Shown: piece after piece, positions 1 to 64,000 of the stretch
How positions within the stretch are numbered: the first letter of the stretch is position 1
How the letters are laid out: each line of letters starts with the position of its first letter
From: Pseudomonadota bacterium
Lineage (GTDB): Bacteria; Desulfobacterota; Desulfobacteria; Desulfobacterales; JBDRRP01
DNA length: 64,000 bases
Assembly (NCBI GenBank): GCA_043825735.1
Contig: JBDRRP010000027.1
Location: forward strand, 1 to 64,000
Direction: 5' to 3'
Made by a program: the position numbers and the translations under genes
The notes under the pieces: model-generated
What the model was told of the DNA's origin: nothing
Database searches by the model: none
The model's input: only the letters and a program-made list of their open reading frames with translations

Positions 1-96
1 TTCATCTTTTTCCGAAGTTCTCCGCGCCTCCGCGCCACTGCGCGAGAATGTTTTTGATTGCAGCGATAGCATCATGAGCTCTTTATAATTCAAAAT

Positions 97-232
97 TGAA
101 ATACTCGTAAAAAGTGATTTTGAACCGCAGAGACCGCAGAGGACCGCAGAGAATATGTTTAATAATTAATCAGTTGTCTCTGCGCTCTCTGTGTCCTCTG
201 TGGTGATTTCAGGTTTTTTAACTTGGCCATCA
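97..232. mobile_element. MITE-A (~135 bp, TGA..CGTAAAAAG / TTTTTA..CATCA ends) carrying triple-7-mer inverted arms
   Basis: Imperfect terminal inverted repeats with AAAT on both sides (93-96, 233-236); internal arms AACCGCAGAG x3 / CTCTG(C/T)G x3. Confidence 0.7.
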
Positions 233-294
233 AAATTAAAACCGATATGAATCTGTGTCGACACCCGTCGTGTCTAATTCAATAAGGAAACACA

Positions 295-2097
295 ATGCAT
301 CGAATTTACAGCCTCTCAACCTTCGCGGTTAGAATCATACTGATATCGCTGCTGCTTTTGATTGGCACCGCAGCAGCGGCCGACACCCGGCCCAACCGGG
401 TGGCCATCGTCCCGTTCGCCGTTCATGCCGATCGGGACATGACGTTTTTGCGGGACGGCATCACCGATATGCTGACCTCCCGGTTGAGCTGGGAAAAAAC
501 CGTTCAGGTGATCGGCCGCGAGCAGACCGCCGAGGCCGTCAAGAGCGCCACCGGCCCCCTGAACGAAATGCAGGCCCAGATCATCGGTGCCAAGCTCGAA
601 GCCGACTATGTTCTTTTCGGCAGTCTCACTATTTTTGCCGACAGCGTCAGCATCGACGCCAAGCTGGTGGATGTTTCCGGCGCCAAACCAACGCTCGCCT
701 TCTACAACCAGGCTCAGGGAATGGGCCAGGTCATCCCGCAGATCAACCGATTTGCCACCGACATCAACGCCAAGGTCTTCGGTCGCGGCACGCCGCCGCC
801 ACCGGTGGCGCTTCAGCCAGCGGCACCGGGTGCTTCTGCCGGTGCTGCGACCGGTGCTGCTGCCGGCGCTGTTGCCGGCGCTGTTGCCGGCGCTGTTGCC
901 GCCAGTTCGCCGCCATCGACATTGCCGGCCGATGTCCGCGCGCATCCCGAAAAACTGCTCGACGATAACTTTCGCCCGGAAGGAAGCGCCTCCCCCATAG
1001 GCGGCTCTCCCCTAGGCGACACCCAGTCCTCTACGCCCAACGCGCCCATCGGATCGGCGTTTATCGAGCCGGAAGTCCGTGAAACAGAGGCGAGTTTCTG
1101 GAAGAGCAGAACTATGAAAGCCCGCCTTGTCGGCGTCACCCTTGGCGATGTGGACAACGACGGTCAGGTGGAGACCATCATGGCCGACGAGCATACCGTG
1201 GATATCTACCGTATGGTGAAGGGCATCTTTCAACGCGCCTACCCGGCGATTGAAATGGGCACAGGCCACGTGATCGGAGTCGATGTGGGTGACATCAACG
1301 GCAACGGCTTCCTGGAGATCTACATATCGGCCCTCAACGCGCGCTATAACATCGCTGAATCCGCGGTATTTGAACTCAGCGGCGACAGCTTTAAACCGCT
1401 CATCAATAAAATCGAGTACTGTTTCCGGATTGCAACGACGCCGCTTCGCGGGACGATGCTGCTGGGGCAGAAGTTAAAGCCTTTTGGCGACCCCTGGGAA
1501 ATGCCCATCGAGGAGATGGCCTGGATCGCATCCGATCTGAAGCCCCAAACCCGCCTGTTGCCAGGGGGGGAGGCAATGATCCTGGGCGTTGCCTACAATG
1601 ACATCCAGAACACCGGCGCCGAAGACACGGCAGTGGTATTCTCCCCCTACGACGACCTCCAAGTGTTGAGCACGTCCGGCAAGACGCTGTGGAAAAGCGC
1701 TGAAAAATATGGCGGAAGCGAGCTTTATTTCCTCAAGGAGCCGGAGGGCGAAAGTGAAGAGAACCGGCAGTGGCTGCCGCTGAGAATACTGGCCTCCGAC
1801 ATCGACGGCAACGGCTCCGTTGACGTCATTTCGATCCAAAACAAGGACGTCTTCGATCGCACCCTTGCCCGCCAGAGAAAATACAACGAGGGGGTGGTCG
1901 TCGGCTTGAGCTGGGATCACGGCCAGCTCATTTCCACCTGGAAATCACGCCGCATCACCGGGCAGATCAGCGACATCGCCATCGGAGACATCGATAATGA
2001 CGGCCGGCCGGAACTGGTGCTGAGTGTCATCACCAACCAGGGAACCGTCATCGGCGTCAACCCGAGCAGCTCCCTGGTTGCCTATGACCTCAAATAA
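295..2097 (+). CDS. Secreted FG-GAP/VCBS-repeat protein with N-terminal TolB-N/CsgG-like domain and Ala/Pro linker
   Basis: Signal peptide; VAIVPF..ADYVLFGSL N-domain; repeated GDxDxDG motifs; SD AAGGA. Confidence 0.8.
   Translation: MHRIYSLSTFAVRIILISLLLLIGTAAAADTRPNRVAIVPFAVHADRDMTFLRDGITDMLTSRLSWEKTVQVIGREQTAEAVKSATGPLNEMQAQIIGAKLEADYVLFGSLTIFADSVSIDAKLVDVSGAKPTLAFYNQAQGMGQVIPQINRFATDINAKVFGRGTPPPPVALQPAAPGASAGAATGAAAGAVAGAVAGAVAASSPPSTLPADVRAHPEKLLDDNFRPEGSASPIGGSPLGDTQSSTPNAPIGSAFIEPEVRETEASFWKSRTMKARLVGVTLGDVDNDGQVETIMADEHTVDIYRMVKGIFQRAYPAIEMGTGHVIGVDVGDINGNGFLEIYISALNARYNIAESAVFELSGDSFKPLINKIEYCFRIATTPLRGTMLLGQKLKPFGDPWEMPIEEMAWIASDLKPQTRLLPGGEAMILGVAYNDIQNTGAEDTAVVFSPYDDLQVLSTSGKTLWKSAEKYGGSELYFLKEPEGESEENRQWLPLRILASDIDGNGSVDVISIQNKDVFDRTLARQRKYNEGVVVGLSWDHGQLISTWKSRRITGQISDIAIGDIDNDGRPELVLSVITNQGTVIGVNPSSSLVAYDLK
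862..900 (+). repeat. 12-bp coding tandem repeat (GCCGGCGCTGTT)x3, encoding AGAV
   Basis: Read directly. Confidence 0.85.
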
Positions 2098-2133
2098 TAA
2101 ATGAGGGCAAACAGCCGCCCTCATTTATAGGTA

Positions 2134-2169
2134 AAACGGCAGGCGAAGGCCTGCCGTTTCTGTTTTTTT
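2134..2169 (+). terminator. Intrinsic terminator
   Basis: AAACGGCAGGC-GAAG-GCCTGCCGTTT followed by a T-run. Confidence 0.75.
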
Positions 2170-2212
2170 CCCTGCAGACCCTTTACATCTTTTTGATAAC
2201 CTAAAAAAGATA

Positions 2213-2346
2213 TTTCTCGCAAAGAGCCGCGGAGACGCAGAGAACTACCGTAAATGGAACTGCGGGAGTGATTTTCCCTGCGCCTCAGCGCCTCTGCGGG
2301 AGAAATGAATTATAAAATCTTTGTATCCTCTGTGACGCTGTGGTTC
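2213..2346. repeat. Triple-7-mer inverted arm pair plus a solo arm
   Basis: CTCGCAAAGAGCCGCGGAGACGCAGAG ... CCTGCGCCTCAGCGCCTCTGCGGGAG. Confidence 0.7.
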
Positions 2347-2388
2347 AACATCTCTGTGGGAAGAGACTCACTGCGGTTCCCGCTGTTT

Positions 2389-2545
2389 TGTAGAGGAGGG
2401 GTTCATCCCCTCCCGAAATCCGCAGGGCTTACCCCGATCGCCGATGGTTACCGATCACGGGCGGGGATCCGGCCTTTCGCCAATGCTTCCACCGTCGCTG
2501 CGCTATGGCGGACAAGGCAGCGGACAGGTAAACCCCGCCCCTACA
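2389..2545. repeat. GTAG-type REP doublet with nested micro-insertions (degenerate copy of the MITE-B core)
   Basis: TGTAGAGGAGGGGTTCATCCCCTCCCG ... CGGGCGGGGA[insert]TAAACCCCGCCCCTACA; homologous to 5635-5720, 18905-19075 and 37240-37395. Confidence 0.75.
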
Positions 2546-2670
2546 CGATTCAGTAGTTCCTGACACCGATTTGGAAGGCCGCGTCGGGCGCTTCGTTGTA
2601 AATACGAAATTCGATTGAAATCCGGGACATCATTGAAGCGACAGGCGGGCGGCATCACTCGCAGCATGAT

Positions 2671-2700
2671 AAAAAAAACCCGGGGCCGAAGCCCCGGGTT
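2671..2700 (-). terminator. Intrinsic terminator of the porin gene
   Basis: AACCCGGGGC-CGAA-GCCCCGGGTT with an A8 run on the + strand. Confidence 0.75.
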
Positions 2701-2736
2701 CATTTTTCAGGTTTCTAAGCTGTCAGGATAGACAGA

Positions 2737-3822
2737 TTAGAAGTTGATCTGGAACTTGGCACCCAAGAGAACCTGGTTGCCTTCTTTGGCCTTGGCAGAA
2801 TCTTCCATATAATCGAAAACGGAAATTTCCGGGATGATGAACACGCCGTCGGCCAGGGTGAGGGGCACCTGGAAGTAGTAGGACATCGCCGGATCGTCAT
2901 TGGTCGCGACGGAGGAGTCATAGGAGTTTACAGTATAACCCACACCGGCCTCGAGGCCAACCATGTCATTTACCGTGAAGCCAGCAACCAGGGTATAACC
3001 CATGGTGGTGGTGTCTTTGAGCTCAGTACCCGTCCAGATTGCAGTGGTGACAGTACCGACCGGGTTAACGCTGGCAGCGGTATTGTAGTTACCCACGTTT
3101 TTAGCGTACTGGAAGGAGCCGCCGACCATGAAGGGGCCGCCGCTGTATTTCAGCATGAGGTTGCCGATCATCGAGGTAACGGCCTTGGTGTTGTCCGCGG
3201 CGTTGTAAAAATCAACGCTGTTCCAACCACCGGAAACATGCAGGTTGACCGGGCCGAAAGCGCCGTTGTAAGCCAATTCGATCTTCGGCAGGGTGGCGCG
3301 CACATTGGCACGAGCAAAGGTAGCGGTGGGGTCAAAAACAGTCCCCGTTGAAGGCGATACAGCAGCGACCTTGAAACCGCCGAACTTAAACTCGATGGCA
3401 GGCAGGCGGGAGAAAGGCGCACCAAAGCCGAGCAAATTCTGGTCACCACCAGCTTTAGTACCAAGGACCTGGTTGCTCAGCCCGTAGTAGGTCGGGTTGT
3501 ACATCGTACCAACTGACATTTCGCCGGAACCGAAGTGCCAGGTGCCGTAGAGCAGACGAACGTTGACGCTCGGTCCGTACTCACAACGGCCCTTGACGTC
3601 GCCAGCGGCGACATTGGCGCCGATACGGCTGTTGCCCTGCTGATAAAACTGGGTGGTCCGGTTGTCAGAGTTGGTCGTCAACGGGTTTGCTGCAAGATCC
3701 TTGGACTGGCTTTCATTGAACAGCGACATGCGGGAACTACCGTAGAAGTTCCAGTCGGCTGCCAGTGCGGTGCCGCCGAGTACCAGGGCGAAAACCGCGG
3801 TAAAAAGGATAATCTTCTTCAT
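2737..3822 (-). CDS. Outer-membrane beta-barrel porin-like protein
   Basis: Signal peptide (ALA|ADW), alternating beta pattern, C-terminal AKFQINF, strong SD. Confidence 0.8.
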   Translation of the reverse strand: MKKIILFTAVFALVLGGTALAADWNFYGSSRMSLFNESQSKDLAANPLTTNSDNRTTQFYQQGNSRIGANVAAGDVKGRCEYGPSVNVRLLYGTWHFGSGEMSVGTMYNPTYYGLSNQVLGTKAGGDQNLLGFGAPFSRLPAIEFKFGGFKVAAVSPSTGTVFDPTATFARANVRATLPKIELAYNGAFGPVNLHVSGGWNSVDFYNAADNTKAVTSMIGNLMLKYSGGPFMVGGSFQYAKNVGNYNTAASVNPVGTVTTAIWTGTELKDTTTMGYTLVAGFTVNDMVGLEAGVGYTVNSYDSSVATNDDPAMSYYFQVPLTLADGVFIIPEISVFDYMEDSAKAKEGNQVLLGAKFQINF

Positions 3823-4318
3823 CTTAACTTCCTCCTTGATGGATGGTGAAAAAAGTCAACTCCCCATGAGTCAACTTGGCCTAACTAACTCCCGTGTCAA
3901 TCGGCGCCAAGGCGCCTTTTTTCAGCATCACCTCCTTTCCGGTTTCTGCCCGCTTCTTCATTCGGGCAACCCCGACCGGGGGCGATAGAGCTAATTGGTG
4001 CGGTAATTACCAACCCGATAATCAAAAGTCAAGGTTTTTGTAAAAAATCACATGGGACGCAACCGCCTTTGAAAACTATCATTTTTTTGCATAATCCTCA
4101 TAAAGCCCTTGTTATTGCAGCATCCGTCACTCGCCATCGTTGTTTTCGCCCGGCCAGTCGTCGCTTTCGCCATTATTTCCCGTCCGCAGCGCTGCCCGGA
4201 TGGCGACCGCTGCGCCTGTGGGAGGCAGGTGACAATTGATTGCCGATTGTGCACGTTGGTGATCGAAGTGATCATTGAGTCCGATCACCAGCAGGCGGGC
4301 TGGGACCAGACTCACGAT

Positions 4319-4473
4319 TGCCCATCCATGGGCAACCGCCTGCGCCCTCTCCCTTGATGGGAGAGGGCCGGGATGAGGGTGACAACCAACCGATAACAAA
4401 AGACAATTTTCTACCATCTCGCCCCCTCCCCTGGCACCTCCCACAAGGGGAGGGGGGGATTTATGGATGGGCA
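4319..4473. repeat. CCCTC(T/C)CC..GGGAG(A/G)GGG hairpin doublet bounded by TGCCCATCCAT/ATGGATGGGCA
   Basis: Read directly; related hairpins at 9822-10000 and 18826-18859. Confidence 0.7.
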
Positions 4474-4711
4474 CTAATTCAGAACCATGAAAACCAAAAC
4501 CCGTTCTCGCGCAGAGACGCAGGGACGCAGAGGAAAGCGATTAAAACAACGAGCAAAATGTTTTCTTCGTGTCCTTCATGAGCTCGTGGCACGCCATCCG
4601 AAGTTGCAGGGATGGCCAACTTTGATGAAACCTAAAAAAGGCCTAAAAGCGGGCCCTGACTGAACGCCTCACAGCATCGTTATAAAGCACGTTGACATTA
4701 TGTTATAATAT

Positions 4712-4774
4712 GATGGCATCATCAAAATTGTATCGATTCAGGAGATAAAAAAGAGAGATGAGCACACATACTGA
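4712..4774 (+). pseudogene. 3' remnant of a RelE/HigB-type toxin (DGIIKIVSIQEIKKRDEHTY*)
   Basis: Manual translation; the KKRDExTY end is typical of a RelE subfamily; overlaps the antitoxin start; in-frame TAA at 4706 and no start codon. Confidence 0.65.
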
Positions 4775-5102
4775 CCCTCAGGTCATCATGCTGAACGGAA
4801 AACCTGCCTTCGCCGTACTCCCCTGGGATGATTATGCGAAGCTGGCCGAATATCGTGATAAGGCGCAGCACGATGTCTGGTTCCCGCAAAGCGTGGTTGA
4901 AGCCAACGCCGTGCGCGAAGAAGGCCTGATAAAGGCCTGGCGCGAATACTTCGGGCTGACCCAAAAAGAGCTGGCTGATCGTGCCGGGATTAAACAACCC
5001 TCGCTTGCCAGATTGGAAGGCGGCAAATCAACACCCCGAACCAGCACCCTCAAAAAACTGGCCGAAGCGATGGGATTAGCGATCGAACAGCTCATCGAAT
5101 AA
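4758..5102 (+). CDS. XRE/HTH antitoxin (HigA-like) with Phd-like N-terminus
   Basis: NGKPAFAVLP N-terminus; LIKAWREYFGLTQKELADRAGIKQPSLARLE HTH. Confidence 0.85.
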   Translation: MSTHTDPQVIMLNGKPAFAVLPWDDYAKLAEYRDKAQHDVWFPQSVVEANAVREEGLIKAWREYFGLTQKELADRAGIKQPSLARLEGGKSTPRTSTLKKLAEAMGLAIEQLIE

Positions 5103-5103
5103 C

Positions 5104-5835
5104 TGATGGCACCGTAAAAAGTCGGTTTCTTTCTTTTTTTTTGTCATCCCGGACGAGTGAAACGAGATCCGGGATCCAGTGATCTTAAGCAGTTCTGGAC
5201 CACGCCCGCAGGCAGCGCACAAGATGCCCCGCGGTCACGACGCAAGAGCGTCGTGACCGGATGGTGGATATGACCTTCCCTGAGTCTTTGCGTCTCCGGC
5301 AAATAGGTTTGATAGCCCCGTAAAAAGTCCGAATCTCTCGCAAAGCCGCAGCGATCGCAAAGATAACTAATTGATATTAAAAATGTTTTTCTTTGCGTTC
5401 TTAGCGCCTTCTTGTCGGGCGTAGCTCGCAGAGCGAAGACTGATGCGAGAAAATTGCTTTTTTACAGATTCATCAACGTTGATGAAACCGTAAAAAGGGA
5501 TTTTGAACCACAGAGGACGCAGAGAACCGCAGAGAATATGATTAATAATCAATCAGTTATCTCTGCGCCCGCTGTGGTGGTTTCAGACTTTTACTGGACT
5601 GTCAAGATTATCCCACTCGTTTTTGTCCACTGATCACGGGCGGGGATCAGCCTTCGCCAAGGCTTCCACCGTCGCTGCGCAATGGCGGACAAGACTGCGG
5701 ACAGGTAACGCACCCTACGCGATTGACCGATCTCCGGTGCCCATATGGAATGCCGCGATGGGCGTTTCGGTGCGATGCTGGGTTTTTGGTTCAAACAACG
5801 TCGGCTCATTTACGGGAGGATAGTGCGTAACCAAG
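5104..5835. repeat. Composite repeat field: CGTC-type REP, two tandem TGAT..TCA-ended MITEs (5310-5475, 5480-5604), partial MITE-B
   Basis: Each module recurs elsewhere in the window (25207-25314, 37081-37198, 97-232, 37300-37513). Confidence 0.75.
5411..5443 (+). mobile_element. 33-bp hairpin micro-insertion
   Basis: Filled site GCGCCTT[33 bp]TGCGAGAAAATTGC versus empty site at 37174-37194; no target duplication. Confidence 0.8.
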
Positions 5836-6119
5836 TATATGTATTTTGACAAGATCTGGCCCAAATCAGAAACACGTTTATCGAATATTTGGCCAACCTG
5901 CCGTTAATACAGTCGATCTCTTTCTCATGGTTTTCCCTGCCGCAAAGTGCGCCAATGCGCGGCCACAAGCCGCGCATATGGGTTGATTTCTGCGCTCAAC
6001 CCGCATATGGTACGGCTTAATCCCTTGCTTAGACGGCGACTTTACCCCTTTTCATTTGCAGGCAGGCATGCTAAGCGTACGGCCTTATTCAGGTAATGAA
6101 TGACCATTAATTAGGTAAA

Positions 6120-7988
6120 TTGAAGACAAATATGTATTGCCAGATTCGATTCACGCCATCACTGAAGCGGCGGCCCCTGATGTTCACCGTTATGGCCGCG
6201 CTGATGGGTGCGCTTCTGATGGTGCCCGCTATTGCCACCGCAGCGCCCGAAAAAATCCTCATCCTCCCCTTTACCATTCACGCTGAAAAGGACATGGGCT
6301 TTCTCAACCATGGCATCGTGGCCATGCTCATGTCCCGGCTCACCAAACCCGGCAAAACAGTCACCGAAGCGGTTTCGGAGCTGCCGGGGACACCGAAAAA
6401 AGTCGCGGAACTGGCCCGCTCCCTGGGCGCCAAGTATTACACCGCCGGCAGCCTCACCCTGTTTGGCAACAGTGTCAGCACCGACGCCAGGCTCATCGAG
6501 ACCGACACGGGCAAAACCGTGGTCGCCTACAACCAGTACGGCGAGCGCGCCGGCGACGTACTCGCCCACATGGACGTCTTCGCAAAAAAGGTCGACGCCC
6601 AGCTTAACGCCGCCGCGCCTCCGATCACCGCCGCGCCTCCGATCACCGCCGCGCCACTGGTCGCCGCCGCGCCGGCATCGGCACCCGCTGTGGCGGCCCC
6701 CGCAGCGACAGCCGCGGCTACGGTCGTTGCCGCTGGTACAGCCGCAGCCATCACCGCCGCGCCCCAGGCCACCGCGGCGACACCCGCTCCGACCGCTACG
6801 CCTGCGCCGTCACTGCCGACGCCCGGTGTCAAGATGGCAACGCCGGCCGCCGCACCGGTGGTCGCGATTGCAGACGCAGCGGCAGATTACCCCTTCTTTG
6901 AAAGCCAGGGATTTCCGGAAGAAATCCGCAGCCTCACCACCGGAGATATTGATGGAGACGGCACCCTAGAAATAATATTCGCCGGTGCCAATAGGCTCTC
7001 GGTGATGCGCTTTCAAGACGGCAAATTGATTCCCATCACCGGATACAACAGCCCTCGCGAGTACCCTATTCTCACAGTTGACGCAGCCGACCTCAACGGC
7101 AACGGCCGCAGTGAGCTTTTCATCACCCGCATCAACGAAATGGTTCAAAGCAGAGACCCCAACGTGCGCCAATGGGGGATTGATTCAATAGTACTCGAAA
7201 GCCAGAACGAGCGTCTTATCGAAATCGCCTCCGGCTTGAAGTATTACTTCAGGGCCATCGACACACCTGACGCCGGACGCGTGGTGCTGGCGCAACGAAG
7301 GGGCACCGTTGTCACCTACGGTGAACTGGAGGCTGCCACGAGCAGGAGCAATACCGGCAGTCTCTTTTTGGGCAACGTTTTTTATCTGACCTACCAAAAC
7401 GGCGCCTACGTGCCTGGAGAAACAGTGCTTCTTCCCGGTCTACTGACCATCTACGATTTTGTGCCGGGCGACATTCTCAACGACGGCAGCGACATCCTCA
7501 CCGCGCTCACCGGGAAGGGGTACTTGACGCTCCTCGATGTCGGTGGCAAAAAGAAATGGAAGGGAAAGGACCGTTACGGTGGCAGCACCGTGTACCTGGA
7601 ATACCCGTCCATCGAAGGGACCAGCCAGATGGACCGTTACTACCTGCGCCAGCGGCTGTTCGTACTCGACATCGATCAGGACGATAACAACGAAGTCGTA
7701 CTGGTCAACAATCATGACTTTTCCATGTCCCTCGCCTCACGGGTGAGGATCTACCAGAACGGAACCATTGCCTGCCTGTCGTGGGGTGAGCGCTCGCTGA
7801 TGAGAAAATGGGATACCGAAGAAATGAGCGGCTTCATCGGCGATCTGGCCATTGCCGATATCGACGCCGATGGGCAGAAGGAAATGATTTACGCCGTTGT
7901 GGAAAAGACTCAGGATACATTTTCCGACGGCAAGAGCTTTATCGTCATCCAGAACCCGCCATCACCGGGGGATGACAACCGGCAATAA
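6120..7988 (+). CDS. Secreted FG-GAP/VCBS-repeat protein, paralog of 295..2097 (start uncertain)
   Basis: Same architecture: ILILPF N-domain, Ala/Pro/Thr linker with an 18-bp repeat at 6610-6655, DxDxDG motifs, YGGS motif. Confidence 0.8.
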   Translation: MKTNMYCQIRFTPSLKRRPLMFTVMAALMGALLMVPAIATAAPEKILILPFTIHAEKDMGFLNHGIVAMLMSRLTKPGKTVTEAVSELPGTPKKVAELARSLGAKYYTAGSLTLFGNSVSTDARLIETDTGKTVVAYNQYGERAGDVLAHMDVFAKKVDAQLNAAAPPITAAPPITAAPLVAAAPASAPAVAAPAATAAATVVAAGTAAAITAAPQATAATPAPTATPAPSLPTPGVKMATPAAAPVVAIADAAADYPFFESQGFPEEIRSLTTGDIDGDGTLEIIFAGANRLSVMRFQDGKLIPITGYNSPREYPILTVDAADLNGNGRSELFITRINEMVQSRDPNVRQWGIDSIVLESQNERLIEIASGLKYYFRAIDTPDAGRVVLAQRRGTVVTYGELEAATSRSNTGSLFLGNVFYLTYQNGAYVPGETVLLPGLLTIYDFVPGDILNDGSDILTALTGKGYLTLLDVGGKKKWKGKDRYGGSTVYLEYPSIEGTSQMDRYYLRQRLFVLDIDQDDNNEVVLVNNHDFSMSLASRVRIYQNGTIACLSWGERSLMRKWDTEEMSGFIGDLAIADIDADGQKEMIYAVVEKTQDTFSDGKSFIVIQNPPSPGDDNRQ

Positions 7989-8126
7989 CACCGGCAGACA
8001 GGGGGGACTGTCTGCTGCGGGGCAATTTAACGCAACTGGAAGCCACTTTTCGAAAGGAGGTGATCGGCCCACAACCGCAGTCACGTAGTATTGCCGTTAT
8101 ATCAATTCCATTAAGGAGGGAGACAG

Positions 8127-9677
8127 ATGAAAAGGATAACCTTATTGGCCGTGGTGTTGGGGCTCTGCATGATGATGGCCGCTCCGGTCATGGCGCTTGA
8201 TGTCGAATTCTCGGGGCAGTACCGCACCAGAGGCTACTACATCGATAAACAAGACATGGGCTTTATCAACGGTAACAATATCGACAGTTCCTACATGGAC
8301 ATGCGCTTTCGTCTTCAGACCATTTTCAAGGTCAACGAAAACATCAGCGTGACCACCCGTTTCGATGCTCTGGACAATAAAAAATGGGGCGACAAGCTCC
8401 CCGGTTACACGAGCGCCTACGCGCTTCAAAGCGGTACGGCGGACAGTAGCCCGGACGACCAGGCCAACGTCGATTTCGACCGGGCCTATGCCACCATCAA
8501 GACCCCTATTGGCGGATTCTTGTTCGGTCGCATGAAGGACAATTCCTGGGGGACGAGCTTCAGCGACACCGAAGGTGACGGCGATCGCCTCGTCTACGTG
8601 GTACCGGTTCAGAACTGGATTTTTGCCGCTGTATACGAAAAATGGCATGAACTTGATGGTGACCCGAACAACCGTGTCAATGTGGGCACCTATGCACCGG
8701 CCTACGGTTCGGACCAGGACAACGATAAATACTACCTGACCGCCACGTACCGTTCAGAAGCCTTCACTGCAGGCATGCTGTATGGCTACTACAAGGTCGG
8801 GAACTACATGGATATGGGCGATGAAAGCCATTACCAGATCATCAGGACCACACTCGGGGCCGCCGGCTATACTTCCCTGCGCCGCCCTATAAGTGCCACC
8901 GCACACGTGTTCAGCCCCTACGTTTCCGGCCGCTGGGGTGACCTTGAGATCCAGGCGGAAGGAACCATGGCCTTCGGCAAGGTGGACTACAAGTACGGCC
9001 AGATGAGCGACCCAAATGGCTATGGCACTATTCCAGTGGTTGGGACCACCATCATCCAGAGCATGAATAACAACGGCAAGACCAAAGACCTTGAACTGAG
9101 CAACTTCATGATCGACGCCACCTACCACTTCGGGCCCCTGGCACTGAACGGCGGCTACGGACAGGTCTCCGGCGACCAGAAGTATCGCAGCAACGATACG
9201 GGCAAGGCCACTGCCTTCGGCTTCATCGAAGAGGGCGGCGACTGGCACAAGCTTTGGATCCTCAACGGCGGCAGCCGCCGCGGGGACGACAACGGCATGT
9301 ATCAGTCGATGGGCGGAACATACACCCCCTTGACCGGAGGCACCGCTGAGTCAATGGGTAACGTCTCCAACTTCCAGAATCAGGTCAGCGTCAATGGCTA
9401 CCGTGCCTGGTGGATCGGTGGCGACTACAGCATCATGGAAAACCTGACCGCGGGCATTCTTGTGGGCGCTTCCAAGGCCGACAGAACCATCGAGGGCTGG
9501 GACAGCAACCATGGAACGGAATATGACGTCAACGTGATCTGGGATATCTACGAAAACCTGAGATGGCGAATGACCTACGCCTATCTGAAGGCTGGGGACT
9601 ACTGGAAGCAGGGCAGCTCCACGACTCAGCTTAAAGATCCTTACACCTTCTACACCAACATCTCAGTTAATTTTTAA
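8127..9677 (+). CDS. Outer-membrane porin-like protein
   Basis: Signal peptide; FSGQYRTR, MRFRL and DFDRAY motifs; C-terminal NISVNF; SD TAAGGAGG. Confidence 0.8.
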   Translation: MKRITLLAVVLGLCMMMAAPVMALDVEFSGQYRTRGYYIDKQDMGFINGNNIDSSYMDMRFRLQTIFKVNENISVTTRFDALDNKKWGDKLPGYTSAYALQSGTADSSPDDQANVDFDRAYATIKTPIGGFLFGRMKDNSWGTSFSDTEGDGDRLVYVVPVQNWIFAAVYEKWHELDGDPNNRVNVGTYAPAYGSDQDNDKYYLTATYRSEAFTAGMLYGYYKVGNYMDMGDESHYQIIRTTLGAAGYTSLRRPISATAHVFSPYVSGRWGDLEIQAEGTMAFGKVDYKYGQMSDPNGYGTIPVVGTTIIQSMNNNGKTKDLELSNFMIDATYHFGPLALNGGYGQVSGDQKYRSNDTGKATAFGFIEEGGDWHKLWILNGGSRRGDDNGMYQSMGGTYTPLTGGTAESMGNVSNFQNQVSVNGYRAWWIGGDYSIMENLTAGILVGASKADRTIEGWDSNHGTEYDVNVIWDIYENLRWRMTYAYLKAGDYWKQGSSTTQLKDPYTFYTNISVNF

Positions 9678-9690
9678 GTCTCGGAAATAC

Positions 9691-9722
9691 AAAAGCCCGG
9701 GCCGAATCGGCCCGGGTTTTTT
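9691..9722 (+). terminator. Intrinsic terminator
   Basis: GCCCGGGCCG-AAT-CGGCCCGGGT followed by a T-run. Confidence 0.8.
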
Positions 9723-9821
9723 GTTATTACCGTCACCATTTCAATTCTGTGCGAAGCTTGGAGTGGGAAACCGAGCCCCACAGCCGGTAGTAAATTTTCG
9801 ACAGGTTTTCTGGCGTTGTTT

Positions 9822-10000
9822 CCCCCTCCCCTAACCCCTCCCACGAGGGGAGGGGAATAAACTGTTGCACGCGCGGTCAACCATTCGCTGCCTCTGCCCA
9901 GCCCCCCACGCCTTTAGCATTAACCGTAATTCCCAGTTGAAAACGCCGTATCGCAAATAGTTCCCTCTCCCCTCGGGAGAGAGGGCCAGGGTGAGGGGGG
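9822..10000. repeat. CCCCTCCCCTAACCCCTCCC..GGGGAGGGG hairpin doublet
   Basis: Arms at 9822-9855 and 9963-10000. Confidence 0.7.
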
Positions 10001-10129
10001 AATCATCAGACAATCCGGCGAAACGCCTGTCTCAGATCGCGCGGGGCCAAGTTCAGCCAGAGAGGGCGGCCATGGGAAGGATTTTCAAAGGCGACGCGCT
10101 GCGCGAGCAGCGTCCGCAGTTGTGTCATT

Positions 10130-12307
10130 TCAAGGCAAATGCTGCCGATACCACCGCTCGAAAACCGGGGATTGCCGAATCGGATCCAGATCCGGATCCG
10201 TCGCCGCTTGTCCCAACGGCCCGTAGCCCTTCTTTCGGGCCGTCTCGAGCCATGTCACCGCCGACTCCGCGTCCCCCAGCCGGCCATACATGCAGGCGAT
10301 GTTGTAATCGAGCACGCTGCGATCCGGCAAAAGCACCGCCGCCCGCTTCATAAGGCCGATCGCCGCCTTCTCCCGCCCCGGGCGCTGGCCGTAGATACCG
10401 GCCAGTTGCAACAGAGCATCGATGTTTTCGGCGTCGACGGTGAGCAGCTGCCGGTAGGCCTGCTCCGCCGCATCGATCCGCCCGGCCCGAAGGGCTGCCT
10501 CGCCAACGGCTTTCAACACATGGGGGTTGTTCGGGGCGCCGGCAGCGGCCGCTCGGACCAACGGCTCGCCTTCGCCGACCCGGCCACTGCGGATCAGGCT
10601 CAGCCCCAGCAGTGCGGAAGCGACCCGGTTTTCCGGCTCAGCTGAAAGGACGCGGCGCAGGTGCGGCACAGCCAAGGCGTCCTGCCCCTGGTCCATCAGC
10701 AGACCCGCCAGATTCACATGCGCTTCGGCATAATCGGCATCGATGGCAAGCGCGGTGCGATACGCTTCAAGAGCTCCGGCAATATCGCCTTTTCTTCCAA
10801 GCGCACTTCCCAGGTTGTTGTGAGCGCCTGGATTGCCGGGATCCAGCGCAATCGCTTTTCGAATATACGCGATGGCGGTATCGATCTCGCCGCGCGCCAT
10901 CAACACCCCCCCCACATTGCTGTTGGCCTTGGCGTTGAACGGATCGAATGCCAGAATACGGCGGTACTGTTCAAGCGCCTCATCCATGCGTCCGGCGGTT
11001 TTAAGCGCAAAACCCAGATTCAAGAGTGCTGTCCGGTTTTGCGGTGTCACCGCGGTGGTGTGTGCAAACAGTGAGAGATTGCTCTCCCAATACTGAAGTT
11101 GCTTGTGTGTCTGCCAGCTTAAGAACCCCATCACCAGCACCGCCAGTGCCGCCAGGCATCCCCGCCCTTTCCGGGACTCACCGGCGTTATCCGGAATGCT
11201 CCAGACGATCGTCATGAATAGACCGATCATCGGAATATACGCATAGCGATCGGCCATCGACTGCTCACCCACCTGCACGATGCCGATCACCGGCACCAGC
11301 GTGCCCACAAACCAAAACCACCCGACAAAACACCACGGCCGCCGGTAAATCTGGCGGACAGCGACCGTGGTGGCGGCAATCAACAAAATGGCGGCCCCGC
11401 CCACCGCCCACAAGGGGATCTTTTCCGGGTAGGGATAGGGGATGGCCAGGTTTTCAGGAAACACCAGTTTGCCCACGTATCGGATATAAGCACAAAGTGC
11501 ATTGGCAATCCGGGAATCCAGCGGATAGCGATGCAACGTTTGGACCGCGCCGCCGCTTTTCTGGGAAATGATGGTGATGACGACCGATGCCCCCGACAGG
11601 GCGAACAAAAACCATTTCTCTGCAAACAGGCGCCGCCAGCGCCTAAAGGATGCCACCTGGCATCGGGAAAGGGGCCAGATATCAAGCAGGATCAAGGCAA
11701 ACGGCAGGGTCACCACCATGGGCTTGGCCATGAGCCCCAGCGCCATGCAGACACCGACGAGGGCGAGCATGCCGCGTTTTTCAGTCGCCGCATACCGGCA
11801 GTAGGCAATCAATGACAGCATCCAGAACATGGTACTGAGGACATTCTTTCGTTCGGCCACCCAGGCCACCGACTCCACGTTTATCGGGTGCAGCGCAAAT
11901 ACAGCCGCAACGACGGCACTTCGCCACAGCGCGCCGGTCATCATGTACAGGGCGACCAACAGGAGCGCCGCATTGATCAGGTGAAACAGCAGACTGCTCA
12001 GATGATGACCGCCGGCCCATCGCCCGAACAGCTCCACATCCGCCATGTGAGACATCCAGGTGATCGGGTGCCAGTTGGCTGAGTGTGTTTCGCTGAATGC
12101 CCACCCGATGCTCTCCGGGGACAGGCCTTTCAGGACCGCCGTGTTCTCTGTGACGTAGTCCCAATCATCATAGATGTCGATGAAATCGAAATTCACGATC
12201 GGCGCGTAAAGCATCCCCGTCCACAGGGTCAGCACCAAAAGAACCGCCCCCGCCACCGAACGCGATCGTCTGTTTTTTACTGACGGGAGATCTACCTGAA
12301 GCGACAT
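10130..12307 (-). CDS. TMTC-like GT-C membrane glycosyltransferase with C-terminal TPRs
   Basis: YDDWDYV acidic loop, WHP, HPINVESVAWVAERK, AKPM and ADRYAY motifs; TPR array. Confidence 0.8.
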   Translation of the reverse strand: MSLQVDLPSVKNRRSRSVAGAVLLVLTLWTGMLYAPIVNFDFIDIYDDWDYVTENTAVLKGLSPESIGWAFSETHSANWHPITWMSHMADVELFGRWAGGHHLSSLLFHLINAALLLVALYMMTGALWRSAVVAAVFALHPINVESVAWVAERKNVLSTMFWMLSLIAYCRYAATEKRGMLALVGVCMALGLMAKPMVVTLPFALILLDIWPLSRCQVASFRRWRRLFAEKWFLFALSGASVVITIISQKSGGAVQTLHRYPLDSRIANALCAYIRYVGKLVFPENLAIPYPYPEKIPLWAVGGAAILLIAATTVAVRQIYRRPWCFVGWFWFVGTLVPVIGIVQVGEQSMADRYAYIPMIGLFMTIVWSIPDNAGESRKGRGCLAALAVLVMGFLSWQTHKQLQYWESNLSLFAHTTAVTPQNRTALLNLGFALKTAGRMDEALEQYRRILAFDPFNAKANSNVGGVLMARGEIDTAIAYIRKAIALDPGNPGAHNNLGSALGRKGDIAGALEAYRTALAIDADYAEAHVNLAGLLMDQGQDALAVPHLRRVLSAEPENRVASALLGLSLIRSGRVGEGEPLVRAAAAGAPNNPHVLKAVGEAALRAGRIDAAEQAYRQLLTVDAENIDALLQLAGIYGQRPGREKAAIGLMKRAAVLLPDRSVLDYNIACMYGRLGDAESAVTWLETARKKGYGPLGQAATDPDLDPIRQSPVFERWYRQHLP

Positions 12308-12405
12308 CGATAATCCTTGCGTGAGTGGATGACCAGGGTCAACACCGGTGGTTTTGGCCTTGCAGCGACCGCCCCCCCGCGTGACGGTCGGGCACCATTG
12401 TAAAT

Positions 12406-14229
12406 TTATACAACACGGCGGAACAGTTTCTCCAGGTCCCGCGGCGTCCATTGGATCCACAGCGGACGGCCGTGAGGGCAGTGGGAGGGGTTGCTGCAAC
12501 CGGCGAGTTGCGTCAGCAATGTCTGCATTTCAATCATGTCGAGGCCGTGATTGGCGCGGATGGCATCGTGACAGGCGATGCGCTGGATGATCGGCTCCAG
12601 CAGCCCCGCGGGCGACAGTGTGCGGCCGGCGTCGAGGGCCTTTTCAACCAACGCCCTGAGAATGGGTTCTACAGCGAAACGGGCCAGCAGCGCGGGTACG
12701 GCAGTCATCGCCCAAGTCGTGCCGCCAAAGGGCTCCAAAGCAAAACCGAGGCGCTGCAGCGCCGGCAGCATTTCGGCAAGAACATCCGCTTCCCGAAACC
12801 CGAAATCAAGGGTGTCGGGCATGAGAAGTCTCTGAGCAGCGGGCTTTTCCCGTTCGCTCTGCCGGATCAATTCTTCGTACACCACCCGCTCATGGGCCGC
12901 GTGCTGGTCGATCACCACCAGCCCGGCCGTACTCTCGCACAGAATGTAGGTCCCCGTGTACTGCCCGATGACCCGAAGATCTTCATACCGAAACGGCGCC
13001 TCCCCGGTCGACGGGGATGTCCCCTGGTCTTCAGCATCCACGGAATCGCGCTTCAGGTGCGCCGGCGCAGCAGGCGCAAAAAGAGATCCCGCCGCCTGTT
13101 TTTGCCCTTCACCGGCCGAAGGCCGCCATATATTCTTCGGCAAAGCCGAAGAATATGGACGGATGTGCTCGCGCAGTTGTGCCGCCACAACGGGAGAAGG
13201 CTCGCGTGAAATGGAAATGGATTCAATGCTTCCGCCGGGATCGCTGCTTCGAAGCGCTGTCATGACACAGCGAACGATATGGTCATGCACCAGTCGCTGG
13301 TCGGCAAACCGGATCTCGTGCTTGGTGGGGTGCACGTTGACGTCCACCCGATCCGGCGGCACCCGGATAAAGATGACGGCCACCGGATACTGCCCGCGCA
13401 TGAGCCTGCCGCTGTAGCCGGCCATGACTGCATGCTGCACCACCCGATCCCGGACAAAGCGCCCGTTGACATAGGTGTAGATCCCCCTGGAGGTGGCGCG
13501 GTTATGGCGACCGGGCAGACACCAGCCGGTCACTGAGACACCGGCTGTCTCGATATCGATGGGCAGCAGATCTGAAGCGGCCTCCGGCCCGAGCACATCG
13601 GCCACGCGCACGCCCCCGTCAACGGCCGCCGGCCAATCCTTGACCCCGCTGCCGTTGTGCGTGAGGGTAAAGCGCACCCCCGGGTTGCCCAGTGCAATGC
13701 GCGAGACCGTGTCCCCCACATGCCCCATCTCGGTATTGACCGTCTTGAGAAACTTGCGGCGGGCCGGCGTGTTGAAGAAAAGCTGGCGGATGGTGATCAT
13801 GGTGCCGGGGGGCGCGCCGGTGGCCGTCACGGACAGGATCTTACCGCCCTCGACATTAATGCAGGTGCCCTCATCGGCCTCGGCTTCACGGGTGACCAGC
13901 TCCAACCGGGACACCGAGGCGATGCTCGGCAGCGCCTCGCCACGGAATCCCAGGGTGGCGATGGCAAACAGATCGTCGTCGCTGTAAATCTTGCTGGTGG
14001 CGTAACGCTCCAGCGACAGCAGCGCATCGTCGCGGTTCATCCCGGCGCCGTTGTCCGCCACCCGAATGAGGGAGCGCCCACCGCTTTCCACATCCACCCG
14101 GATCTGGGTGCTTGCCGCATCCAGCGCGTTTTCCACCAACTCCTTCACCACCGAGGCCGGCCGCTCCACCACCTCTCCGGCAGCGATCTTGTTGGAAATG
14201 ATCTCGGGTAGAATTCTTATCCTGGACAT
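12406..14229 (-). CDS. mutL: DNA mismatch repair endonuclease MutL
   Basis: IAAGEVVERPASVVKELVEN, GFRGEAL, DQHAAHER, CPHGRP. Confidence 0.97.
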   Translation of the reverse strand: MSRIRILPEIISNKIAAGEVVERPASVVKELVENALDAASTQIRVDVESGGRSLIRVADNGAGMNRDDALLSLERYATSKIYSDDDLFAIATLGFRGEALPSIASVSRLELVTREAEADEGTCINVEGGKILSVTATGAPPGTMITIRQLFFNTPARRKFLKTVNTEMGHVGDTVSRIALGNPGVRFTLTHNGSGVKDWPAAVDGGVRVADVLGPEAASDLLPIDIETAGVSVTGWCLPGRHNRATSRGIYTYVNGRFVRDRVVQHAVMAGYSGRLMRGQYPVAVIFIRVPPDRVDVNVHPTKHEIRFADQRLVHDHIVRCVMTALRSSDPGGSIESISISREPSPVVAAQLREHIRPYSSALPKNIWRPSAGEGQKQAAGSLFAPAAPAHLKRDSVDAEDQGTSPSTGEAPFRYEDLRVIGQYTGTYILCESTAGLVVIDQHAAHERVVYEELIRQSEREKPAAQRLLMPDTLDFGFREADVLAEMLPALQRLGFALEPFGGTTWAMTAVPALLARFAVEPILRALVEKALDAGRTLSPAGLLEPIIQRIACHDAIRANHGLDMIEMQTLLTQLAGCSNPSHCPHGRPLWIQWTPRDLEKLFRRVV

Positions 14230-14255
14230 ACGTGCCTATAGCGCTCGATGGTTTC

Positions 14256-14338
14256 ACCACGGAGTCACGGAGAACACGGAGATTTGTTGTCAAAACCAAT
14301 ATTATCTTTCTTCTCCGTGGCCTCCGTGACTCCGTGGT
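14256..14338. repeat. Empty triple-CACGGAG inverted arm pair
   Basis: ACCACGGAGTCACGGAGAACACGGAG-31 nt-CTCCGTGGCCTCCGTGACTCCGTGGT. Confidence 0.85.
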
Positions 14339-14348
14339 TAACAGTCTT

Positions 14349-14522
14349 TTATTTCAGTTCGTCCGCACGGGCGAGGTACTCCATTTCGGCGGGCGAAAGG
14401 TTGAACTTGGCACCGGCTTCGTTGATGATTTTCTTGAGCGGTTTTTCCGGGTTCGCCTTGCGCGCTTCGGAGATCCACTTGACGGCGTTTCGAAGATGAT
14501 CACCTGAGGGTTGTATCGACAT
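14349..14522 (-). CDS. Small hypothetical protein (57 aa)
   Basis: SD AAAGG; helical sequence; co-directional with the operon. Confidence 0.65.
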   Translation of the reverse strand: MSIQPSGDHLRNAVKWISEARKANPEKPLKKIINEAGAKFNLSPAEMEYLARADELK

Positions 14523-14545
14523 GATTTTTCCTTTCAAAAAAAATG

Positions 14546-15037
14546 AACCACGGAGTTCACGGAGAACACGGAGAATTTAATCATAAAACCATTCGAGTAA
14601 TTCCGTCTTTAAGCAATGCCACATTGAAATTGATCAGTAGCCCGACCGACAACTCCGAAATCTTTAAGTAAGAAAGCAATTGCGCCTTGTGAATCGGCAA
14701 GATTGCCTCCACTGCTTTCAGTTCAATGATGAGCTTGTCTTCCACCAGAAAGTCCAGACGATAACCGCAATCAAGCTGAACACCCTTGTAATGAACTGGA
14801 AGTGAAATTTGCCTCTTGAAGATGATCCGGTTTAGCACAAATTCATGTGCAAGGCATTGCTCATAAGCTGATTCCAGCATGCCCGGTCCGAGTTGCCGAT
14901 GGACCTCCACGGCGCAGCCAATTACCTTGCTGGTCAAGTCTTCGAATTCCACTTTCTCCATCCCCTGGTCACGGCGGTGTCGTCACTCGGGAAACGTTTT
15001 GATTTTTTTCTCCGTGTCCTCCGTGTCCTCCGTGGTT
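14546..15037 (-). mobile_element. GxxExxY cassette bounded by triple-CACGGAG inverted arms
   Basis: Arms at 14546-14573 and 15010-15037; the upstream arm overlaps the gatA stop codon. Confidence 0.65.
14581..14961 (-). CDS. GxxExxY protein (PD-(D/E)XK nuclease-like)
   Basis: GMLESAY motif; RLDFLVEDKLIIELK; GLLINF. Confidence 0.92.
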   Translation of the reverse strand: MEKVEFEDLTSKVIGCAVEVHRQLGPGMLESAYEQCLAHEFVLNRIIFKRQISLPVHYKGVQLDCGYRLDFLVEDKLIIELKAVEAILPIHKAQLLSYLKISELSVGLLINFNVALLKDGITRMVL

Positions 15038-16496
15038 AAAAAGCCGGCTTTCTTTTATGATGATCCGTCACCTGCTCAAAGGCGTGCGCCACCCGAAGCA
15101 GCGTCGCTTCATCGAAATGCTTTCCCATGAGCTGCATCCCGATGGGCAGCCCCGAGTCGGAGAAGCCGCAGGGCACCGACATGCCGGGAATACCGGCCAG
15201 GTTGGCGGACAGGGTGAAAATGTCGCCCAGATACATGGTGAGCGGGTCATCGGTATTCTCGCCGATTTTAAACGCCGGTGTCGGCGCGACCGGAGAGACG
15301 ATGACATCGCAACCCGTGAATGCCCGGGTGAAATCGTCCCGGATCAGGGTCCGCACCTGGGAGGCCTTGCCGTAGTAAGCGTCGTAGTATCCGGCCGACA
15401 GGCAGTAGGTCCCGATGATGATGCGCCGCTGAACCTCGGCGCCGAACCCGGCCGATCGGCTTGCGCGATACATGTCCAATATGCCGTCGGCACTCCGATC
15501 CCGGAAGCCGTATTTGACCCCGTCGTAGCGTGCCAGGTTGCTGCTGGCTTCCGAAGGCGCAATGACGTAATACGCGGCAACGGCATAGCGGGTGTGCGGC
15601 AGCGATATGGGCTTCACCGCAGCGCCAAGGTTCTTGAGTGTTTCGACGGCGGCCTGAACCGCCGACCCCACCTGGGGGTCCAGCCCGTCGGACCCGCTGT
15701 ATTCTTCGGGGATGCCGATGGTGATGTCTCTGATATCTCCGGTCAGTGCGGCCGAAAAATCCGGCACGTCCCGGGGGGCCGAGGTGGAATCGGCAGGGTC
15801 ATGGCCGCAGATGGCATTCATCAGGATGGCGCAATCGCGCACATCCCGGGTGAGCGGGCCGATCTGATCCAGTGACGAGGCAAACGCCACCAGCCCGTAC
15901 CGGGATACCCGGCCATAGGTGGGCTTCATCCCCACCACGCCGCAGTGGGAGGCCGGCTGCCGGATGGATCCGCCGGTATCCGAGCCCAGGGCGCCAAGGC
16001 ACAGCTCGGCGGCAACGGCGGCGGCCGAGCCACCGCTGGAACCGCCGGGAATGCGCGTCAGGTCCCAGGGGTTGCGGGTCACCTGCAGACCTGAATTTTC
16101 GGTTGACGATCCCATGGCGAACTCGTCCATGTTGAGTTTACCTAGTATCACGGTGCCGGCATCGTTGAGCTTTGAGGCCACGGTCGCATCGTATGGCGGC
16201 ACAAAATTTTCAAGAATCCGTGAGGCGCAGGTGGTTCTGATCCCGCGGGTGCAGATGAGGTCTTTGAGTGCCAGAGGGATGCCGGTCAGGGGCCCCTGCC
16301 GGCCTTCGGCGATGGCCTTGTCGGCGGCATCGGCCGCCAGAAGCGCCTTGTCGCTGGTGACGGTGATAAAGGCGCCGATCTTGTCATCAACCGCCGCGAT
16401 GCGCGCCAGCACCGATTCGGTCAGTTCCCGTGCGCGGATCTCCTTTTTAGCCAGCAGATCGCCCGCATCGTGAATGGTCAGTTCATAAAGTTCCAT
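15036..16496 (-). CDS. gatA: Asp/Glu-tRNA amidotransferase subunit A
   Basis: Amidase signature [30 protein letters not shown]. Confidence 0.97.
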
Positions 16497-16528
16497 AAAA
16501 GACCCCTTAAATATCTATAATAGCCGTC

Positions 16529-16688
16529 TGATGGCTTCGAAAAAGCGTTAAATCACCACAGAGGGCACAGAGAGCGCAGAGGTAAGTAATTAATTGAACT
16601 CTCAACGAGCCACTGCGATCTATGGTTCAAAATCACTTTTCACGAACTCAATATTTAACTCTGCGTTTCTCTGCGTCCTCTGCGGTTA
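16529..16688. repeat. Degenerate MITE-A plus an extra triple-7-mer arm
   Basis: ACCACAGAGGGCACAGAGAGCGCAGAG; GGTTCAAAATCAC; CTCTGCGTTTCTCTGCGTCCTCTGCGGTT. Confidence 0.7.
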
Positions 16689-16690
16689 AA

Positions 16691-17080
16691 TCATCTGGTT
16701 ATGCGCTTATCATTTTTAAACCTAAGGATGCCGCTCTTTAGCCTTGCAACGTTGAAATTAATCAACAGCCCAGTGCTGATACCAGACAGTTTCATATAAG
16801 TCAGTATCTGTGCCTGGTGAATCCCTTTGATTTCATCAACGGCCTTGAGTTCAATGATTAGCCGGTCGTCAACGACCATATCTATACGGTAGCCGCAATT
16901 GAGAAGTATGCCCTTGTACGCCACCGGCAACGGATGCTCCAGTTTGAAGGATACCCCATTGAGGTGAAGTTCGTGTGCAAGGCATTGTTTATACGTCGAT
17001 TCGAGTAATCCTGGTCCCAATGCGCGATGAACATCAATGGCACAGCCAATTACCGTTCCGGTGAGGGGATCTCTCTTCAT
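16691..17080 (-). CDS. GxxExxY protein, second copy, between gatC and gatA
   Basis: GLLESTY; RIDMVVDDRLIIELK; ATG directly preceded by the arm remnant GGGCACAGAGAA. Confidence 0.9.
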   Translation of the reverse strand: MKRDPLTGTVIGCAIDVHRALGPGLLESTYKQCLAHELHLNGVSFKLEHPLPVAYKGILLNCGYRIDMVVDDRLIIELKAVDEIKGIHQAQILTYMKLSGISTGLLINFNVARLKSGILRFKNDKRITR

Positions 17081-17131
17081 TTCTCTGTGCCCTGCAATTG
17101 TCATTTCGAATGCTTGTCGAACTGCACACGG

Positions 17132-17419
17132 CTACTCGATCACACGCGGCACAATGAATGCCTCTTCTGAGCGCTCAGGGGCATTGGCCAGCGCGGATTC
17201 CCGGTCGAGGTGGGTGTGTTCCACGTCCTCGCGGAATGCGTTGGTCAGCGCCGTGGCATGCGCGGTGGCCGCCACACCGGCGGTGTCGACGGCTTTGAGC
17301 TGATCCACGTAATCGAGAATATCGCCGATCTGCCCGGCAAACCGGTCGATGGCCCCCTCATCCAGATCCAGCCGGGCCAGTTTGGCCACGGTTTGAACTT
17401 CCTCCCGAGAAATCTTCAT
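17132..17419 (-). CDS. gatC: Asp/Glu-tRNA amidotransferase subunit C
   Basis: VAKLARL, NAFRED, NAP, FIVPRVI. Confidence 0.95.
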   Translation of the reverse strand: MKISREEVQTVAKLARLDLDEGAIDRFAGQIGDILDYVDQLKAVDTAGVAATAHATALTNAFREDVEHTHLDRESALANAPERSEEAFIVPRVIE

Positions 17420-17472
17420 TTTCTTTTTCCTATCTGCCTTCGGCGGCGATCAGACCGTAAAAAAGGATTTTG

Positions 17473-17556
17473 AACCACAGAGACACGGAGAACACGGAGG
17501 TTTTAAATTAACATCAAGATCTTTTGCTTTCTCCGTGTCCTCCGTGCCTCCGTGGT
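17473..17556. repeat. Triple-7-mer inverted arm pair (MITE-A-like)
   Basis: AACCACAGAGACACGGAGAACACGGAG ... CTCCGTGTCCTCCGTGCCTCCGTGGT. Confidence 0.85.
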
Positions 17557-17603
17557 GATTGCCTTTTTTTTTTGCTGCCTTAAGCGCGGATCCACCGGAT
17601 CTC

Positions 17604-18269
17604 TTACTTTCTGATAACCATCGCTCCTTTTGCGACGGCGCCCATCTTCAACTGGGCGGCTTCTGCGGCTTCCCTGTCCGGATATGCTCCCACGCGCACG
17701 CGATACCACACGCCTTTGTCCGGAATCTCGATGGATTCCCGGTAGGCCGGATACCCTTGCTTTTTTAGTTTTTCGACCATCGCCGCTGCGGCCTCGCCTT
17801 CTTTCATGGAGGCCACCTGCAGGATATACGGTCTCTCAGACGTTTCTGCCGGGGCCGTCGCAGCCGGCGCGGGCCGATCCGCCGGCGCAGTTGCCGGTGA
17901 AGCGGCCGGCTTCGGTCGGTTGACGGCCGGGGGCGTTGCCCCTGCCGCGGCGCCAGCTGGGGGCGCAGCCGGCGGATCGGCGGGGTTTCGCAGAACTTCC
18001 CGGAACTTCATGGGGCGCCGGTCGCCGGGGGTTTCACTTTCGATCCGGTATCGCTGCGCGTCTTCCCTGAAGGCTTCCGCGCGCAGGGATTTCAGTCTTT
18101 CCTGAATTCCGGGGATGTCAAATTTGACGGGAGCGGTACCCCGCCCTACGAAAACGCCTACGGTAAACATGAATACCGACAGCAGCAGCAGCCCCAGCAG
18201 TTTCTGCAACAGCGGCGGCCGGCGGCCGCTGTCCGATGGGGAGCCTGTTTCTGTGCGCTGTTTTGCCAT
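17604..18269 (-). CDS. SPOR-domain membrane protein (FtsN/DedD-like)
   Basis: TM helix, Pro/Ala linker, YILQVAS..WYRVRVG; follows argS. Confidence 0.85.
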   Translation of the reverse strand: MAKQRTETGSPSDSGRRPPLLQKLLGLLLLSVFMFTVGVFVGRGTAPVKFDIPGIQERLKSLRAEAFREDAQRYRIESETPGDRRPMKFREVLRNPADPPAAPPAGAAAGATPPAVNRPKPAASPATAPADRPAPAATAPAETSERPYILQVASMKEGEAAAAMVEKLKKQGYPAYRESIEIPDKGVWYRVRVGAYPDREAAEAAQLKMGAVAKGAMVIRK

Positions 18270-18350
18270 TATCCGGATCGGGGATCCACTATGCATTCGC
18301 CATTTTCCCATATAGCACGGAAACGGCGAATCAGATTATGTGTTAGCACC

Positions 18351-19240
18351 AAGTCTGAAATCACCACAGAGGACGCAGAGGGCGCAGAGATAACTTACTA
18401 ATTATTTCGTATATTCTCTGCGGCCCTCTGCGGTCTCTGTGGTTCAAAATCGCTTTTTACGGATTCATCAAGTCTCATATACAAATCCGAAAAGCACCGG
18501 GTCGACCCCATGCGAACGCACGTTGCCTTGAGCGGTGATCACTTCACGGCGTCAAAGCGGCATAAGCGCCGCACCAGTTGAACCTGGAATTTCTCTGCGC
18601 CCCTGCGTCTCTGCGCGAAAAACGCTTTACGCTTTTCTACGAAACGCCAGTTTAGCATCAAAGGCCTGTGCTCCTCGATGACATTGTGAGATCACCAGTC
18701 ACGGAGGGCACGGAGATTTTATTTATAAAATCAACCGCTTTTAATTTTCTCTGAGTCCTCCGTGGTTCAAAATCCCTTTGGATAGCAGCGACACCTCGAT
18801 CGGATCCTCGTGACTTTGCCCGCCTCCCCCTCCCCTGGCCCCTCCCACGAGGGGAGGGGAATTTATGGATATGCATTATTCTCCGGCTAAGGTTCTGGGT
18901 GTTTCGTAGGGGAGGGGTTCATCCCCTCCCGCAATCGGCTAAGATGCCCCCAACCGTTCTTTTACACCGAGCACGGGCGGGGATCAGCCTTCGCCAAGGC
19001 TTCCACCGTCGCTGCGCTTCCGCCGTCGCTACGCTATGGCGGACAAGACGGCGGACACGTAAACCCCGCACCCGACACGATTGAGTGCCCCCCGGTGCCC
19101 ATATGGAATGCAGCGATGGGCGCTCCGATGCAATCGGCGAATTTTTTATGTTCAAACAGCGCCTGACCATTAGCTGGAGAATAGTGCATAACCAGATTGA
19201 ATTATTAGCAAGTTACCTCTGCGCCCTCTGTGGTGATTCC
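18351..19240. repeat. Composite repeat field: MITE-A (18351-18470), arms, CCCCTCCC hairpin, MITE-B (18868-19195)
   Basis: Modules recur across the window. Confidence 0.75.
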
Positions 19241-19311
19241 GGATTTTTCGCCTGGAACCCTAAGCGAAGCGCAGGGTTTCCAAGGCCAACATGCCGTTTG
19301 TGGATGGGCAC

Positions 19312-20982
19312 TTACATGGTCTCCGGGGCAGACACCCCCAGCAGTGACAGGCCATTTCGAATCACCCTGCGCACCGCTTCCACCAGGTACAGCCGGGCCC
19401 CGGTCATATCGGGGTCATCGCCGATCACCCGGTGCTTATTGTAGTAGGCATGAAATGCCGAGGCAAGCTCCATGAGAAAGAAGGTCACGCGGTGGGGCTC
19501 CATCAAACGGGCACTGCGCTGAACCACTTCCGGAAAAGCGCCCATGGTCCGGATCAATGCGATTTCCTCCGGCTCGGTAAGCGCATGCCCGTTGGCGGCA
19601 TCTGTTGCCGGCCGGAAATCGATGTGTTCGTCCTGGACTTTTCGCAGAATGCTCGAAATGCGGGCATGGACATACTGCACGTAGTAGACCGGATTTTCGT
19701 TGGTTTTCTGCTTGGCCAGTTCCAGATCGAAATCCAGCGGGCTGTTGGAATGACGCGTCAGGAAAATAAAGCGGGCCGCATCGCGCCCTACCTCGTCGAC
19801 CACATCCTCGAGCGTCACGAACTCGCCCGAACGGGTGCTCATGGCCACCGGAGCGCCGGCCCGCAGCAAATTCACCAGGTGAACCAGAATGACATCGAAC
19901 TGATCCTTCCGGCGACCCGAAGCTTCAACGGCCGCCGTGACCCGCGGGATATAGCCGTGGTGGTCGGCTCCCCACACATCGATGACCCGGTCGAATCCGC
20001 GCTGGTATTTTTCCTGGTGGTAGGCGATATCGGATGCAAAGTAGGTGGTCAAGCCGTTCTGCCGGACCACGACCCGATCCTTTTCATCGCCGTAATCGGT
20101 GCTGCGAAACCACAAGGCGCCGTCTTTTTCATAGACGGTCCCCTCGGCCTTCAGGGCGTCAATTGCCGCCATGACGCGGCCGTCATCGTAAAGGCTCTGC
20201 TCGCTGAACCACTGGTCGTAGGTCACGCCGAAGTTTTCAAGATCTTTCTTGATACCGTCCAGTATCGCACCCGCCGCGGCGCGGGCACAGATCGCGATGG
20301 CCTCCTCGGGCGAGTGATCGTCCAGGAGGCCCCTGCCATGCGCATCCCGCACCGCCACTGCAAGATCCCGGATGTAATCGCCCTGGTAGCCGTCTTCCGG
20401 AAAATCCACGGGGATATCGAACAGTTCCTGATACCGGTAATAGACCGATTTGCCCAGTGTACTGATCTGCCGGCCCGAATCGTTGACGTAGTATTCCTTT
20501 TGAACCGCGTACCCGCTGGCCGCCAGAATCCGGGCCATGCTGTCGCCGATGGCCGCCCCGCGGCCGTGGCCCACATGCAGCGGCCCGGTAGGGTTCGCAC
20601 TGACGAACTCCACCTGAATCCGCGTGCCCTGCCCCAGTGAGGATCGCCCATAATGCTCCCCCGCCTGAACCACGCCGTCGAGAACGCTGCGCCATGCCAG
20701 GGGATTGATAAAAAAATTGATGAAACCGGGGCCGGCGATCTCCGTCTTTGCGATCAGCCCGGAGGGGTCGTCCAGGCACTGCACGATGGCCTCTGCGATT
20801 TTCCGCGGCGCCATTTTCTGGGTTTTGGCCATGACCATGGCCAAATTCGTCGAAAAATCACCATGCACTGCTAAATTGGGAGTCTCGATGGCGACATCTT
20901 CCAATGACGCACGGCTAAAAAGCCCCTTTTCAACGGCGGTTTCAATTGTGGCTCTAATTACATTCTGAAGTGTCTGCTTCAT
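19312..20982 (-). CDS. argS: Arginyl-tRNA synthetase
   Basis: [18 protein letters not shown] (HIGH motif), GADHHGY, MSTR, YVQY.HARISS. Confidence 0.97.
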
Positions 20983-21415
20983 AATATCAATCTTTCCGGA
21001 AGACCGCCCCATAGCAGATGCGTAGAGCGTTTCACCATCTCGGCCCATGGAGCAAGATGTTCTAAAAATTTTATTTGGTATGGCCTTTCTGACATTTAGT
21101 CAAGGCGTTTCCTGGAGACAAAAACGGCCCTACCACCTTGAATGTTACCCTATATTATGCCAGAAGGCCTTGTGCATTTGCTGGCAACGAAAAACGGATA
21201 GACAGAGACCTGCGGTAAAGTCGCAGTTGAATTCATGATCGAGCACTTTTGACTTGAATCGCCTATTATGAAGACTGTAACTTCTCAAAATGAAGCGGTG
21301 CCAATACAAGGAGCCTCTCATCTACGCCCATAAATGCCAAACTCCGGTTGTACCTCGGTAGGAACGGAATTATTTATATGGGCAATCAATGCCCAACCAG
21401 TTGAGACAATAGTCG

Positions 21416-23803
21416 ATGACCCTTCCCCCGCAATCGGAAATGCCTGCATCTACACGAGTGCTGATAGCTCTGGCCATCGCCCTTGTGGCCATTGCCGTCT
21501 ATGCACCGATTGTGAACCATGAATTCCTGAATTTCGACGATAATTTCTACGTCTCTGGAAACCCCCATGTTCAGGGAGGTCTGAACCTGGAAGGGATCAC
21601 TGAAGCGTTTCGCCCCCAGGAGCACACCTATTTCCATCCCCTCACTTGGTTTTCCCACATGCTGGACTGGGAATTGTTTGGCAACAATGCCGGCATGCAC
21701 CACTTGATGAGTGCCTTCTGGCATGCGGCCAATGCCGCCTTACTGTTTATAACACTGGGTATCATGACTGGTGGCTGGTGGACCAGCGCTGCAGTGGCAC
21801 TCTTGTTCACCCTCCATCCGGTGAACGTGGATAGTGTTGCGTGGATCGCCGAGCGAAAAAACCTGCTCAGCACATTTTTCTGGTTTAGCACCATGCTGGC
21901 CTACACCCGATATGTGCGCAGACCCAGCATCCCTGTCTATGGCGTCATAATCACGACATTTACCCTGGGGCTGCTGGCCAAACCAATGCTGGTGACCCTG
22001 CCGCTCGCTTTGATGCTGCTGGATTACTGGCCGCTGGCCCGTTTCAATGGACTGTTCGACGATCAAAAAACGATGCGAGCCGCAACCGTTGATATTCTGA
22101 AGCGACTTTTCATCAACAAACTCCCCCTGCTGGTGCTTTCGGCTGCATCCGTCTGGATTTCCACCCGCTCAGTCGAACAATTGGGCATCGTCATAGACTT
22201 TTCCATCCGCCCGTTGGGGCTCCGGGTATCCAATGCCATTGTTTCATACATCCAGTACCTCGGAAAACTGTGCATCCCGATCAACTTTTCGGTTTTTTAC
22301 CCCTACCCTGATCACATATCGGCGATGACCGTCGCCGCAGCCTTGGCAGTATTGGCCCTAATTTCATTCTGGGCTCTGATCGGGTGGCGGCTGCGACCAT
22401 GGCGAATCGTGGGATGGTGCTGGTTTCTCGGGACTATGGTTCCGGTATTGGGTATCTACCAAAGCGGCCTCTGGCCCGCCTATGCCGACCGCTGGATGTA
22501 TGTGCCCGCCGTGGGCCTTTTCATGGCGGTAGCCTGGGAACTTACGGATCTGACCCTTCACAGACCTCGTTACAAAAGGGTTGTCGCAGGATGCGCTGCG
22601 TTGGCCATATTGGCCCTCGGGCTGGTGACGCGGGAGAACCTTCCCTATTGGAAAAATAGCGACACTTTGTTTAGGCATGCCTTAGCCGTTACAGAAAAAA
22701 ATGATATCGCTCTACGTGGCGTCGCTTATGAGTTGATGATGGAAAAGCATTTTGGTACCGCACGGGAATATTTGGAAGCAGCACTTTCCATTGCCCCTGA
22801 AAACAATGAACTGCACTTTGACATGGGCAATGTGATGGCGTCGTTGGATCGCCCCAAAGAAGCGCTATTTCATTTTCGGGAGGCGATCCGGCTGGCGCCG
22901 GGCTATTACCAGGCCCACTGTTCCGCTGGTAACATGCTCAGAGACATGGGCGAGACTGCCGCAGCCATCGCTCAATACCGCCAGGCCCTCAGGCTATCGC
23001 CGGATTATCGCCTGGCACTTCACAATCTTGGGGTGTTGTTAATAAAAACCGGTTTTCGCCAAGAAGGGCTCGACCTTTTGCAAAAAGTGCTTGCGATGGA
23101 ACCATCAAATGCCGATGCACAGTTTAATTTGGGGAATGCCTATTCGGATATTGGTGATCGACAGGAAGCAATCAGTCACTACCAAAAAGCGATTGCGCTC
23201 AACCCCGCCTATGCCGAGGCCCATCTCAACATTGGGACGATTCTCATCGAATTAGGGCAGATAGACAAAGCAGTGAGCAGTTATCGCCGGGCCCTGCATT
23301 ACCAGCCGGAAATTCCGATGGGACAAAACAATCTGCAGCGGGCACAAGCCTTGCAACAAGCCTTTGAAATTCGCCGCGCTCAAATCGCATCTGCGATCGC
23401 CGCCTCGTCAAAAGACCCATTGCCGCTGGTCGATATGGGGGATATTTACCGAGAGATCCGCAACTACGACAGGGCTGTTGACTATTATCAGAAAGCTCTG
23501 GACATCGATCCGAAATACGCCCGGGCAACCAATAACATGGCCATTGCTCACGCCTTTGCTGGCCATCTCAACGAAGCCGCTTTCTATTTTACCCAAACGG
23601 CCGCCCTAACCCCCAATAGCGAGAAAGTCTACTACAACCTGGCGTGCATCCAATCCCGTCGCAACGATTTGGAGGCCGCGATGGCCGCGCTGAAAAGAGC
23701 GGTCTCTCTGGGTTACAATCGCTGGGAAAAAATTCTGAACGACGACGATCTATCCCATCTCAGAGCGTCCGCTGTTTTTAAAACATGGTGGAAATCCCGA
23801 TAG
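21416..23803 (+). CDS. TMTC-like GT-C glycosyltransferase with TPRs, paralog of 10130..12307
   Basis: NFDDNFYV, HPVNVDSVAWIAERK, ADRWMY; long TPR array. Confidence 0.8.
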   Translation: MTLPPQSEMPASTRVLIALAIALVAIAVYAPIVNHEFLNFDDNFYVSGNPHVQGGLNLEGITEAFRPQEHTYFHPLTWFSHMLDWELFGNNAGMHHLMSAFWHAANAALLFITLGIMTGGWWTSAAVALLFTLHPVNVDSVAWIAERKNLLSTFFWFSTMLAYTRYVRRPSIPVYGVIITTFTLGLLAKPMLVTLPLALMLLDYWPLARFNGLFDDQKTMRAATVDILKRLFINKLPLLVLSAASVWISTRSVEQLGIVIDFSIRPLGLRVSNAIVSYIQYLGKLCIPINFSVFYPYPDHISAMTVAAALAVLALISFWALIGWRLRPWRIVGWCWFLGTMVPVLGIYQSGLWPAYADRWMYVPAVGLFMAVAWELTDLTLHRPRYKRVVAGCAALAILALGLVTRENLPYWKNSDTLFRHALAVTEKNDIALRGVAYELMMEKHFGTAREYLEAALSIAPENNELHFDMGNVMASLDRPKEALFHFREAIRLAPGYYQAHCSAGNMLRDMGETAAAIAQYRQALRLSPDYRLALHNLGVLLIKTGFRQEGLDLLQKVLAMEPSNADAQFNLGNAYSDIGDRQEAISHYQKAIALNPAYAEAHLNIGTILIELGQIDKAVSSYRRALHYQPEIPMGQNNLQRAQALQQAFEIRRAQIASAIAASSKDPLPLVDMGDIYREIRNYDRAVDYYQKALDIDPKYARATNNMAIAHAFAGHLNEAAFYFTQTAALTPNSEKVYYNLACIQSRRNDLEAAMAALKRAVSLGYNRWEKILNDDDLSHLRASAVFKTWWKSR

Positions 23804-24352
23804 TCACTGCCGCCGAGCTATTTCAGCCGCCGGAACACCGCCGACAATGGTGCCGTCTTCCACATCCCTGGTCACCACCGCACCGGCAGCAACCACAACG
23901 CCATTGCCGATTGTCACCCCTGCCGATATGACGGCGTGCGCACCGACCCACACATTGCTGCCGATGCTTACCGGTGCCGACAGGTGAGGGAGTTGATTCA
24001 TCGGAACCCGAGTCTGGCGGTAGTCATGGTTGGAGGAAACAATGACCACATAAGGGCCAACCATCACATTGTCGCCAATGGCAATGCCGCCACGGCCGTC
24101 CATCAAGGCTCCTGTGTTGATGGAAAAACCGCTGCCCACAGAGATGCCGTAGGTGTGTGTCAGGTAGACACCAGGGTAGACCAGTGCAAGCCCGCCCATG
24201 CGCTTGAACATCATCTGGTAAAAACCATATCTGAGCATCCCCGGCACGAACCCAGGCAAAGACCGCAGCAACCAGCCGACAACCTCCTCCACCCACAGGT
24301 GAATCAGGCGCCCATGGTAGCGTGCAATGAATCTTCGTATCGGGTGCATCAC
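23804..24352 (-). CDS. Hexapeptide-repeat O-acyltransferase
   Basis: IGDNVMVG, IGSNVWVG, GVTIG, AAGAVVT, GGVPA. Confidence 0.88.
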   Translation of the reverse strand: MMHPIRRFIARYHGRLIHLWVEEVVGWLLRSLPGFVPGMLRYGFYQMMFKRMGGLALVYPGVYLTHTYGISVGSGFSINTGALMDGRGGIAIGDNVMVGPYVVIVSSNHDYRQTRVPMNQLPHLSAPVSIGSNVWVGAHAVISAGVTIGNGVVVAAGAVVTRDVEDGTIVGGVPAAEIARRQ

Positions 24353-25117
24353 TTATCCTCGACGGGTCAGGGTGATCGTTGCAAACATTGCCCAAAAATC
24401 CATAAAGGGACGCATCAACGACTCAACACGGCAAGACATTTCAAACAAGCCCGAGGGAAGAAACGCCGGCTGCGACATCCCGCCCGAGAGCAGGTATCGA
24501 AACGGCGTGTGAAGCCTGATATGGCTCATTTCAAGCAGCGGCAGCGTTGCCTTCCATTTGAGCGCATCCCGCTCAAAAACCATCCACGGCAGCGCGCTGT
24601 TGGCCTGAGACAGCGCCCCCCCTTCCGGCAGCGCCCACGATCGAGCCGCCGGCAGGCAAGGTTCGTGGTGCAGCCACCGGTAGATCCATCCGGACCATGC
24701 GGTGAGCCAGGGTTCGATCATCACGATCCGTCCGCCCGGGGCAAGACAGCGCTGCGCCTCGGAAAGAAAAAGGGCGACATTCGGCATGTGGTGGAAGACA
24801 TCCACCATGACGACGGCCTTTAGAGATGCCGTTTTGAAAGGCAGTCGCTGGGCATCGAGCGTCACATCGACAATGGGCAGTCTCAAGATATCCGAAGTGA
24901 TGACCCCGGGGAGGATCTGTTTGAAAAAACCGGCCCCCGAGCCCAGCTCCAGCACGGCACCATTGACTCGGCGGGGGATGTGCCCGGCGATTTCTTCATA
25001 CCAGGATCGGTAGAGCCTGTTGAGAAACCGCTTTTTTTCGAGCACGGCGCTTCGCCGCAACGTCGTCTCGGGATCATCGATACCTCGGGCCTGATTCACT
25101 CGCAGATCTGTCCCCAT
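24353..25117 (-). CDS. Class I SAM-dependent methyltransferase
   Basis: VLELGSGAG; DAQRLPF; LAPGGR. Confidence 0.85.
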   Translation of the reverse strand: MGTDLRVNQARGIDDPETTLRRSAVLEKKRFLNRLYRSWYEEIAGHIPRRVNGAVLELGSGAGFFKQILPGVITSDILRLPIVDVTLDAQRLPFKTASLKAVVMVDVFHHMPNVALFLSEAQRCLAPGGRIVMIEPWLTAWSGWIYRWLHHEPCLPAARSWALPEGGALSQANSALPWMVFERDALKWKATLPLLEMSHIRLHTPFRYLLSGGMSQPAFLPSGLFEMSCRVESLMRPFMDFWAMFATITLTRRG

Positions 25118-25178
25118 ACGATTGAAGGGTTATATGCGAAAGCGCACCATAAAATCGTTTATGCATAGAGCTAAAATT

Positions 25179-25439
25179 TGACGGTCCTGAAAAAGTCCCA
25201 AAGCGTGTCACCCCGGCGACTTGTCCGCCATAGCGCAGCGACGGCGGAAGGCCGGGGTCCAGAAGTGCTCGAAATCACTGGATCCCGGATCTCGTTTCAC
25301 TCGTCCGGGATGACGAAAAAAATCTGAAATCACCACCGAGGACACAGAGAGCGCAGAGATAACTGATTAGTAATCCGAGCTTTCCTCTTCTTCCCTCTGC
25401 GTACTCTGTGGTTCAAAATCATTTTTTACGGATCCATCA
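25179..25439. mobile_element. MITE-A containing a CGTC-type REP doublet with a 29-bp micro-insertion (25220-25248)
   Basis: TGACGGTCCTGAAAAAG ... TTTTTACGGATCCATCA; CCCCGGCGA[insert]AGGCCGGGG. Confidence 0.7.
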
Positions 25440-25476
25440 ACGTTTAATGCCTTAGGCCAATGTCTCCGATAACCAT

Positions 25477-26916
25477 TTATATAAATTTGATCCGTTTGGC
25501 GGCGAACGTCGCCATCTTCAGCAAAATCCATCCGTGATACCAGCGGCGGATATTGGTCTCGCCATAGCGCCGCTCCTGGTACCGGATGGGCATTTCAACG
25601 ATCTTCAGATTTTGCTTGGATGCCCCGAACAGCAGATCGAAATCGCCGAAGGGATCGAAGTCCCCGAAATACTGCCGGTTGGCGGCGATCTTTTCATAGT
25701 CGGCCCGCCACAGCACCTTGGTGCCGCACAGGGTGTCCTTTATCGGCTGCCCCAGCAGCCAGGTAAACAGAATGCTGAAAAACTTGTTGCCCAGGATATT
25801 GGCAAACCGCATGGCGTGCTGGGCCATGGGGTAAACCAGCCGCACCCCGTTGATGAACTCGCCCTGCCCGGAGGCCATGACATTGAAAAACCGGGGCAGC
25901 GACTCGGGCGGCACGGTCATGTCCGCGTCCAGGATCATCAAAATGTCGCCGGAGGCTTTCTCGAATCCGAGACGAACCGCGTCTCCTTTTCCCTTCCCCG
26001 GTTGCCGGTAGCGTGAAAGGTGCTTCTCCGGGCATCGATCGATCTGAGACCCGATGGCGGCATAGGTGTCGTCCTGGGAATGGCCTTCGACAAACACCAC
26101 CTCGGTGCCGGCCCCCATCTCGGGGATGCGGTCGACAATTTCCGCGATGTTGCCGGCCTCGTTTCGCGCCGGCACGATCACCGACACGGTGAGGGCGCCG
26201 GCCGGTTTTCTTTCTTCTTCGCTGGGCACCGGCCGGGCCGCCATGAAATTGGCGAGCGCAAACCATTTAAACGGCGCCACCGGCGCAAAAAACCGGTTTG
26301 CGACCCGGCCGATCCACCCCAGATCGACGGGCACCAGGACACCGGCCACGTTTTTGACGACCTCGAAACCGGTAATCTTCAAAAGATTGCGCACATCGTC
26401 CGGCGACAGCCAGTTCTGTTCCAGAAAATCGGCGCCCTTGCCCAACCGTCGGACCCCCTCCAGGGGAAGCCGCCACAGGTTATTGAAAAAATTGATGACG
26501 ATGCGCGTTCCCGGATGGGTGAGCCCGCGTACGGTTTCCAGCACCGCCTGCACATCCCACAGGTCATTGACCAGATCGGACAGGATGATGATGTCAAAGG
26601 GGCGTTTGAAATGAATGCGCTGGGCGTCGGCTTGGACAAAATGCAGGTGCGGGTGGCGCCCGGCGGCGACACTGAGCATATTGCCTGAGAAATCCACACC
26701 GACACCCAAAGAGGGCTTAAGCGCCGCCAGAAGGTCACCGTGGCCGCAGCCGAGTTCAAGAACACGCGCGCCCTCGGGCACCAAAAATCGGCAGTAACGC
26801 TGGAGCAGGCGCTGGTAGTAGGCCCCCGGGCGAAGCGGATTCTCCTTGGCGGTGGAGACGCGGTCCCAGTGCTCACGGCGGTGCCGGTTATATTGATGCG
26901 ATAGGGTGGTATGCAT
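25477..26916 (-). CDS. Bifunctional methyltransferase / GT2 (DPM1-like) glycosyltransferase
   Basis: VLELGCGHG; SVIVPARNE, GKGDAVR, ILDAD, DTLCGTK. Confidence 0.88.
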   Translation of the reverse strand: MHTTLSHQYNRHRREHWDRVSTAKENPLRPGAYYQRLLQRYCRFLVPEGARVLELGCGHGDLLAALKPSLGVGVDFSGNMLSVAAGRHPHLHFVQADAQRIHFKRPFDIIILSDLVNDLWDVQAVLETVRGLTHPGTRIVINFFNNLWRLPLEGVRRLGKGADFLEQNWLSPDDVRNLLKITGFEVVKNVAGVLVPVDLGWIGRVANRFFAPVAPFKWFALANFMAARPVPSEEERKPAGALTVSVIVPARNEAGNIAEIVDRIPEMGAGTEVVFVEGHSQDDTYAAIGSQIDRCPEKHLSRYRQPGKGKGDAVRLGFEKASGDILMILDADMTVPPESLPRFFNVMASGQGEFINGVRLVYPMAQHAMRFANILGNKFFSILFTWLLGQPIKDTLCGTKVLWRADYEKIAANRQYFGDFDPFGDFDLLFGASKQNLKIVEMPIRYQERRYGETNIRRWYHGWILLKMATFAAKRIKFI

Positions 26917-27085
26917 GAATGAGGATCAGTCGGTCATCTGGAAATCGTCATTTGTCGCCACTGTCAGGTGTGATTGCCTACTACCATCATGTCGCACAAT
27001 TTTCAAACAAAGGGCCGCGCGTCCCGCAAAGACACGCGGCCCTCCCATTGTTATCAGCAATTGAAATCACCCGAGGCTCTGCCCC

Positions 27086-27706
27086 CTATACGCCGCAGCT
27101 GCCCAGCAGGGTGCAGATCATGTCGCAGGCCTTTTCCAGACTCATCTGACTCATGTTGAAAACGACATGGTAATGCTCCGACTGGTCGTAGTCGACCTTG
27201 CCGATCTTACGGTAGAGATTGATGCGGCGCTTGTCTTCCATCTCAATCGCCTGCGTCGCCTGTTTGCGGGTAAGATCGTAACGCTTTTCCATAAACGCGA
27301 TACGGTGCTGGACATCGGCGATGAGCAATATATGGAAGACATCCTCCCGGCCTTTCAGAATATACTGCCCGCCGCGGCCGAGAATCACCGCGTTTCCGGT
27401 TTCGGCGATCTTTGTGATCACGTGCTTTAACATGTCCTGGTAGATCTCTTCATCGAGATAACCGTGATCGATATCCAGAATCTTTTCCACCAGGTTTTTG
27501 GGAACAATGCTGGAGAGCAGACGCTGAAACTTGCCGCCGGCCTCCTTTTCCATGGCCTCCACCCAATCGGTGGACACCTTCGCCTTTTTAGCGACCATCT
27601 GAATCAGTTCGTTGTCGAAAAACGTATAGCCCAATCGCTTTGAGATCATTTCCCCCAGCGTTTTACCACCGGCCCCGAACATCCGTGAAATGGTCAGTAC
27701 CGACAT
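27086..27706 (-). CDS. Cytidylate kinase-like family protein
   Basis: TISRMFGAGG, VILGRGG, EDKRR; SD GAGGAGG. Confidence 0.85.
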   Translation of the reverse strand: MSVLTISRMFGAGGKTLGEMISKRLGYTFFDNELIQMVAKKAKVSTDWVEAMEKEAGGKFQRLLSSIVPKNLVEKILDIDHGYLDEEIYQDMLKHVITKIAETGNAVILGRGGQYILKGREDVFHILLIADVQHRIAFMEKRYDLTRKQATQAIEMEDKRRINLYRKIGKVDYDQSEHYHVVFNMSQMSLEKACDMICTLLGSCGV

Positions 27707-28114
27707 GCACACCTCCTCAAGTTGTAGGGGTGAAGACAAACTGACGGGTGGCAGGCACTGGCGAGAAGGGGGGCAGAAGGTGAGCGCCGATATCGACGCC
27801 GGCATCGGGCGTATCAGTCGGTGGCCTGTTCCCAATTTGGCACCCAGCCACAGATGGCATCTTTCAGCCGTCCCCAAGGCTATTGCGTGACACGTGCCGG
27901 GAACCAGAACCTACCACCTGTGAGTGGCCAATAGTTGTCAAAGATATATCCCAATCCGCGGCATTTGACAAACAGCAAAATTCAGACTAAAAAAGAATGA
28001 CCTGATCCTCTTCTGAATCTACTCCTCCCTCTCGACCGGATAAGCCGCCAGCGGCTTGCGCACACGCAGACGACGTTTACGATAGCCCTTCTTCGGACAT
28101 GACATGAAACGCGA

Positions 28115-28381
28115 ATGGGCCTCAACTATCGAAAACACAGTGCATGGGCAGAGAATCTCTCGATCGTCATGCAACTCGGCCTGACAATGGCCGGTTGCAT
28201 TTTTTTTTGTTTTTTCACCGGACGTTATCTTGATCAGTGGTTGGGCACCCGCGGCATCATGACCACCCTTGCCATTCTGTTCGGCATCATCGGCGGGGGG
28301 GTCGTCTGCTACCGGCAAATCCTTGACATCACGGCGGAGGCCGCTCACCGTGACGAACGCGACAACGATCACGCCCCATAG
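28115..28381 (+). CDS. AtpZ/AtpI-family ATPase gene 1 protein
   Basis: G.YLDQWLGT motif, two TM helices, first gene of the F0 operon. Confidence 0.8.
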   Translation: MGLNYRKHSAWAENLSIVMQLGLTMAGCIFFCFFTGRYLDQWLGTRGIMTTLAILFGIIGGGVVCYRQILDITAEAAHRDERDNDHAP

Positions 28382-28751
28382 GCAGCTGCAGATACGATAC
28401 AGCACCGGCGCGCTGTCACTGGCCGCCGTCCTGGGCGTGGGCTGCCTGCTGGCCGGGTGGCCGGCCGCCGGCAAGGGAATCGTTCTGGGCACGGTGTTCA
28501 GCGCCGCCAACTTCATTCTCATGGGAGAAGGTGTGGCATTGAAATTCGCCACCGGCGGCGGGAGCAGCCTCATTGCGTTTCTAATGATGATCGGGCGCTA
28601 TATCCTGCTGGCCCTGCCCATCATCGTGGCCATCAAACAGCCGGCGTTCGATCTGCCGGCCACTGTGGCGGGCGTGTTCATGGTACAGGCCTGCATCATC
28701 ATCGACGCCTTTCGCAAGACACTCAAAGAGCGCCGGCAGTCTTCGGCCTAA
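28350..28751 (+). CDS. ATP synthase I-chain family protein (GTG start inferred)
   Basis: Four TM helices; GGAGG upstream of the GTG; lies before atpB. Confidence 0.7.
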   Translation: MTNATTITPHRQLQIRYSTGALSLAAVLGVGCLLAGWPAAGKGIVLGTVFSAANFILMGEGVALKFATGGGSSLIAFLMMIGRYILLALPIIVAIKQPAFDLPATVAGVFMVQACIIIDAFRKTLKERRQSSA

Positions 28752-28814
28752 TCGTAGGCGCCTCAGATCACGAAGTGCCGGCCATTCCTTCCCCAGCCGG
28801 ACGCGAGGGTATGC

Positions 28815-29489
28815 ATGGAAAACCTTGGCCTCATTCACCAGCTGCTGATCCCCGTGGGCGGGTATACCATTACCGTCAACGTGGAGGCGATGATCATGAC
28901 CTGGATCGTAATCGCCGCGCTCCTGGTCTTCGGGATCATTGCCGGCCGCGCGCGCGCGCGCATCCCCGGAAGCGCGCAGCTTGTCGGCGAACTGGTGATA
29001 ACCCAGCTCTACGGGCTCACCGAAGATGCGCTGGGTCCGACATATGCCAAAAAATACGCGCCGATGATCTGCGCGCTGTTCATATTCCTGCTCATGTCCA
29101 ACTGGCTGGGTATCCTTCCCCATCTCGAAGAGCCCACACGGGATCTGAACACGCCGCTCAGCCTCGGCCTGATGGGTTTTGTCATCGCCCACTGGGCCGG
29201 TATCAAGGAAAAAGGGTGGAAGACGTATATCAAATCCTACTTCGAACCGGTTTTTTTCCTGATGCCGCTGAACCTCATCGGTGAAATGGCAAAGATCATT
29301 TCCATCTCGTTTCGTCTGTTTGGCAACATCATGGGCGGCGCCATCATTATCCTTGTCGTTTCCCATCTGTGCTACAGCGTGCTGCTGCCGCCCTTTCTCA
29401 ACGCGTTCTTCGGCTTGTTTGTGGGGACCATCCAGGCCTTCGTATTCACGATGCTGACGGTGGTCTATATCTCAGTGCAAATTAAGTAG
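28815..29489 (+). CDS. atpB: F0 subunit a
   Basis: NWLG.LP, PT.DLNT, SISFRLFGNI (essential Arg), IQAFVF. Confidence 0.95.
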   Translation: MENLGLIHQLLIPVGGYTITVNVEAMIMTWIVIAALLVFGIIAGRARARIPGSAQLVGELVITQLYGLTEDALGPTYAKKYAPMICALFIFLLMSNWLGILPHLEEPTRDLNTPLSLGLMGFVIAHWAGIKEKGWKTYIKSYFEPVFFLMPLNLIGEMAKIISISFRLFGNIMGGAIIILVVSHLCYSVLLPPFLNAFFGLFVGTIQAFVFTMLTVVYISVQIK

Positions 29490-29510
29490 TGTCCGTCCAG
29501 AAATGGTAGA

Positions 29511-30485
29511 TTGATGATAGACGCTCAGACAATCACGCAGATGGCCGCCTACAGCGGCGGCGCCATTGCCATGGGGCTCGGCGCCATCGGTGCGGCCACG
29601 GGCGAAGGATATACCGCCGGCCGGGCTTCGGAAGCCATTGCCCGCAACACCGAGCACTCCGGCGACATCATCAAAAACATGCTGGTCGGCCAGGCCATTT
29701 CCGAGTCGGCATCCATCTTTTCCCTGGTCGTGGCCATTTTGCTCCTGTTCATGGATCGCTCCGACCCCAGCCTGATAAAAGCCGCATCCCTGCTGGGCGC
29801 CGGCATATGCATGGGATTCGGCGCCATCGGCTCGGGCGTCGGGGCCGGTGTTCCCGCCGGCTCGTCGTGCACCGGAATCGCGCGGCAACCGGCCATTTCC
29901 GGGCGCATCACCACCAACATGCTCATCGGCACCGCCGTCTGTCAGACCCCGGCGATCTTTGCCATGGTGGTGTCTTTGATTCTCATGTTCCGGGATCCGG
30001 GAAACGCACCGGCGTTTCCAACCTGTGCCGCACTGGTGGGTGCCGGGCTGAGCACGGGCCTGGCGGCCATCGGCTCCGGCTACGGGGGCGGCCTTGCCGC
30101 CGGCGCCAGCTGTGAAGGCGTGGCGCGCCACCCGGACACCGCCACACCGGTTACCACCACGATGCTGGTCGGGCAGGCCGTGGCACAAACCCCGTCAGTA
30201 TTCGGTCTTCTGATAAGCTTTATCCTCATGTTCAAATCCTTCCCGGCCAGCGACACCCTGAGTGCCTCGGCCGCGCTCATCAGCGCCGGGTTGTGCACGG
30301 GCTTTGGCGGCCTCGGCCCGGGTGTGGGCAACGGCCTGGTCGCCCAGGGCGCCGTGCGCTGGGTCGCCCGCAACGTATCCAGCGCCGGTGATTTGATGCG
30401 CATAATGCTGGTCGGACAGGCAGTCTCCCAGTCCACCGCCATCTACGCCATGGTGGTGAGCCTGGTGCTCATATTTGTCGTCTGA
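29511..30485 (+). CDS. atpE: Four-hairpin (8-TM) F0 c subunit
   Basis: Four GxGxxGxxxGxG / AR(N/Q/H)x / MLxG units; ion-site residue is E, Q, Q, Q. Confidence 0.88.
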   Translation: MMIDAQTITQMAAYSGGAIAMGLGAIGAATGEGYTAGRASEAIARNTEHSGDIIKNMLVGQAISESASIFSLVVAILLLFMDRSDPSLIKAASLLGAGICMGFGAIGSGVGAGVPAGSSCTGIARQPAISGRITTNMLIGTAVCQTPAIFAMVVSLILMFRDPGNAPAFPTCAALVGAGLSTGLAAIGSGYGGGLAAGASCEGVARHPDTATPVTTTMLVGQAVAQTPSVFGLLISFILMFKSFPASDTLSASAALISAGLCTGFGGLGPGVGNGLVAQGAVRWVARNVSSAGDLMRIMLVGQAVSQSTAIYAMVVSLVLIFVV

Positions 30486-30517
30486 AAAGGTCTGCTTTAC
30501 CAGTAAAAACTTTAATT

Positions 30518-30701
30518 ACCACGGAGTGCACGGAGAACACGGAGAGAAAAAAACTTTAACAACAATGGGTTATTAATAATTCCGCATGCTTCTTGTTGAT
30601 CAAAAAAGGGCAGTTTGGCAATAACCGTTGAGGATGTACTGGAGCGTCATAGAGACCGGGTTATTTTTTAAATCTCTGTGTTCTCCGTGTACTCCGTGGT
30701 T
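30518..30701. repeat. Triple-CACGGAG inverted arm pair with a ~130-nt spacer between the two atpE genes
   Basis: ACCACGGAGTGCACGGAGAACACGGAG ... CTCTGTGTTCTCCGTGTACTCCGTGGTT. Confidence 0.85.
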
Positions 30702-30774
30702 CAATATCGCTGTGTCTAGAGACCTACTGAAACATTCAGCATAACCGTATATTTTTTTGCAAGGAGACATCCCC

Positions 30775-31023
30775 ATGGCCATCGAAGGAGTAGATCTGGT
30801 GAAAGCGGCCGCGTTTCTAGGCGCCGGCATCTCAATGGGACTGGGTGCCATCGGCCCGGGCGTGGGGGAAGGCATGACGGCCGCCAAGGCCTGTGAAGCC
30901 ATCGGTAAGAACCCCAAGGAAGCCGGGCTGCTGACGCGGACCATGCTGGTAGGGCAGGCCGTGGCTGAGTCGACCGGCATCTATTCTCTGGTCATCGCCC
31001 TGCTGCTGCTGTTTGTGGTGTAA
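30775..31023 (+). CDS. atpE: F0 subunit c, Na+-type signature
   Basis: GPGVGEG ... AESTGIY; SD AAGGAG. Confidence 0.95.
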   Translation: MAIEGVDLVKAAAFLGAGISMGLGAIGPGVGEGMTAAKACEAIGKNPKEAGLLTRTMLVGQAVAESTGIYSLVIALLLLFVV

Positions 31024-31101
31024 CGTCCCAGTGGCCTTCAGCCGCTTGTCCGGTACCTGACGAGCGGCGTCCGGGGCAGTACCAAGCAAAGGTTTCGGCC
31101 T

Positions 31102-31554
31102 ATGGAAATCATCCAGACCACCGCATTGATCACCATCAACGACACGCTGTGGTTCCAGCTGCTATCGTTTCTGTTTTTCCTGTTCGTCATCAACCGTGTC
31201 ATGTTTCGCCCGATGCTGCGCACCATCGCCGAACGCGAGCATCACCTTGATGACATGAAACACGACATCCAGCGCACGACGGCGGAAATGGATCGCCTGC
31301 TGGCAGAGACGGCGGCCGAGGAAGACCGGGTTCGGAACGCTTCGCGCCGGGAACGGGACGCCCTGCTCAATGCCGGGCGCCTGGCGGCTGGAAAGGTGCT
31401 GGAAGATGCAAAAACCGAGATCGGCAGGATTAAAAAGGAAACCGAAAAGCGCCTCGCTCAGGACCTGGCCGATACCCGAGAAAAGATCGCTACCGAATCT
31501 GCGGCCCTGGCAACGGCCATCATGGAAGCCGTACTGGAACGGAAATTGAAATGA
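31102..31554 (+). CDS. F0 subunit b'-like
   Basis: INDTLWFQLLSF, FRP..RE, coiled coil. Confidence 0.85.
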   Translation: MEIIQTTALITINDTLWFQLLSFLFFLFVINRVMFRPMLRTIAEREHHLDDMKHDIQRTTAEMDRLLAETAAEEDRVRNASRRERDALLNAGRLAAGKVLEDAKTEIGRIKKETEKRLAQDLADTREKIATESAALATAIMEAVLERKLK

Positions 31555-32147
31555 GGATGCCAGATCCTGTCAAAACCGCTATCCGCACAGCCCTCCTGTC
31601 GGCTTTCGTATTGCTGGCCGGCCTGGCCGGTCCGTGTCTGGCTGCCGGAGCGAGCGCCCCCTGGCGCGGCACCTACGACACCGTGATGATGTGGATCAAT
31701 TTCGTGATCCTGGTGGCCGTGCTGGTCAAAGTGCTGAGAAAGCCGCTGGGGGAATTCCTCGACAACCAGCGCGTCGCCCTCACCAAGGAAATCGACCAGC
31801 TCACCAAGCAAAAAGAGCAGGCGGAAGCGGACATCTCCGCCTTCCGTGAAAAAATGGACGCCCGCAAAGAGCGCTTTGACGCTATTCACCAAAACATCGT
31901 CGACAGCGGAGAAAAAGAACGCCAGGAATTAATCGCAGACGCCCATCAGCAGGCGGGTATCCTGATTGAAAGTGCGCACCAGCGCATCGCCAACCAGCTT
32001 CGAAAAGCCGACAAGGCGCTGCGCGCTGAACTGATCGATGCCGCTATGGCCACCGCCACCGCCCAGTTGCCCAGCCGGATCACTTCGGAAAACACCCGGA
32101 ACTGGATCGATAGATTCATCCACGACATCGACGCCTCCGCCCTGTAA
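31551..32147 (+). CDS. atpF: F0 subunit b
   Basis: WINFVIL..KPL..FL..R, coiled coil; ATGA overlap with the previous gene. Confidence 0.85.
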   Translation: MRMPDPVKTAIRTALLSAFVLLAGLAGPCLAAGASAPWRGTYDTVMMWINFVILVAVLVKVLRKPLGEFLDNQRVALTKEIDQLTKQKEQAEADISAFREKMDARKERFDAIHQNIVDSGEKERQELIADAHQQAGILIESAHQRIANQLRKADKALRAELIDAAMATATAQLPSRITSENTRNWIDRFIHDIDASAL

Positions 32148-32256
32148 CGCAACGTCTCAAATCCGCTTGACCAGCGCGGTGGACATTTCCCACCCAGCCC
32201 ACCAATAACCCACCCGAAGGGGCTGTTATTTCTCCCACTGGCCTCTTTTTGATTAT

Positions 32257-32783
32257 CGCGCAGAGACGCCGAGACGCTGAGAAAATCCTCTTTCGCCTGT
32301 TAGAGTAATTGCCAGAATAATGTTCCGTTTCATCCCGAAGATCCTCTCGGGGTCGGGATCGATATCGGGATCGAAATCGATGTTTTCCAAGGCCGATAGC
32401 GATACCGATCCCGATAGCGATTTCGAAGAGCGGCGCGTTTTGCGGCAATATAGGGTTACTGGAGCTTCATAGAGAAGCGGATATGTCAATAGCTCTAAGC
32501 GGTGGTTTGCCATGAAACGGTGGCGCAGGCATTCTCTTTTTCGGCCTCGCCTTCTTCAAGCGATCGCGGAAAGCACTCAGCCGGCACAGCATGATCGGAC
32601 CCGGCGCAAGGTGATGGCGGCAGGAACGGCGGCGACCGTCGAATAAAGGCGGTCAAATCCTTGATCCCGGCGCCGGCGGATGTGCTTAGGCGGCATTTGG
32701 TGGCGGGGTCGAAAAAGAGAATGCCTGCGGCGCCAACAGCTGATGAAAATATTGATTTCTCTGCGCCTCGGCGCCTCTGCGCG
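32257..32783. repeat. CGCAGAG-type arm pair enclosing an ATCGnn hexamer element (32314-32426)
   Basis: Arms at 32257-32281 and 32759-32783; the hexamer element recurs at 34085-34186 and 35615-35683. Confidence 0.7.
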
Positions 32784-32878
32784 AAAACGGTTTGTTTTTT
32801 CGCGTTCATTGCCGGTGATCGACAATCGGCCTGATAGGCGTCGGGCCTGGACATTCTGCCCCGCGTCTCAAGGGCCTT

Positions 32879-33871
32879 TTACGGCAGGTTCGAAAAAAAC
32901 GACCAAACCAAGGCCGCCGCATCGAAGTCTTTCATAGGATGGGTGCCGGCCAGTTCTGCGGTGAAATAGGGCCCCGGCCAGATATGCTCCCAGTCTTGAA
33001 GGGTCACCTGGACAACGGGTTTGCCGCTGCGGCAGTCGCCCCACCGGGTTTCCACCAATGCCCCCTCCCGCATCGAGGTACTCGTCTCACGATCACTGCA
33101 CCCGTTGGCCCGGCGCCAGAAGGCGGCGCTGTCGGCCACCGAACGGTAGACGCGGGCGCCGTCGCCCCGGTCGCTGGCGCCGCCGTCGTAAGGGACGTCA
33201 GTGTCTGCCGTGCCGTGGATCATGACCATGGCCACCGGTACCGCCGGCGGAGGCAACTGCCAGGGGGCAGGGTCATCGCCGACCCGGCTGCCGATGGACG
33301 CCGCCAGAGCGGCTGCACCGTCCAGCAAGACACCGCGCTCGGCGGCAAAGCGATGGACAAACATGCCGCCGTTTGAAAACCCCACCATAAAAACCCGGCT
33401 CACGGCAAACCGCTCCCGGATATCGGCAATGGCGCGGGCTACGAACCCCACATCGTCGATGCCCTCCTGGGCGGCCTTGCCGCAGCAGTGCCCTGCGTTC
33501 CAGTGCTGGAGATAACCGAAGAGCCCGATGCCTTCAGGATAAATGACGAAAAACCCCTCCCGGTCGGCCAGTTCACTGAACCTCGTAAAACGCGCCATGC
33601 CATCGGCGGTGTCAAACGCGCCATGAACAACGATGAGCAGGGGTGCGGGCCGTCCTTCAGTGAAGCCGCTCGGAATGTACAGGTTGTAGAACCGGTCGAA
33701 GGCACCGGTGCGAAAATCAGCGGCAACCCGGTAGGTGTGTGAAGCCGTGACCGGCCCGCTCTTAAGGTAGGGTGTGCAAGCGGCCACTGCTGCGCTCGCC
33801 AAAGCAACCACCACCGCCTGCAGGGTCAAACGACCGGTGCCGCGCAACAACCACCAAGGAAAGTTTCCCAT
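32879..33871 (-). CDS. PHB depolymerase/LpqC-family alpha/beta esterase, possible lipoprotein
   Basis: LIVVHG, WNAGHCC, DDVGF, GFSNGG, IHGTAD, H.WPG; VAAC lipobox-like motif. Confidence 0.88.
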   Translation of the reverse strand: MGNFPWWLLRGTGRLTLQAVVVALASAAVAACTPYLKSGPVTASHTYRVAADFRTGAFDRFYNLYIPSGFTEGRPAPLLIVVHGAFDTADGMARFTRFSELADREGFFVIYPEGIGLFGYLQHWNAGHCCGKAAQEGIDDVGFVARAIADIRERFAVSRVFMVGFSNGGMFVHRFAAERGVLLDGAAALAASIGSRVGDDPAPWQLPPPAVPVAMVMIHGTADTDVPYDGGASDRGDGARVYRSVADSAAFWRRANGCSDRETSTSMREGALVETRWGDCRSGKPVVQVTLQDWEHIWPGPYFTAELAGTHPMKDFDAAALVWSFFSNLP

Positions 33872-34224
33872 GACAATGTCCTGTAAAGCTACCAGCGGTG
33901 TTCTTGGAACTGTTGAAAGATCATCGTTTCCGCGTCACAAACCAACATACCATCGGGGCTGTTGCCAACCATGCATGAAGTTCTCTGCGCCTCAGCGTCT
34001 CTGCGCGGGATATCTTTGCTGGTTCCAATCAATTTTAGCCATTGTCATATATATGTTCCGTTTGCACAACAACGCCGTGTGAACATCGAAATCGAAATCG
34101 CTATCGGCCTTGGAACACATCGATTTCGATCCCGGTAGCGATCCCGACCCCGAAAGGATCTCAGGGATGAAACGGAACATCATTCTACAAGTACGCTACC
34201 CGTTAACGGGCACAAAAAGTGCCC

Positions 34225-35595
34225 TCAGGCGCTATCGGACATCAGGCGCATCACCGCCGCGCGATCCACTTTGCCCGCATCGGTCATGGGAATCCGCTCG
34301 ATAGTGTATACCCGCCGCGGGATTTCCTGAGGCTCCAGAAGGCCTGCCAGATGCGCGAGAATCGACGCCCGGCCCAGGGACGTCTCCACCATGGCGGCGA
34401 TATCGGTCTCCCGGCCGCTGTCGGTGGGCAGCGACAATACGCAGGCATTAGCCACCCCGGGAGCGGCCATCAGCGCTTCGTGGACGGCGTGAAGATCCAC
34501 CCGCTTGCCGCCTACCTTGACCACGCCGTCGGTACGGCCGCCAAGAATGAAGCCGCCGTGACCGCTTGGCGTCACCCGATCGGCGGTCTGAAAATACCCG
34601 TTGGCGTCGACAGGCAGTGTCGCCGACAAAAACGCGCTGCGGACGCTGAGGCGATCGTCGTCAATCCGCCAGTCGATCACCGGAAACGGGGTGTAGGCGG
34701 TTTCCCCAACCGCTCGGCACCGCGTGGCGATGCCGCCGGTCTCCGTCGACCCGTAAACTTCCACAACCGGCGCGCTGGTCCGCTGGGTGAAGGCCGCGCC
34801 GTCTTCGGGCGCCAGGGCGCCGGCCGAGGAAAAGGCTGTCTTCAGAGTGGCTCCGAAGGCGGGACCGGCTGCCAGTGCGCGGTAATGCGCCGGCACGCTC
34901 ACCAGTACCGTGGCGTCGAACCGATCCGCGGCATCTGCGATTTCCGCCGGGAAAACCGGCGTGCCCGGAACCACCGCAGCCGAGGACACCAGCGGAACGA
35001 TCACGGAAAACAGCAACCCGTAGATGTGCAGCGGGGAGACCGTTGCCAGAACGACGTCCGCCGGTCCGATGCCGTGGTGACGCGACTGAAAAAGGGCCTC
35101 GCCCAGCAGGTTGAGGGGTGATTTGGGCCAGAGACGGGGTGCGCCCGTTGATCCGCCGGTAAACAGCCGCACCCAATCGGCGCCGGCGGCGATATTGATC
35201 AGCGGGCCGCCGGAAGCCGGGTCGATTGCCGCCGGCGAAATGTCCGCCACCCCCGCAGGAATGGCACCTGCATCGTCGATAATGGCTGCAGAGAACGGGA
35301 AAAGTCCATACAGGGCCGCCAGGGCGGCCGGAGATGATGCGTGGGGGAGAACCAGTTGGGTGCGTCCGTCCAGGCTTGCAAGAATCGCCGCAGCCGCCAG
35401 TGCGCGATCGGCGGTGCACAGGCAAACCTGCCGCACCTGCTCGCCGCAGGCATCAAGGCGCCGCTGCAGCGCGCCGGCCATCCGAAAAACCGATGTCACA
35501 GTGGCGCCGCCCCGGATAAATTCACGATCCGGGTCCGGCGGGCCGTTCGAAACGGTTTCGAGCCATTGTCTTAACAGTGTTTTAATAGTGTCCAT
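34225..35595 (-). CDS. AMP-dependent acyl-CoA/ACP ligase
   Basis: FTGGSTGAP, HIYG, EVYGSTETGG, GRTD..VKVGGKR, GKVD. Confidence 0.9.
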   Translation of the reverse strand: MDTIKTLLRQWLETVSNGPPDPDREFIRGGATVTSVFRMAGALQRRLDACGEQVRQVCLCTADRALAAAAILASLDGRTQLVLPHASSPAALAALYGLFPFSAAIIDDAGAIPAGVADISPAAIDPASGGPLINIAAGADWVRLFTGGSTGAPRLWPKSPLNLLGEALFQSRHHGIGPADVVLATVSPLHIYGLLFSVIVPLVSSAAVVPGTPVFPAEIADAADRFDATVLVSVPAHYRALAAGPAFGATLKTAFSSAGALAPEDGAAFTQRTSAPVVEVYGSTETGGIATRCRAVGETAYTPFPVIDWRIDDDRLSVRSAFLSATLPVDANGYFQTADRVTPSGHGGFILGGRTDGVVKVGGKRVDLHAVHEALMAAPGVANACVLSLPTDSGRETDIAAMVETSLGRASILAHLAGLLEPQEIPRRVYTIERIPMTDAGKVDRAAVMRLMSDSA

Positions 35596-35855
35596 GTCTA
35601 TCGACCGCAGAAAATATCGATTTAGATCCCGATTTCGATCCCGACCCCGAAAGGGACTTTCGGATGAAACGGAGCATTATTCTGACAAGCACTATAATGC
35701 CGCCGGCGCTGTCGGTGACACGTTTACTCCGAGGCCTGTCCGGCTGTCAACACGCCCTGCCGCCCGGCCCTTCTCCAGCTTGACTTTACAGGGGGTATTC
35801 ATTAGGTTGCCATCCGGCGCGGTGCCGCGCAAACGCGATAGACAAGGCGAAAAAA

Positions 35856-36899
35856 ATGGGATGTTCTGTAACACAGCAGGCAGCGTTCGGTTTTACGGCG
35901 GCAGACGTCGCCACGGCCGTTCACCGCGGACGCCTGCTCTCCATGGAAATTGAATTCAGCCTTCGCTGCAGCTTCCAGTGCCCCTACTGCTATGTGCCCC
36001 CCGAGGAAAGCTTCGAGCGGGAACTCACCCCGGAAGAAATACGCGACACCATCACCCAGGCAAAAGAACTCGGCGCCCGGAAAATCATCGTCCTGGGTGG
36101 AGAGCCGTCCATCTACCCCCACCTGGAAGAGATGATCGGATTCATCCGGGGTCTTGACCTTGAAGTGGAGATGTTCACAAATGGTACCGGTGTCACCGCC
36201 GCGGTCGCCAGAATGCTGAAGACGCATGGCGTGCGCGTGGTCCTCAAGATGAACTCCTTTGACGAGGCCCTCCAGGATCGCCTGGCCGGTAAAAAGGGCG
36301 CCTATCGCATCATTCACGAGGCGCTGGCCCACCTCCAGGCCGCGGGCTACCCGGCGGCGGATGCATTCCTGGCCGTATCCACCGTCATCTGCCGCCAGAA
36401 CATCCACGAGCTTCCCGATCTCTGGCAATGGCTGCGGGACCGGGGCATCGTTCCCTACGTGGAAATCATCACGCCCCAGGCCAATGCCATCGAAAACACC
36501 TGGCTCGATGTGCCGCCACCCGAAACCCACCAGCTTTTCAAAACCCTGGCTGAAATCGACCGGACAAAATACGGCCGCGACTGGGACCCCCAGCCACCCC
36601 TGGTGGGCAACAAGTGCCTGCGTCACCAGTTTTCCTGCCTGGTCAACGCCCACGGCGAGGTGATGCCCTGCGTGGGGGTGACCCTTTCCATGGGGAACAT
36701 CCGCCAAAAGCCCCTCAAAACGATTCTTGCCGAAAGCGCGGTCCTGAAGGATCTCAAAAACTACCGCCACACCATCAAAGGCCCCTGCCGGGACTGTGAA
36801 AAGGCCGAGTCCTGCTATGGCTGCCGCGGCGCCGCCTTCCAGCTCACCGGCGATCCCCTGGCCTCGGACCCCCTGTGCTGGAAAAATTATCAGGGATAG
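35856..36899 (+). CDS. Radical SAM/SPASM protein
   Basis: CSFQCPYC, GGEP, C-terminal C..C, CRDC..CYGC..DPLC. Confidence 0.92.
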   Translation: MGCSVTQQAAFGFTAADVATAVHRGRLLSMEIEFSLRCSFQCPYCYVPPEESFERELTPEEIRDTITQAKELGARKIIVLGGEPSIYPHLEEMIGFIRGLDLEVEMFTNGTGVTAAVARMLKTHGVRVVLKMNSFDEALQDRLAGKKGAYRIIHEALAHLQAAGYPAADAFLAVSTVICRQNIHELPDLWQWLRDRGIVPYVEIITPQANAIENTWLDVPPPETHQLFKTLAEIDRTKYGRDWDPQPPLVGNKCLRHQFSCLVNAHGEVMPCVGVTLSMGNIRQKPLKTILAESAVLKDLKNYRHTIKGPCRDCEKAESCYGCRGAAFQLTGDPLASDPLCWKNYQG

Positions 36900-36979
36900 G
36901 CCGGCGGAAACCGGTTCCTGGTCATGCTCAACATACAAGTAACGTTGCCGGGGGCTCTTTGCCCCATTGGTTGATTAAT

Positions 36980-37735
36980 CACCACGAAGTTCACGAAGGC
37001 CACAAAGAAAAGAAAAAACCGTTTTCGCGCAGAGACGCGGAGGCGCAGAGAACTTCGGAAAAAGATGAACGTCCAACATCGATGGTCCCGTAAAAAGACC
37101 GAATCTCTCGCAAAGCCGCAGAGATCGCAAAGCTAAAAAATTGATACTAAAAATGCTTTTCTTGGCGCACTTGGCGCCTTTGCGAGAAAATTGCTTTTTT
37201 TGGTTATGCACCTTTCTCCAGTTTAGATTTCGGCTGTTTCGTAGGGGAGGGGTTTATCGCCTCCCGCCATCGGCACAGAAGACCCCCACCGTTCGTGTTT
37301 ACCGATCACGGGCGGGGATCAGCCTTCGCCAAGGCTTCCACCGTCGCTGCGCTATGGCGGACAAGACGGCGGACACGTAAACCCCGCACCCTACACGATT
37401 CATTGGTCTCCGGTATCCTTTTTGACTGCCGCGATCGGCGCTTCGTTACAACGACAAATATCATATATGCAATCTACGCCCGACAATTCACTGGAGAATA
37501 GTGCATAACCAGGTTGCTTTTTTACGGATCCATCATCTTTTCTGACATCGGCTGCTGTCACCGAATGTGAAATCGTTTTCGCGCCGCAGGCGTTTCCGCC
37601 CCGGTTTTCTTGGCGTTCTCAGCGCCTTGGCGAGAGAATCGCGATCTTGTTTCTCCATTCTCCATTCATCATTCGACGTTGGGTGTTCGATGTTCAACAT
37701 TCGTTTTTCTCTGCGCCTCAGCGCCTCTGCGCGAG
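36980..37735. repeat. Composite nested repeat field
   Basis: Arms at 37025-37050 and 37709-37734 enclose a GATGG..CCATC MITE, MITE-B, and a block shared with 47239-47424. Confidence 0.75.
37199..37513. mobile_element. MITE-B (~315 bp) with TGGTTATGCAC..CTCCAG inverted ends and an 8-bp target duplication
   Basis: TTGCTTTT at 37191-37198 and 37514-37521; empty site at 5454-5466. Confidence 0.75.
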
Positions 37736-37957
37736 CCCATTAGGGTTTTCTTCGTACACGGTGTCTTAACACCCTTTCCAGAACCTGTAGCATAGTAAGC
37801 CCGGGCCCCAAAATACAGGTTCTGGCGATTTGTCAAAGAACGATTATTAACGTCAGTTTATGCTTTTCTATAAGTTAATCCGTAAGGGAATTATCTCAGA
37901 ATTTTCGATGCCTTTGGGCATGACTTACGCCCATAATTACTGTTGTCTTTCCACGGA

Positions 37958-38779
37958 TTAACTTCGTGGTTCACAGTCAGTGTCGCGGATACGGTTTTCC
38001 AGCAGCCGGGATAGCGGCAGCACCGGCAGCTGTTTGCGCGCCAGCCCCGCCAGAACCGATTCGATTTGCTTCTCCCACACGGGCAGCAGTGCCGCATCCG
38101 GCGGCGTGGTATCGTGGAGCACGATGATGTCGCCGGGGCGAACGCGGCCGAGAATGCGCCGTGAAATACGGGTCACCCGCCGGTTGCCGCGGTCCAGGGC
38201 GCGGCAGCTGTATGTCACGGCGAACATTCCGCGCCGTCTGAGCACCGGGCCGAGATGCGGCCCCACGATGCCCACCGGCGGTCGGAAAGCGGTGCTGTCA
38301 ACCCCCAACCCCGTCAGCACCGCTTGGGTCCGGTCGATCTCCAGTTCCAGGGCCTTTCGCCCCCGCAGCATGAGCAGCATATCGTGACTGTAGGAATGGT
38401 TGCCCACGTCGTGGCCGCTGCGGCAAATCGCGTCCATGAGGGCTGGGTAGTCTTTTGCCCTCTTACCGGTCACGAAAAAGGTAGCGTGAACCCCGTAACG
38501 ATTCAAAATGTTCAGCAGCAGGGGCGTGGTGCCCGGATCGGGCCCATCGTCGAAGGTGAGGGCCACGCCGCCGGCAGATGACGTCCCCCGGGTCACGACA
38601 GGAAGAAAGAAATTCAGCGCGGGAAAAAAAGGGGCCGCGCAGCAGGCCAGCACAAAAAGCGTCAGTGGAACGGCGGCCAGACCGGGGTCCGCGGCGCCCA
38701 GTACGGCGGCAAGCGCGATGGCAGCCCCGCCGGCACGCTCCCCGATGCTCAGGCACGGGGGCCGGTACCGGCCACCCAT
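37958..38779 (-). CDS. Polysaccharide deacetylase (NodB/CE4) family protein
   Basis: LTFDDGP, ATFF, GNHSYSH, FRPP.G, IVLHD. Confidence 0.92.
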   Translation of the reverse strand: MGGRYRPPCLSIGERAGGAAIALAAVLGAADPGLAAVPLTLFVLACCAAPFFPALNFFLPVVTRGTSSAGGVALTFDDGPDPGTTPLLLNILNRYGVHATFFVTGKRAKDYPALMDAICRSGHDVGNHSYSHDMLLMLRGRKALELEIDRTQAVLTGLGVDSTAFRPPVGIVGPHLGPVLRRRGMFAVTYSCRALDRGNRRVTRISRRILGRVRPGDIIVLHDTTPPDAALLPVWEKQIESVLAGLARKQLPVLPLSRLLENRIRDTDCEPRS

Positions 38780-41700
38780 CACCCGCGCCCCCCGGTTACG
38801 CCGGGTTTATGAAAGATCAGCCACATGAGATCTCCGGCCGCCCCTGACGGCTCGCAGCGATCATGGGAGAACCCTGACCGGCAGATCCGTTCCACCAGGG
38901 CTTCAGGATGACGATAGGCTGGCCGGATGCCGGCCAGCGTCAACCGGGCGGTTTCAAAATGGTAGGTCCAGGTCTTTTGCCGGGCGGGGGGTATGGTTGC
39001 CCGCATGAGCAGTCGGCCGCCGGGCGCCATGGCGGCAATAAGCCCTGCCGCGGTCTGCTCCAGCGCGTCATCTGAAAGGTAGTGCACCATGTCCATCATG
39101 ACGGCCAGATCGGCCGCTGCAGGCATCGGCGGCAGGTCAGGGGCGGCGCCCACAATGACCGCGCCCCGACCGTCCAATGCCCGGTTGGCCACCGTGACCC
39201 GCCCCGGGTCCGGTTCGATGCCGCTCAGCGTTGCATCCGGATACGTCTCTGCCATCCAGCAGGCGGGCACTCCGAACCCGGTGCCGATGTCGATCACCGA
39301 ATGGACGGCCTCCGCCGCCGGCAGCAGGCCGGGCAGTTCGGTGAACATGGGATCCAGCCGCATCTTAAAGCGCGCGAACATCCGCGGATAGGCTTCGATG
39401 CGCGCGTAGCGGGCCATGACCCGCGCTCTCAGGCTGCCGCCGGCAGGGCGCAGCGGACGGCCGAAATACGATTTGAGCAGGGGGGGCAAAATGAGAAACG
39501 CCCCGGCAAGCGCGTAACCGATCCCCAATATGGACGTGAGCCCGGCGCTTCGCAGGATGCCGTGCTCGGCCGTGCACAACACCCCGAACCCGATGAGGGT
39601 GGAAAAGGCCGCCAGGAGCACCGCCACCCTGACCAATTTGAAATACGGATGGTCGATGTCCCGGTAGCGCTGGTAGGCGCACACGAGAAACAGTGCGTAA
39701 TCGACCCCCATACCCACCACGATGATGGCCAGCATCAGGGCCGGGATATCCAGCGCGTGCCCCATAAGGTTCAGGGTGCCCAGTGTGCAGACCATGGCAA
39801 ACACCACGGGTAAAAGGGCAATGAGGGTGAGCCGCAGATCCAGGAAAAAAATGATCAGGAGCACGACCACGCTGGCGCCCACCATGACCGCCATCCTTAA
39901 AAAAGTGGAAAACAGAAGATCGCCGAAGTGAGCGGAAAACGCCACCGGAGAAAACACCCGGCCGAACGGCGCAAGGCGGGTGGACAGCGGCGGGCCGCTT
40001 TCAGTGTCCGAAGAAAACGCCGAGAACTGGTGCCATCGGCCGTCATCGGCGCCCTTGTTGATGCCCACCAGCCGGTAAAGGTCGGCCGGCACCGGCACCG
40101 CGCCCGCCGGCACCGCGCCCGCCAGTGTGGATAGAAACGGTGAAAAGGCGTCGGCGGCAAATCCCGCCAAGTCAGCCTCGCGCGCAAGGTCCGCGGCCAG
40201 CGCGCCGACCCGCTCCGCGGACCAGAATGCCGTCCACGCCGCGCTGTTGGCCGCCGCCATGCGGGTTCCGGGAAACACCATGGCCGGGACGAAGCCGGCG
40301 ATGGCCTCCCCCGTGCCGGCGCGGTTTTGAATACTTTCCAGCAGCGCGTCACCGGCGTCCTGAAGCGCGGTCACGGTATCCGCACTCATCATGAGAAACG
40401 TGCGGTTGAAGGTATCGCCCCACACTTCCATGAGCTGCTTTTCAGCCGCCCGGGTGGCTGGGCTGACCGTGTTCATGGCGGCCAGATCGACATTGAACCG
40501 GGGCCAGGCGAAAAACAGCATTACCAGGGCGGCGACGGCGGCGGCGACAGCGCCCGGTTTTCCGGCCCGCATGAGGGCGTCGGCCAGGCGCTGCAGCGGC
40601 AGGGGCCGGGGGGCGGCAGCCGGCAGTGCCGGCATCATGCGGGGAAATACCGTGTGGATGGTAATAAACGAGAAAAAGATGCCCAGAGCGGAGAACTGCC
40701 CCAACTCGCTGAGCACCGGAAACCCGCTGAAGGCCAGCGCGGAAAAAGCCCCCACCGTTGTCAGCACGGCCAGAAGACCCACCGCCCACACTTCCCGGGA
40801 GGCATCCCGACCCAGCGTACGCTCCGGGCGATCGGCGAAAAGCAGATAGGCGATGCCGTGATCCACGGTGATGGAGATGATGGCCCCCCCGAAACCGAGC
40901 ACCATGATCGCGATCGAATCGTGAAACAGGGAATAGACAAAAAAGGCGATGAGGGTCCCCCACAGTGCCGGCAGCAGGGCCATGAGTCCGATATAGGGCC
41001 GCGGAAAACTGATGAGCAGCAGCACGGCGATGCCTATGGTCGCCAGCACGATGGCCATCTGAACGTCTTTGCGGATGATGGTCTCGTTATCGAGCGCCGC
41101 CCGGTACGCACCCATGGGGGTAACGGTGAGCGTTATCCCAGGACGCCCGAAGCGCTCCGGCACGCCGGCTTCAATGGTTGCCATCGCGGCCGCCAGGCGG
41201 CGCGCAAAGCCGGTGTCGGTTCCGGGCCTCAGAGGGCGCGCCACCACCATCACATGATCCCCGTCCGGTGAGAAAAGACGCCCCCGGTGAAACCGGATCC
41301 GGTCCGAGGGGGCCAGATAGCGCAGACGGGCCAGCACCGGTTCCCGGAGCCCCAGGGGATCGGCTTCAAAAAAAGCCGTCTGCCCGATGCCGTCCATCCC
41401 AGCCAGCTGCGCCTTCATGGCGGCCACCTTCTCCCGGATGCGCTCTGAAGATAGCCGGGGCGCCACCTGCTCGACCAGCTCGCTTTCCGAAAAGAGTACC
41501 GGCAGGTGGTGAAGCACGTGGGTCACCAGTGACATCCCCGCTTCCTGAAAGCCGGCCATGCCCACCTCGGAAAAAAGGCCGCTGTCGGTCAGGGCCGCTT
41601 CGACCCAGTCGGCGCAGGCGGCCAGGGTGTCGGCGTCGGGCGGCGTCATGCCGATGTCAACGGTGAGCTGGTCCTGGATGGGGTGGGCCCGGAATATGGC

Positions 41701-41850
41701 CACCGCGTCGGCAATGACCGGATCGTCTCCGGGCAGCGCGCTCATGACGTCCGTGTCGATGGTCAGCCGCATCCATCCCGCCGCAAACAGCGCCACGGTA
41801 AACAGGGTAAAAAGGATTATTGACGTCAAGGAACGGATGGTTTTTTTCAT
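38779..41850 (-). CDS. MMPL/RND exporter fused to a C-terminal methyltransferase
   Basis: Two TM blocks with TVDHGI and GMGVDYA; IDIGTGFG. Confidence 0.85.
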   Translation of the reverse strand: MKKTIRSLTSIILFTLFTVALFAAGWMRLTIDTDVMSALPGDDPVIADAVAIFRAHPIQDQLTVDIGMTPPDADTLAACADWVEAALTDSGLFSEVGMAGFQEAGMSLVTHVLHHLPVLFSESELVEQVAPRLSSERIREKVAAMKAQLAGMDGIGQTAFFEADPLGLREPVLARLRYLAPSDRIRFHRGRLFSPDGDHVMVVARPLRPGTDTGFARRLAAAMATIEAGVPERFGRPGITLTVTPMGAYRAALDNETIIRKDVQMAIVLATIGIAVLLLISFPRPYIGLMALLPALWGTLIAFFVYSLFHDSIAIMVLGFGGAIISITVDHGIAYLLFADRPERTLGRDASREVWAVGLLAVLTTVGAFSALAFSGFPVLSELGQFSALGIFFSFITIHTVFPRMMPALPAAAPRPLPLQRLADALMRAGKPGAVAAAVAALVMLFFAWPRFNVDLAAMNTVSPATRAAEKQLMEVWGDTFNRTFLMMSADTVTALQDAGDALLESIQNRAGTGEAIAGFVPAMVFPGTRMAAANSAAWTAFWSAERVGALAADLAREADLAGFAADAFSPFLSTLAGAVPAGAVPVPADLYRLVGINKGADDGRWHQFSAFSSDTESGPPLSTRLAPFGRVFSPVAFSAHFGDLLFSTFLRMAVMVGASVVVLLIIFFLDLRLTLIALLPVVFAMVCTLGTLNLMGHALDIPALMLAIIVVGMGVDYALFLVCAYQRYRDIDHPYFKLVRVAVLLAAFSTLIGFGVLCTAEHGILRSAGLTSILGIGYALAGAFLILPPLLKSYFGRPLRPAGGSLRARVMARYARIEAYPRMFARFKMRLDPMFTELPGLLPAAEAVHSVIDIGTGFGVPACWMAETYPDATLSGIEPDPGRVTVANRALDGRGAVIVGAAPDLPPMPAAADLAVMMDMVHYLSDDALEQTAAGLIAAMAPGGRLLMRATIPPARQKTWTYHFETARLTLAGIRPAYRHPEALVERICRSGFSHDRCEPSGAAGDLMWLIFHKPGVTGGRG

Positions 41851-41912
41851 AATTATTTATACGGTCATACAGAATGCACCAGTTGGTCTGTTCACAACGG
41901 CATTACCCTGAA

Positions 41913-42039
41913 TCACGCAACGACGCAAAGGCGCAACGAAAATCATGAATTATCAAGGCTTCGCCGGGTAAAACCAAATGCCTCTTGTCGCTGTCGGAGT
42001 CAATCGCGGTTTTCGTTGCGTCGTTGCGGCGTTGCGCGA
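41913..42039. repeat. CGCAACG-variant triple inverted arm pair
   Basis: TCACGCAACGACGCAAAGGCGCAACG ... CGTTGCGTCGTTGCGGCGTTGCGCGA. Confidence 0.75.
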
Positions 42040-42126
42040 GACGTGTTTTTACGGCACAGCCGAGTATCTCCGACCTGCTCCTGTGGGCCAGGTTTTTAAG
42101 CAGGATAAAAATACCCCGGTGGCCGG

Positions 42127-42828
42127 TCATCGAAGCAGCCATGCCAGCGCGAGCGCGCCGACAACGGCATGGCCGAAAAGAACCGCCCACCGGTTCCGGT
42201 GGTACCACTCGTTGATTTTCTGGATACGCTTGAGACCGCCAAAGGCGCGCCGACATCGGTCGAGCCATTTCAGGCGGCGATTGTCCGTCGGGGCGTCGCT
42301 CTGAAAGGCAAAGGCCGGATATACCGCGTAGCAGTGCGACGCCAAGCGCTGCAACATAGCATCATAGGGCGCGTGCCGCCACGGCATTTCGGCGATTTGC
42401 CGGGCCAGCGGTCGGTTGACGACGTAGGCATGTGACAGGCTTCGGTAGCGCACGCTCAGGGTCGCCGGATTTTCCGTGCGCCGGGAGCCGGTCACCAGTG
42501 CGCCGAAAAGAAGGAGATCCCACTGAGGACAGGACTTAAGGTAGTCAAGGCACTGGCTGAGCCGGTGAGGACTGTAGCGCTCGATTACCACGTCGTCTTC
42601 GAACACGGCAATGCGCGCTGCGCCGGCGTCAAGCCCACTTCGGATGCAGGCCTGGTGGGATTCGAAAATCCCCTGCTCAGGGTCAACCGGATGACGCCGG
42701 GCCACGTAAAACAAGACCCGGTCCAAAAGGCCCAGTTCACGAAAGGCCGCCTCGGCTGATCGCCGTCGATCGGGCCGTTCGTGGAGGGTGATGCAGTAGA
42801 TCCGGTCGAAAAATTCCCAACCTGTCAT
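42127..42828 (-). CDS. Glycosyltransferase family 25-like protein
   Basis: IYCITL.ERPDRR, ESH, VFEDD, HAYVVN. Confidence 0.8.
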   Translation of the reverse strand: MTGWEFFDRIYCITLHERPDRRRSAEAAFRELGLLDRVLFYVARRHPVDPEQGIFESHQACIRSGLDAGAARIAVFEDDVVIERYSPHRLSQCLDYLKSCPQWDLLLFGALVTGSRRTENPATLSVRYRSLSHAYVVNRPLARQIAEMPWRHAPYDAMLQRLASHCYAVYPAFAFQSDAPTDNRRLKWLDRCRRAFGGLKRIQKINEWYHRNRWAVLFGHAVVGALALAWLLR

Positions 42829-42900
42829 AATCGCTTCCCGAGCAAATTGTTTTACGCTTATGCAGAAAGCGCCAGTTGGTCTTTCCCCACAGTGATATTG

Positions 42901-42986
42901 AACCACGGAGTCACAGAGGACACGGAGATTTTATAGTCAAAATCAATACCATTTGCGTTTCTCCGTGCCCTCCGTGACTCCGTGGT
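42901..42986. repeat. Empty triple-CACGGAG arm pair
   Basis: Closely similar in arms and spacer to 14256-14338. Confidence 0.85.
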
Positions 42987-43187
42987 GATCACAATGTCAT
43001 CGGGAACACCGGTCGTTCACGCTAAACTGGAGCTTCATAGATACGCGGAAATTGTTTTTAGGGTATTCTTCGTGCACTTCGCCTCCTTCGTGGTTCCGAA
43101 CGCAGATCTGTTTTAGCGACCATGCCTCATGTCGTAAGAGCACTGCCGGTTGACGGTGAGACGGGGGGATGCTTAAATCGGCCCATC

Positions 43188-43607
43188 ATGATGCACCGTC
43201 TTATTCAAAAAATCGCCGCCCGCCCCAGTGTCCGTGAGGCCATCGCCGATGGGGCCGATTTGAGCGCTTTCAAAGCGCGCCCTTCCCTGCGCATCCTGCT
43301 GGGCGTGTTTCTGATCGCATTCAGCTACGTCATCGGCTGGCCCCTGGTGGGGGGCCTCGGGACCCTGGCCGTCGTCTTAAAGCAGCCGCTCATCGCCGTC
43401 ATCGGCGGTCCCCTGGCCTACGGGCTCTCACACCTGGTGTTTTTGCTGGGGATGTTTCTCGCCGGTGCCAAGTACTCCCGCATCTTCCTGCGCTGGGCCA
43501 CCCGCGTGGCGGTGGAAGGCCTCATCACGCGCTTTCCTCCGCCGGCAGCGCCCCCGCAGAATGTGGCCGCCGATGCTCCGTCGCCGCCGCCACCCCCGCA
43601 ATCTTGA
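43188..43607 (+). CDS. Hypothetical membrane protein
   Basis: Two hydrophobic segments; GC3-rich codon use. Confidence 0.65.
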   Translation: MMHRLIQKIAARPSVREAIADGADLSAFKARPSLRILLGVFLIAFSYVIGWPLVGGLGTLAVVLKQPLIAVIGGPLAYGLSHLVFLLGMFLAGAKYSRIFLRWATRVAVEGLITRFPPPAAPPQNVAADAPSPPPPPQS

Positions 43608-43739
43608 TGGCTATGAAAAAAGTCTCAAATCACCACAGAGGACGCAGAGACCACAGAGATAACCCATTAATTATTATACATATTCTCTGCGTCCCTCTGC
43701 GCTCTCTGCGGTTCAAAATTACTTTTTTCGGTTTCATCA
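43605..43739. mobile_element. MITE-A (135 bp)
   Basis: TGATGG..TTCATCA ends with ATCT duplicated (43601-43604, 43740-43743). Confidence 0.75.
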
Positions 43740-43745
43740 ATCTTC

Positions 43746-45233
43746 TCAGCCGCCGGCAGTGGCGTCAAACAGCGTAAAAAGATGATCATCGATCATGTCG
43801 TGCCACACGGTCCATGACGCGGCAGCGTCCACCAGAAGCCGGCTCTCGCCATCGCCGATCGCCGTGATCTGAACTCGGGTCATGGCCTGGGCAAGGGTCA
43901 TCCCCAGGGCTTTGGCAGCCGCCTCTTTTGCCGTCCATACCCGCACGGCCGCCGGCGCCGGCCCCATGGACGCGGCCGCCACCAGCGCCTGCTCGGCGGC
44001 GGACATGTATATTCTTTGCGTCTTGAGGGCTCTGGGCGTCGCCGGCTCCACATCCACGCCGATGGCCGTCGGGCCGGCCACGGCCACGGCAAAACGGCCG
44101 TCATGAGCCACCGAACAGAAGGCCGCCGGCGGGCAGACCGGCCTCGGGTCATCGGCCGATACGGTGATGATGGTATCGGCCGGTGCGTTGTGCCAGTGAG
44201 CGGAAAACGACCGGGCCAGCCGCTTGCAGGCGATCCGGGCCGCCAGAAAGCTGCGCTGCCGGCGCGCCCCCATGACAGCAAAGCGCTCGGCCTCCGCCGG
44301 CGCCAGGGCGCTTCGGGCAATGGTGGTGACGGCGGCCAACTCAACGATGCGAACCGCTGCCGTGCGCGCGGTCAGGTGCTCGGGGCCGGGCGCTCCGCAC
44401 CCCGCCCGAATCCAGGCCGGCGGCAGCCACCGGCCGCCGCTCACATCGCGCATCTCCACACCGATCGCCGCCTCGCAGGGGCTGCCGTCCTCGTTGCAGA
44501 TCCAGATATCAAAAAGTAGATGATCGCCGGTCATTGAAACGGGAAACACCCGGCCCAGATAACGCCCGCCGGCCGACGTGGGCGAAAACACGCACCGCCG
44601 GGCGATCGCCACGGGAAATGCGACCACACCGGCAAACCGCTGCCCCCACACACAGGCCGCGTGAAACGCCGCGTCCAGAGGAAAGGGGGAGCCGAGGGGA
44701 CGCTCGCCGGCGGCCGCCAGATCCGGGGCCGCCAGTGGCGCCACGGCGCCGTCCGCCGACAGCAGCAGGGGGCCGTCGATATTGCGATAGGCCTGCCCGA
44801 AGGGCACCAGCTCTCGATACACGGCCGCCGCATCCACGGTGAAGCATACGCCTTCCAGGGCGCCCATCACATCCGCCGGTGGCGGTATCGGCGGATCGTC
44901 CTCCCGGTCAAAGGACACCTGGCCGTGGGTCTTTGTCCGGGTGATCCCGGAGGTGCCGGCCGTGACCCGGGTGCTCAGCGCGGCGGTCACCCGTCCGGCA
45001 GGATCCTGACTCAGATCGACAACGGCGTCGACGGCTGCCGCATCCGCCGCAATGGTGAGGAAGCGCTCGAATCGGGCGCCGCGCATCCGGGTCACCACCG
45101 CCGCCGGCAGGTGGCTGTGGACCGTAGCGGCCAGGACCTGCAGGGTATCCACCGCCGGAAGCACCGCTTGCCCTGCAAACCGATGGTCCTGGTGGTGAGG
45201 GCCGATGGCCAGCGTTACTGAAAGCCGTTTCAC
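43746..45233 (-). CDS. PKS-type double-hotdog dehydratase fused to a 4'-phosphopantetheinyl transferase
   Basis: DHRFAGQAVLP, LDAAFH; SVAH, IGVDVE, WTAKEAAAK. Confidence 0.8.
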   Translation of the reverse strand: MKRLSVTLAIGPHHQDHRFAGQAVLPAVDTLQVLAATVHSHLPAAVVTRMRGARFERFLTIAADAAAVDAVVDLSQDPAGRVTAALSTRVTAGTSGITRTKTHGQVSFDREDDPPIPPPADVMGALEGVCFTVDAAAVYRELVPFGQAYRNIDGPLLLSADGAVAPLAAPDLAAAGERPLGSPFPLDAAFHAACVWGQRFAGVVAFPVAIARRCVFSPTSAGGRYLGRVFPVSMTGDHLLFDIWICNEDGSPCEAAIGVEMRDVSGGRWLPPAWIRAGCGAPGPEHLTARTAAVRIVELAAVTTIARSALAPAEAERFAVMGARRQRSFLAARIACKRLARSFSAHWHNAPADTIITVSADDPRPVCPPAAFCSVAHDGRFAVAVAGPTAIGVDVEPATPRALKTQRIYMSAAEQALVAAASMGPAPAAVRVWTAKEAAAKALGMTLAQAMTRVQITAIGDGESRLLVDAAASWTVWHDMIDDHLFTLFDATAGG

Positions 45234-45709
45234 CGCGGGAAGGTGTCCCATAGATAGGCCGTCTTCTCGTCGATTTCCACCGGCACGCCGTTGCCGTTGA
45301 TCGCGCAGTGGCGGGTAAATCCCTTGCAGACGATCTCTCCGGTGGGCTCATGGGTGATGGTGTAATCGAAGGTCAGGCGCACGCGTTCCATATGGGCCAG
45401 GCGGGTATGGATCAGCATGATGTCATCGTAGTGCAGCGGTCTGAAGTAATCGATACCGATCTTGACGATGGGATAGCTGGTGCCGCTGTCCTCGATTTCC
45501 TTGTAGGAATAAGCCACATCCCGCATCAGGGCGGCCCGGCCCACCTCGAAGTAGCGCAGGTAGTTGGCGTGGTAGACGACGCCGGCGCGGTCGGTATCGG
45601 CATACAGGGTCCGTAGCGCGCAAAAATGCCAGATGAGACCGGTGGTGGCATCGGCAACGAAGCGCTCGTCAGGGGTGTACGGGGCCGGTTTGAATGGCTT
45701 TGGCTTCAT
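45230..45709 (-). CDS. 4-HBT/YbgC-family thioesterase
   Basis: YADTDRAGVVYHANYLRYFE.GR. Confidence 0.9.
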   Translation of the reverse strand: MKPKPFKPAPYTPDERFVADATTGLIWHFCALRTLYADTDRAGVVYHANYLRYFEVGRAALMRDVAYSYKEIEDSGTSYPIVKIGIDYFRPLHYDDIMLIHTRLAHMERVRLTFDYTITHEPTGEIVCKGFTRHCAINGNGVPVEIDEKTAYLWDTFPR

Positions 45710-45710
45710 G

Positions 45711-46976
45711 TCACACTCCCCTGAAAACGAGGCAGCAGTTTGTGCCGCCGAATCCGAATGCATTGGTTAAAAAAAACTCATAGCTGCCGGCCCGGGCCCG
45801 ATTGGGGACCACATCCACATCACCCAGCGCCGGGTCCGGAATATGATTCACCGTCGGAAGCAGCATGCCCCGCTGCATGGCCTCGATACCCAGGGCCGCC
45901 TCGATGGCCGCCGCCGCCCCCAACGTATGGCCGATCTGCGATTTGTTGGCAGACACGGGCACATTCGGTAGCCGCGCGCCGAAGACCTCCCGCAGGCTCT
46001 CGATCTCCGTGGCATCCCCTTTCTGGGTCGATGTGCCGTGGGCGTTGACCGTGCCGATGTCGGCAGCGCTGAGCCCGGCATCATCGATGGCCTGCCGGAT
46101 CGCCCGCACGATGGTGGCGCGGTTGGGCAGTGTGAAGTGAACCGCGTCGGAAGTCCAGCCCACCCCCATGACCTCGGCCCGGGCGGTGAGGCCGAACACC
46201 GGCAGCATCTCTTCGGCGGCCAGCACCAGCACGCCGGCTCCTTCGCTGAGAACGATGCCCCGGCGATCGAGGCTGAAGGGACGGCAAGCCTGGGAAGGAT
46301 CGTTCCATGCCCGGTCTTCGGGGCCCACCTTGATGGTGGCCCACATGTTGGCAAATCCCTGGATGATCTCCGGCACAAGACAGGTTTCGGCGCCGCCGGC
46401 CAGCACAAAATCGCAATCGCCGTCACGGATCATGCGCGCACCGATGGCGATGGCGTGATTGCCCGAAGCGCACGCCCCCTGAGGGGAAAAAATCGGTCCG
46501 GTAAATCCCAGCTTCATCCCGGCCTTTCCGGCAGGCAAGTTGGCGCACAGGTTGGGCAGCAGGTACGGGCTCACCTTGAGGGGCCCCAGCCGGGTATAGT
46601 TGTCCATGGCGATGCGGTAGGCGTCGGTGCCGTTGAGCGCCGATCCCATGAGGCAGGCGGTACGGGGACCGGTGTCCGCATCCATGACCAGGCCGGCGTT
46701 GACCAGGGCGCCTTCGCAGGCCATCACGGTCAGAGGAACGACATTGGCATTCCAGTTGTAGGCATCGCGCCCCCCCAGGATCTTCATCGCCAGGGGATCC
46801 CAGTCCGGCAACTCGCCGACCACGTTGCTCCGGGAAGTCACCTCACACCGGGTCACCCGCCGGAAAGCGGCTTTGCCTGCCGCGGCCGCCGCCCAGGTGG
46901 CCTCCAGGCTCAGCCCCAAAGGGGTCACCGTCTCATAGCCAATGACAAACACGCGTCTGTTGAGGGGCGCTTTCAT
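45711..46976 (-). CDS. Beta-ketoacyl-ACP synthase (FabF-like)
   Basis: GACASG, NAHGTST, KSQIGH, FGFGG. Confidence 0.92.
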   Translation of the reverse strand: MKAPLNRRVFVIGYETVTPLGLSLEATWAAAAAGKAAFRRVTRCEVTSRSNVVGELPDWDPLAMKILGGRDAYNWNANVVPLTVMACEGALVNAGLVMDADTGPRTACLMGSALNGTDAYRIAMDNYTRLGPLKVSPYLLPNLCANLPAGKAGMKLGFTGPIFSPQGACASGNHAIAIGARMIRDGDCDFVLAGGAETCLVPEIIQGFANMWATIKVGPEDRAWNDPSQACRPFSLDRRGIVLSEGAGVLVLAAEEMLPVFGLTARAEVMGVGWTSDAVHFTLPNRATIVRAIRQAIDDAGLSAADIGTVNAHGTSTQKGDATEIESLREVFGARLPNVPVSANKSQIGHTLGAAAAIEAALGIEAMQRGMLLPTVNHIPDPALGDVDVVPNRARAGSYEFFLTNAFGFGGTNCCLVFRGV

Positions 46977-47027
46977 TGAGTGTTATCTATCCACTGTTAT
47001 TGATATTCTTTCATTTCTGCTTTTTTT

Positions 47028-47524
47028 CTCTGCGCCCCTGCGTCTCTGCGCGAGTAATTGTTTTTCTTCGTGCACTTCGTGTGCTTCGTGGTTCTCATTC
47101 AGTGCTACGGGCACGTCAGCTTGATGATTGTGCGTAACCAGGCAATCCAATTCAGAATCGCTGAAACCAAAACCCGTTCTCGCGCAGAGCCGCAGGGGCG
47201 CAGAGAACTGCAAGTAGTTTGAAACCCAGAAAATCGAACATCTTTTCCAGCATCGGCTGCTGTCATCCAATGTGAAACCGAATTCGCGCCGCAGGCGTTT
47301 CGCCCTGATTTTCTTGGCGTTCTTGGCGTCTTGGCGAGAGGATCTCTATTTGGTTTTTCCATTCATCATTCGATGTTGGATGTTCGATGTTCGTTTTGCT
47401 CTGCGTCTCAGCGTCTCCGCGCGAGTAATTGTTTTGTCGCATCTCAGTTTCAGTAGTTCTCTGCGTCTGAGCGTCTCCGTGCGAGTAATTGTTTTTCTTC
47501 GTGCCCTTCGTGTTCTTCGTGGTT
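47028..47524. repeat. Array of triple-7-mer arm variants and heptamer repeats between two KS genes
   Basis: At least seven arms (CGCAGAG, CACGAAG and CGCCAAG variants). Confidence 0.8.
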
Positions 47525-47542
47525 GATCCCCCGACGCAATCG

Positions 47543-48808
47543 CTACGCCAGATTCCGCAACACGATACACGCATTGCAGCCGCCGAACCCAAAGGCGTTT
47601 TTCAGCACATACTCCTGAGCGACACTGCGCCGCTCACCCGTTGCGGTGCCCAAGGGGATGCCCGGATCCGGAGAATAATTGATGGTCGGAGGCAGTTGGC
47701 CGCCGGCCATGCCTTTCAGGGCAAAGACCGTTTCGATGGCGCTGGAGGCCCCCATGGCGTGACCCATGAGCGACTTGTTGGCGGTCACGGGCGGGATTTT
47801 TCCACCGAACAGGGCATCCATGGCGTCAAATTCCACCTGATCTCCGATCCGGGTGGCGGCGGCATGGGCATTGACCGCATCCACCGCCTCCGGGGCGATG
47901 CCCGCATCGGCGACGGCCTCGGCCATGCAGCGCTGCACCGTTTCCCGCCGGGGCGCCACCACATGATAGGCATCCGATGTCATGGACCATCCGGCCACTG
48001 CGGCCAGCGGGCGCAGACCGTGGGCGGCAGCAAACTGCCGAGTCGCAAGGATCAGGCAGGCGGCGCCCTCGGAAACCACGAACCCGCGCCGGTTCAGTGA
48101 AAAGGGGCGGCTGGCCGCCGACGGCGGCCCGTCCGGCTCCCCGTCCCTGGGTTCATAGGCCCCGTTCATGGTGGCGAAACCGGCGACGATGGGCGCCGTC
48201 AGTGGAAAGTCCACCGCCCCGCAGATGGCCACGTCCGCCCGGCCCTGGGCCATCAGCATGGCAGCGATGATCATCGATGCCGCACCGGTGGCGCAGGCAG
48301 ACACCGGTGTGGTGATGGGCCCGGTGGCGCCGGTGTGGATGGACACTTTGCCGGTGACCATGTTGATACAGGCGTTGGGGTTGGCAAACGGGTGCGGCAG
48401 TTTTCCGGCCCCCATGAGCTGCCGGTCGGCGGCAAGAACGGCATCGAGCCCGCCGATGGCCGATCCGTAGGTCACCGCCGTGCGCCCGGCGATATCGGGG
48501 GTAATGGTGATCCCGCTGGCGGCGAGCGCCCGGTCCACGCTGAGCAGGGCGTATTTGAACAAGGGAGAGGTCCACTTGGCCTGCTCACGGGGTTTCAGAA
48601 ACGGCAGGGGCAGGTGATCGATGCCGTCCACTTCTCCGGCGATCCGGACAGGAAACCCTTCGGGCAGCGGGAACCGCGTCAAAGGGCCGACCCCGCTCAC
48701 ACCGTCCAGGGCGCTTTCCCACTGCCGGTCCAGATCGATCCCCAGCGGAGAGATCGCATCCATGCCGATAATGACCGCTGATTTGGGATTCATGGTGCCC
48801 ATTGACAT
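47543..48808 (-). CDS. Beta-ketoacyl-ACP synthase (FabF-like)
   Basis: SACATG, NAHA, KSLMGH, FGFGG. Confidence 0.92.
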   Translation of the reverse strand: MSMGTMNPKSAVIIGMDAISPLGIDLDRQWESALDGVSGVGPLTRFPLPEGFPVRIAGEVDGIDHLPLPFLKPREQAKWTSPLFKYALLSVDRALAASGITITPDIAGRTAVTYGSAIGGLDAVLAADRQLMGAGKLPHPFANPNACINMVTGKVSIHTGATGPITTPVSACATGAASMIIAAMLMAQGRADVAICGAVDFPLTAPIVAGFATMNGAYEPRDGEPDGPPSAASRPFSLNRRGFVVSEGAACLILATRQFAAAHGLRPLAAVAGWSMTSDAYHVVAPRRETVQRCMAEAVADAGIAPEAVDAVNAHAAATRIGDQVEFDAMDALFGGKIPPVTANKSLMGHAMGASSAIETVFALKGMAGGQLPPTINYSPDPGIPLGTATGERRSVAQEYVLKNAFGFGGCNACIVLRNLA

Positions 48809-48948
48809 GCCTGCCCGTTTTTACCCTATTGCTTGGTGTTACACGGTTCTCCAATTGCGCCGTTCAGCGATACGAACACCCAGCCAAAGCCCCGGCGATT
48901 AAATACACTGCGTTCCAGCGCGGTGACGGCCGCAACTGGAAAAACATC

Positions 48949-49033
48949 TCGCGCAGAGACGCTGAGACGCAGAGAAAATCGCACCCGCAATTCCTTTTCC
49001 TGTAGTACTCTGCGCCTCGGCGCCTCTGCGCGA
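48949..49033. repeat. CGCAGAG-type inverted arm pair
   Basis: TCGCGCAGAGACGCTGAGACGCAGAG ... CTCTGCGCCTCGGCGCCTCTGCGCGA. Confidence 0.85.
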
Positions 49034-49086
49034 AAACCGGTTTTGTGTTGCGGCGATACTGCGCGTGGCCGCCTGCCGCGGAAATC

Positions 49087-50085
49087 CTACCAGGGGATGA
49101 ACTGGTAGAGCTTGGCGAACATCTCGTAAATCTCGATCCAGTTCTGCAAATCGCGGGTCGAGCGCATGTGCGCCCGCTTGTTGACCATGACCCAGCTCAT
49201 GTGCGCGGCGCCGTCCTTGCACGTGGTGCAATCGCGGGTTTCAGACGTGCAGCACCGGTGCATGGTTTTCAGATCAGACGCCCAGCGGATAAAATTGGTC
49301 AGCCGTTTGGGCTGGGGATCTCGAGCGTCCAGAGGCGCGGTCACCGACGGACACTCGGCCCAGCCGAACGGACGGCCCAGCATCTGTCCGGTGGTGATGA
49401 TCTCGTGGTAGTATTTTGAAGAGATCATCGTATCCGGATAGGCATCGAGCATGGCGTCCATTTCGCCGCGGACGGCGGCCAGTTCCGCGGCGTTCCAGTG
49501 AAACCCGTCGACCCCTTCGTCGTTGGAGAGCAGCTGCACGTGGACCTTGAGTCCGACGTCCCGGATTTTTTTGATGATCCGCTCGGTTTTCCCCAGTTGT
49601 TTGGGGGTAATGGTGTACAGGTAATAGGCATGTGAATCGCCGGCGTAGTGCTTGCTGGAGATGGAGAAGGCGTCTTTTCCGCGAAGTGTCTTTTCGTCCG
49701 TCTCGTCTCCCCACAGGGAGATGCCCACCATCAGATCGGGGAACCGGTCCCGGGGAACCTTGATCAGACCGTTGGTGGCGCAAAAGGTGGGCAGCCTTTG
49801 GTAGAAGGCCTCCACGCGATCCAGGCACAAAGTGGGCTCGCCGCCGATGAGGATGGCCAGGTTGACCCCGCGCGCCCTCTCGGCGTCCACAAAGGCTTCC
49901 CACCGGGCAGTGTCCATCTCTTCCTCGCCCACCCGGTGCTCATTGGAGGAAAAGAAAAAACAACCCTTGCAGCGCAAATTGCACCGGTTGGTCACATCAT
50001 ATATGGAGCTGCGGATGTTCAGCTTGGAGATTGTTTTGTAGCGGGTGTACCAATGGTCATCGAGCAGTGAACTGACGGTCTTCAT
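49087..50085 (-). CDS. Radical SAM protein
   Basis: CNLRCKGC, GGEP, C-terminal CC-x6-CxxC. Confidence 0.9.
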   Translation of the reverse strand: MKTVSSLLDDHWYTRYKTISKLNIRSSIYDVTNRCNLRCKGCFFFSSNEHRVGEEEMDTARWEAFVDAERARGVNLAILIGGEPTLCLDRVEAFYQRLPTFCATNGLIKVPRDRFPDLMVGISLWGDETDEKTLRGKDAFSISSKHYAGDSHAYYLYTITPKQLGKTERIIKKIRDVGLKVHVQLLSNDEGVDGFHWNAAELAAVRGEMDAMLDAYPDTMISSKYYHEIITTGQMLGRPFGWAECPSVTAPLDARDPQPKRLTNFIRWASDLKTMHRCCTSETRDCTTCKDGAAHMSWVMVNKRAHMRSTRDLQNWIEIYEMFAKLYQFIPW

Positions 50086-50088
50086 CCA

Positions 50089-51207
50089 TTACTCCTTGGG
50101 CCTGTTCGGCGGGGATACGGCCCCCTCGCAAAGGTTGGCGCCTTTTTCGTAGCCGGTGACCCATACGGCCAGATAGGTGTCCACGTAGTCGAGCCACGCC
50201 CGGAACTGTCCCGGGGCCACGGCGTGCCGGAACAGCCGCGCGGTAACGATGGCGCTGCCGGCAGCGTAATGTCGGCAGTCGTCGCAGTCGGTGTCCGGAA
50301 CGCAGCAGGCCGCGTCGCGGTCCCAGCTCAAATCGCTGCGATACTGCCGAAATGATCGGCCCAGCCCGATGTCCGTGGATGGATTACGGCGCGGGTATGC
50401 GCAGCTGAACAGGTCGTGGAGCCCCTTGGCGTGCGTGTGCGCGACGATATTGTAGTGAGAGAAAAGCACGGTCTCGGGGAATCGGTTGAGCAGATCCGTC
50501 ATGGTCCGCCGGACAGCCGCCAGCGAAGTCGCATCGTGGCACAGAGGGCCGCGATAGCCTACGGGCGCGGAAAACATGTTGAACGTGATCCTCGCGCCGG
50601 CCGCGGCCAGCGTTTCGGTGACATCTGCGGCCTGGTCGATGTTTTCTCGGGTAAAGGTGTAAACGAACACCGCGCGCGGATCGCCGCGGTAATTGTCGAC
50701 CTGCCGGCGCAGCATGTCCCGGGCGCCGCGCACCCGCCGACTGGTTTCGTCGCTGCCCCACACGGAGATGTGGAGCCGGTATCCGATATCGGTGGGAATT
50801 TTCACCAGGCCGTTGGTGGCAACGGCCCCCAGCGGAATTTCTTCGTAGCACACCCCGCAAATCTCAGGCACCAGTGACGGCTCGGCGCCCGCCAAGACCA
50901 CAAAAGTAATGCCGCGCGCGGTTTCCGCGCGCATCAGCGCCCGCCAGGCCTCTGGATCGCGGTTATCGACGGCGTGCTGTTTCTCCCCCTCGTAGTAATA
51001 ACACCCGTCACAGCGGATATTGCACCGCGTCGTCATGTCATAGGTGGATTCCCGGAGAAAGAAGTACTTGCGCACCCGGTTCCAACGATCACGGACCACC
51101 GGCTCGCCGATCAGCTCGGAGAACTTCCATTCCCGGCCGCACTCGGCACCTTCCGATGGCGAGGGCGGCATCGGGACGATTTGCTGTTTCTTCACATCCA
51201 TGGCCAT
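50089..51207 (-). CDS. Radical SAM protein, paralog of 49087..50085
   Basis: CNIRCDGC, GAEP, C-terminal CC-x5-CxxC. Confidence 0.9.
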   Translation of the reverse strand: MAMDVKKQQIVPMPPSPSEGAECGREWKFSELIGEPVVRDRWNRVRKYFFLRESTYDMTTRCNIRCDGCYYYEGEKQHAVDNRDPEAWRALMRAETARGITFVVLAGAEPSLVPEICGVCYEEIPLGAVATNGLVKIPTDIGYRLHISVWGSDETSRRVRGARDMLRRQVDNYRGDPRAVFVYTFTRENIDQAADVTETLAAAGARITFNMFSAPVGYRGPLCHDATSLAAVRRTMTDLLNRFPETVLFSHYNIVAHTHAKGLHDLFSCAYPRRNPSTDIGLGRSFRQYRSDLSWDRDAACCVPDTDCDDCRHYAAGSAIVTARLFRHAVAPGQFRAWLDYVDTYLAVWVTGYEKGANLCEGAVSPPNRPKE

Positions 51208-51213
51208 GATCGT

Positions 51214-51486
51214 TTACGCGGCCTGCTGCAACTTGCCGTGGAGATATTGGGCGATGAGGCTGATGGTCGTGAGCTTGGGGTAATCGTCCTCGTCGATCCT
51301 CACGCTGTATTCATCGCGCAGTACCAGGGCCACCGTGGCCAGATCCATGCTGTCGATACCCACCTCATCGACCAGGTCGATATCCGGATCAAATGTGTCT
51401 GCGGTGACGTCCTCGAGCCTGAGCTCGTCGATCATGATCTGTGCGATGCGCCGTTGAATCGATTCAATAGGGGTGTCTGATGCCAT
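51214..51486 (-). CDS. Acyl carrier protein
   Basis: GIDSMD; small and acidic. Confidence 0.9.
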   Translation of the reverse strand: MASDTPIESIQRRIAQIMIDELRLEDVTADTFDPDIDLVDEVGIDSMDLATVALVLRDEYSVRIDEDDYPKLTTISLIAQYLHGKLQQAA

Positions 51487-51556
51487 TTCAGGCCTTTCTG
51501 TGTTGATGGTTCGCCGTGCGCGCGATGTGCCCGCTGCTGCACGATTCTGACACATG

Positions 51557-51934
51557 TCAGGCAGGGTCGCTGTTCTCAACGACCATGGTGCCGGTGCACG
51601 CCGGCGCGTCTTGTGCCAAAATGCGAAACGAAAATGTGCCGGCGGCCTCCCGGGGACTCACGCTCACGGTGAGCCGTTCGCCGGGGACGATTTTTTGTTT
51701 GAACCGGATACGGCGGATCTCCGACACCCGGATATCCGATCCCAGTGCGCCGGCGATAACGTCCCGCACCATGGCCAACTGGGCGATGCCGGGGAGCACC
51801 GGAATCCCCGGAAAATGCCCGTCAAACCAGGCTGAGGAATCATCCGCCCAGACTTCGGCGGCCGTTTCCGCAGCGCGCCCGCCGGGTGGACCAACCACCA
51901 TGTGGTGCCATTTCCGGTGGATGCTGTCCGTCAT
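51557..51934 (-). CDS. FabZ/ApeI-like hotdog dehydratase
   Basis: WFDGHFPGIPVLPGIAQ, IRFKQKIVPG. Confidence 0.85.
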   Translation of the reverse strand: MTDSIHRKWHHMVVGPPGGRAAETAAEVWADDSSAWFDGHFPGIPVLPGIAQLAMVRDVIAGALGSDIRVSEIRRIRFKQKIVPGERLTVSVSPREAAGTFSFRILAQDAPACTGTMVVENSDPA

Positions 51935-53280
51935 CGGATAAGATACTCCCAAAGCGGTCCCGTATACCCTTTCTCGTACATTTTTGAAAGGATTGCAGCC
52001 GTCTCTTTCCCGCCGGCGCCAATCACCCAATTGGGACGGCCTGCCGCCCGCTGTTTCACGCGTGCGATCATGGCCCCGTCGTCGAGATGGGGCGAGCGAT
52101 AAAAAACTGGCGCCAGAAGGTTCTGATCGGCGGCGATCTGACCCTCCTCCAGTGCCAGTCCGTATAGCGCGGTATGAGGATAAATCCGCATGCCCGAAAA
52201 CAGAAATAAGACGGATTTCCGAAGCTTGTCAATACATGAAAGCGTCTCGTCCAGTGTCTGCACGCACTCGCCGGGCCCGCCCAGCAGAAAGTAGTGCGCC
52301 ACATGGAGACCGGCAGCCAGCGCCGCGCTGTGGGCCGCCTGGACATCACGGGCGCGAAACGGCTTTCGGTAGGCTTTGAGCACCGCATCTGACAGGGACT
52401 CGGTGCCGAACTCCACGTGCTTGAGCCCGGCCGCCGCAAGATGCTCGAAATACCCGGGAGCGATGTTGCCCGGAGAAAAGAAAGCGCCCCAGGGGATACT
52501 CAGGCCCTCGCGCCGGAACGCATCGGCCACGGCACGGTTGTGAGCCGTATCCATGTTGAAGACGGAATCGGTGACAAACAGGTACCGGGCCCCGGCGCGC
52601 TCCAGCGCGAGCGCCGTCCGTGCCACGGCAGAGGGGTCCTCCAGCCGCAGCCGGCGGCCCTCGATGTGCGGGTAAGTGCAGTAGATGCACCGATGGCGGC
52701 AGCCCCGCTTGGTCTGGAGGTTGAGCATGCCGCCGCGACAAAGGTAGAACTCCCGGTGATCACCCGGAGAAACGCTGTGGCGGGAAAACGCCGCCGCCCA
52801 CGGTGGCGGAAATGCCGCCGTGCCGCCGGGGCGGATCACTCCGGGGATGCCTTCCACCGGCAAACCGCCGGCAAGGGCGTCCAGCAGCAGCGGCAGGCGT
52901 TCTCCTTCACCGATGATGCCGAAGTCGGCCCCGAGAGCGGCCAGAAAGTCCTCGGGAAACAGCGTGAATCCGGAGCCGCCCACGACCACGATTGCCGAGG
53001 AGGCCTGCCGTACCGCGGCCACGATCTCCCGGGTGGTGCCGAGATAGGCCGCCGGATCGGTGGCGTCGGTGTTGTCCACGTTGCGGATTGAGATGCCCAC
53101 CACGTCGGGGACATAGCGCGTGACTGCGCTCTTAAGCGCCGCCAAGCCCCCCAGAACGTTCATATCGCAGATCCGGACATCATGGGAGGGGGCCACCGCG
53201 GCGGCCACGTAATCGAGTCCCACCGGATACACCGGGTACGGGATGGTGAGGGTGTTGGCCGAAATCAGCAGCACTCTCAT
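51931..53280 (-). CDS. B12-binding radical SAM protein (lipid-cluster type)
   Basis: PYPVYPVGL, GISIRNVDN, TKRGCRHRCIYC. Confidence 0.9.
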   Translation of the reverse strand: MRVLLISANTLTIPYPVYPVGLDYVAAAVAPSHDVRICDMNVLGGLAALKSAVTRYVPDVVGISIRNVDNTDATDPAAYLGTTREIVAAVRQASSAIVVVGGSGFTLFPEDFLAALGADFGIIGEGERLPLLLDALAGGLPVEGIPGVIRPGGTAAFPPPWAAAFSRHSVSPGDHREFYLCRGGMLNLQTKRGCRHRCIYCTYPHIEGRRLRLEDPSAVARTALALERAGARYLFVTDSVFNMDTAHNRAVADAFRREGLSIPWGAFFSPGNIAPGYFEHLAAAGLKHVEFGTESLSDAVLKAYRKPFRARDVQAAHSAALAAGLHVAHYFLLGGPGECVQTLDETLSCIDKLRKSVLFLFSGMRIYPHTALYGLALEEGQIAADQNLLAPVFYRSPHLDDGAMIARVKQRAAGRPNWVIGAGGKETAAILSKMYEKGYTGPLWEYLIR

Positions 53281-55427
53281 GGGGGGGTCACCTCCAGGGC
53301 CGTCAACACCTCGCCGAACCCGATGAGAAGAACGCCTTTGCCGGGTGCCGGGTCCCGGGTGACCATGCCGGCGGCCATGGCCGCGGCTGCCGCCGTCGCC
53401 GTGGCGAACTCACCGATCACGCGGCGGATGTCCACCACGGCCCCGTCGAAACCGGAGCGCTCAAGGAACCGGGTGAGCAGCGCATCGCCCCGGGGCCGCG
53501 CGGCGCCGGGAATGCCGGCCATGAGCACGGTGTAGCGCGCGCGAATCGCCGCCGCGCCGCCCAGTGCAGTGACAAGGACTGCAATGCCCGCTGCATCCGC
53601 CGGTTCCCGTTGAAAGAACAGGAGCCGGAGCCCCGCATCACGGCCCCCAGGGCGCCGACGGAGCAGCAGCGCACCGCCGCCGTCGGCCGGGCGGGATGCC
53701 GCGGCGGCAGGCGGATCGAGCAGACCCGTAAAAACCGGGTGGTATTCATCGGCGCCCATGACGAGCAACGGGGTATCCATAGCGCCGGAGAGCACCGCCG
53801 CACTCAGCAGCGCCTGCTCGAAGGACGTGTCGCCGCCGGAGGTGGTGACATTGGCGCCGGTCGCGTTCAGGTGCTGGGCCACGTGGCCGGCCGGCGCGTT
53901 GTGCACCGAGTTGATAAAATCAGTGGGGCTGGGAAACCGCTCATCGGTATCAAAGAGCCGGGTTAAAAAATCATAGGTCTCTGACTGCCCGCCCCAGCCC
54001 GTTGCGAAATACACCTGCCCCGGCATCTCGGCCAGAGCCGCGTCACGACGTGCGGCCGCGGCCAGCGCCAGTGCCATGCGGGGCAGCCGTTTGAGCCGCC
54101 GAACGACGGTCGGCGGCAGGCCTTCTGACAATCGCGCCGCATCCAACATTCCCAGGCAGTCATCTCCCCGATCCCAGGCTGCCAGGGTGTCATCGAGCCC
54201 ACCGGCGCCGGTAATACAGCTGCTGCCGGAAATCCAGAGCTGGGGCATCTCGGACAGACGGCAGCAATCGTGGCTGGCGGGGGCAGTGGGAGCGTCGCGC
54301 CGGCCCACGAGAAGGGCGGCATTGTTACCGCCGAAACCGAAGGAGTTGGACATGACGAGACCCACCTCACGCCTTTCCGGGCGGCCTTGAGGGGTAAATC
54401 CGATATCCGGATCAGGCTGGCGGCAGCCGATATTGGCCGGGATCAAGCCGTTTTCCACGCACAGCAGGGAAACCACCGCTTCAATGGCGCCGGCAGCGGC
54501 CAAAGGGTGTCCGGTGGCGCCTTTGATGGACGAAACCGTCGGCAGCACGCCGGCAAACAGCCGGCCGATGGCGGCGGCCTCTGCCCGGTCATTGTCAACG
54601 GTGCCGGTGCCGTGGAGGTTGATGTAATCCACGGCCTCGATCGATATCCCCGCATCGGTCAATGCGGCCTGCATCGCGGCCATGGCGCCGTCGCCGCCGG
54701 GGTGGGGCGTGGTGGGGTGATAGGCATCGCAGGATAGGCCGGCGCCCAGAATTTCCACCCCCGGCGGTTCGGACGCATCACTGGTGAGCAGCAGCATGGC
54801 GGCACCTTCGGCGACCGACATGCCGCGACGATTGGCGTCCATGGGCCGGGCCCCTTGAGGGTCGATGAGCTGGAGGGCATTGAACCCGTAATAGGTCATC
54901 CGGCAAAGACCGTCGGCACCGCCGGCGAGCACCCGCCGTGCCAGACCTGCCCGCAGCATGGCCGCCGCAATGGCAATGGCCACGGCCCCGGACGCGCATG
55001 CCGTTGACACGGTAATGACCGGCCCCCGGCAGTGAAACCGCCGGGCCAGGTCTTCACCCACCGTACCCACACCGTGGCAACGATAGCGGTCGCTGTCTTT
55101 ATTGCCTTCTTTCAGGAGCACTTCAGTGGTGGGCATGCCGCCCGTGGTGGTCCCGACCACAACGGCGTCCGGGGGCACCCGGCAGCCTGCCATCGCCTCA
55201 TCGGCCGCCACGCGCGCCAGTCGATGCGTTCGGGAAAGCGCGTCGGTGCCGCCGGCGAGTCCCTCGACCTCGCCCACAGGCAGCGGCGACCCCGCGGCCG
55301 GCTCAAAACAGGTGAGCGGCCTCAGACCGTTAGCGCCGGCTGTCAGCGCCGCCAGATGTTCGGCCAGACCGGCGCCCAGAGCGCTGACCAGGCCGGCTCC
55401 GGCGATATGAACGCGGTGCTTTACCAT
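53277..55427 (-). CDS. Ketosynthase fused to a C-terminal KS-N/chain-length-factor-like domain
   Basis: TACASG, HGTGT, KGATGH; second domain RRL.R, SPTDFINSVHN. Confidence 0.88.
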   Translation of the reverse strand: MVKHRVHIAGAGLVSALGAGLAEHLAALTAGANGLRPLTCFEPAAGSPLPVGEVEGLAGGTDALSRTHRLARVAADEAMAGCRVPPDAVVVGTTTGGMPTTEVLLKEGNKDSDRYRCHGVGTVGEDLARRFHCRGPVITVSTACASGAVAIAIAAAMLRAGLARRVLAGGADGLCRMTYYGFNALQLIDPQGARPMDANRRGMSVAEGAAMLLLTSDASEPPGVEILGAGLSCDAYHPTTPHPGGDGAMAAMQAALTDAGISIEAVDYINLHGTGTVDNDRAEAAAIGRLFAGVLPTVSSIKGATGHPLAAAGAIEAVVSLLCVENGLIPANIGCRQPDPDIGFTPQGRPERREVGLVMSNSFGFGGNNAALLVGRRDAPTAPASHDCCRLSEMPQLWISGSSCITGAGGLDDTLAAWDRGDDCLGMLDAARLSEGLPPTVVRRLKRLPRMALALAAAARRDAALAEMPGQVYFATGWGGQSETYDFLTRLFDTDERFPSPTDFINSVHNAPAGHVAQHLNATGANVTTSGGDTSFEQALLSAAVLSGAMDTPLLVMGADEYHPVFTGLLDPPAAAASRPADGGGALLLRRRPGGRDAGLRLLFFQREPADAAGIAVLVTALGGAAAIRARYTVLMAGIPGAARPRGDALLTRFLERSGFDGAVVDIRRVIGEFATATAAAAAMAAGMVTRDPAPGKGVLLIGFGEVLTALEVTPP

Positions 55428-55434
55428 TGACCGG

Positions 55435-55695
55435 CTAATTGGCCTCAGAGGCCCGGATATGATCGGCCAGCGCCCGCAGCGAGGCAAACACCCTGGCGCC
55501 CAGTTCCTTGTTGTCGATGACCACGCCGTAGTCTTTTTCGATCATCATCACCATTTCGAGTACATCGATGGAATCGATGCCGAGCGGGCCCCCCACGAGC
55601 TGTGCGTCGGGATCCATGTCATCGGGGGAAATGTCCTGCAGGTTGAGACAATCCACAATTTTGATCTTCAGGGTGTCGAGAAGCGCGTCAGTCAT
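55435..55695 (-). CDS. Acyl carrier protein
   Basis: LGIDSIDVLE. Confidence 0.92.
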   Translation of the reverse strand: MTDALLDTLKIKIVDCLNLQDISPDDMDPDAQLVGGPLGIDSIDVLEMVMMIEKDYGVVIDNKELGARVFASLRALADHIRASEAN

Positions 55696-55865
55696 AATTG
55701 GTCTCTCTGTTGATGGGCACTCAATTTGCACAGCGCCGGCGCGCTTTACAGCCCGCGGGAATTAGTGTAGGCCTCTTGCTGCCCGCGGGCGCCGGTTAAC
55801 GGCCTGTACTTATATGCCGCCCCCCGGCTTTTCAACGTTTTTCAGCACAATGCCCCCAGGTATCG

Positions 55866-56321
55866 ATGATAAAACCCGCTGTCGACATAGATGCGTTGCT
55901 GCCCCATCGTCGCCCCATGCGGCTCGTGGACGAAATCATCGAGGCCGATGAAACCCGTGCGGTAACCCGCTGCGTGGTTCAGGCGCACTGGCCCCTTGTC
56001 CGCGACGGCGCAGTGGACGCCATGATCATCGTCGAGCTGGTGGCACAGACATCGGGGATCAGCAACGGGCTGGAAAGGATCCGCACTCACGGCGCGGCAG
56101 CAGACAGGAAGGGATGGCTGGCCGGCATCAAGACGGCACGGTTTACCCGGCATCGCATCGCGGTGGACACCCCCATCATTGTCCAGGCAAAAAACGCCTT
56201 TTCCTTTGAAGGCTTCCGGGAAATTCGGGGAAGTGCCGAGATCGACGGGGAAACCGTCGCCGAGGTCATCCTTCAGGTTGTCCAGGCCGAGGCACCGGTG
56301 CAAGGAGAACACACACTATGA
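55866..56321 (+). CDS. ApeP-like hotdog dehydratase
   Basis: LLPHRRPMRLVD, ELVAQ, GWL.GI. Confidence 0.85.
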   Translation: MIKPAVDIDALLPHRRPMRLVDEIIEADETRAVTRCVVQAHWPLVRDGAVDAMIIVELVAQTSGISNGLERIRTHGAAADRKGWLAGIKTARFTRHRIAVDTPIIVQAKNAFSFEGFREIRGSAEIDGETVAEVILQVVQAEAPVQGEHTL

Positions 56322-57055
56322 CCCAAACCGCAGATCGCCCGGTGGCGCTGGTCACCGGCGGCAGCAGAGGCATCGGCCGCGCCATTTGCGTGGAGCTGGC
56401 CCAAACCGGCTACCACGTCATCATCAACTACCGCAGCGACGACGCCGGGGCGACGGAGACCCTGCGTCTGGTCAGGCAGACCGGTGCCGATGGTACGCCC
56501 GCCCCCTTTGACGTGGCCGACGGCCCACAGAGCCAGGCCGCTGTGGCCGACCTGCTGGCGCGTTTCGGCAGAATGGATGCCCTGGTCAACAATGCCGGCA
56601 TTACCGCCGATGGTCTGTTTATCATGATGGAGCCGGAAAACTGGCACCGGGTGATTCAGACCAGCCTGGACGGGTTCTACAACGTCACCCGGCCGGTACT
56701 TGAAAAAATGGTCCGCGCCAGAAAAGGGGCCGTGGTCTCCATCGCCTCGGTGGCGGGTGTGATGGGCAACCGCGGCCAGGCCAATTACTCCGCCGCCAAG
56801 GCCGGTCTGATCGGCGCCAGCCGCGCCGTGGCCAAGGAAGTGGGGCGCCTCGGCATCCGCATCAATGTGGTGGCCCCCGGGCTCATCGACACGGACATGA
56901 TCCAAGGCGCGCCGGTTGAAAACATCAAGCAGATGATCCCCATGGCACGGATCGGGCGCCCCGAAGAGGTGGCCACCGTGGTCAGATTTCTCTGCTCCGA
57001 GGATGCCGCCTACATCACCGGTCAGGTGATCGGGGTCAATGGCGGCATGGTCTAG
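56318..57055 (+). CDS. fabG: 3-oxoacyl-ACP reductase
   Basis: TGGSRGIG, NNAG, YSAAK, PG.IDT. Confidence 0.92.
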   Translation: MTQTADRPVALVTGGSRGIGRAICVELAQTGYHVIINYRSDDAGATETLRLVRQTGADGTPAPFDVADGPQSQAAVADLLARFGRMDALVNNAGITADGLFIMMEPENWHRVIQTSLDGFYNVTRPVLEKMVRARKGAVVSIASVAGVMGNRGQANYSAAKAGLIGASRAVAKEVGRLGIRINVVAPGLIDTDMIQGAPVENIKQMIPMARIGRPEEVATVVRFLCSEDAAYITGQVIGVNGGMV

Positions 57056-57104
57056 TGACCACGCATAATTAGTAGCTACTGCAATTCACCATTTATCGGT
57101 ATCT

Positions 57105-57806
57105 ATGATCATGATGTCTAGGACACGAGACGATCGCACCATGGGGCCGGGGCTGCCGAACACCGGCATGAACCGGCTCCCCGGATGCGCACTTAGTCGC
57201 CTAAGGGGCGCGGCATGGCTGATGATCACCTTGATGGCAGCCATGGCCGGGATCGGCTGGGCGGATAGCTGGGAGGCCATCCGGTCGGCCGCCAGGGGCA
57301 TCTCCACGGTGCAATCGCCGTTTACCCAGGAAAAACACCTGCGCATGCTGGCCGGGCCGCTGATCAGCAAGGGGCGGCTTGTCTTCCGGCGGCCCGGATC
57401 GCTCCGCTGGGAATACCTGGCGCCGATCCCCAGCGTGCTGCTCATGCACGGCGGCGCCATGCACCGCTTCCAGGAAATCGACGGCCGCTGGATCGAAGAT
57501 ACCGCCGGCGGGGTCAGCGCCATGCCGGTGGTGGCCGAAGAAATCACCCGGTGGCTCAACGGGCAGTTCGAGGGCAACCCCTATTTCACGGCGGCGCTCG
57601 CCCCCGGCAGCCGGGTCACCCTCACGCCCAAGGATCCTTCCATGGCACGGATCATCTCACAAATCGTGCTCGAGCTGGGGGATCGCCCCGGCATCATCAC
57701 GGCCGTGACCATCCACGAAAGCCCGACCTCCTATACCCGTATCCTCTTCGATTCCCCGCTCATCAACGCCCCCGTTGACGACGCGCTTTTCACGGAAGTG
57801 CCATGA
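57105..57806 (+). CDS. LolA-like carrier protein (start uncertain)
   Basis: FTQEK, G.LVF.RPG.LRWEY..P. Confidence 0.8.
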   Translation: MIMMSRTRDDRTMGPGLPNTGMNRLPGCALSRLRGAAWLMITLMAAMAGIGWADSWEAIRSAARGISTVQSPFTQEKHLRMLAGPLISKGRLVFRRPGSLRWEYLAPIPSVLLMHGGAMHRFQEIDGRWIEDTAGGVSAMPVVAEEITRWLNGQFEGNPYFTAALAPGSRVTLTPKDPSMARIISQIVLELGDRPGIITAVTIHESPTSYTRILFDSPLINAPVDDALFTEVP

Positions 57807-58465
57807 ACGGTGCCTTTCGTCTACTGGTCCTGCTGCCGGCCCTGCTGCTGGCAGGCTGCGCGGCGGCCCTGCCGCCCATCACCGCCGACACGGCGCCGGT
57901 TTCCTGCGCGGCGCCCTTTGTCAGCGGCCGCTGGCAGTTCACGCACACCGTGGCGATCACCGTCGCGGGTAAAACGCGCGGGGCACTGATCGGCGTCATC
58001 CGCGTCGACACCGCGGCGGCGGCCATCCACTGCGTGCTGATGACCGTGGAGGGGATGGTGGTCTTCGAGGCCAGTGACCTGGGCGGACTCACGGTGATCC
58101 GGGCGCTGCCGCCGTTCACCGGCGATGCTTACGCCAAGGGGTTGATGGACGACGTGCGCCTGACATTTTTGCCGCCCGAAGGCCCCCCCTCGGCTGTTGG
58201 TCGCACCCCGGAGGGCGACGCGGCCTGCCGGTTCGTGCAGCCCGGCGGCGGGGTGGTGGACATTATCGGGTTGGGTACGGCAGGCTGGACCATCCGGCGC
58301 TACGACAACCTCCGGCGGCTTGAAAAGGAGATCATGGCCACGGCGGGCGACGCGCCAACCCCGGCCATCGCCCGGCGGATGGTCCTCACCGACAACGGAC
58401 TGCCCGGCTACCGCCTTTCCATGAACCTCATCGATGCACGGCCGGTGCCGGGGGATACCCCGTAA
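57803..58465 (+). CDS. Lipoprotein (DUF3261-like)
   Basis: LAGC lipobox; cluster context. Confidence 0.65.
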   Translation: MNGAFRLLVLLPALLLAGCAAALPPITADTAPVSCAAPFVSGRWQFTHTVAITVAGKTRGALIGVIRVDTAAAAIHCVLMTVEGMVVFEASDLGGLTVIRALPPFTGDAYAKGLMDDVRLTFLPPEGPPSAVGRTPEGDAACRFVQPGGGVVDIIGLGTAGWTIRRYDNLRRLEKEIMATAGDAPTPAIARRMVLTDNGLPGYRLSMNLIDARPVPGDTP

Positions 58466-58480
58466 CCGCTGAAGGAACCA

Positions 58481-59761
58481 ATGCGCTTTAAACTGATCTA
58501 CCCCAAATGGCCCAAACTGGACCGGCAGACGGAATTCCACCTGCCGCCCCACGGACCCGTCGTCTTTGCCGCCGCCCTGCCCGACGATGTGGACGTGGAT
58601 TTCATCGACGAAAACCTGGCCGATATCGATTTTGAAGCACCGGTGGATCTGGTGGGCATCTCCATGATGCTCACCGTGCAGGTCAAGCGGGGCTGGGCCA
58701 TTGCCGATACCTACCGGCGTCGGGGGATTCCGGTCATTTTCGGAGGCATCGCCACCATGCTTCATGCCGAAGAAACCGGCGCCCACGCCGATGCGGTCTT
58801 TTTAGGGGAAGCCGAAGGGCGCATGGAGACCGTACTGGAAGACTTTCGCCAGGGGCGCCTAAAGCCGGTCTACGACTATCTCGACACCCCGCCGCCCATC
58901 GAATGGGTCGGTACCGCCCGGCGTGACCTGCTCCGCCGTGATCTTTACAACTACAAGGGAATCCAGATGGTGGACCTGGTCCACGCCTCGCGGGGCTGCC
59001 GCTACCACTGCTACCCCTGCGCCGTGGCCTATCTCGGGGGGCGAAAGTTTCGTCCCCGCCCCATCGACAAAGCCATCGCCGAAATGGCGGCCATCGACAA
59101 CAACCGCCTCTTTATCGTGGACAATTCTTTGGCCCAGGATACCCGTTGGGAAATGGATCTGTTCCGCGAGATGATCCCGCTGAAAAAGAAGTGGTGCAGC
59201 CACCCCATCGAAGACAAACCGGAGGTGCTCGACCTGGCCGCCCGGGCCGGTGCCTGGTACGTCTACCAGGCGGTGTTCGACACCTCCGACTACATCCGTG
59301 AGCGGATCAAACGCTACCACGACCACGGCATCGCCGTTGAAGGGACGATCCTCCTGGGCCTGGACAATCACACCGAAGACACGGTCCTGCGTCTCATCGA
59401 TTTTCTCCTTGAAATCGATCTGGACCTTGCCGAGTTCACCGTATTGACCCCCTACCCCCACACCAAAGCCTGGGACGAGCTGCACCGGCAGGGCCGGATC
59501 TTTTCGTATGACTGGGACGACTACGGCGCCGACACCGTCGTCTATCATCCCAAGCATATGAGCGCCGAAAGGCTTCAGGAACTGCTCCAGCATGCCTGGA
59601 ACACCTTCCACCGCGACGAGCCCCAGGAATTCAAGATGTTCAAACTGTTTCAGCAGGTCGTCAGAAAAGAAATGGCCGACGGCACCCATCGGCCCAGAGA
59701 CCGGGCGCTTTCGGACAAGGCGTTTGGACGACCTCTGGCACCGCCGCAGCGCGTTATTTAG
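58481..59761 (+). CDS. B12-binding radical SAM protein
   Basis: DEN, LVGIS, GG, GEAE, ASRGCRYHCYPC, LTPYPHT. Confidence 0.9.
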   Translation: MRFKLIYPKWPKLDRQTEFHLPPHGPVVFAAALPDDVDVDFIDENLADIDFEAPVDLVGISMMLTVQVKRGWAIADTYRRRGIPVIFGGIATMLHAEETGAHADAVFLGEAEGRMETVLEDFRQGRLKPVYDYLDTPPPIEWVGTARRDLLRRDLYNYKGIQMVDLVHASRGCRYHCYPCAVAYLGGRKFRPRPIDKAIAEMAAIDNNRLFIVDNSLAQDTRWEMDLFREMIPLKKKWCSHPIEDKPEVLDLAARAGAWYVYQAVFDTSDYIRERIKRYHDHGIAVEGTILLGLDNHTEDTVLRLIDFLLEIDLDLAEFTVLTPYPHTKAWDELHRQGRIFSYDWDDYGADTVVYHPKHMSAERLQELLQHAWNTFHRDEPQEFKMFKLFQQVVRKEMADGTHRPRDRALSDKAFGRPLAPPQRVI

Positions 59762-60115
59762 AAGGCCTCCGAGCAGGCATCCGGCAAGGTATTTATCGAT
59801 CTGCGGGATGTGTACGATATCGCCAAGGAATTGATGGAAAAGGAGCTAACGGGTCATAAGGTCCCGGTAAGCGCAGAAGCATCAAAAACAATCACCTTCA
59901 CGATCAAAAAATTACAGTGGGAGGTCTGGGCAGGTGGTTTCTCCATCGGCGCGTATATGGACTTCCTTATTGAAACCGGCGACGGATATAAGGCAGCCTA
60001 CAGCGTTCAGGACGGTTCGGCGATGGACATCACCCGATCCGTCGGTGGCGTCATTGCCAGAGCGGTCGAAAAGATCTTTCAGGACCAAGAGGTTATGGCG
60101 TACATTGAAAAATGA
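59762..60115 (+). pseudogene. Probable 5'-truncated hypothetical gene
   Basis: Open frame begins right after the radical SAM TAG; no SD; AT-richer codons. Confidence 0.4.
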
Positions 60116-60160
60116 CGCCGGCATGATCCGGATCGCCTTATCAGTATCGGCTCCCGTTGA

Positions 60161-60691
60161 TCAGCCGCGGCGAACCTGAATGCTCCGGCGCCACGGCCTG
60201 CCGCCGTGCTCGCGACCGAATTCCAGCAGGCGGTTCTGGTGCCGCTCGATATGCTCGACGACAAACCGGCTGTGGGCTTCCGGCGGCACCCCCGCCATGG
60301 CCAGCAGCTTGAACACGGCATTGACTTCCGAAAACTCCAGATCATGGGCCAGCTCGTAGGCGTCATCCAGCGTGTGCACCTGCTCAAGATCAAAGGCCTC
60401 GATCAGCCGGATGGCATCGGATACCCGCTCGGCCACCATTGGATCCGGCGGCTGAGAGAGCTCCTGCCGGGGCAATCGATCGTAAACGCCTTTGAGGATG
60501 CTTTCGTGCTCGAGCTCTTCGCTGTAAAGCCGGTGCCAGAAAGCACTGACATCGGGCACGTGCCGGAACGCCGCCGCCATCTCGACATAAAAGGCCGCCG
60601 CTTTGCGCTCAATGCCGATGGCCATTTCGAAAAGCGCTTCGGTGGTCGCAGTCAAAGACATGGATGGTCTGTCATCGGTCACGATGCTCAC
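60161..60691 (-). CDS. Ferritin/rubrerythrin-like protein (start uncertain)
   Basis: AIGIE..AAAFY, EELEH, A.DLE, ERH. Confidence 0.75.
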   Translation of the reverse strand: MSIVTDDRPSMSLTATTEALFEMAIGIERKAAAFYVEMAAAFRHVPDVSAFWHRLYSEELEHESILKGVYDRLPRQELSQPPDPMVAERVSDAIRLIEAFDLEQVHTLDDAYELAHDLEFSEVNAVFKLLAMAGVPPEAHSRFVVEHIERHQNRLLEFGREHGGRPWRRSIQVRRG

Positions 60692-60692
60692 C

Positions 60693-62174
60693 TCACAGGT
60701 CCTTGAAGCGGTTGACGCCATTAAGACGCTGAATCTCCCGGGCGTAGCGTCCGTGCCATCCATGCTTTCGCAGCGAGCGGCCGAGAATGGCTTTTAACAG
60801 CGGCCGGAAAAAAAGCAGCCAGATGCCGGTCCACAGTTTCCCATGCGCCCGGACGCGCTCGGAGGGTTCCCACCACCCCAGTATCGTCTGGCGATGGTAC
60901 CAGACCAGATACTGTAGTTCTTCCGCGCTCAGGTGCCGGGTGCGCACGTTGGCCCACATCCCGTTGTAACGCGTGTAATCGGTGGCATTGGTGACCAGTC
61001 CGGCGTCCAAGAGGTGCTCGCGGATGCCGGTTCTGGGATAGGGGGTGAGGATCTGGCAATAAGCCGAATCCGCTCCCGAGGATTTTAGAAATTGGTAGTT
61101 TTCGATGATCTCCTGCTCGGTGTCATCGGGGAAGCCGAAAATCAACCCCCCCACCACCATGATGCCGTACTTGTGGCAGTTGTCCACGGCCTGCCGGGAG
61201 GCTGAAACGATGTCTCCCTTTTTCGCGGTGTGCAGGTTCTTTTTGGAGACGTTCTCGATGCCGAGAAACACCGACCTGAAACCGGCTTGGGCCATCTTTT
61301 GCACCATGCGCTCTTCCCGGGCCATGGTGACACAGTCGGCCTGCACCACGATGTTGAAATTGCGATACTTCCTGGCAATGATGGCATCGCACAAAGCGAT
61401 GACCCGCTCGGGATCGAGCACCAGGTTGTCATCGGTAATGAACACCCAGCGCACCTTGCGGGTGTAATAGATGTCGTCGATGTCGGCCAGCACCCGCTCG
61501 ATGGGAAAGGTCCGAAAGGCCCGGCCGTACATGTGGCGGATGCTGCAAAAATTGCAATTGCGCGTGCAGCCCCGGCTGGTCTCCATCACTTCCACATGGC
61601 TGTTCATGATGTGGTATCCCCAGGTCAGCCGTCGCTTGTCTCGGATGGGCAGCTTGAGGGTGGCCAGATCCAGCAGCGGCCCGTTGGGGCTGTGAACGAA
61701 GCCGTCGGCATTTTTGTAGGACAGCGACGGGATGTCTTCGATGCGGTCACGGCCGTCCAGCGCGTTGACCAGGCGCCGGAACGTCTCCTCGCCTTCGCTT
61801 CTCACCATGAAGTCGATCCACTGGGCTTCGGGGGCGGCGGCGATCTCTTCGAACATCAGCGTCGCGTGGTAGCCGCCGATCACGATCCGGGCCGATGGCA
61901 GCACCCGCCGGGTGAGGCGGATCAGTTTCTTGCAGGTTTCGTACTGCCAGGTCATGGCGGAAAACCCCACCACGTCCGGGCGGATCTTTCGCAGCATGCG
62001 CTCCAGATACCGGCGGACACGCCAGCGCTCGCGGATGAGATCGATGATGCAAACGTCGTGGTCGGCGTCGATGTTGCCGCCGATGCTGGCAATGCCCAGG
62101 TTGGGCATATGAAATGCCGATTCGTGCATGATCACCGGCGCCACGTCCGGCATGGAAACCAGCATGATTTTCAT
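60693..62174 (-). CDS. B12-binding radical SAM protein
   Basis: PNLG, GGYHAT, EGE, ETSRGCTRNCNFC, DDN. Confidence 0.92.
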   Translation of the reverse strand: MKIMLVSMPDVAPVIMHESAFHMPNLGIASIGGNIDADHDVCIIDLIRERWRVRRYLERMLRKIRPDVVGFSAMTWQYETCKKLIRLTRRVLPSARIVIGGYHATLMFEEIAAAPEAQWIDFMVRSEGEETFRRLVNALDGRDRIEDIPSLSYKNADGFVHSPNGPLLDLATLKLPIRDKRRLTWGYHIMNSHVEVMETSRGCTRNCNFCSIRHMYGRAFRTFPIERVLADIDDIYYTRKVRWVFITDDNLVLDPERVIALCDAIIARKYRNFNIVVQADCVTMAREERMVQKMAQAGFRSVFLGIENVSKKNLHTAKKGDIVSASRQAVDNCHKYGIMVVGGLIFGFPDDTEQEIIENYQFLKSSGADSAYCQILTPYPRTGIREHLLDAGLVTNATDYTRYNGMWANVRTRHLSAEELQYLVWYHRQTILGWWEPSERVRAHGKLWTGIWLLFFRPLLKAILGRSLRKHGWHGRYAREIQRLNGVNRFKDL

Positions 62175-62995
62175 GAGTCCTCTTTTCTGACGCCCTGGTC
62201 TGACAACTGGTGATCCATGAGCATCTGCCGCACCGTTGCCATGAGTGCCCGTGTGTCGGCGGGGCGACGCCCTGTCGGGGGATCGATGCGCCCTACCCGC
62301 GCCACCGAAATCCGGTTCGGCCCCCGGGAGCGGAAGGCAAACCGGCCGGGCTGGAACATGCGATCGGTGTTCTGGATATGAACCACTTCGATGGGCGCTC
62401 CGCAGTTTCTGGCGATCTTGAAAGCGCCCGGGTTAAAGGCACCCATGGATCCGTCACGGCTGCGGGTGCCCTCGGGGAAGATGAACAGATTGCCGCCGGC
62501 GGCCAGAAAATCCGGCAGGGCCTGCACCTGGCCGATGATGATATCCGCCCCCCGCCCCGCGGCCTCCGAAGGGATATAACCGGCGCGGGTGAGCATCCAT
62601 CCGAAGATGGGAATGCGAAACAGCCGCCCCTTGACGATGGTTTTGTGCCGCGCGAACAGGGAGATCAGCAGCAGTGGGTCAAGGTAGGAAATGTGATTGC
62701 TGACAATCACGGAGGAGCGGATGGCTGATACCGCCGGGCTGATATGCCACCGGTGATCAGGCATGAGCATGCGGATCAGGCTGATGAACCCTTGGTAGAA
62801 CCGGCAGTTGAGCCGCTGAAAGGCAGCTTCGCGGTCCCTGGAAAAGATGCCGGATATCAAATAAAGCGGTGAAAAAAAGACGACGAACCCCAGTGTAAAA
62901 TACGTCCACAGCACCAGCGTGATAAGCCGGTCTCGCACCGGCCGGTCATCCGGGTAGTCGTTTTCCCGTGCTGCGATTGCTTCCGAAGGTGCCAT
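62171..62995 (-). CDS. PlsC-family lysophospholipid acyltransferase
   Basis: NHISYLD, FPEGTRS. Confidence 0.92.
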   Translation of the reverse strand: MAPSEAIAARENDYPDDRPVRDRLITLVLWTYFTLGFVVFFSPLYLISGIFSRDREAAFQRLNCRFYQGFISLIRMLMPDHRWHISPAVSAIRSSVIVSNHISYLDPLLLISLFARHKTIVKGRLFRIPIFGWMLTRAGYIPSEAAGRGADIIIGQVQALPDFLAAGGNLFIFPEGTRSRDGSMGAFNPGAFKIARNCGAPIEVVHIQNTDRMFQPGRFAFRSRGPNRISVARVGRIDPPTGRRPADTRALMATVRQMLMDHQLSDQGVRKEDS

Positions 62996-63005
62996 CTGTT
63001 GCCGA

Positions 63006-64000
63006 TTACTCGTCGAAGGCCTTGATGAACAGGCAGGTGTTCACGCCGCCGAAAGCGAAATTCTGGACGGCTGCCACGCGGACGCGCGTTTGCACAAGCT
63101 GCCGGGCATGACGGATCATGGCGCAGCGCGGATCCACTGTTTCCAGGTTCAACGTGGGGGCCACGATCCCTTCGGCCATCATGATCAGAGCGATGATGGT
63201 CTCGATGGCACCGCACGATCCCATGGTGTGCCCCATATAGCTTTTCAAGCCGGTCACCAGCGGCCGGTCGCCGTAGATGCTGCCGATGGCCTGCGCCTCC
63301 ATGACGTCTCCGGTCTTGGTGGCCGTGGCGTGGGCGCTGATGAAATCCACATCTTCCGGATTGAGCCGGGCCGCATCGAGCCCGCAGCGGATGGTCCTTC
63401 GGATGCCGTCGATGTTGGGCAGGATGAGGTCCCCCCCGTTGTTGTAGCAGCTAAAACCGATCACTTCGCCAAGGATGGTGGCCCCGCGTTTTTTGGCCCC
63501 GTCCAGGGATTCAAGGAGCACGGCGCCGGCGCCTTCGCCCACCACCAACCCGTCGCGGTCCCTGTCGAAAGGCCGGGGAGTGCGGTGCGGGGTGTCGTTG
63601 TATTCCGTAGAGCAGGCCATCAGGTTGTCGAAGACCGCCACGGTGGTGGTGTCGTACTCGTCGGCGCCGCCGCAGAGCATGGCGTCCTGCAGACCGAATT
63701 TCACGGCCTCGTAACCAAACCCGATGGACTGGCTGCTGGTGGTACAGGCCGTCGAGGAAGCGATCACCCGGCCGGTGATACCGAACATCTTAGCGATGTT
63801 GGCCGCCGTAGTGTGAACCATGGATTTGAGATAATCCACCGCGCCGATGGCATTGAGCCGGGAGTCCGTTCCGCTGAAAAAGGTCTTGTAGATGCTGCGC
63901 TGTGCCGAGGGGCTGCCGTGGGTGGAGCCGAAGGCCACCCCCAGCCGGCCGGAGGTGACGAACTGCTCATCCAGGCCGGCCCGCTCGAAGATGTCCTTGG
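63006..64000 (-). CDS. Beta-ketoacyl-ACP synthase (5' end outside the window)
   Basis: TACTTS, SAHATAT, KSYMGH, FAFGG. Confidence 0.9.
   Translation of the reverse strand, partial: KDIFERAGLDEQFVTSGRLGVAFGSTHGSPSAQRSIYKTFFSGTDSRLNAIGAVDYLKSMVHTTAANIAKMFGITGRVIASSTACTTSSQSIGFGYEAVKFGLQDAMLCGGADEYDTTTVAVFDNLMACSTEYNDTPHRTPRPFDRDRDGLVVGEGAGAVLLESLDGAKKRGATILGEVIGFSCYNNGGDLILPNIDGIRRTIRCGLDAARLNPEDVDFISAHATATKTGDVMEAQAIGSIYGDRPLVTGLKSYMGHTMGSCGAIETIIALIMMAEGIVAPTLNLETVDPRCAMIRHARQLVQTRVRVAAVQNFAFGGVNTCLFIKAFDE

Follow-up and report, generated by a model that had tools for sequence, protein, structure and literature searches.

A precisely inserted hairpin unit of about 30 nt in bacterial repeats and its possible tie to small GIY-YIG nuclease genes

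Two copies of one repeat in the 64,000-nt stretch of DNA analysed here (the window, from contig JBDRRP010000027.1) differ by 33 nt, and these 33 nt belong to a family of tagged hairpin units whose exact sites in unrelated repeats of the source genome are either occupied or empty. The unit matches a hairpin found 0–60 nt upstream of genes for ~80-aa single-domain GIY-YIG nucleases, and this match is new here. We give an even chance to the reading in which the insert represents one scattered copy of a tagged hairpin module tied to horizontally spread ~80-aa GIY-YIG genes resembling Ssn.

Results

A 33-nt insert with exact ends in a MITE-like repeat

Alignment of the repeat copies at 5311–5463 and 37081–37200 (host4 family) contains a sole long gap of 33 columns, which corresponds exactly to positions 5411–5443 and lies between GCGCCTT and TGCGAGA; the original prediction had described this filled/empty pair correctly. 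No direct repeat borders the 33 nt on either flank in the alignment, and the host4 junctions are free of microhomology. The accompanying claim that no target duplication is made holds strictly for host4 only; in the other hosts, the last letters are A or GA for the left flank and GA for the unit, so that 0–2 nt are undecidable. A looser regular expression identified 114 host4 copies in the genome, 7 filled and 107 empty, while a tight one gave 5 filled and 50 empty.

The insertions had also been described as hairpins. For a second copy at 25220–25248, the fold of positions 25205–25262 has a z-score of −2.62. The 33-nt copy is energetically poor as a DNA hairpin (z = −0.01 by nearest-neighbour energy) and, in the fold of its host, sits within the long stem and not in a loop.

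Among the sequencing-run data, all of which were contigs, one contig joins 5410 to 5444 and omits exactly the 33 nt. Owing to the more than 100 paralogous empty copies, its locus is unassignable and it does not count as evidence for an allele. In a second study (X2), a single contig of low depth, 248 nt long, matches without mismatch only at 5410–5444 and has unlike sequence on the two sides, in keeping with a discrete module.

A family of tagged hairpin units

The rough consensus of the original prediction holds across the genome; the family, with the consensus CY-TGTCCGCC-RTAGC-loop-GCGAM-GGNGGA, has 130 strict matches of ~29–36 nt, with lengths peaking at 30, 33, 29 and 36 nt. An exact 28–33-nt pattern occurs 51 times in the source genome versus 0 times in the backwards-read control. 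Six units are located in the window (Table 1). Two of these had been named before and are confirmed; the other four had been missed, and all of them lie on the minus strand, nested in an outer unit within a GTAG-headed REP.

The unit has a 5′ CY-TG tag and a GC stem of 6–7 bp. Its internal loop is 3×3 and rich in purines, with RTA or GAA facing GAM, and a 2-bp GC clamp together with a free apical loop of 3–10 nt or more completes the hairpin. The unit ends in GGA, followed by AG. A Watson–Crick pair at the R/M position is avoided (1/130 and 1/124), and GNA triloops are found among the apical loops; both features fit a single-stranded DNA hairpin that is read by a protein. An origin akin to a tRNA D-arm/acceptor would be conceivable, with a single loop subtype having a tRNA look, and GGCGAAGGCGG may resemble 16S rRNA. 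Literature occurrences of the unit's 11–13-mers were confined to unrelated sequences of primers or rRNA. No long element with a left half, cargo and a right half was found in a search in which the spacings looked random and the 12-nt left-half expression returned mostly noise.

In five host families, the insertion site holds nothing (0 nt), one unit or several nested ones, with no intermediates, in line with the precise ends and unrelated hosts that had been claimed. Empty copies outnumber filled ones in all five, with 34 empty and 13 filled in host1, 22 and 17 in host2, 40 and at least 17 in host3, and 16 and 4 in host6, in addition to the host4 counts above. The orientation of the unit relative to each host is fixed. 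GA^AG is the commonest target: GA is the last dinucleotide of the left flank for 41/130 units of the source genome and AG the first of the right flank for 76/130, and the respective numbers for copies from other phyla are 40/123 and 61/123. Hosts 2, 4, 5 and 6 deviate in their left flank. The unit at 25220–25248, flanked by CCCCGGCGA and AGGCCGGGG, occupies the loop of a hairpin, as had been stated. Units are also inserted into each other in the source genome; with L and R denoting left and right halves, LLRR arrangements occur in 5 places, together with LLLRRRR and others. The halves can be present in unequal numbers, as in LLLR, LLRRR and R-only tandem runs, and L-only forms exist too.

Table 1. 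Units and host repeats located in the window.
Feature	Position	Strand	Remarks
33-nt unit, TCGCAGA-loop/GACTGA-end subtype	5411..5443	+	Inserted in 3′ arm of MITE-like repeat; alignment
host4 copy A, ~130-nt MITE-like long hairpin, filled	5311..5463	+	Alignment with copy B
host4 copy B, empty	37081..37200	+	Site between 37180 and 37181, GGCGCCTT^TGCGAGA, inside long stem
29-nt unit, GCA loop	25220..25248	+	At GA^AG in GAAG tip of CGTC-tagged REP
host1, head-to-head pair of CGTC-tagged hairpins	25205..25325	+	
Nested pair in GTAG-headed REP, inner unit 2488–2516 in outer unit	2468..2528	−	Flanks; 61-nt host2 insert
Nested pair in GTAG-type REP, inner unit 5665–5693 in outer unit	5647..5705	−	200 nt from 5411–5443
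Composite L-L-R-R-R in GTAG REP, inner unit 19019–19047 + outer unit + one extra right half	18984..19059	−	76-nt insert
Nested pair L-L-R-R in GTAG REP, inner unit 37337–37365	37319..37377	−	120 nt from host4 copy B

Occurrence in other genomes

The unit core was found at more than 122 loci across many phyla. It is multicopy in genomes of several phyla and present as single loci in many more; five genomes contain 18, 30, 11, 3 and 1 exact copies, respectively. Within its own phylum the unit is scarce, occurring in 3/251 genomes. Its hosts in other phyla differ from those described above and include GTAG REPs of Bradyrhizobium and a GTAGGAGCGGC-type REP.

Association with small GIY-YIG nuclease genes

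The window holds no candidate enzyme, which had been correctly noted; a candidate is encoded elsewhere in the source genome by an intact gene of this GIY-YIG family (contig C6:153-395, 81 aa). The protein matches PF01541 over residues 1–71 (E = 1.6e-14), has no extra domain and has 1420 relatives, which are mostly 80–100 aa among the matches listed. The solved structures nearest to it by sequence are those of SLX1 and UPF0213 BH0048. The spacing of its Tyr-5, Tyr-17 and Glu-63, compared as spacing only, matches that of Tyr-6, Tyr-17 and Glu-64, the positions mutated in SsnA, and the protein appears to resemble the site-specific Ssn single-stranded DNA nucleases. Proximity of units to a recombinase or nuclease gene had been suggested as worth a look, and three units indeed lie 188–361 nt upstream of this gene on the gene's strand. 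The hairpin adjacent to the gene in the source genome is a TGCCC...GGGC variant and not the majority TGTCC...GGA unit, which counts against a link to the nuclease.

Other genomes provide further juxtapositions. The sole exact unit of genome G018 is 41 nt upstream of a GIY-YIG homologue, G033 has units on both sides of the GIY-YIG gene and G035 has one unit 37 nt upstream. At metagenome loci of homologues, a mechanically defined hairpin of the unit type is present within 150 nt upstream on the same strand in 17/31, against a background of 0.027 per 150 nt, the 31 loci being non-independent and containing 9 distinct hairpins only. Close homologues in named genomes have the hairpin in 9/13 cases, as judged by eye. 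In a set of 22 distinct hairpins next to the gene, G-C occupies stem pair 3 in 10 and T-A in 8; at pair 6, C-G is found in 16, T-A in 3 and G-C in 1. The gene-adjacent hairpin is a homologue of the unit, and its stem changes are compensatory.

A GIY-YIG homologue at E ≤ 1e-8 is present in 22/31 other unit-bearing genomes versus 21/250 in a phylum sample; on the opposing side, 8/25 unit-bearing genomes showed none. Further points against the link come from G023, a genome 79% complete that harbors ~90 units and only a stop-ridden weak homologue, and from G003, G012 and G020, in which the gene is present and the exact unit absent. The GIY-YIG nuclease family may move the unit.

For the insertion chemistry, we infer a sequence of steps in which the nuclease would bind the hairpin on single-stranded DNA and nick a few nucleotides 5′ of the tag, where the 5′ end of the unit is located. 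Host replication, repair or ligation would then put a copy into GA^AG sites that are exposed in other hairpins, and subsequent slippage would leave left and right halves in different numbers. GIY-YIG enzymes hydrolyse DNA without rejoining it, which counts against the nuclease explanation and leaves its ligation or copying step unaccounted for. A bolder version, which we consider possible but doubtful, is that the unit, paired with the ~80-aa GIY-YIG gene, constitutes the smallest known transposon-like system, with an autonomous cassette of ~400 bp and non-autonomous copies of ~30 nt. It would use an undescribed mechanism, namely nicking 5′ of the tag by a hydrolytic, hairpin-guided single-stranded DNA nuclease and placement of the copies at GA^AG hairpin tips by host functions.

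Alternative explanations and polarity

The unit might have no dedicated mobility at all. Short-homology recombination, gene conversion or template switching among hairpin repeats, plus a ride on amplifying filled hosts, would then account for its spread, and its conservation across phyla would be that of a functional recognition or regulatory site of the nuclease cassette. We judge this unlikely, but several observations point in its direction. The unit subtype follows the host in that host4 units are all TCGCAGA/GACTGA and host2 units all have the CTTG loop, and part of the spread may therefore be host co-amplification. The left flank (...CGA) is similar to the 3′ end of the unit (...CGGA), offering 1–2 nt of microhomology, and slippage is suggested by the unequal half numbers and by the R-only tandem runs. 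A single clade of filled host4 copies had an AU p value of 0.055 on a poorly resolved tree of 139 columns. The same tree requires 7 changes for the 7 filled copies and places an empty copy as the nearest neighbour of each, which argues against this reading, as do the lack of microhomology at the host4 junctions and the presence of several unit subtypes in each of host1 and host6. Identical unit ends in at least five unrelated hosts in this genome, and in other hosts in other phyla, are also difficult to reconcile with it.

An HUH Y1 transposase of the RAYT or IS200/IS605 type could act in trans on the unit as a REP-like element, cutting and rejoining single-stranded DNA via a covalent tyrosine intermediate, but we regard this as improbable. 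The source genome has 8 PF01797 matches, five of them long forms of 263–390 aa, and Y1 matches are present in 5/5 tested unit-bearing genomes of other phyla. The absence of a clear target duplication, the hairpin with an internal GTAG/ATAG/GAAG motif and self-insertion at GT^AG or GA^AG would all suit such an enzyme, and rejoined unequal halves (LLLR, LLRRR, R-only) are simpler to obtain with a cut-and-rejoin enzyme than with a hydrolase. Against this, none of the 8 Y1 genes has a unit closer than 1.5 kb, the GTAG-like motif is inside the unit hairpin and not at its 5′ foot, the left flank has no fixed tetranucleotide, and the unit is a single hairpin rather than a pair of end hairpins. Y1 genes occur in 30/31 relatives and units in 3/31, so that Y1 presence does not predict units. 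The original prediction had proposed HUH peel-and-paste or an IS110-like mechanism for a very small mobile unit. The unit is indeed discrete, with fixed ends, and present or absent at exact sites; neither mechanism gained specific support, and for the IS110/IS1111 type PF01548 (DEDD transposase) gave 0 matches in a genome that is 100% complete by markers, though assembled in 160 contigs.

Selection of the hairpin in transcripts, as a terminator, a stabiliser or a loop-E-like protein-binding element, seems very improbable. Units are intergenic in 91/130 cases and more frequent between convergent gene pairs (38) than divergent ones (12), stem pair 3 is G-T on the written strand in 34/130, and the 3×3 purine loop is similar to RNA loop-E-like motifs. 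These features would be in keeping with an RNA element, but units in tandem intergenic regions show no orientation bias (20 sense versus 18 antisense), and no Rfam family reached the gathering threshold in the window, where only chance-level matches were seen around 25150–25320. GNA triloops are a feature of DNA hairpins. The exact filled/empty sites and the nesting would be left unexplained, and SsnA does not bind RNA (PMC11893778).

In G001, a genome of the same genus, the host1 element occurs without a unit, in a paralogous copy, and counts of unit arms are at background; from the empty host and the lack of units there, the polarity is that of insertion. No orthologous empty site near 5411 was readable in G001 or G002, in which the genes are ~70% identical and synteny is broken across two contigs. 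That the short alleles are instead precise deletions of a longer ancestral form is hardly credible: hairpins are prone to deletion and the R-only and L-only forms could be partial losses, but the majority of empty forms in every host family, the same insert in unrelated hosts, the empty host and total absence of units in G001 and the lack of a direct repeat around the 33 nt all oppose it.

Discussion

Our preferred reading connects the inserts to a family of small nuclease genes. If its bolder version is true, the smallest-transposon reading would explain pan-bacterial 'nano-insertions' in REPs, in MITEs and in each other. The tie between the units and the nuclease clade would also supply a new pair of sequence-specific single-stranded DNA nuclease and site for the toolbox proposed by Chenal et al., and the Ssn story would widen from a nuclease with recognition repeats to one whose repeats behave as insertions. 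Units of ~30 nt are below the size usually searched for mobile DNA; they break assemblies, yield spurious open reading frames and reshape REP, SRM and MITE hairpins that other systems use. Pairing them with a small nuclease clade turns an 'enzyme unknown' into a question that can be tested at the bench.

Among known short repeats, SDR1–8 of Nostocaceae, reportedly described by Elhai et al. in 2008 (Genome Res 18:1484), are said to be 21–27 nt long, to include hairpins, and to reside inside MITEs and one another, with no enzyme known or associated gene proposed. The unit likewise nests in MITEs and in itself; its sequence and host phylum differ from those of the SDRs.

REP/REPIN–RAYT systems (Bertels & Rainey 2011, PMC3116915) and IS200/IS605 peel-and-paste have in common with the unit a hairpin logic on single-stranded DNA, no obvious target duplication and short repeats mobilised in trans. 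The GTAG foot and doublet structure of REPs/REPINs are missing from the unit (PMC3116915), and RAYT genes are flanked by their repeat whereas the Y1 genes here have no unit nearby. Insertion of IS200/IS605 3′ of a fixed tetra- or pentanucleotide also differs from the unit, given the limited frequency of GA at its left flank here and elsewhere.

CGTC REPs are without a known transposase, and some families are 'inserted within small palindromes', according to the portions of Di Nocera, De Gregorio & Rocco 2013 (BMC Genomics, PMC3733652) bearing on them. CGTC and GTAG REPs resemble the unit in being short tagged palindromes, mostly intergenic, that favour convergent and unidirectional gene pairs and occur in several phyla. 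The unpaired CGTC/TGTC/CCTC tag has its counterpart in the TGTC of the unit consensus; the 8–9-bp stem with A-T pairs at positions 1–2, the loop of 4–5 and the CCA-type tail do not. Those portions of PMC3733652 report no cross-phylum unit with fixed ends, no self-nesting and no GIY-YIG link.

The closest system is Ssn, and literature on GIY-YIG enzymes, hairpins and mobility yielded nothing further beyond Chenal et al. 2025 (Nat Commun, PMC11893778). True SRM-type CGTC hairpins exist in the source genome as well: empty copies of the two host1 hairpins match the published SRM consensus, and the SRM expression finds host1-type hairpins, with 133 matches versus 50 in the reversed genome. None of the 130 units, taken with 8-nt flanks, matches the degenerate SRM consensus of PMC11893778, which counts against the nuclease/Ssn link. 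By the same text, the unit differs from the SRM in a stem that opens with C-G and not A-T, in its internal purine loop and in having no CCA-type tail. No unit string occurs in 12 of the 14 supplementary files of PMC11893778, and neither its Discussion nor its sections dealing with NTS, with their association with ssnA and with the cleavage and family of the enzyme contain filled/empty alleles, hairpin insertion or nesting. According to the paper, Ssn cuts single-stranded DNA a few nucleotides 5′ of the tag, and the authors remark on an IS-like NTS–ssnA–NTS layout. Both systems, as far as these sections describe Ssn, consist of an oriented, xGTC-tagged, multicopy hairpin adjoining a small single-domain GIY-YIG gene, have alike spacings of the catalytic Tyr/Tyr/Glu residues and are distributed patchily across phyla.

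A short hairpin unit is dispersed through the genome

Alignment of the two window copies of a ~130-nt repeat bore out the predicted filled/empty difference, a 33-nt piece being the sole long difference between them. We searched the whole genome (6.8 Mb, 160 contigs), in which the window is C27:1-64000, for this unit. A loose 5' regular expression gave 101 matches, a fuzzy two-arm expression 179, with length peaks at 30 (58), 33 (27), 29 (23) and 36 nt (16), and a stricter two-arm expression 130 units. The exact pattern TGTCCGCCRTAGC-N3-8-GCGAMGGNGGA matched 51 times versus 0 in a backwards control; the consensus of the original prediction thus holds genome-wide. The window contains six units, versus two in that prediction.

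Positions of the units, repeats and nuclease genes discussed in the text (window coordinates unless a contig is named)
Feature	Position	Strand	Remark
~130-nt repeat, filled copy	5311-5463		
33-nt unit within this copy	5411-5443		flanked by GCGCCTT (left) and TGCGAGA (right)
~130-nt repeat, empty copy	37081-37200		
29-nt relative of the unit	25220-25248		flanked by CCCCGGCGA and AGGCCGGGG
Unit, absent from the original prediction	2488-2516	minus	
Unit, absent from the original prediction	5665-5693	minus	
Unit, absent from the original prediction	19019-19047	minus	
Unit, absent from the original prediction	37337-37365	minus	
Head-to-head pair of CGTC-tagged hairpins	25205-25325		
7-nt-period repeat runs	5480-5535, 36980-37060		CGCAGAG/CACGAAG-type, e.g. 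cagaggacgcagagaaccgcagagaa; on many contigs
~158-nt repeat	4319-4476		common to the same-genus genome G001 (at least 25 copies there, 73-80% identity)
Small GIY-YIG nuclease gene	C6:153-395		81 aa
Different small GIY-YIG gene	C73:92980-93430 (L155)		between two tRNA 3'-end copies (ggttcgaatccgtgctggggagcca)
Degraded second copy of C6-type gene	C107:312300-313900		contig end; C-terminal pieces

Judged with a crude ORF-based gene set covering 86% of the genome, 91 of the 130 units are intergenic, 32 lie within ORFs (mostly short and doubtful) and 7 cross an ORF edge. Intergenic units occupy convergent (38), divergent (12) and tandem gaps, the last in 20 sense and 18 antisense cases; this lack of transcription-strand bias argues against a strand-specific RNA role.

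Most stem pairs are Watson-Crick; 34 of 130 units have G-T at pair 3, and 12 of 130 are of a TGCCC...GGGC variant, in which both bases of a T-A pair have changed to give C-G. At the core, RTA or GAA faces GAM in a purine-rich 3x3 loop. The R..M positions of this loop read G..A in 83, A..C in 32, A..A in 14 and G..C in 1 of the 130 units, and 78, 34, 11 and 1, respectively, in cross-phylum copies; with G..C occurring just once per set, the Watson-Crick pair is evidently avoided there. Apical loops vary freely in length and sequence and are often CTTG, TTTA or C-GNA-G triloops. GNA triloops are known from stable DNA hairpins, as are sheared G-A pairs. The 5411 copy, a degenerate variant, folds as DNA no better than its shuffles (z = -0.01), and the 25220 copy reached z = -1.48 by itself and -2.62 together with its host.

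The unit sits at exact sites in unrelated repeats and in itself

In five host repeats the space between the host halves is bimodal, being either empty or occupied by one unit or a nested set, which agrees with the predicted precise ends and unrelated hosts. Host1, a CGTC-tagged hairpin (CGTCACCCCGGCGA^AGGCCGGGGTCCAG), had 54 matches: 34 empty, 12 single, 1 nested and 7 with unrelated spacers. Host2, a GTAG-headed REP (GTAGGGTGCGGGGTTTA^TCCCCGCCC), was found empty 22 times, with a single unit 13 times and nested 4 times; for host3, 40 copies were empty and at least 17 were filled, and for host6 16 and 4. Host4, the repeat around the 5411 copy, was empty in 50 copies and filled in 5 (107 and 7, respectively, under a looser expression), and its insertion site falls within the repeat's long stem rather than in a loop. 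At least 114 copies of host4, a ~130-nt long hairpin resembling a MITE (DNA fold z = -2.39), are present in the genome. Unit orientation relative to the host was constant in every case. The predicted absence of a target duplication stands strictly only in host4; a duplication of 0-2 nt is indistinguishable in most hosts, where the unit ends in GA and the sequence to its left in A or GA.

The unit also lies within itself, at G(T/A)^AGC, so that copies of its left half (L, CYTGTCCGCCRT) precede copies of its right half (R, AGC-loop-GCGAMGGNGGA). Nested forms comprise LLRR (five), LLLRRRR (one) and the unequal LLLR, LLR, LLRRR and six consecutive R; host1 holds one insert made of R alone. Elsewhere in the genome the TGCCC variant is embedded in heptamer arrays like those of the window, with flanks tcatctg/ccctctg.

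The commonest site is GA^AG. Among the 130 units, which are non-independent, 41 have GA at the end of the left flank, 76 have AG at the start of the right and 40 have both; for 123 cross-phylum flanks, likewise non-independent, the counts are 40, 61 and 29. The resemblance of this preferred target to the unit's own GAAG core is suggestive only.

Exact matches occurred in 3 of 31 relatives, in 3 of 251 genomes in a sample of the phylum, and at no fewer than 122 loci when one genome per species was searched. The matches listed carry the labels Saccharibacteria, Falkowbacteria, Uhrbacteria, Bradyrhizobium (many), Verrucomicrobiota, Kiritimatiellia, Acidobacteriota, Planctomycetota, Bacteroidota, Bdellovibrionota, Gammaproteobacteria and others; CY precedes TGTCC in 106 of the 124 cross-phylum matches listed. 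Five genomes of other phyla held 18, 30, 11, 3 and 1 exact copies. Hosts vary by phylum: units of Bradyrhizobium sit in GTAG and CGTC REPs, and elsewhere the host is a GTAGGAGCGGC-type REP.

Insertion is the economical reading of the filled and empty alleles

The short alleles could in principle be deletions. Insertion is the more economical polarity because the host1 element is empty in G001 (97% complete), unit-arm counts in G001 are at background (11 vs 14 in the control; 136 vs 34 in the genome studied here and 95 vs 5 in G023, from another family of the same order), empty forms predominate in every host family, and the 33 nt at the 5411 locus lack flanking direct repeats. On a poorly resolved host4 tree the 7 filled copies, all carrying one unit subtype, need 7 changes, the same as shuffled labels; forcing them into one clade cost 70.7 log-likelihood units (AU p = 0.055). 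One DNA run, and no listed RNA run, contained the 5411 locus, and one contig skips exactly the 33 nt, which is explicable by paralogous empty copies. A contig from another study matched only 5410-5444, between unlike flanks.

A small GIY-YIG nuclease is a candidate enzyme

Neither originally proposed mechanism was sustained. An IS110-like mechanism is disfavored, as no IS110 DEDD transposase was found in the genome. HUH peel-and-paste likewise lacks specific support: none of the eight PF01797 (Y1/HUH) matches has a unit within 1.5 kb, and Y1 presence is non-discriminating, since Y1 occurs in 30 of 31 relatives and in all 5 unit-bearing genomes of other phyla.

Units do lie beside a nuclease gene. 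The genome has four small GIY-YIG genes (on C6, C73, C124 and C41), and the C6 gene (PF01541, E = 1.6e-14) is preceded on its own strand by three units, at 188-361 nt. The one exact unit of G018 is 41 nt upstream of a 68%-identical homologue; units flank the homologue on both sides in G033, and one lies 37 nt upstream in G035. The gene-adjacent hairpin of G035 (L162) bears a nested unit-like insert in its own apical loop.

We examined 31 of 36 metagenome loci encoding relatives (L202 and L206-L209 were excluded for short or weak matches). In 17 of them a mechanically defined hairpin (6-nt stem, RWAGS, loop, NCGRM, complementary 6 nt) precedes the gene on its strand by no more than 150 nt; these represent only 9 distinct hairpins, as lineages repeat, and the background, counted over both strands in the rest of the same loci, is 0.027 per 150 nt. 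By eye, a variant was present in ~27 of 31, and close homologues in named genomes had the hairpin in 9 of 13 cases, one doubtful. The 22 distinct gene-adjacent hairpins show compensatory stem changes, at pair 3 (G-C 10, T-A 8) and pair 6 (C-G 16, T-A 3, G-C 1), and gene-adjacent hairpins have a seventh G-C pair absent from the dispersed units. A homologue (E <= 1e-8) was found in 22 of 31 other unit-bearing genomes versus 21 of 250 in a phylum sample, a contrast that is only indicative as the sets differ in taxonomy. The family comprises 1420 clusters at E <= 1e-10, mostly on short contigs and, where named, called 'GIY-YIG nuclease family protein'.

Several nuclease cassettes directly follow a tRNA 3' end, and the C73 gene has the appearance of a cassette residing within a tRNA gene. 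The C107 pieces neighbor a likely nucleotidyltransferase/HEPN-type pair, named by eye from translation. At L199 and L200, a 19-nt mini unit (CTTGTCCGCC-TCC-GGCGGA) lies ~30 nt downstream of the nuclease gene on the opposite strand.

From these sequence comparisons, we take the unit as the dispersed form of a putative recognition hairpin of the C6-type clade of hydrolytic nucleases. Several observations count against this assignment: G023 is rich in units, yet has only a broken, weak homologue; 8 of 25 unit-bearing genomes lack a homologue; three relatives (G003, G012 and G020) have the gene without exact units; the hairpin by the C6 gene is the TGCCC variant; and unit subtype partly follows host family.

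Comparison with tagged REPs and Ssn nucleases

Di Nocera 2013 (PMC3733652) describes GTAG- and CGTC-tagged REPs, the tag of which may be TGTC; the CGTC REPs are presented there as having no known transposase, with some families lying within small palindromes. According to Chenal 2025 (PMC11893778), SsnA is a 94-aa single-domain GIY-YIG protein that binds its tagged hairpin, NTS, as ssDNA only and cleaves a few nt upstream of it; in the NTS75 oligonucleotide the cut falls 5 nt ahead of GTC. Ssn genes are usually flanked by their own hairpins. Tyr-5, Tyr-17 and Glu-63 of the C6 protein have the spacing of SsnA Tyr-6, Tyr-17 and Glu-64 as given in that paper. The 5' end of the unit lies 3-5 nt before GTC, varying with the 0-2-nt ambiguity; that it would fall in the SsnA cut range is, by analogy, suggestive only. 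Empty copies of host1 and its head-to-head partner match the published consensus of the Ssn-related motif, SRM (133 genome matches vs 50 in a reversed control), whereas none of the 130 units does. The unit's strings appeared neither in the literature searched nor in 12 of the 14 supplementary files of Chenal 2025 (PMC11893778), and that literature yielded no other paper on such a hairpin-nuclease pairing. The pairing of a tagged hairpin repeat and an Ssn-like nuclease is an already known kind of system; what is new is the behavior of the hairpin as a module inserted at exact sites.

What the first reader, a model, noticed from the sequence alone, without database searches (positions are those of the whole stretch)
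14546..17092. GxxExxY nuclease cassettes bracketed by triple-7-mer inverted arms, with many gene-less copies: a candidate nuclease/repeat mobile system
Seen: the GxxExxY gene 14581-14961 sits between AACCACGGAG-TT-CACGGAG-AA-CACGGAG (14546-14573) and its inverse (15010-15037), and the upstream arm starts in the gatA stop codon. A second GxxExxY gene splits gatC from gatA, with an arm remnant just before its ATG. The same arm pair with only a short AT-rich spacer occurs at 14256, 17473, 30518 and 42901, and CGCAGAG/CACGAAG/CGCAAAG/CGCAACG variants occur at about 20 more intergenic sites. Both genes are visibly AT-richer than their neighbours and co-oriented with the operon. Known: GxxExxY is a PD-(D/E)XK-fold family; I know of no established function. 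Inference: an autonomous/non-autonomous pair analogous to RAYT/REPIN but with a different nuclease fold.
Basis: partly seen in the sequence, partly recalled or inferred. Interest (0 to 1): 0.82.

Follow-up and report, generated by a model that had tools for sequence, protein, structure and literature searches.

The report
Hairpin-bounded GxxExxY nuclease gene cassettes
Two small nuclease genes wedged into the gatC-gatA-mutL gene row each sit beside or between long DNA palindromes built from three phased 7-base words, a design shared with hundreds of gene-less hairpins in the same genome and with the intervening sequences of 23S rRNA; it looks like an undescribed selfish nuclease-plus-repeat element, but it is not shown that the nuclease moves the repeats.

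Summary
GxxExxY#1 (14581-14961, minus strand) lies between 28-nt inverted arms of three CACGGAG words spaced 9 nt apart; the gatA-side arm starts in the gatA stop codon. GxxExxY#2 splits gatC from gatA, with one heptamer left upstream and a full gene-less hairpin downstream. Both genes have 46% GC against 62% in their neighbours.

- All 7 GxxExxY genes of the genome have such arms; 6 of 7 flank scores exceed the 99th percentile of 6095 ORFs.
- In 29 loci from other genomes of the phylum, 19 score above every control.
- Relatives mostly have empty sites.
- 26 of 28 cassettes are co-oriented with both neighbours.
- Hairpins and the gene co-occur across 301 genomes (odds ratio 12.6).
- Arm type follows the protein tree.

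Evidence against a simple transposase reading:
- Nine of ten checked hairpin-bearing genomes lack the gene.
- A 135-copy hairpin family has terminal inverted repeats and a target duplication.
- The unrelated S23p (23S rRNA intervening-sequence, IVS) gene family sits in the same kind of cassette.

Best reading: an IVS-like, insertable minigene cassette whose nuclease probably recognises its own arms, as in REPIN/RAYT and Ssn/SRM. This scan noted the same architecture in at least 30 other genomes. My four answered paper searches found no description.

The parts
15010..15037 (-). Upstream arm of cassette 1 (on the gene's strand: AACCACGGAG-GA-CACGGAG-GA-CACGGAG). It begins inside the gatA stop codon.
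14581..14961 (-). GxxExxY gene #1, 126 aa, PD-(D/E)XK fold, with D70, E80 and K82 conserved; GC 0.457
14546..14573 (-). Downstream arm of cassette 1 (CTCCGTG x3, followed by GGTT)
16691..17104 (-). GxxExxY gene #2 between gatC and gatA. The likely start is the ATG at 17080; the family match begins at residue 14 of the 137-aa ORF. GC 0.464.
17083..17092 (-). Single remaining heptamer (GGGCACAGAG on the gene's strand) just upstream of gene #2. It is complementary to the middle word of the right arm at 16557-16581.
16555..16690 (.). Gene-less hairpin of CGCAGAG/CACAGAG type between gene #2 and gatA, with a 77-nt spacer. A hairpin of the same type lies at this position in the same-genus genome G001, which lacks gene #2.
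14253..14341 (.). Gene-less CACGGAG hairpin between mutL and the 62-aa ORF (RNA fold -50.5 kcal/mol, z -8.7)
17474..17556 (.). Gene-less hairpin between gatC and the SPOR-domain gene (z -9.2). Its left end carries the outer terminus of family A.
18365..18441 (.). Family-A hairpin upstream of the SPOR-domain gene. In two relatives (L016, L024) a GxxExxY match lies on that side of the SPOR gene.
30518..30700 (.). CACGGAG arm pair with a 129-nt spacer
42901..42988 (.). Gene-less CACGGAG/CACAGAG hairpin (z -8.1)
126..202 (.). Gene-less CGCAGAG hairpin
25343..25410 (.). Gene-less hairpin with two words per arm
43634..43710 (.). Family-A-type hairpin (loop ATAACCCATTAATTATT...)

Best explanation
The two genes are members of a widespread class of small, insertable, hairpin-bounded minigene cassettes.

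Anatomy (shown). Each cassette has an outer tag (T-N-A-C-C), then three CRCRRAG words at a 9-nt phase, then a roughly 380-bp gene for a minimal PD-(D/E)XK nuclease, then the same array inverted. The cassettes are AT-rich relative to the host. They sit in operon spacers, often right at a stop codon, and almost always in the sense orientation.

How it is read (inferred). The gene is read through from the host operon, and the arms can close a stem of about 28 bp around it. This is the design of ORF-bearing intervening sequences (IVS) of 23S rRNA.

Gene-less hairpins (shown). They carry the same arms without the gene and behave as dispersed REP/MITE-like repeats.

Function (inferred, not shown). 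I think it most likely that the GxxExxY protein is an active nuclease that recognises its own phased-heptamer arms as hairpin, cruciform or single-stranded DNA. That contact would keep gene and repeat family together and help the repeats persist or spread. RAYT does this with REPINs, and Ssn nucleases do it with SRM/NTS repeats. Cutting by the nuclease, and any role in movement, remain inferences.
For: - Unit in this genome: 7 of 7 GxxExxY genes of G000 have heptamer arrays in their flanks. 6 of 7 flank scores are at or above the 99th percentile of 6095 ORFs.
- Unit elsewhere: 19 of 29 loci from other genomes of the phylum score 30 or more, while 106 shifted control windows reach at most 29. 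Most of the aligned arms read ACC-CRCRRAG x3.
- Gain and loss: no gene in 0 of 26 gatC-gatA gaps and a gene in 1 of 24 gatA-orf62 gaps of same-order relatives. That one, G030, has CACGAAG arms that begin two bases after the gatA stop codon. The same-genus genome G001 keeps the hairpin but not gene #2. G282 has three cassette copies that are 99% identical over 300 nt, with unrelated upstream flanks.
- Foreign composition: GC 0.46 against 0.62 in the neighbours.
- Sense orientation: 26 of 28 cassettes are on the strand of both neighbours (binomial p 3e-6).
- Stem: the sense transcript of cassette 1 pairs its two arms in the minimum-energy fold (z -4.8).
- Link to the repeats: the hairpin pattern occurs in 62 of 301 genomes, and the reversed control in none. 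48 of those 62 have the gene, against 51 of the other 239 (odds ratio 12.6, Fisher p 4e-16).
- Arm sequence is conserved while the proteins have diverged to 39-63% identity.
- Protein tree: a GAT/GAC-arm clade (7 rows) separates from a GAG-arm clade (21 rows). That needs 2 label changes, against a minimum of 4 in 500 shuffles. Both clades coexist in G000.
- Fixed polarity: 252 hairpins read CRCRxAx...inverse, and 0 are in the opposite order.
- Active-site residues D70, E80, K82 and Q94 are invariant in 28 sequences. The model has pLDDT 95 with a PD-(D/E)XK fold.
- Published precedents: the Coxiella IVS has a 28-bp terminal stem, three tandem heptamers before the ORF, and an RNase III cut in the stem (PMC4990558, passages). 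42% of Ssn gene homologs are flanked on both sides by their repeats, and 81% of repeat-rich genomes hold the gene (PMC11893778, abstract and section 7).
Against: - 14 of 62 hairpin-positive genomes have no GxxExxY at E 1e-10. Of 10 of them rechecked at E 0.01, 9 have none and 1 has a broken fragment; completeness is 92-100%.
- G247, with no gene, still holds a multi-copy hairpin family with identical copies.
- 51 of 99 gene-bearing genomes show no hairpin by the strict pattern.
- Family A here (135 full-length copies) has terminal inverted repeats and a flanking duplication, with the NN pair identical in 33 of 72 copies against a shuffled mean of 5.6. That points to a staggered-cut transposase, an activity not known for a lone PD-(D/E)XK domain.
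- S23p genes, which have no nuclease fold, sit in the same kind of cassette (26 of 30 loci). The architecture therefore does not need a nuclease.
- Tracking of the tree by arm type is also expected from plain co-descent of gene and arms.
- The co-occurrence test is not corrected for phylogeny.
- The most abundant arm classes (172 CRCRGAG, 72 CRCRAAG) face only 3 or 4 genes, and the 3 GAT-type genes face 3 hairpins.
- The paralogs in G000 are old, at 39-60% identity.
- No biochemical data exist for this family.
Confidence: 0.45

Rival explanations
1. Passive cargo. The phased-heptamer hairpins are the primary element: a REP/MITE-like vehicle moved in trans by a host or unlinked enzyme. GxxExxY and S23p minigenes are passengers lodged in the loop. 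The arms act on the transcript as an RNase III-cut stem that releases the passenger from the operon RNA, as in 23S rRNA IVS. The nuclease has some other role and does not touch the arms.
For: - Hairpins thrive without the gene.
- Family A has terminal inverted repeats plus a target duplication.
- Two unrelated protein families use the same architecture.
- The cassettes are sense-oriented (26 of 28).
- The stem is about 28 bp, as in the Coxiella IVS that RNase III cuts.
- Arm-tree tracking follows from co-descent alone.
Against: - No transposase partner was found: pairs of family-A ends 1-4 kb apart enclose housekeeping genes only.
- GxxExxY arms keep one word class (CRCRRAG, 9-nt phase) across deep protein divergence, whereas S23p arms use many unrelated units. 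This suggests a sequence-specific reader tied to the GxxExxY cassettes.
- Gene and hairpin co-occur strongly.
- No sense-strand bias in RNA stability: 61 against 65 hairpins (p 0.69), and 8 against 5 and 9 against 7 cassettes.
Confidence: 0.33
2. Homing-type spread. The nuclease cuts empty hairpins of its own arm class, at the loop or a cruciform. The gene-bearing copy then repairs the break using the arms as homology, so the gene converts empty hairpins into cassettes. The hairpins themselves spread by other means.
For: - The gene sits where the loop of a gene-less hairpin would be.
- The hairpin before gatA in G001 corresponds to a locus that holds both a gene and a hairpin in G000.
- The G282 copies share sequence from about 10 nt outside the left arm and are 99% identical in the first 300 nt but less so in the 3' part, a mosaic as left by gene conversion.
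- PD-(D/E)XK homing endonucleases exist: I-Bth0305I is among the weak fold matches.
Against: - Arms of about 28 bp are very short homology.
- Of some 250 hairpins in G000 only 7 hold a gene, and those genes are old paralogs.
- No recent conversion is seen in this genome.
Confidence: 0.1
3. Addiction or defence module. The nuclease is a toxin or defence effector kept in check by its own structured flanks or by a host factor, and the cassettes persist as toxin-antitoxin modules do.
For: The same gatA-orf62 spacer holds a HicB/HicA-like pair in G018 and a PIN_3 gene with a small upstream ORF in G020. The genes are small, AT-rich and patchily distributed (99 of 301 genomes).
Against: There is no second gene in the cassette. 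The arms are 9-nt words, far shorter than known RNA antitoxin repeats (recalled, not tested). This reading does not explain hundreds of gene-less hairpins or the S23p cassettes. The PADLOC defence-system library was not scanned.
Confidence: 0.07

Closest known systems
ORF-bearing intervening sequences (IVS) of 23S rRNA (Coxiella burnetii, Leptospira; S23p / PF05635 ORF)
   Same: A small ORF of about 0.4 kb is enclosed by terminal inverted repeats that form a stem of about 28 bp. The arm is made of about three tandem heptamers (GACAGAT x3 in Coxiella). The element is regarded as selfish and lies inside a host transcript. RNase III cuts in the stem (PMC4990558, passages). Five S23p-type genes in this genome have arms of the same build.
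   Different: Here the host transcript is a protein-coding operon, not 23S rRNA. The ORF is a PD-(D/E)XK nuclease, not a four-helix bundle. The words are spaced 9 nt apart rather than abutting. Hundreds of gene-less copies exist. RNase III cutting is not tested here.
REPIN / RAYT systems (Bertels and Rainey 2011, PMC3116915)
   Same: A dispersed family of extragenic hairpin-forming inverted repeats is tied to a gene flanked by those same repeats, and different repeat groups go with different paralogs (abstract read). The gene is present in few, old copies.
   Different: By recall (not tested here), RAYT is an IS200/IS605-type tyrosine (HUH) transposase; this protein matches PD-(D/E)XK. REPs are single 20-40-nt palindromes in doublets, not arrays of phased heptamers. 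One hairpin family here shows a target duplication, which IS200/IS605-type movement does not leave (recalled).
Ssn (GIY-YIG) site-specific ssDNA nucleases with NTS/SRM repeats (Chenal et al. 2025, PMC11893778)
   Same: [quoted passage not shown] In that system the nuclease binds and cuts at the repeat (abstract and section 7).
   Different: The nuclease fold and the repeat differ. The Ssn function (modulating natural transformation) is shown by experiment; nothing is shown here.
MITEs (miniature inverted-repeat transposable elements)
   Same: Family A is about 113-150 nt long, with 135 full-length copies at 73-100% identity, sharp ends, terminal inverted repeats and a flanking duplication at an AANNTT-like target.
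   Different: No matching transposase-bearing parent was found. The core is a phased-heptamer hairpin shared with the gene cassettes. No target duplication is visible around the gene cassettes.

Membership tests
GxxExxY protein (TIGR04256 / PF13366 PDDEXK_3) | Profile score above the curated cut-off over the full length | tested here: met
   154.9 and 145.1 bits against a cut-off of 35; PF13366 147 and 140 bits against 22
GxxExxY protein (TIGR04256 / PF13366 PDDEXK_3) | GxxExxY motif and the PD-(D/E)XK catalytic D...ExK | tested here: met
   G27, E30, Y33, D70, E80, K82 and Q94 are invariant in 28 sequences. The model has pLDDT 95. Best fold matches are Cas4 SSO0001, R.SwaI and BpuSI at Z 7.6-7.7, and Hjc at 6.3; these are generic for the fold.
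REPIN / RAYT | The associated gene is an IS200/IS605-like Y1 (HUH) transposase | tested here: not met
   Pfam and NCBIfam give only PD-(D/E)XK / GxxExxY
REPIN / RAYT | The gene is flanked by members of a dispersed hairpin-forming repeat family | tested here: met
REPIN / RAYT | The repeat family depends on the gene (decays without it) | tested here: inconclusive
   Odds ratio 12.6 for co-occurrence. However, 9 of 10 rechecked hairpin-positive genomes lack the gene, and G247 has identical copies.
23S rRNA intervening sequence (IVS) | Inserted in a helix of 23S rRNA | tested here: not met
   The cassettes lie between protein-coding genes. No 23S rRNA is present in the assembly to compare.
23S rRNA intervening sequence (IVS) | Terminal inverted repeats close a stem of about 28 bp around the ORF, with tandem heptamers in the arm | tested here: met
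   compared with PMC4990558
23S rRNA intervening sequence (IVS) | Excised from the transcript by RNase III | not testable with these tools
   No RNA run holds the stretch
Ssn / SRM | GIY-YIG nuclease | tested here: not met
Ssn / SRM | The nuclease cuts single-stranded DNA at its flanking repeat | not testable with these tools
   needs purified protein
MITE | Terminal inverted repeats and target-site duplication | tested here: met
   Met for gene-less family A only: the NN pair is identical in 33 of 72 copies, against a shuffled mean of 5.6 and a maximum of 15. No duplication is visible for the gene cassettes.
MITE | A full-length parent element with a transposase and the same ends | tested here: inconclusive
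   None found in this 160-contig draft: 5 pairs of ends lie 1-4.4 kb apart, and the ORFs scanned between hairpin or end pairs matched housekeeping families or no family, never a transposase

The most novel reading that the evidence does not exclude
GxxExxY proteins are sequence- and structure-specific nucleases that read phased CRCRRAG heptamer arrays on hairpin or single-stranded DNA and drive the spread or upkeep of those hairpins. That would be a third, independent invention of the nuclease-plus-repeat partnership after RAYT/REPIN and Ssn/SRM, this time on a PD-(D/E)XK scaffold. Together with the S23p cassettes they would define a super-class of IVS-like minigene cassettes that colonise operon spacers, and 23S rRNA, in many phyla.
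Probability: 0.3. Interest if true: 0.85.

Novelty: new variant of a known kind. Interest (0 to 1): 0.66.

Why it matters
GxxExxY (PF13366) is a large family with no known function; the 2012 survey of the superfamily lists it as 'Unknown' (PMC3424549). Tying it to a defined DNA word array gives a direct, cheap experiment: protein plus its own arms. If the nuclease reads the arms, it would add a programmable-looking site-specific nuclease family, as Ssn did. It would also explain hundreds of intergenic hairpins in genomes of this phylum. Finally, it would link the long-unexplained ORF-bearing IVS of 23S rRNA to a general class of cassettes that live in ordinary operons. For annotation, it explains why small AT-rich genes split conserved operons such as gatCA.

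Tried and rejected
- Rfam: no family reaches its gathering score in the window. Only chance miRNA-hairpin matches appear in 11 loci.
- PDB by sequence: no match at E up to 1.
- Homodimer prediction: 'no answer', so it counts neither way.
- RNA runs: no RNA holder was listed.
- Metagenome scan with GatA: the best relative has 74% identity, so there is no close empty site from which to read exact insertion borders.
- 23S rRNA is not in the assembly, so no IVS comparison was possible in this organism.
- The search for related loci with the 8-protein alignment was not possible because no conserved stretch was found. I used family searches of genomes instead.
- Target duplication around gene cassettes: none was seen by eye in the 16 of 27 cassettes whose arms a strict regex found.
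- Sense-strand RNA selection: no bias.
- Orientation of family A relative to transcription: 36 same, 43 opposite.
- Transposase parent of family A: not found.
- Other cargo families among small ORFs with strong flank repeats in G000: by eye the translations looked like spurious ORFs in repeat DNA. They were not scanned against Pfam.
- Paper searches: four were answered (GxxExxY; PF13366/PDDEXK_3; IVS + four helix bundle + inverted repeats; TIGR04256/TIGR02436/IVS protein names). None found a description of the gene-plus-arms unit. A fifth search failed on syntax.
Full report
**What is there**

The window is contig C27 (1-64000) of a 6.8-Mb, 160-contig genome with 57.5% GC. On the minus strand the gene order is:
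- a SPOR-domain gene (17604-18311)
- gatC (17132-17419)
- GxxExxY#2 (16691-17104; likely start 17080)
- gatA (15036-16496)
- GxxExxY#1 (14581-14961)
- a 62-aa ORF (14349-14537)
- mutL (12406-14229)

Both small genes match TIGR04256 (E 9e-46 and 1e-42) and PF13366. Gene #1 lies between 14546-14573 and 15010-15037. Each arm is three CACGGAG words at a 9-nt period behind an ACC tag, and the arm on the gatA side starts in the gatA stop codon. Gene #2 keeps one word upstream and is followed by a complete gene-less hairpin (16557-16684). Further gene-less hairpins lie at 14253, 17474, 18365, 30518 (129-nt spacer), 42901, 43634, 126 and 25343. As RNA they fold at z -6 to -9. The sense transcript of cassette 1 pairs its two arms in the minimum-energy fold. 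The two genes have 46% GC against 62% in their neighbours.

**More than chance, and general**

- *This genome.* It has 7 GxxExxY genes and all have heptamer arrays in their flanks. Six of 7 have an inverted-repeat flank score at or above the 99th percentile of 6095 crude ORF-genes. My first pass mis-called three genes, which one search corrects.
- *The phylum.* The gene is in 99 of 301 sampled genomes of the phylum. Of 29 loci fetched, 19 score 30 or more, while 106 shifted control windows reach at most 29. Most of the aligned arms read ACC-CRCRRAG x3.
- *Orientation.* 26 of 28 cassettes lie on the strand of both neighbours (p 3e-6).

**Gain and loss**

The order SPOR-gatC-gatA-orf62-mutL is kept in 28 relatives of the same order.
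- None of 26 visible gatC-gatA gaps holds the gene, and many gaps are only 10-25 nt.
- One of 24 gatA-orf62 gaps holds it. This is G030, from another family; its protein is 61% identical and its CACGAAG arms begin two bases after the gatA stop codon.
- The same-genus genome G001 has a CGCAGAG-type hairpin before gatA, as G000 does, but no gene #2.
- In other relatives the gatA-orf62 spacer holds a decayed S23p cassette, a HicB/HicA-like pair, or a PIN gene. It is therefore a landing spot for small selfish genes.
- In G282 three cassette copies are 99% identical over their first 300 nt. Their upstream flanks are unrelated, and the shared sequence starts about 10 nt outside the left arm.

**The gene-less hairpins are real dispersed repeats**

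A strict count in G000 gives 172 CRCRGAG, 72 CRCRAAG, 3 CRCRGAT and 5 CRCRGAC hairpins, and none in the reverse arm order.

One family (A) has 135 full-length copies at 73-100% identity, with sharp ends and terminal inverted repeats outside the heptamer core. It also has a flanking direct repeat at an AANNTT-like target: the variable NN pair is identical on both sides in 33 of 72 copies, against a shuffled mean of 5.6 and a maximum of 15. That is the mark of staggered-cut transposition.

I found no transposase-bearing parent. The ORFs I scanned between hairpin pairs match NadA, acyl-CoA dehydrogenase, DprA, a DinB-like polymerase and other ordinary families, or no family; none matches a transposase.

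Family A is depleted between divergent genes (13 of 122 copies with a defined context, against 999 of 4959 intergenic regions genome-wide). It shows no orientation bias with respect to transcription (36 against 43). RNA folding is no more stable on the sense strand (61 against 65, p 0.69). The cassette arms show no bias either (8 against 5 for GxxExxY, 9 against 7 for S23p). There is thus no sign of selection on the RNA rather than the DNA.

**Link between gene and hairpins**

The hairpin pattern occurs in 62 of the 301 genomes, and the reversed control pattern in none. 48 of those 62 carry the gene, against 51 of the other 239 (odds ratio 12.6, p 4e-16, not corrected for phylogeny).

On a tree of 28 proteins, the rows with GAT/GAC-type arms form one clade of 7 and the GAG-type rows form the other 21. 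That is 2 label changes, against at least 4 in 500 shuffles. Both clades coexist in G000.

The arm words stay within one class while the proteins diverge to 39-63% identity.

**Against a simple 'its own transposase' reading**

- Of 10 hairpin-positive genomes without the gene that I rechecked at E 0.01, 9 have none and 1 has a broken fragment. G247 still has a multi-copy family with identical copies.
- Arm-tree tracking also follows from plain co-descent.
- The paralogs in G000 are old.

**A second cargo**

Five PF05635 (S23p, '23S rRNA intervening sequence protein') matches in G000 are also framed by inverted arms made of short tandem units, each with a different unit. Four of the 5 flank scores pass the 99th percentile. 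In the phylum this family is in 153 of 301 genomes. 26 of 30 loci have such arms, with very diverse units, against a control maximum of 35 and a 95th percentile of 22.

The published Coxiella IVS has the same build: a 28-bp terminal stem, three tandem GACAGAT heptamers before the S23p ORF, and an RNase III cut in the stem. Older proposals held that the ORF serves mobility (PMC4990558, passages read). The GxxExxY cassettes are therefore IVS-like elements living in operon spacers.

**The protein**

D70, E80, K82, Q94 and the GxxExxY motif are invariant in 28 sequences. The AlphaFold model is confident (pLDDT 95). It is a minimal PD-(D/E)XK domain. The best matches are Cas4 SSO0001, R.SwaI and BpuSI (Z 7.6-7.7), then Hjc and others. 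This level is generic for the fold. The 2012 superfamily survey lists the function of PF13366 as unknown.

**Verdict**

- I commit to a nuclease-repeat partnership in an IVS-like insertable cassette (0.45).
- The main rival is passive cargo in a hairpin vehicle (0.33).
- Minor rivals are homing-type conversion (0.10) and an addiction or defence module (0.07).

*Shown:* the anatomy, recurrence, gain and loss, co-orientation, co-occurrence, and a conserved active site.

*Inferred:* read-through expression, stem formation in vivo, recognition of the arms by the protein, and any movement.

**Earlier notes of this scan**

Look-ups made after I had reached the IVS reading show at least 30 notes in 30 other genomes describing the same gene-plus-arms unit in many phyla. 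One of them led me to the Ssn/SRM paper, which I then read. My four answered paper searches found no published description of the unit.

Noticed in passing
window 14349-14537 (-): A 62-aa ORF between gatA and mutL is conserved at this position in 24 of 28 same-order relatives (41-70% identity in 23 of them, one weak match at 25%). It has no Pfam or NCBIfam match.
   Followed up: partly
L018:937-1337, L024:3076-3721, L017:2953-3351: In relatives the gatA-orf62 spacer holds a HicB/HicA-like pair (weak, just under the cut-offs), a PIN_3 gene with a small upstream ORF, or a decayed S23p cassette with CTGAAGG arms. This one spacer is a landing spot for different small selfish genes.
   Followed up: partly
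G000:C15:27857-28500 and C151:12235-12900 (L001): A conserved motif of about 25 nt (GCGCCTATACGGCTTAA.AGCGAC) lies between the arm and the start of two different S23p genes, and twice in one of them. No Rfam family matched locus L001, which holds the C151 copies; the C15 copy was not searched.
   Followed up: no
whole genome G000: A separate, very abundant tandem repeat with a period of about 9 nt (words such as AACGATCCC / CCCAACGAT) gives hundreds of triple-word hits. It was not examined.
   Followed up: no
G000, e.g. C4:62923-63005, C9:72873-72954: A second hairpin family has CGCGCAGAG words at an 8-nt period, a conserved 40-nt loop and conserved outer flanks (TATAATTCATATCT ... AGAACATCTTTTTG). 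BLAST coverage reaches about 90 over the arms and about 45 over the loop, arm cross-hits included.
   Followed up: partly
window 17474-17556 and 18365-18441: The SPOR-domain gene is bracketed by two independent hairpins, which gives a high flank score (49) without it being a cassette. Housekeeping genes elsewhere (nadA, dprA and others) are bracketed in the same way.
   Followed up: yes
L191 (G282:C3:168300-173300): Three GxxExxY cassettes are stacked within 3 kb, interleaved with small ORFs and a second 133-nt repeat. The 5' 300 nt are 99% identical and the 3' parts less so.
   Followed up: partly
G000 genome-wide: Arm polarity is absolute: 252 hairpins read CRCRxAx on the left and its inverse on the right, and none has the opposite order.
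   Followed up: yes
L016:36-191 and L024:1-240: In two relatives a GxxExxY match lies just upstream of the SPOR-domain gene. G000 has the gene-less family-A hairpin 18365-18441 on that side of the SPOR gene.
   Followed up: no
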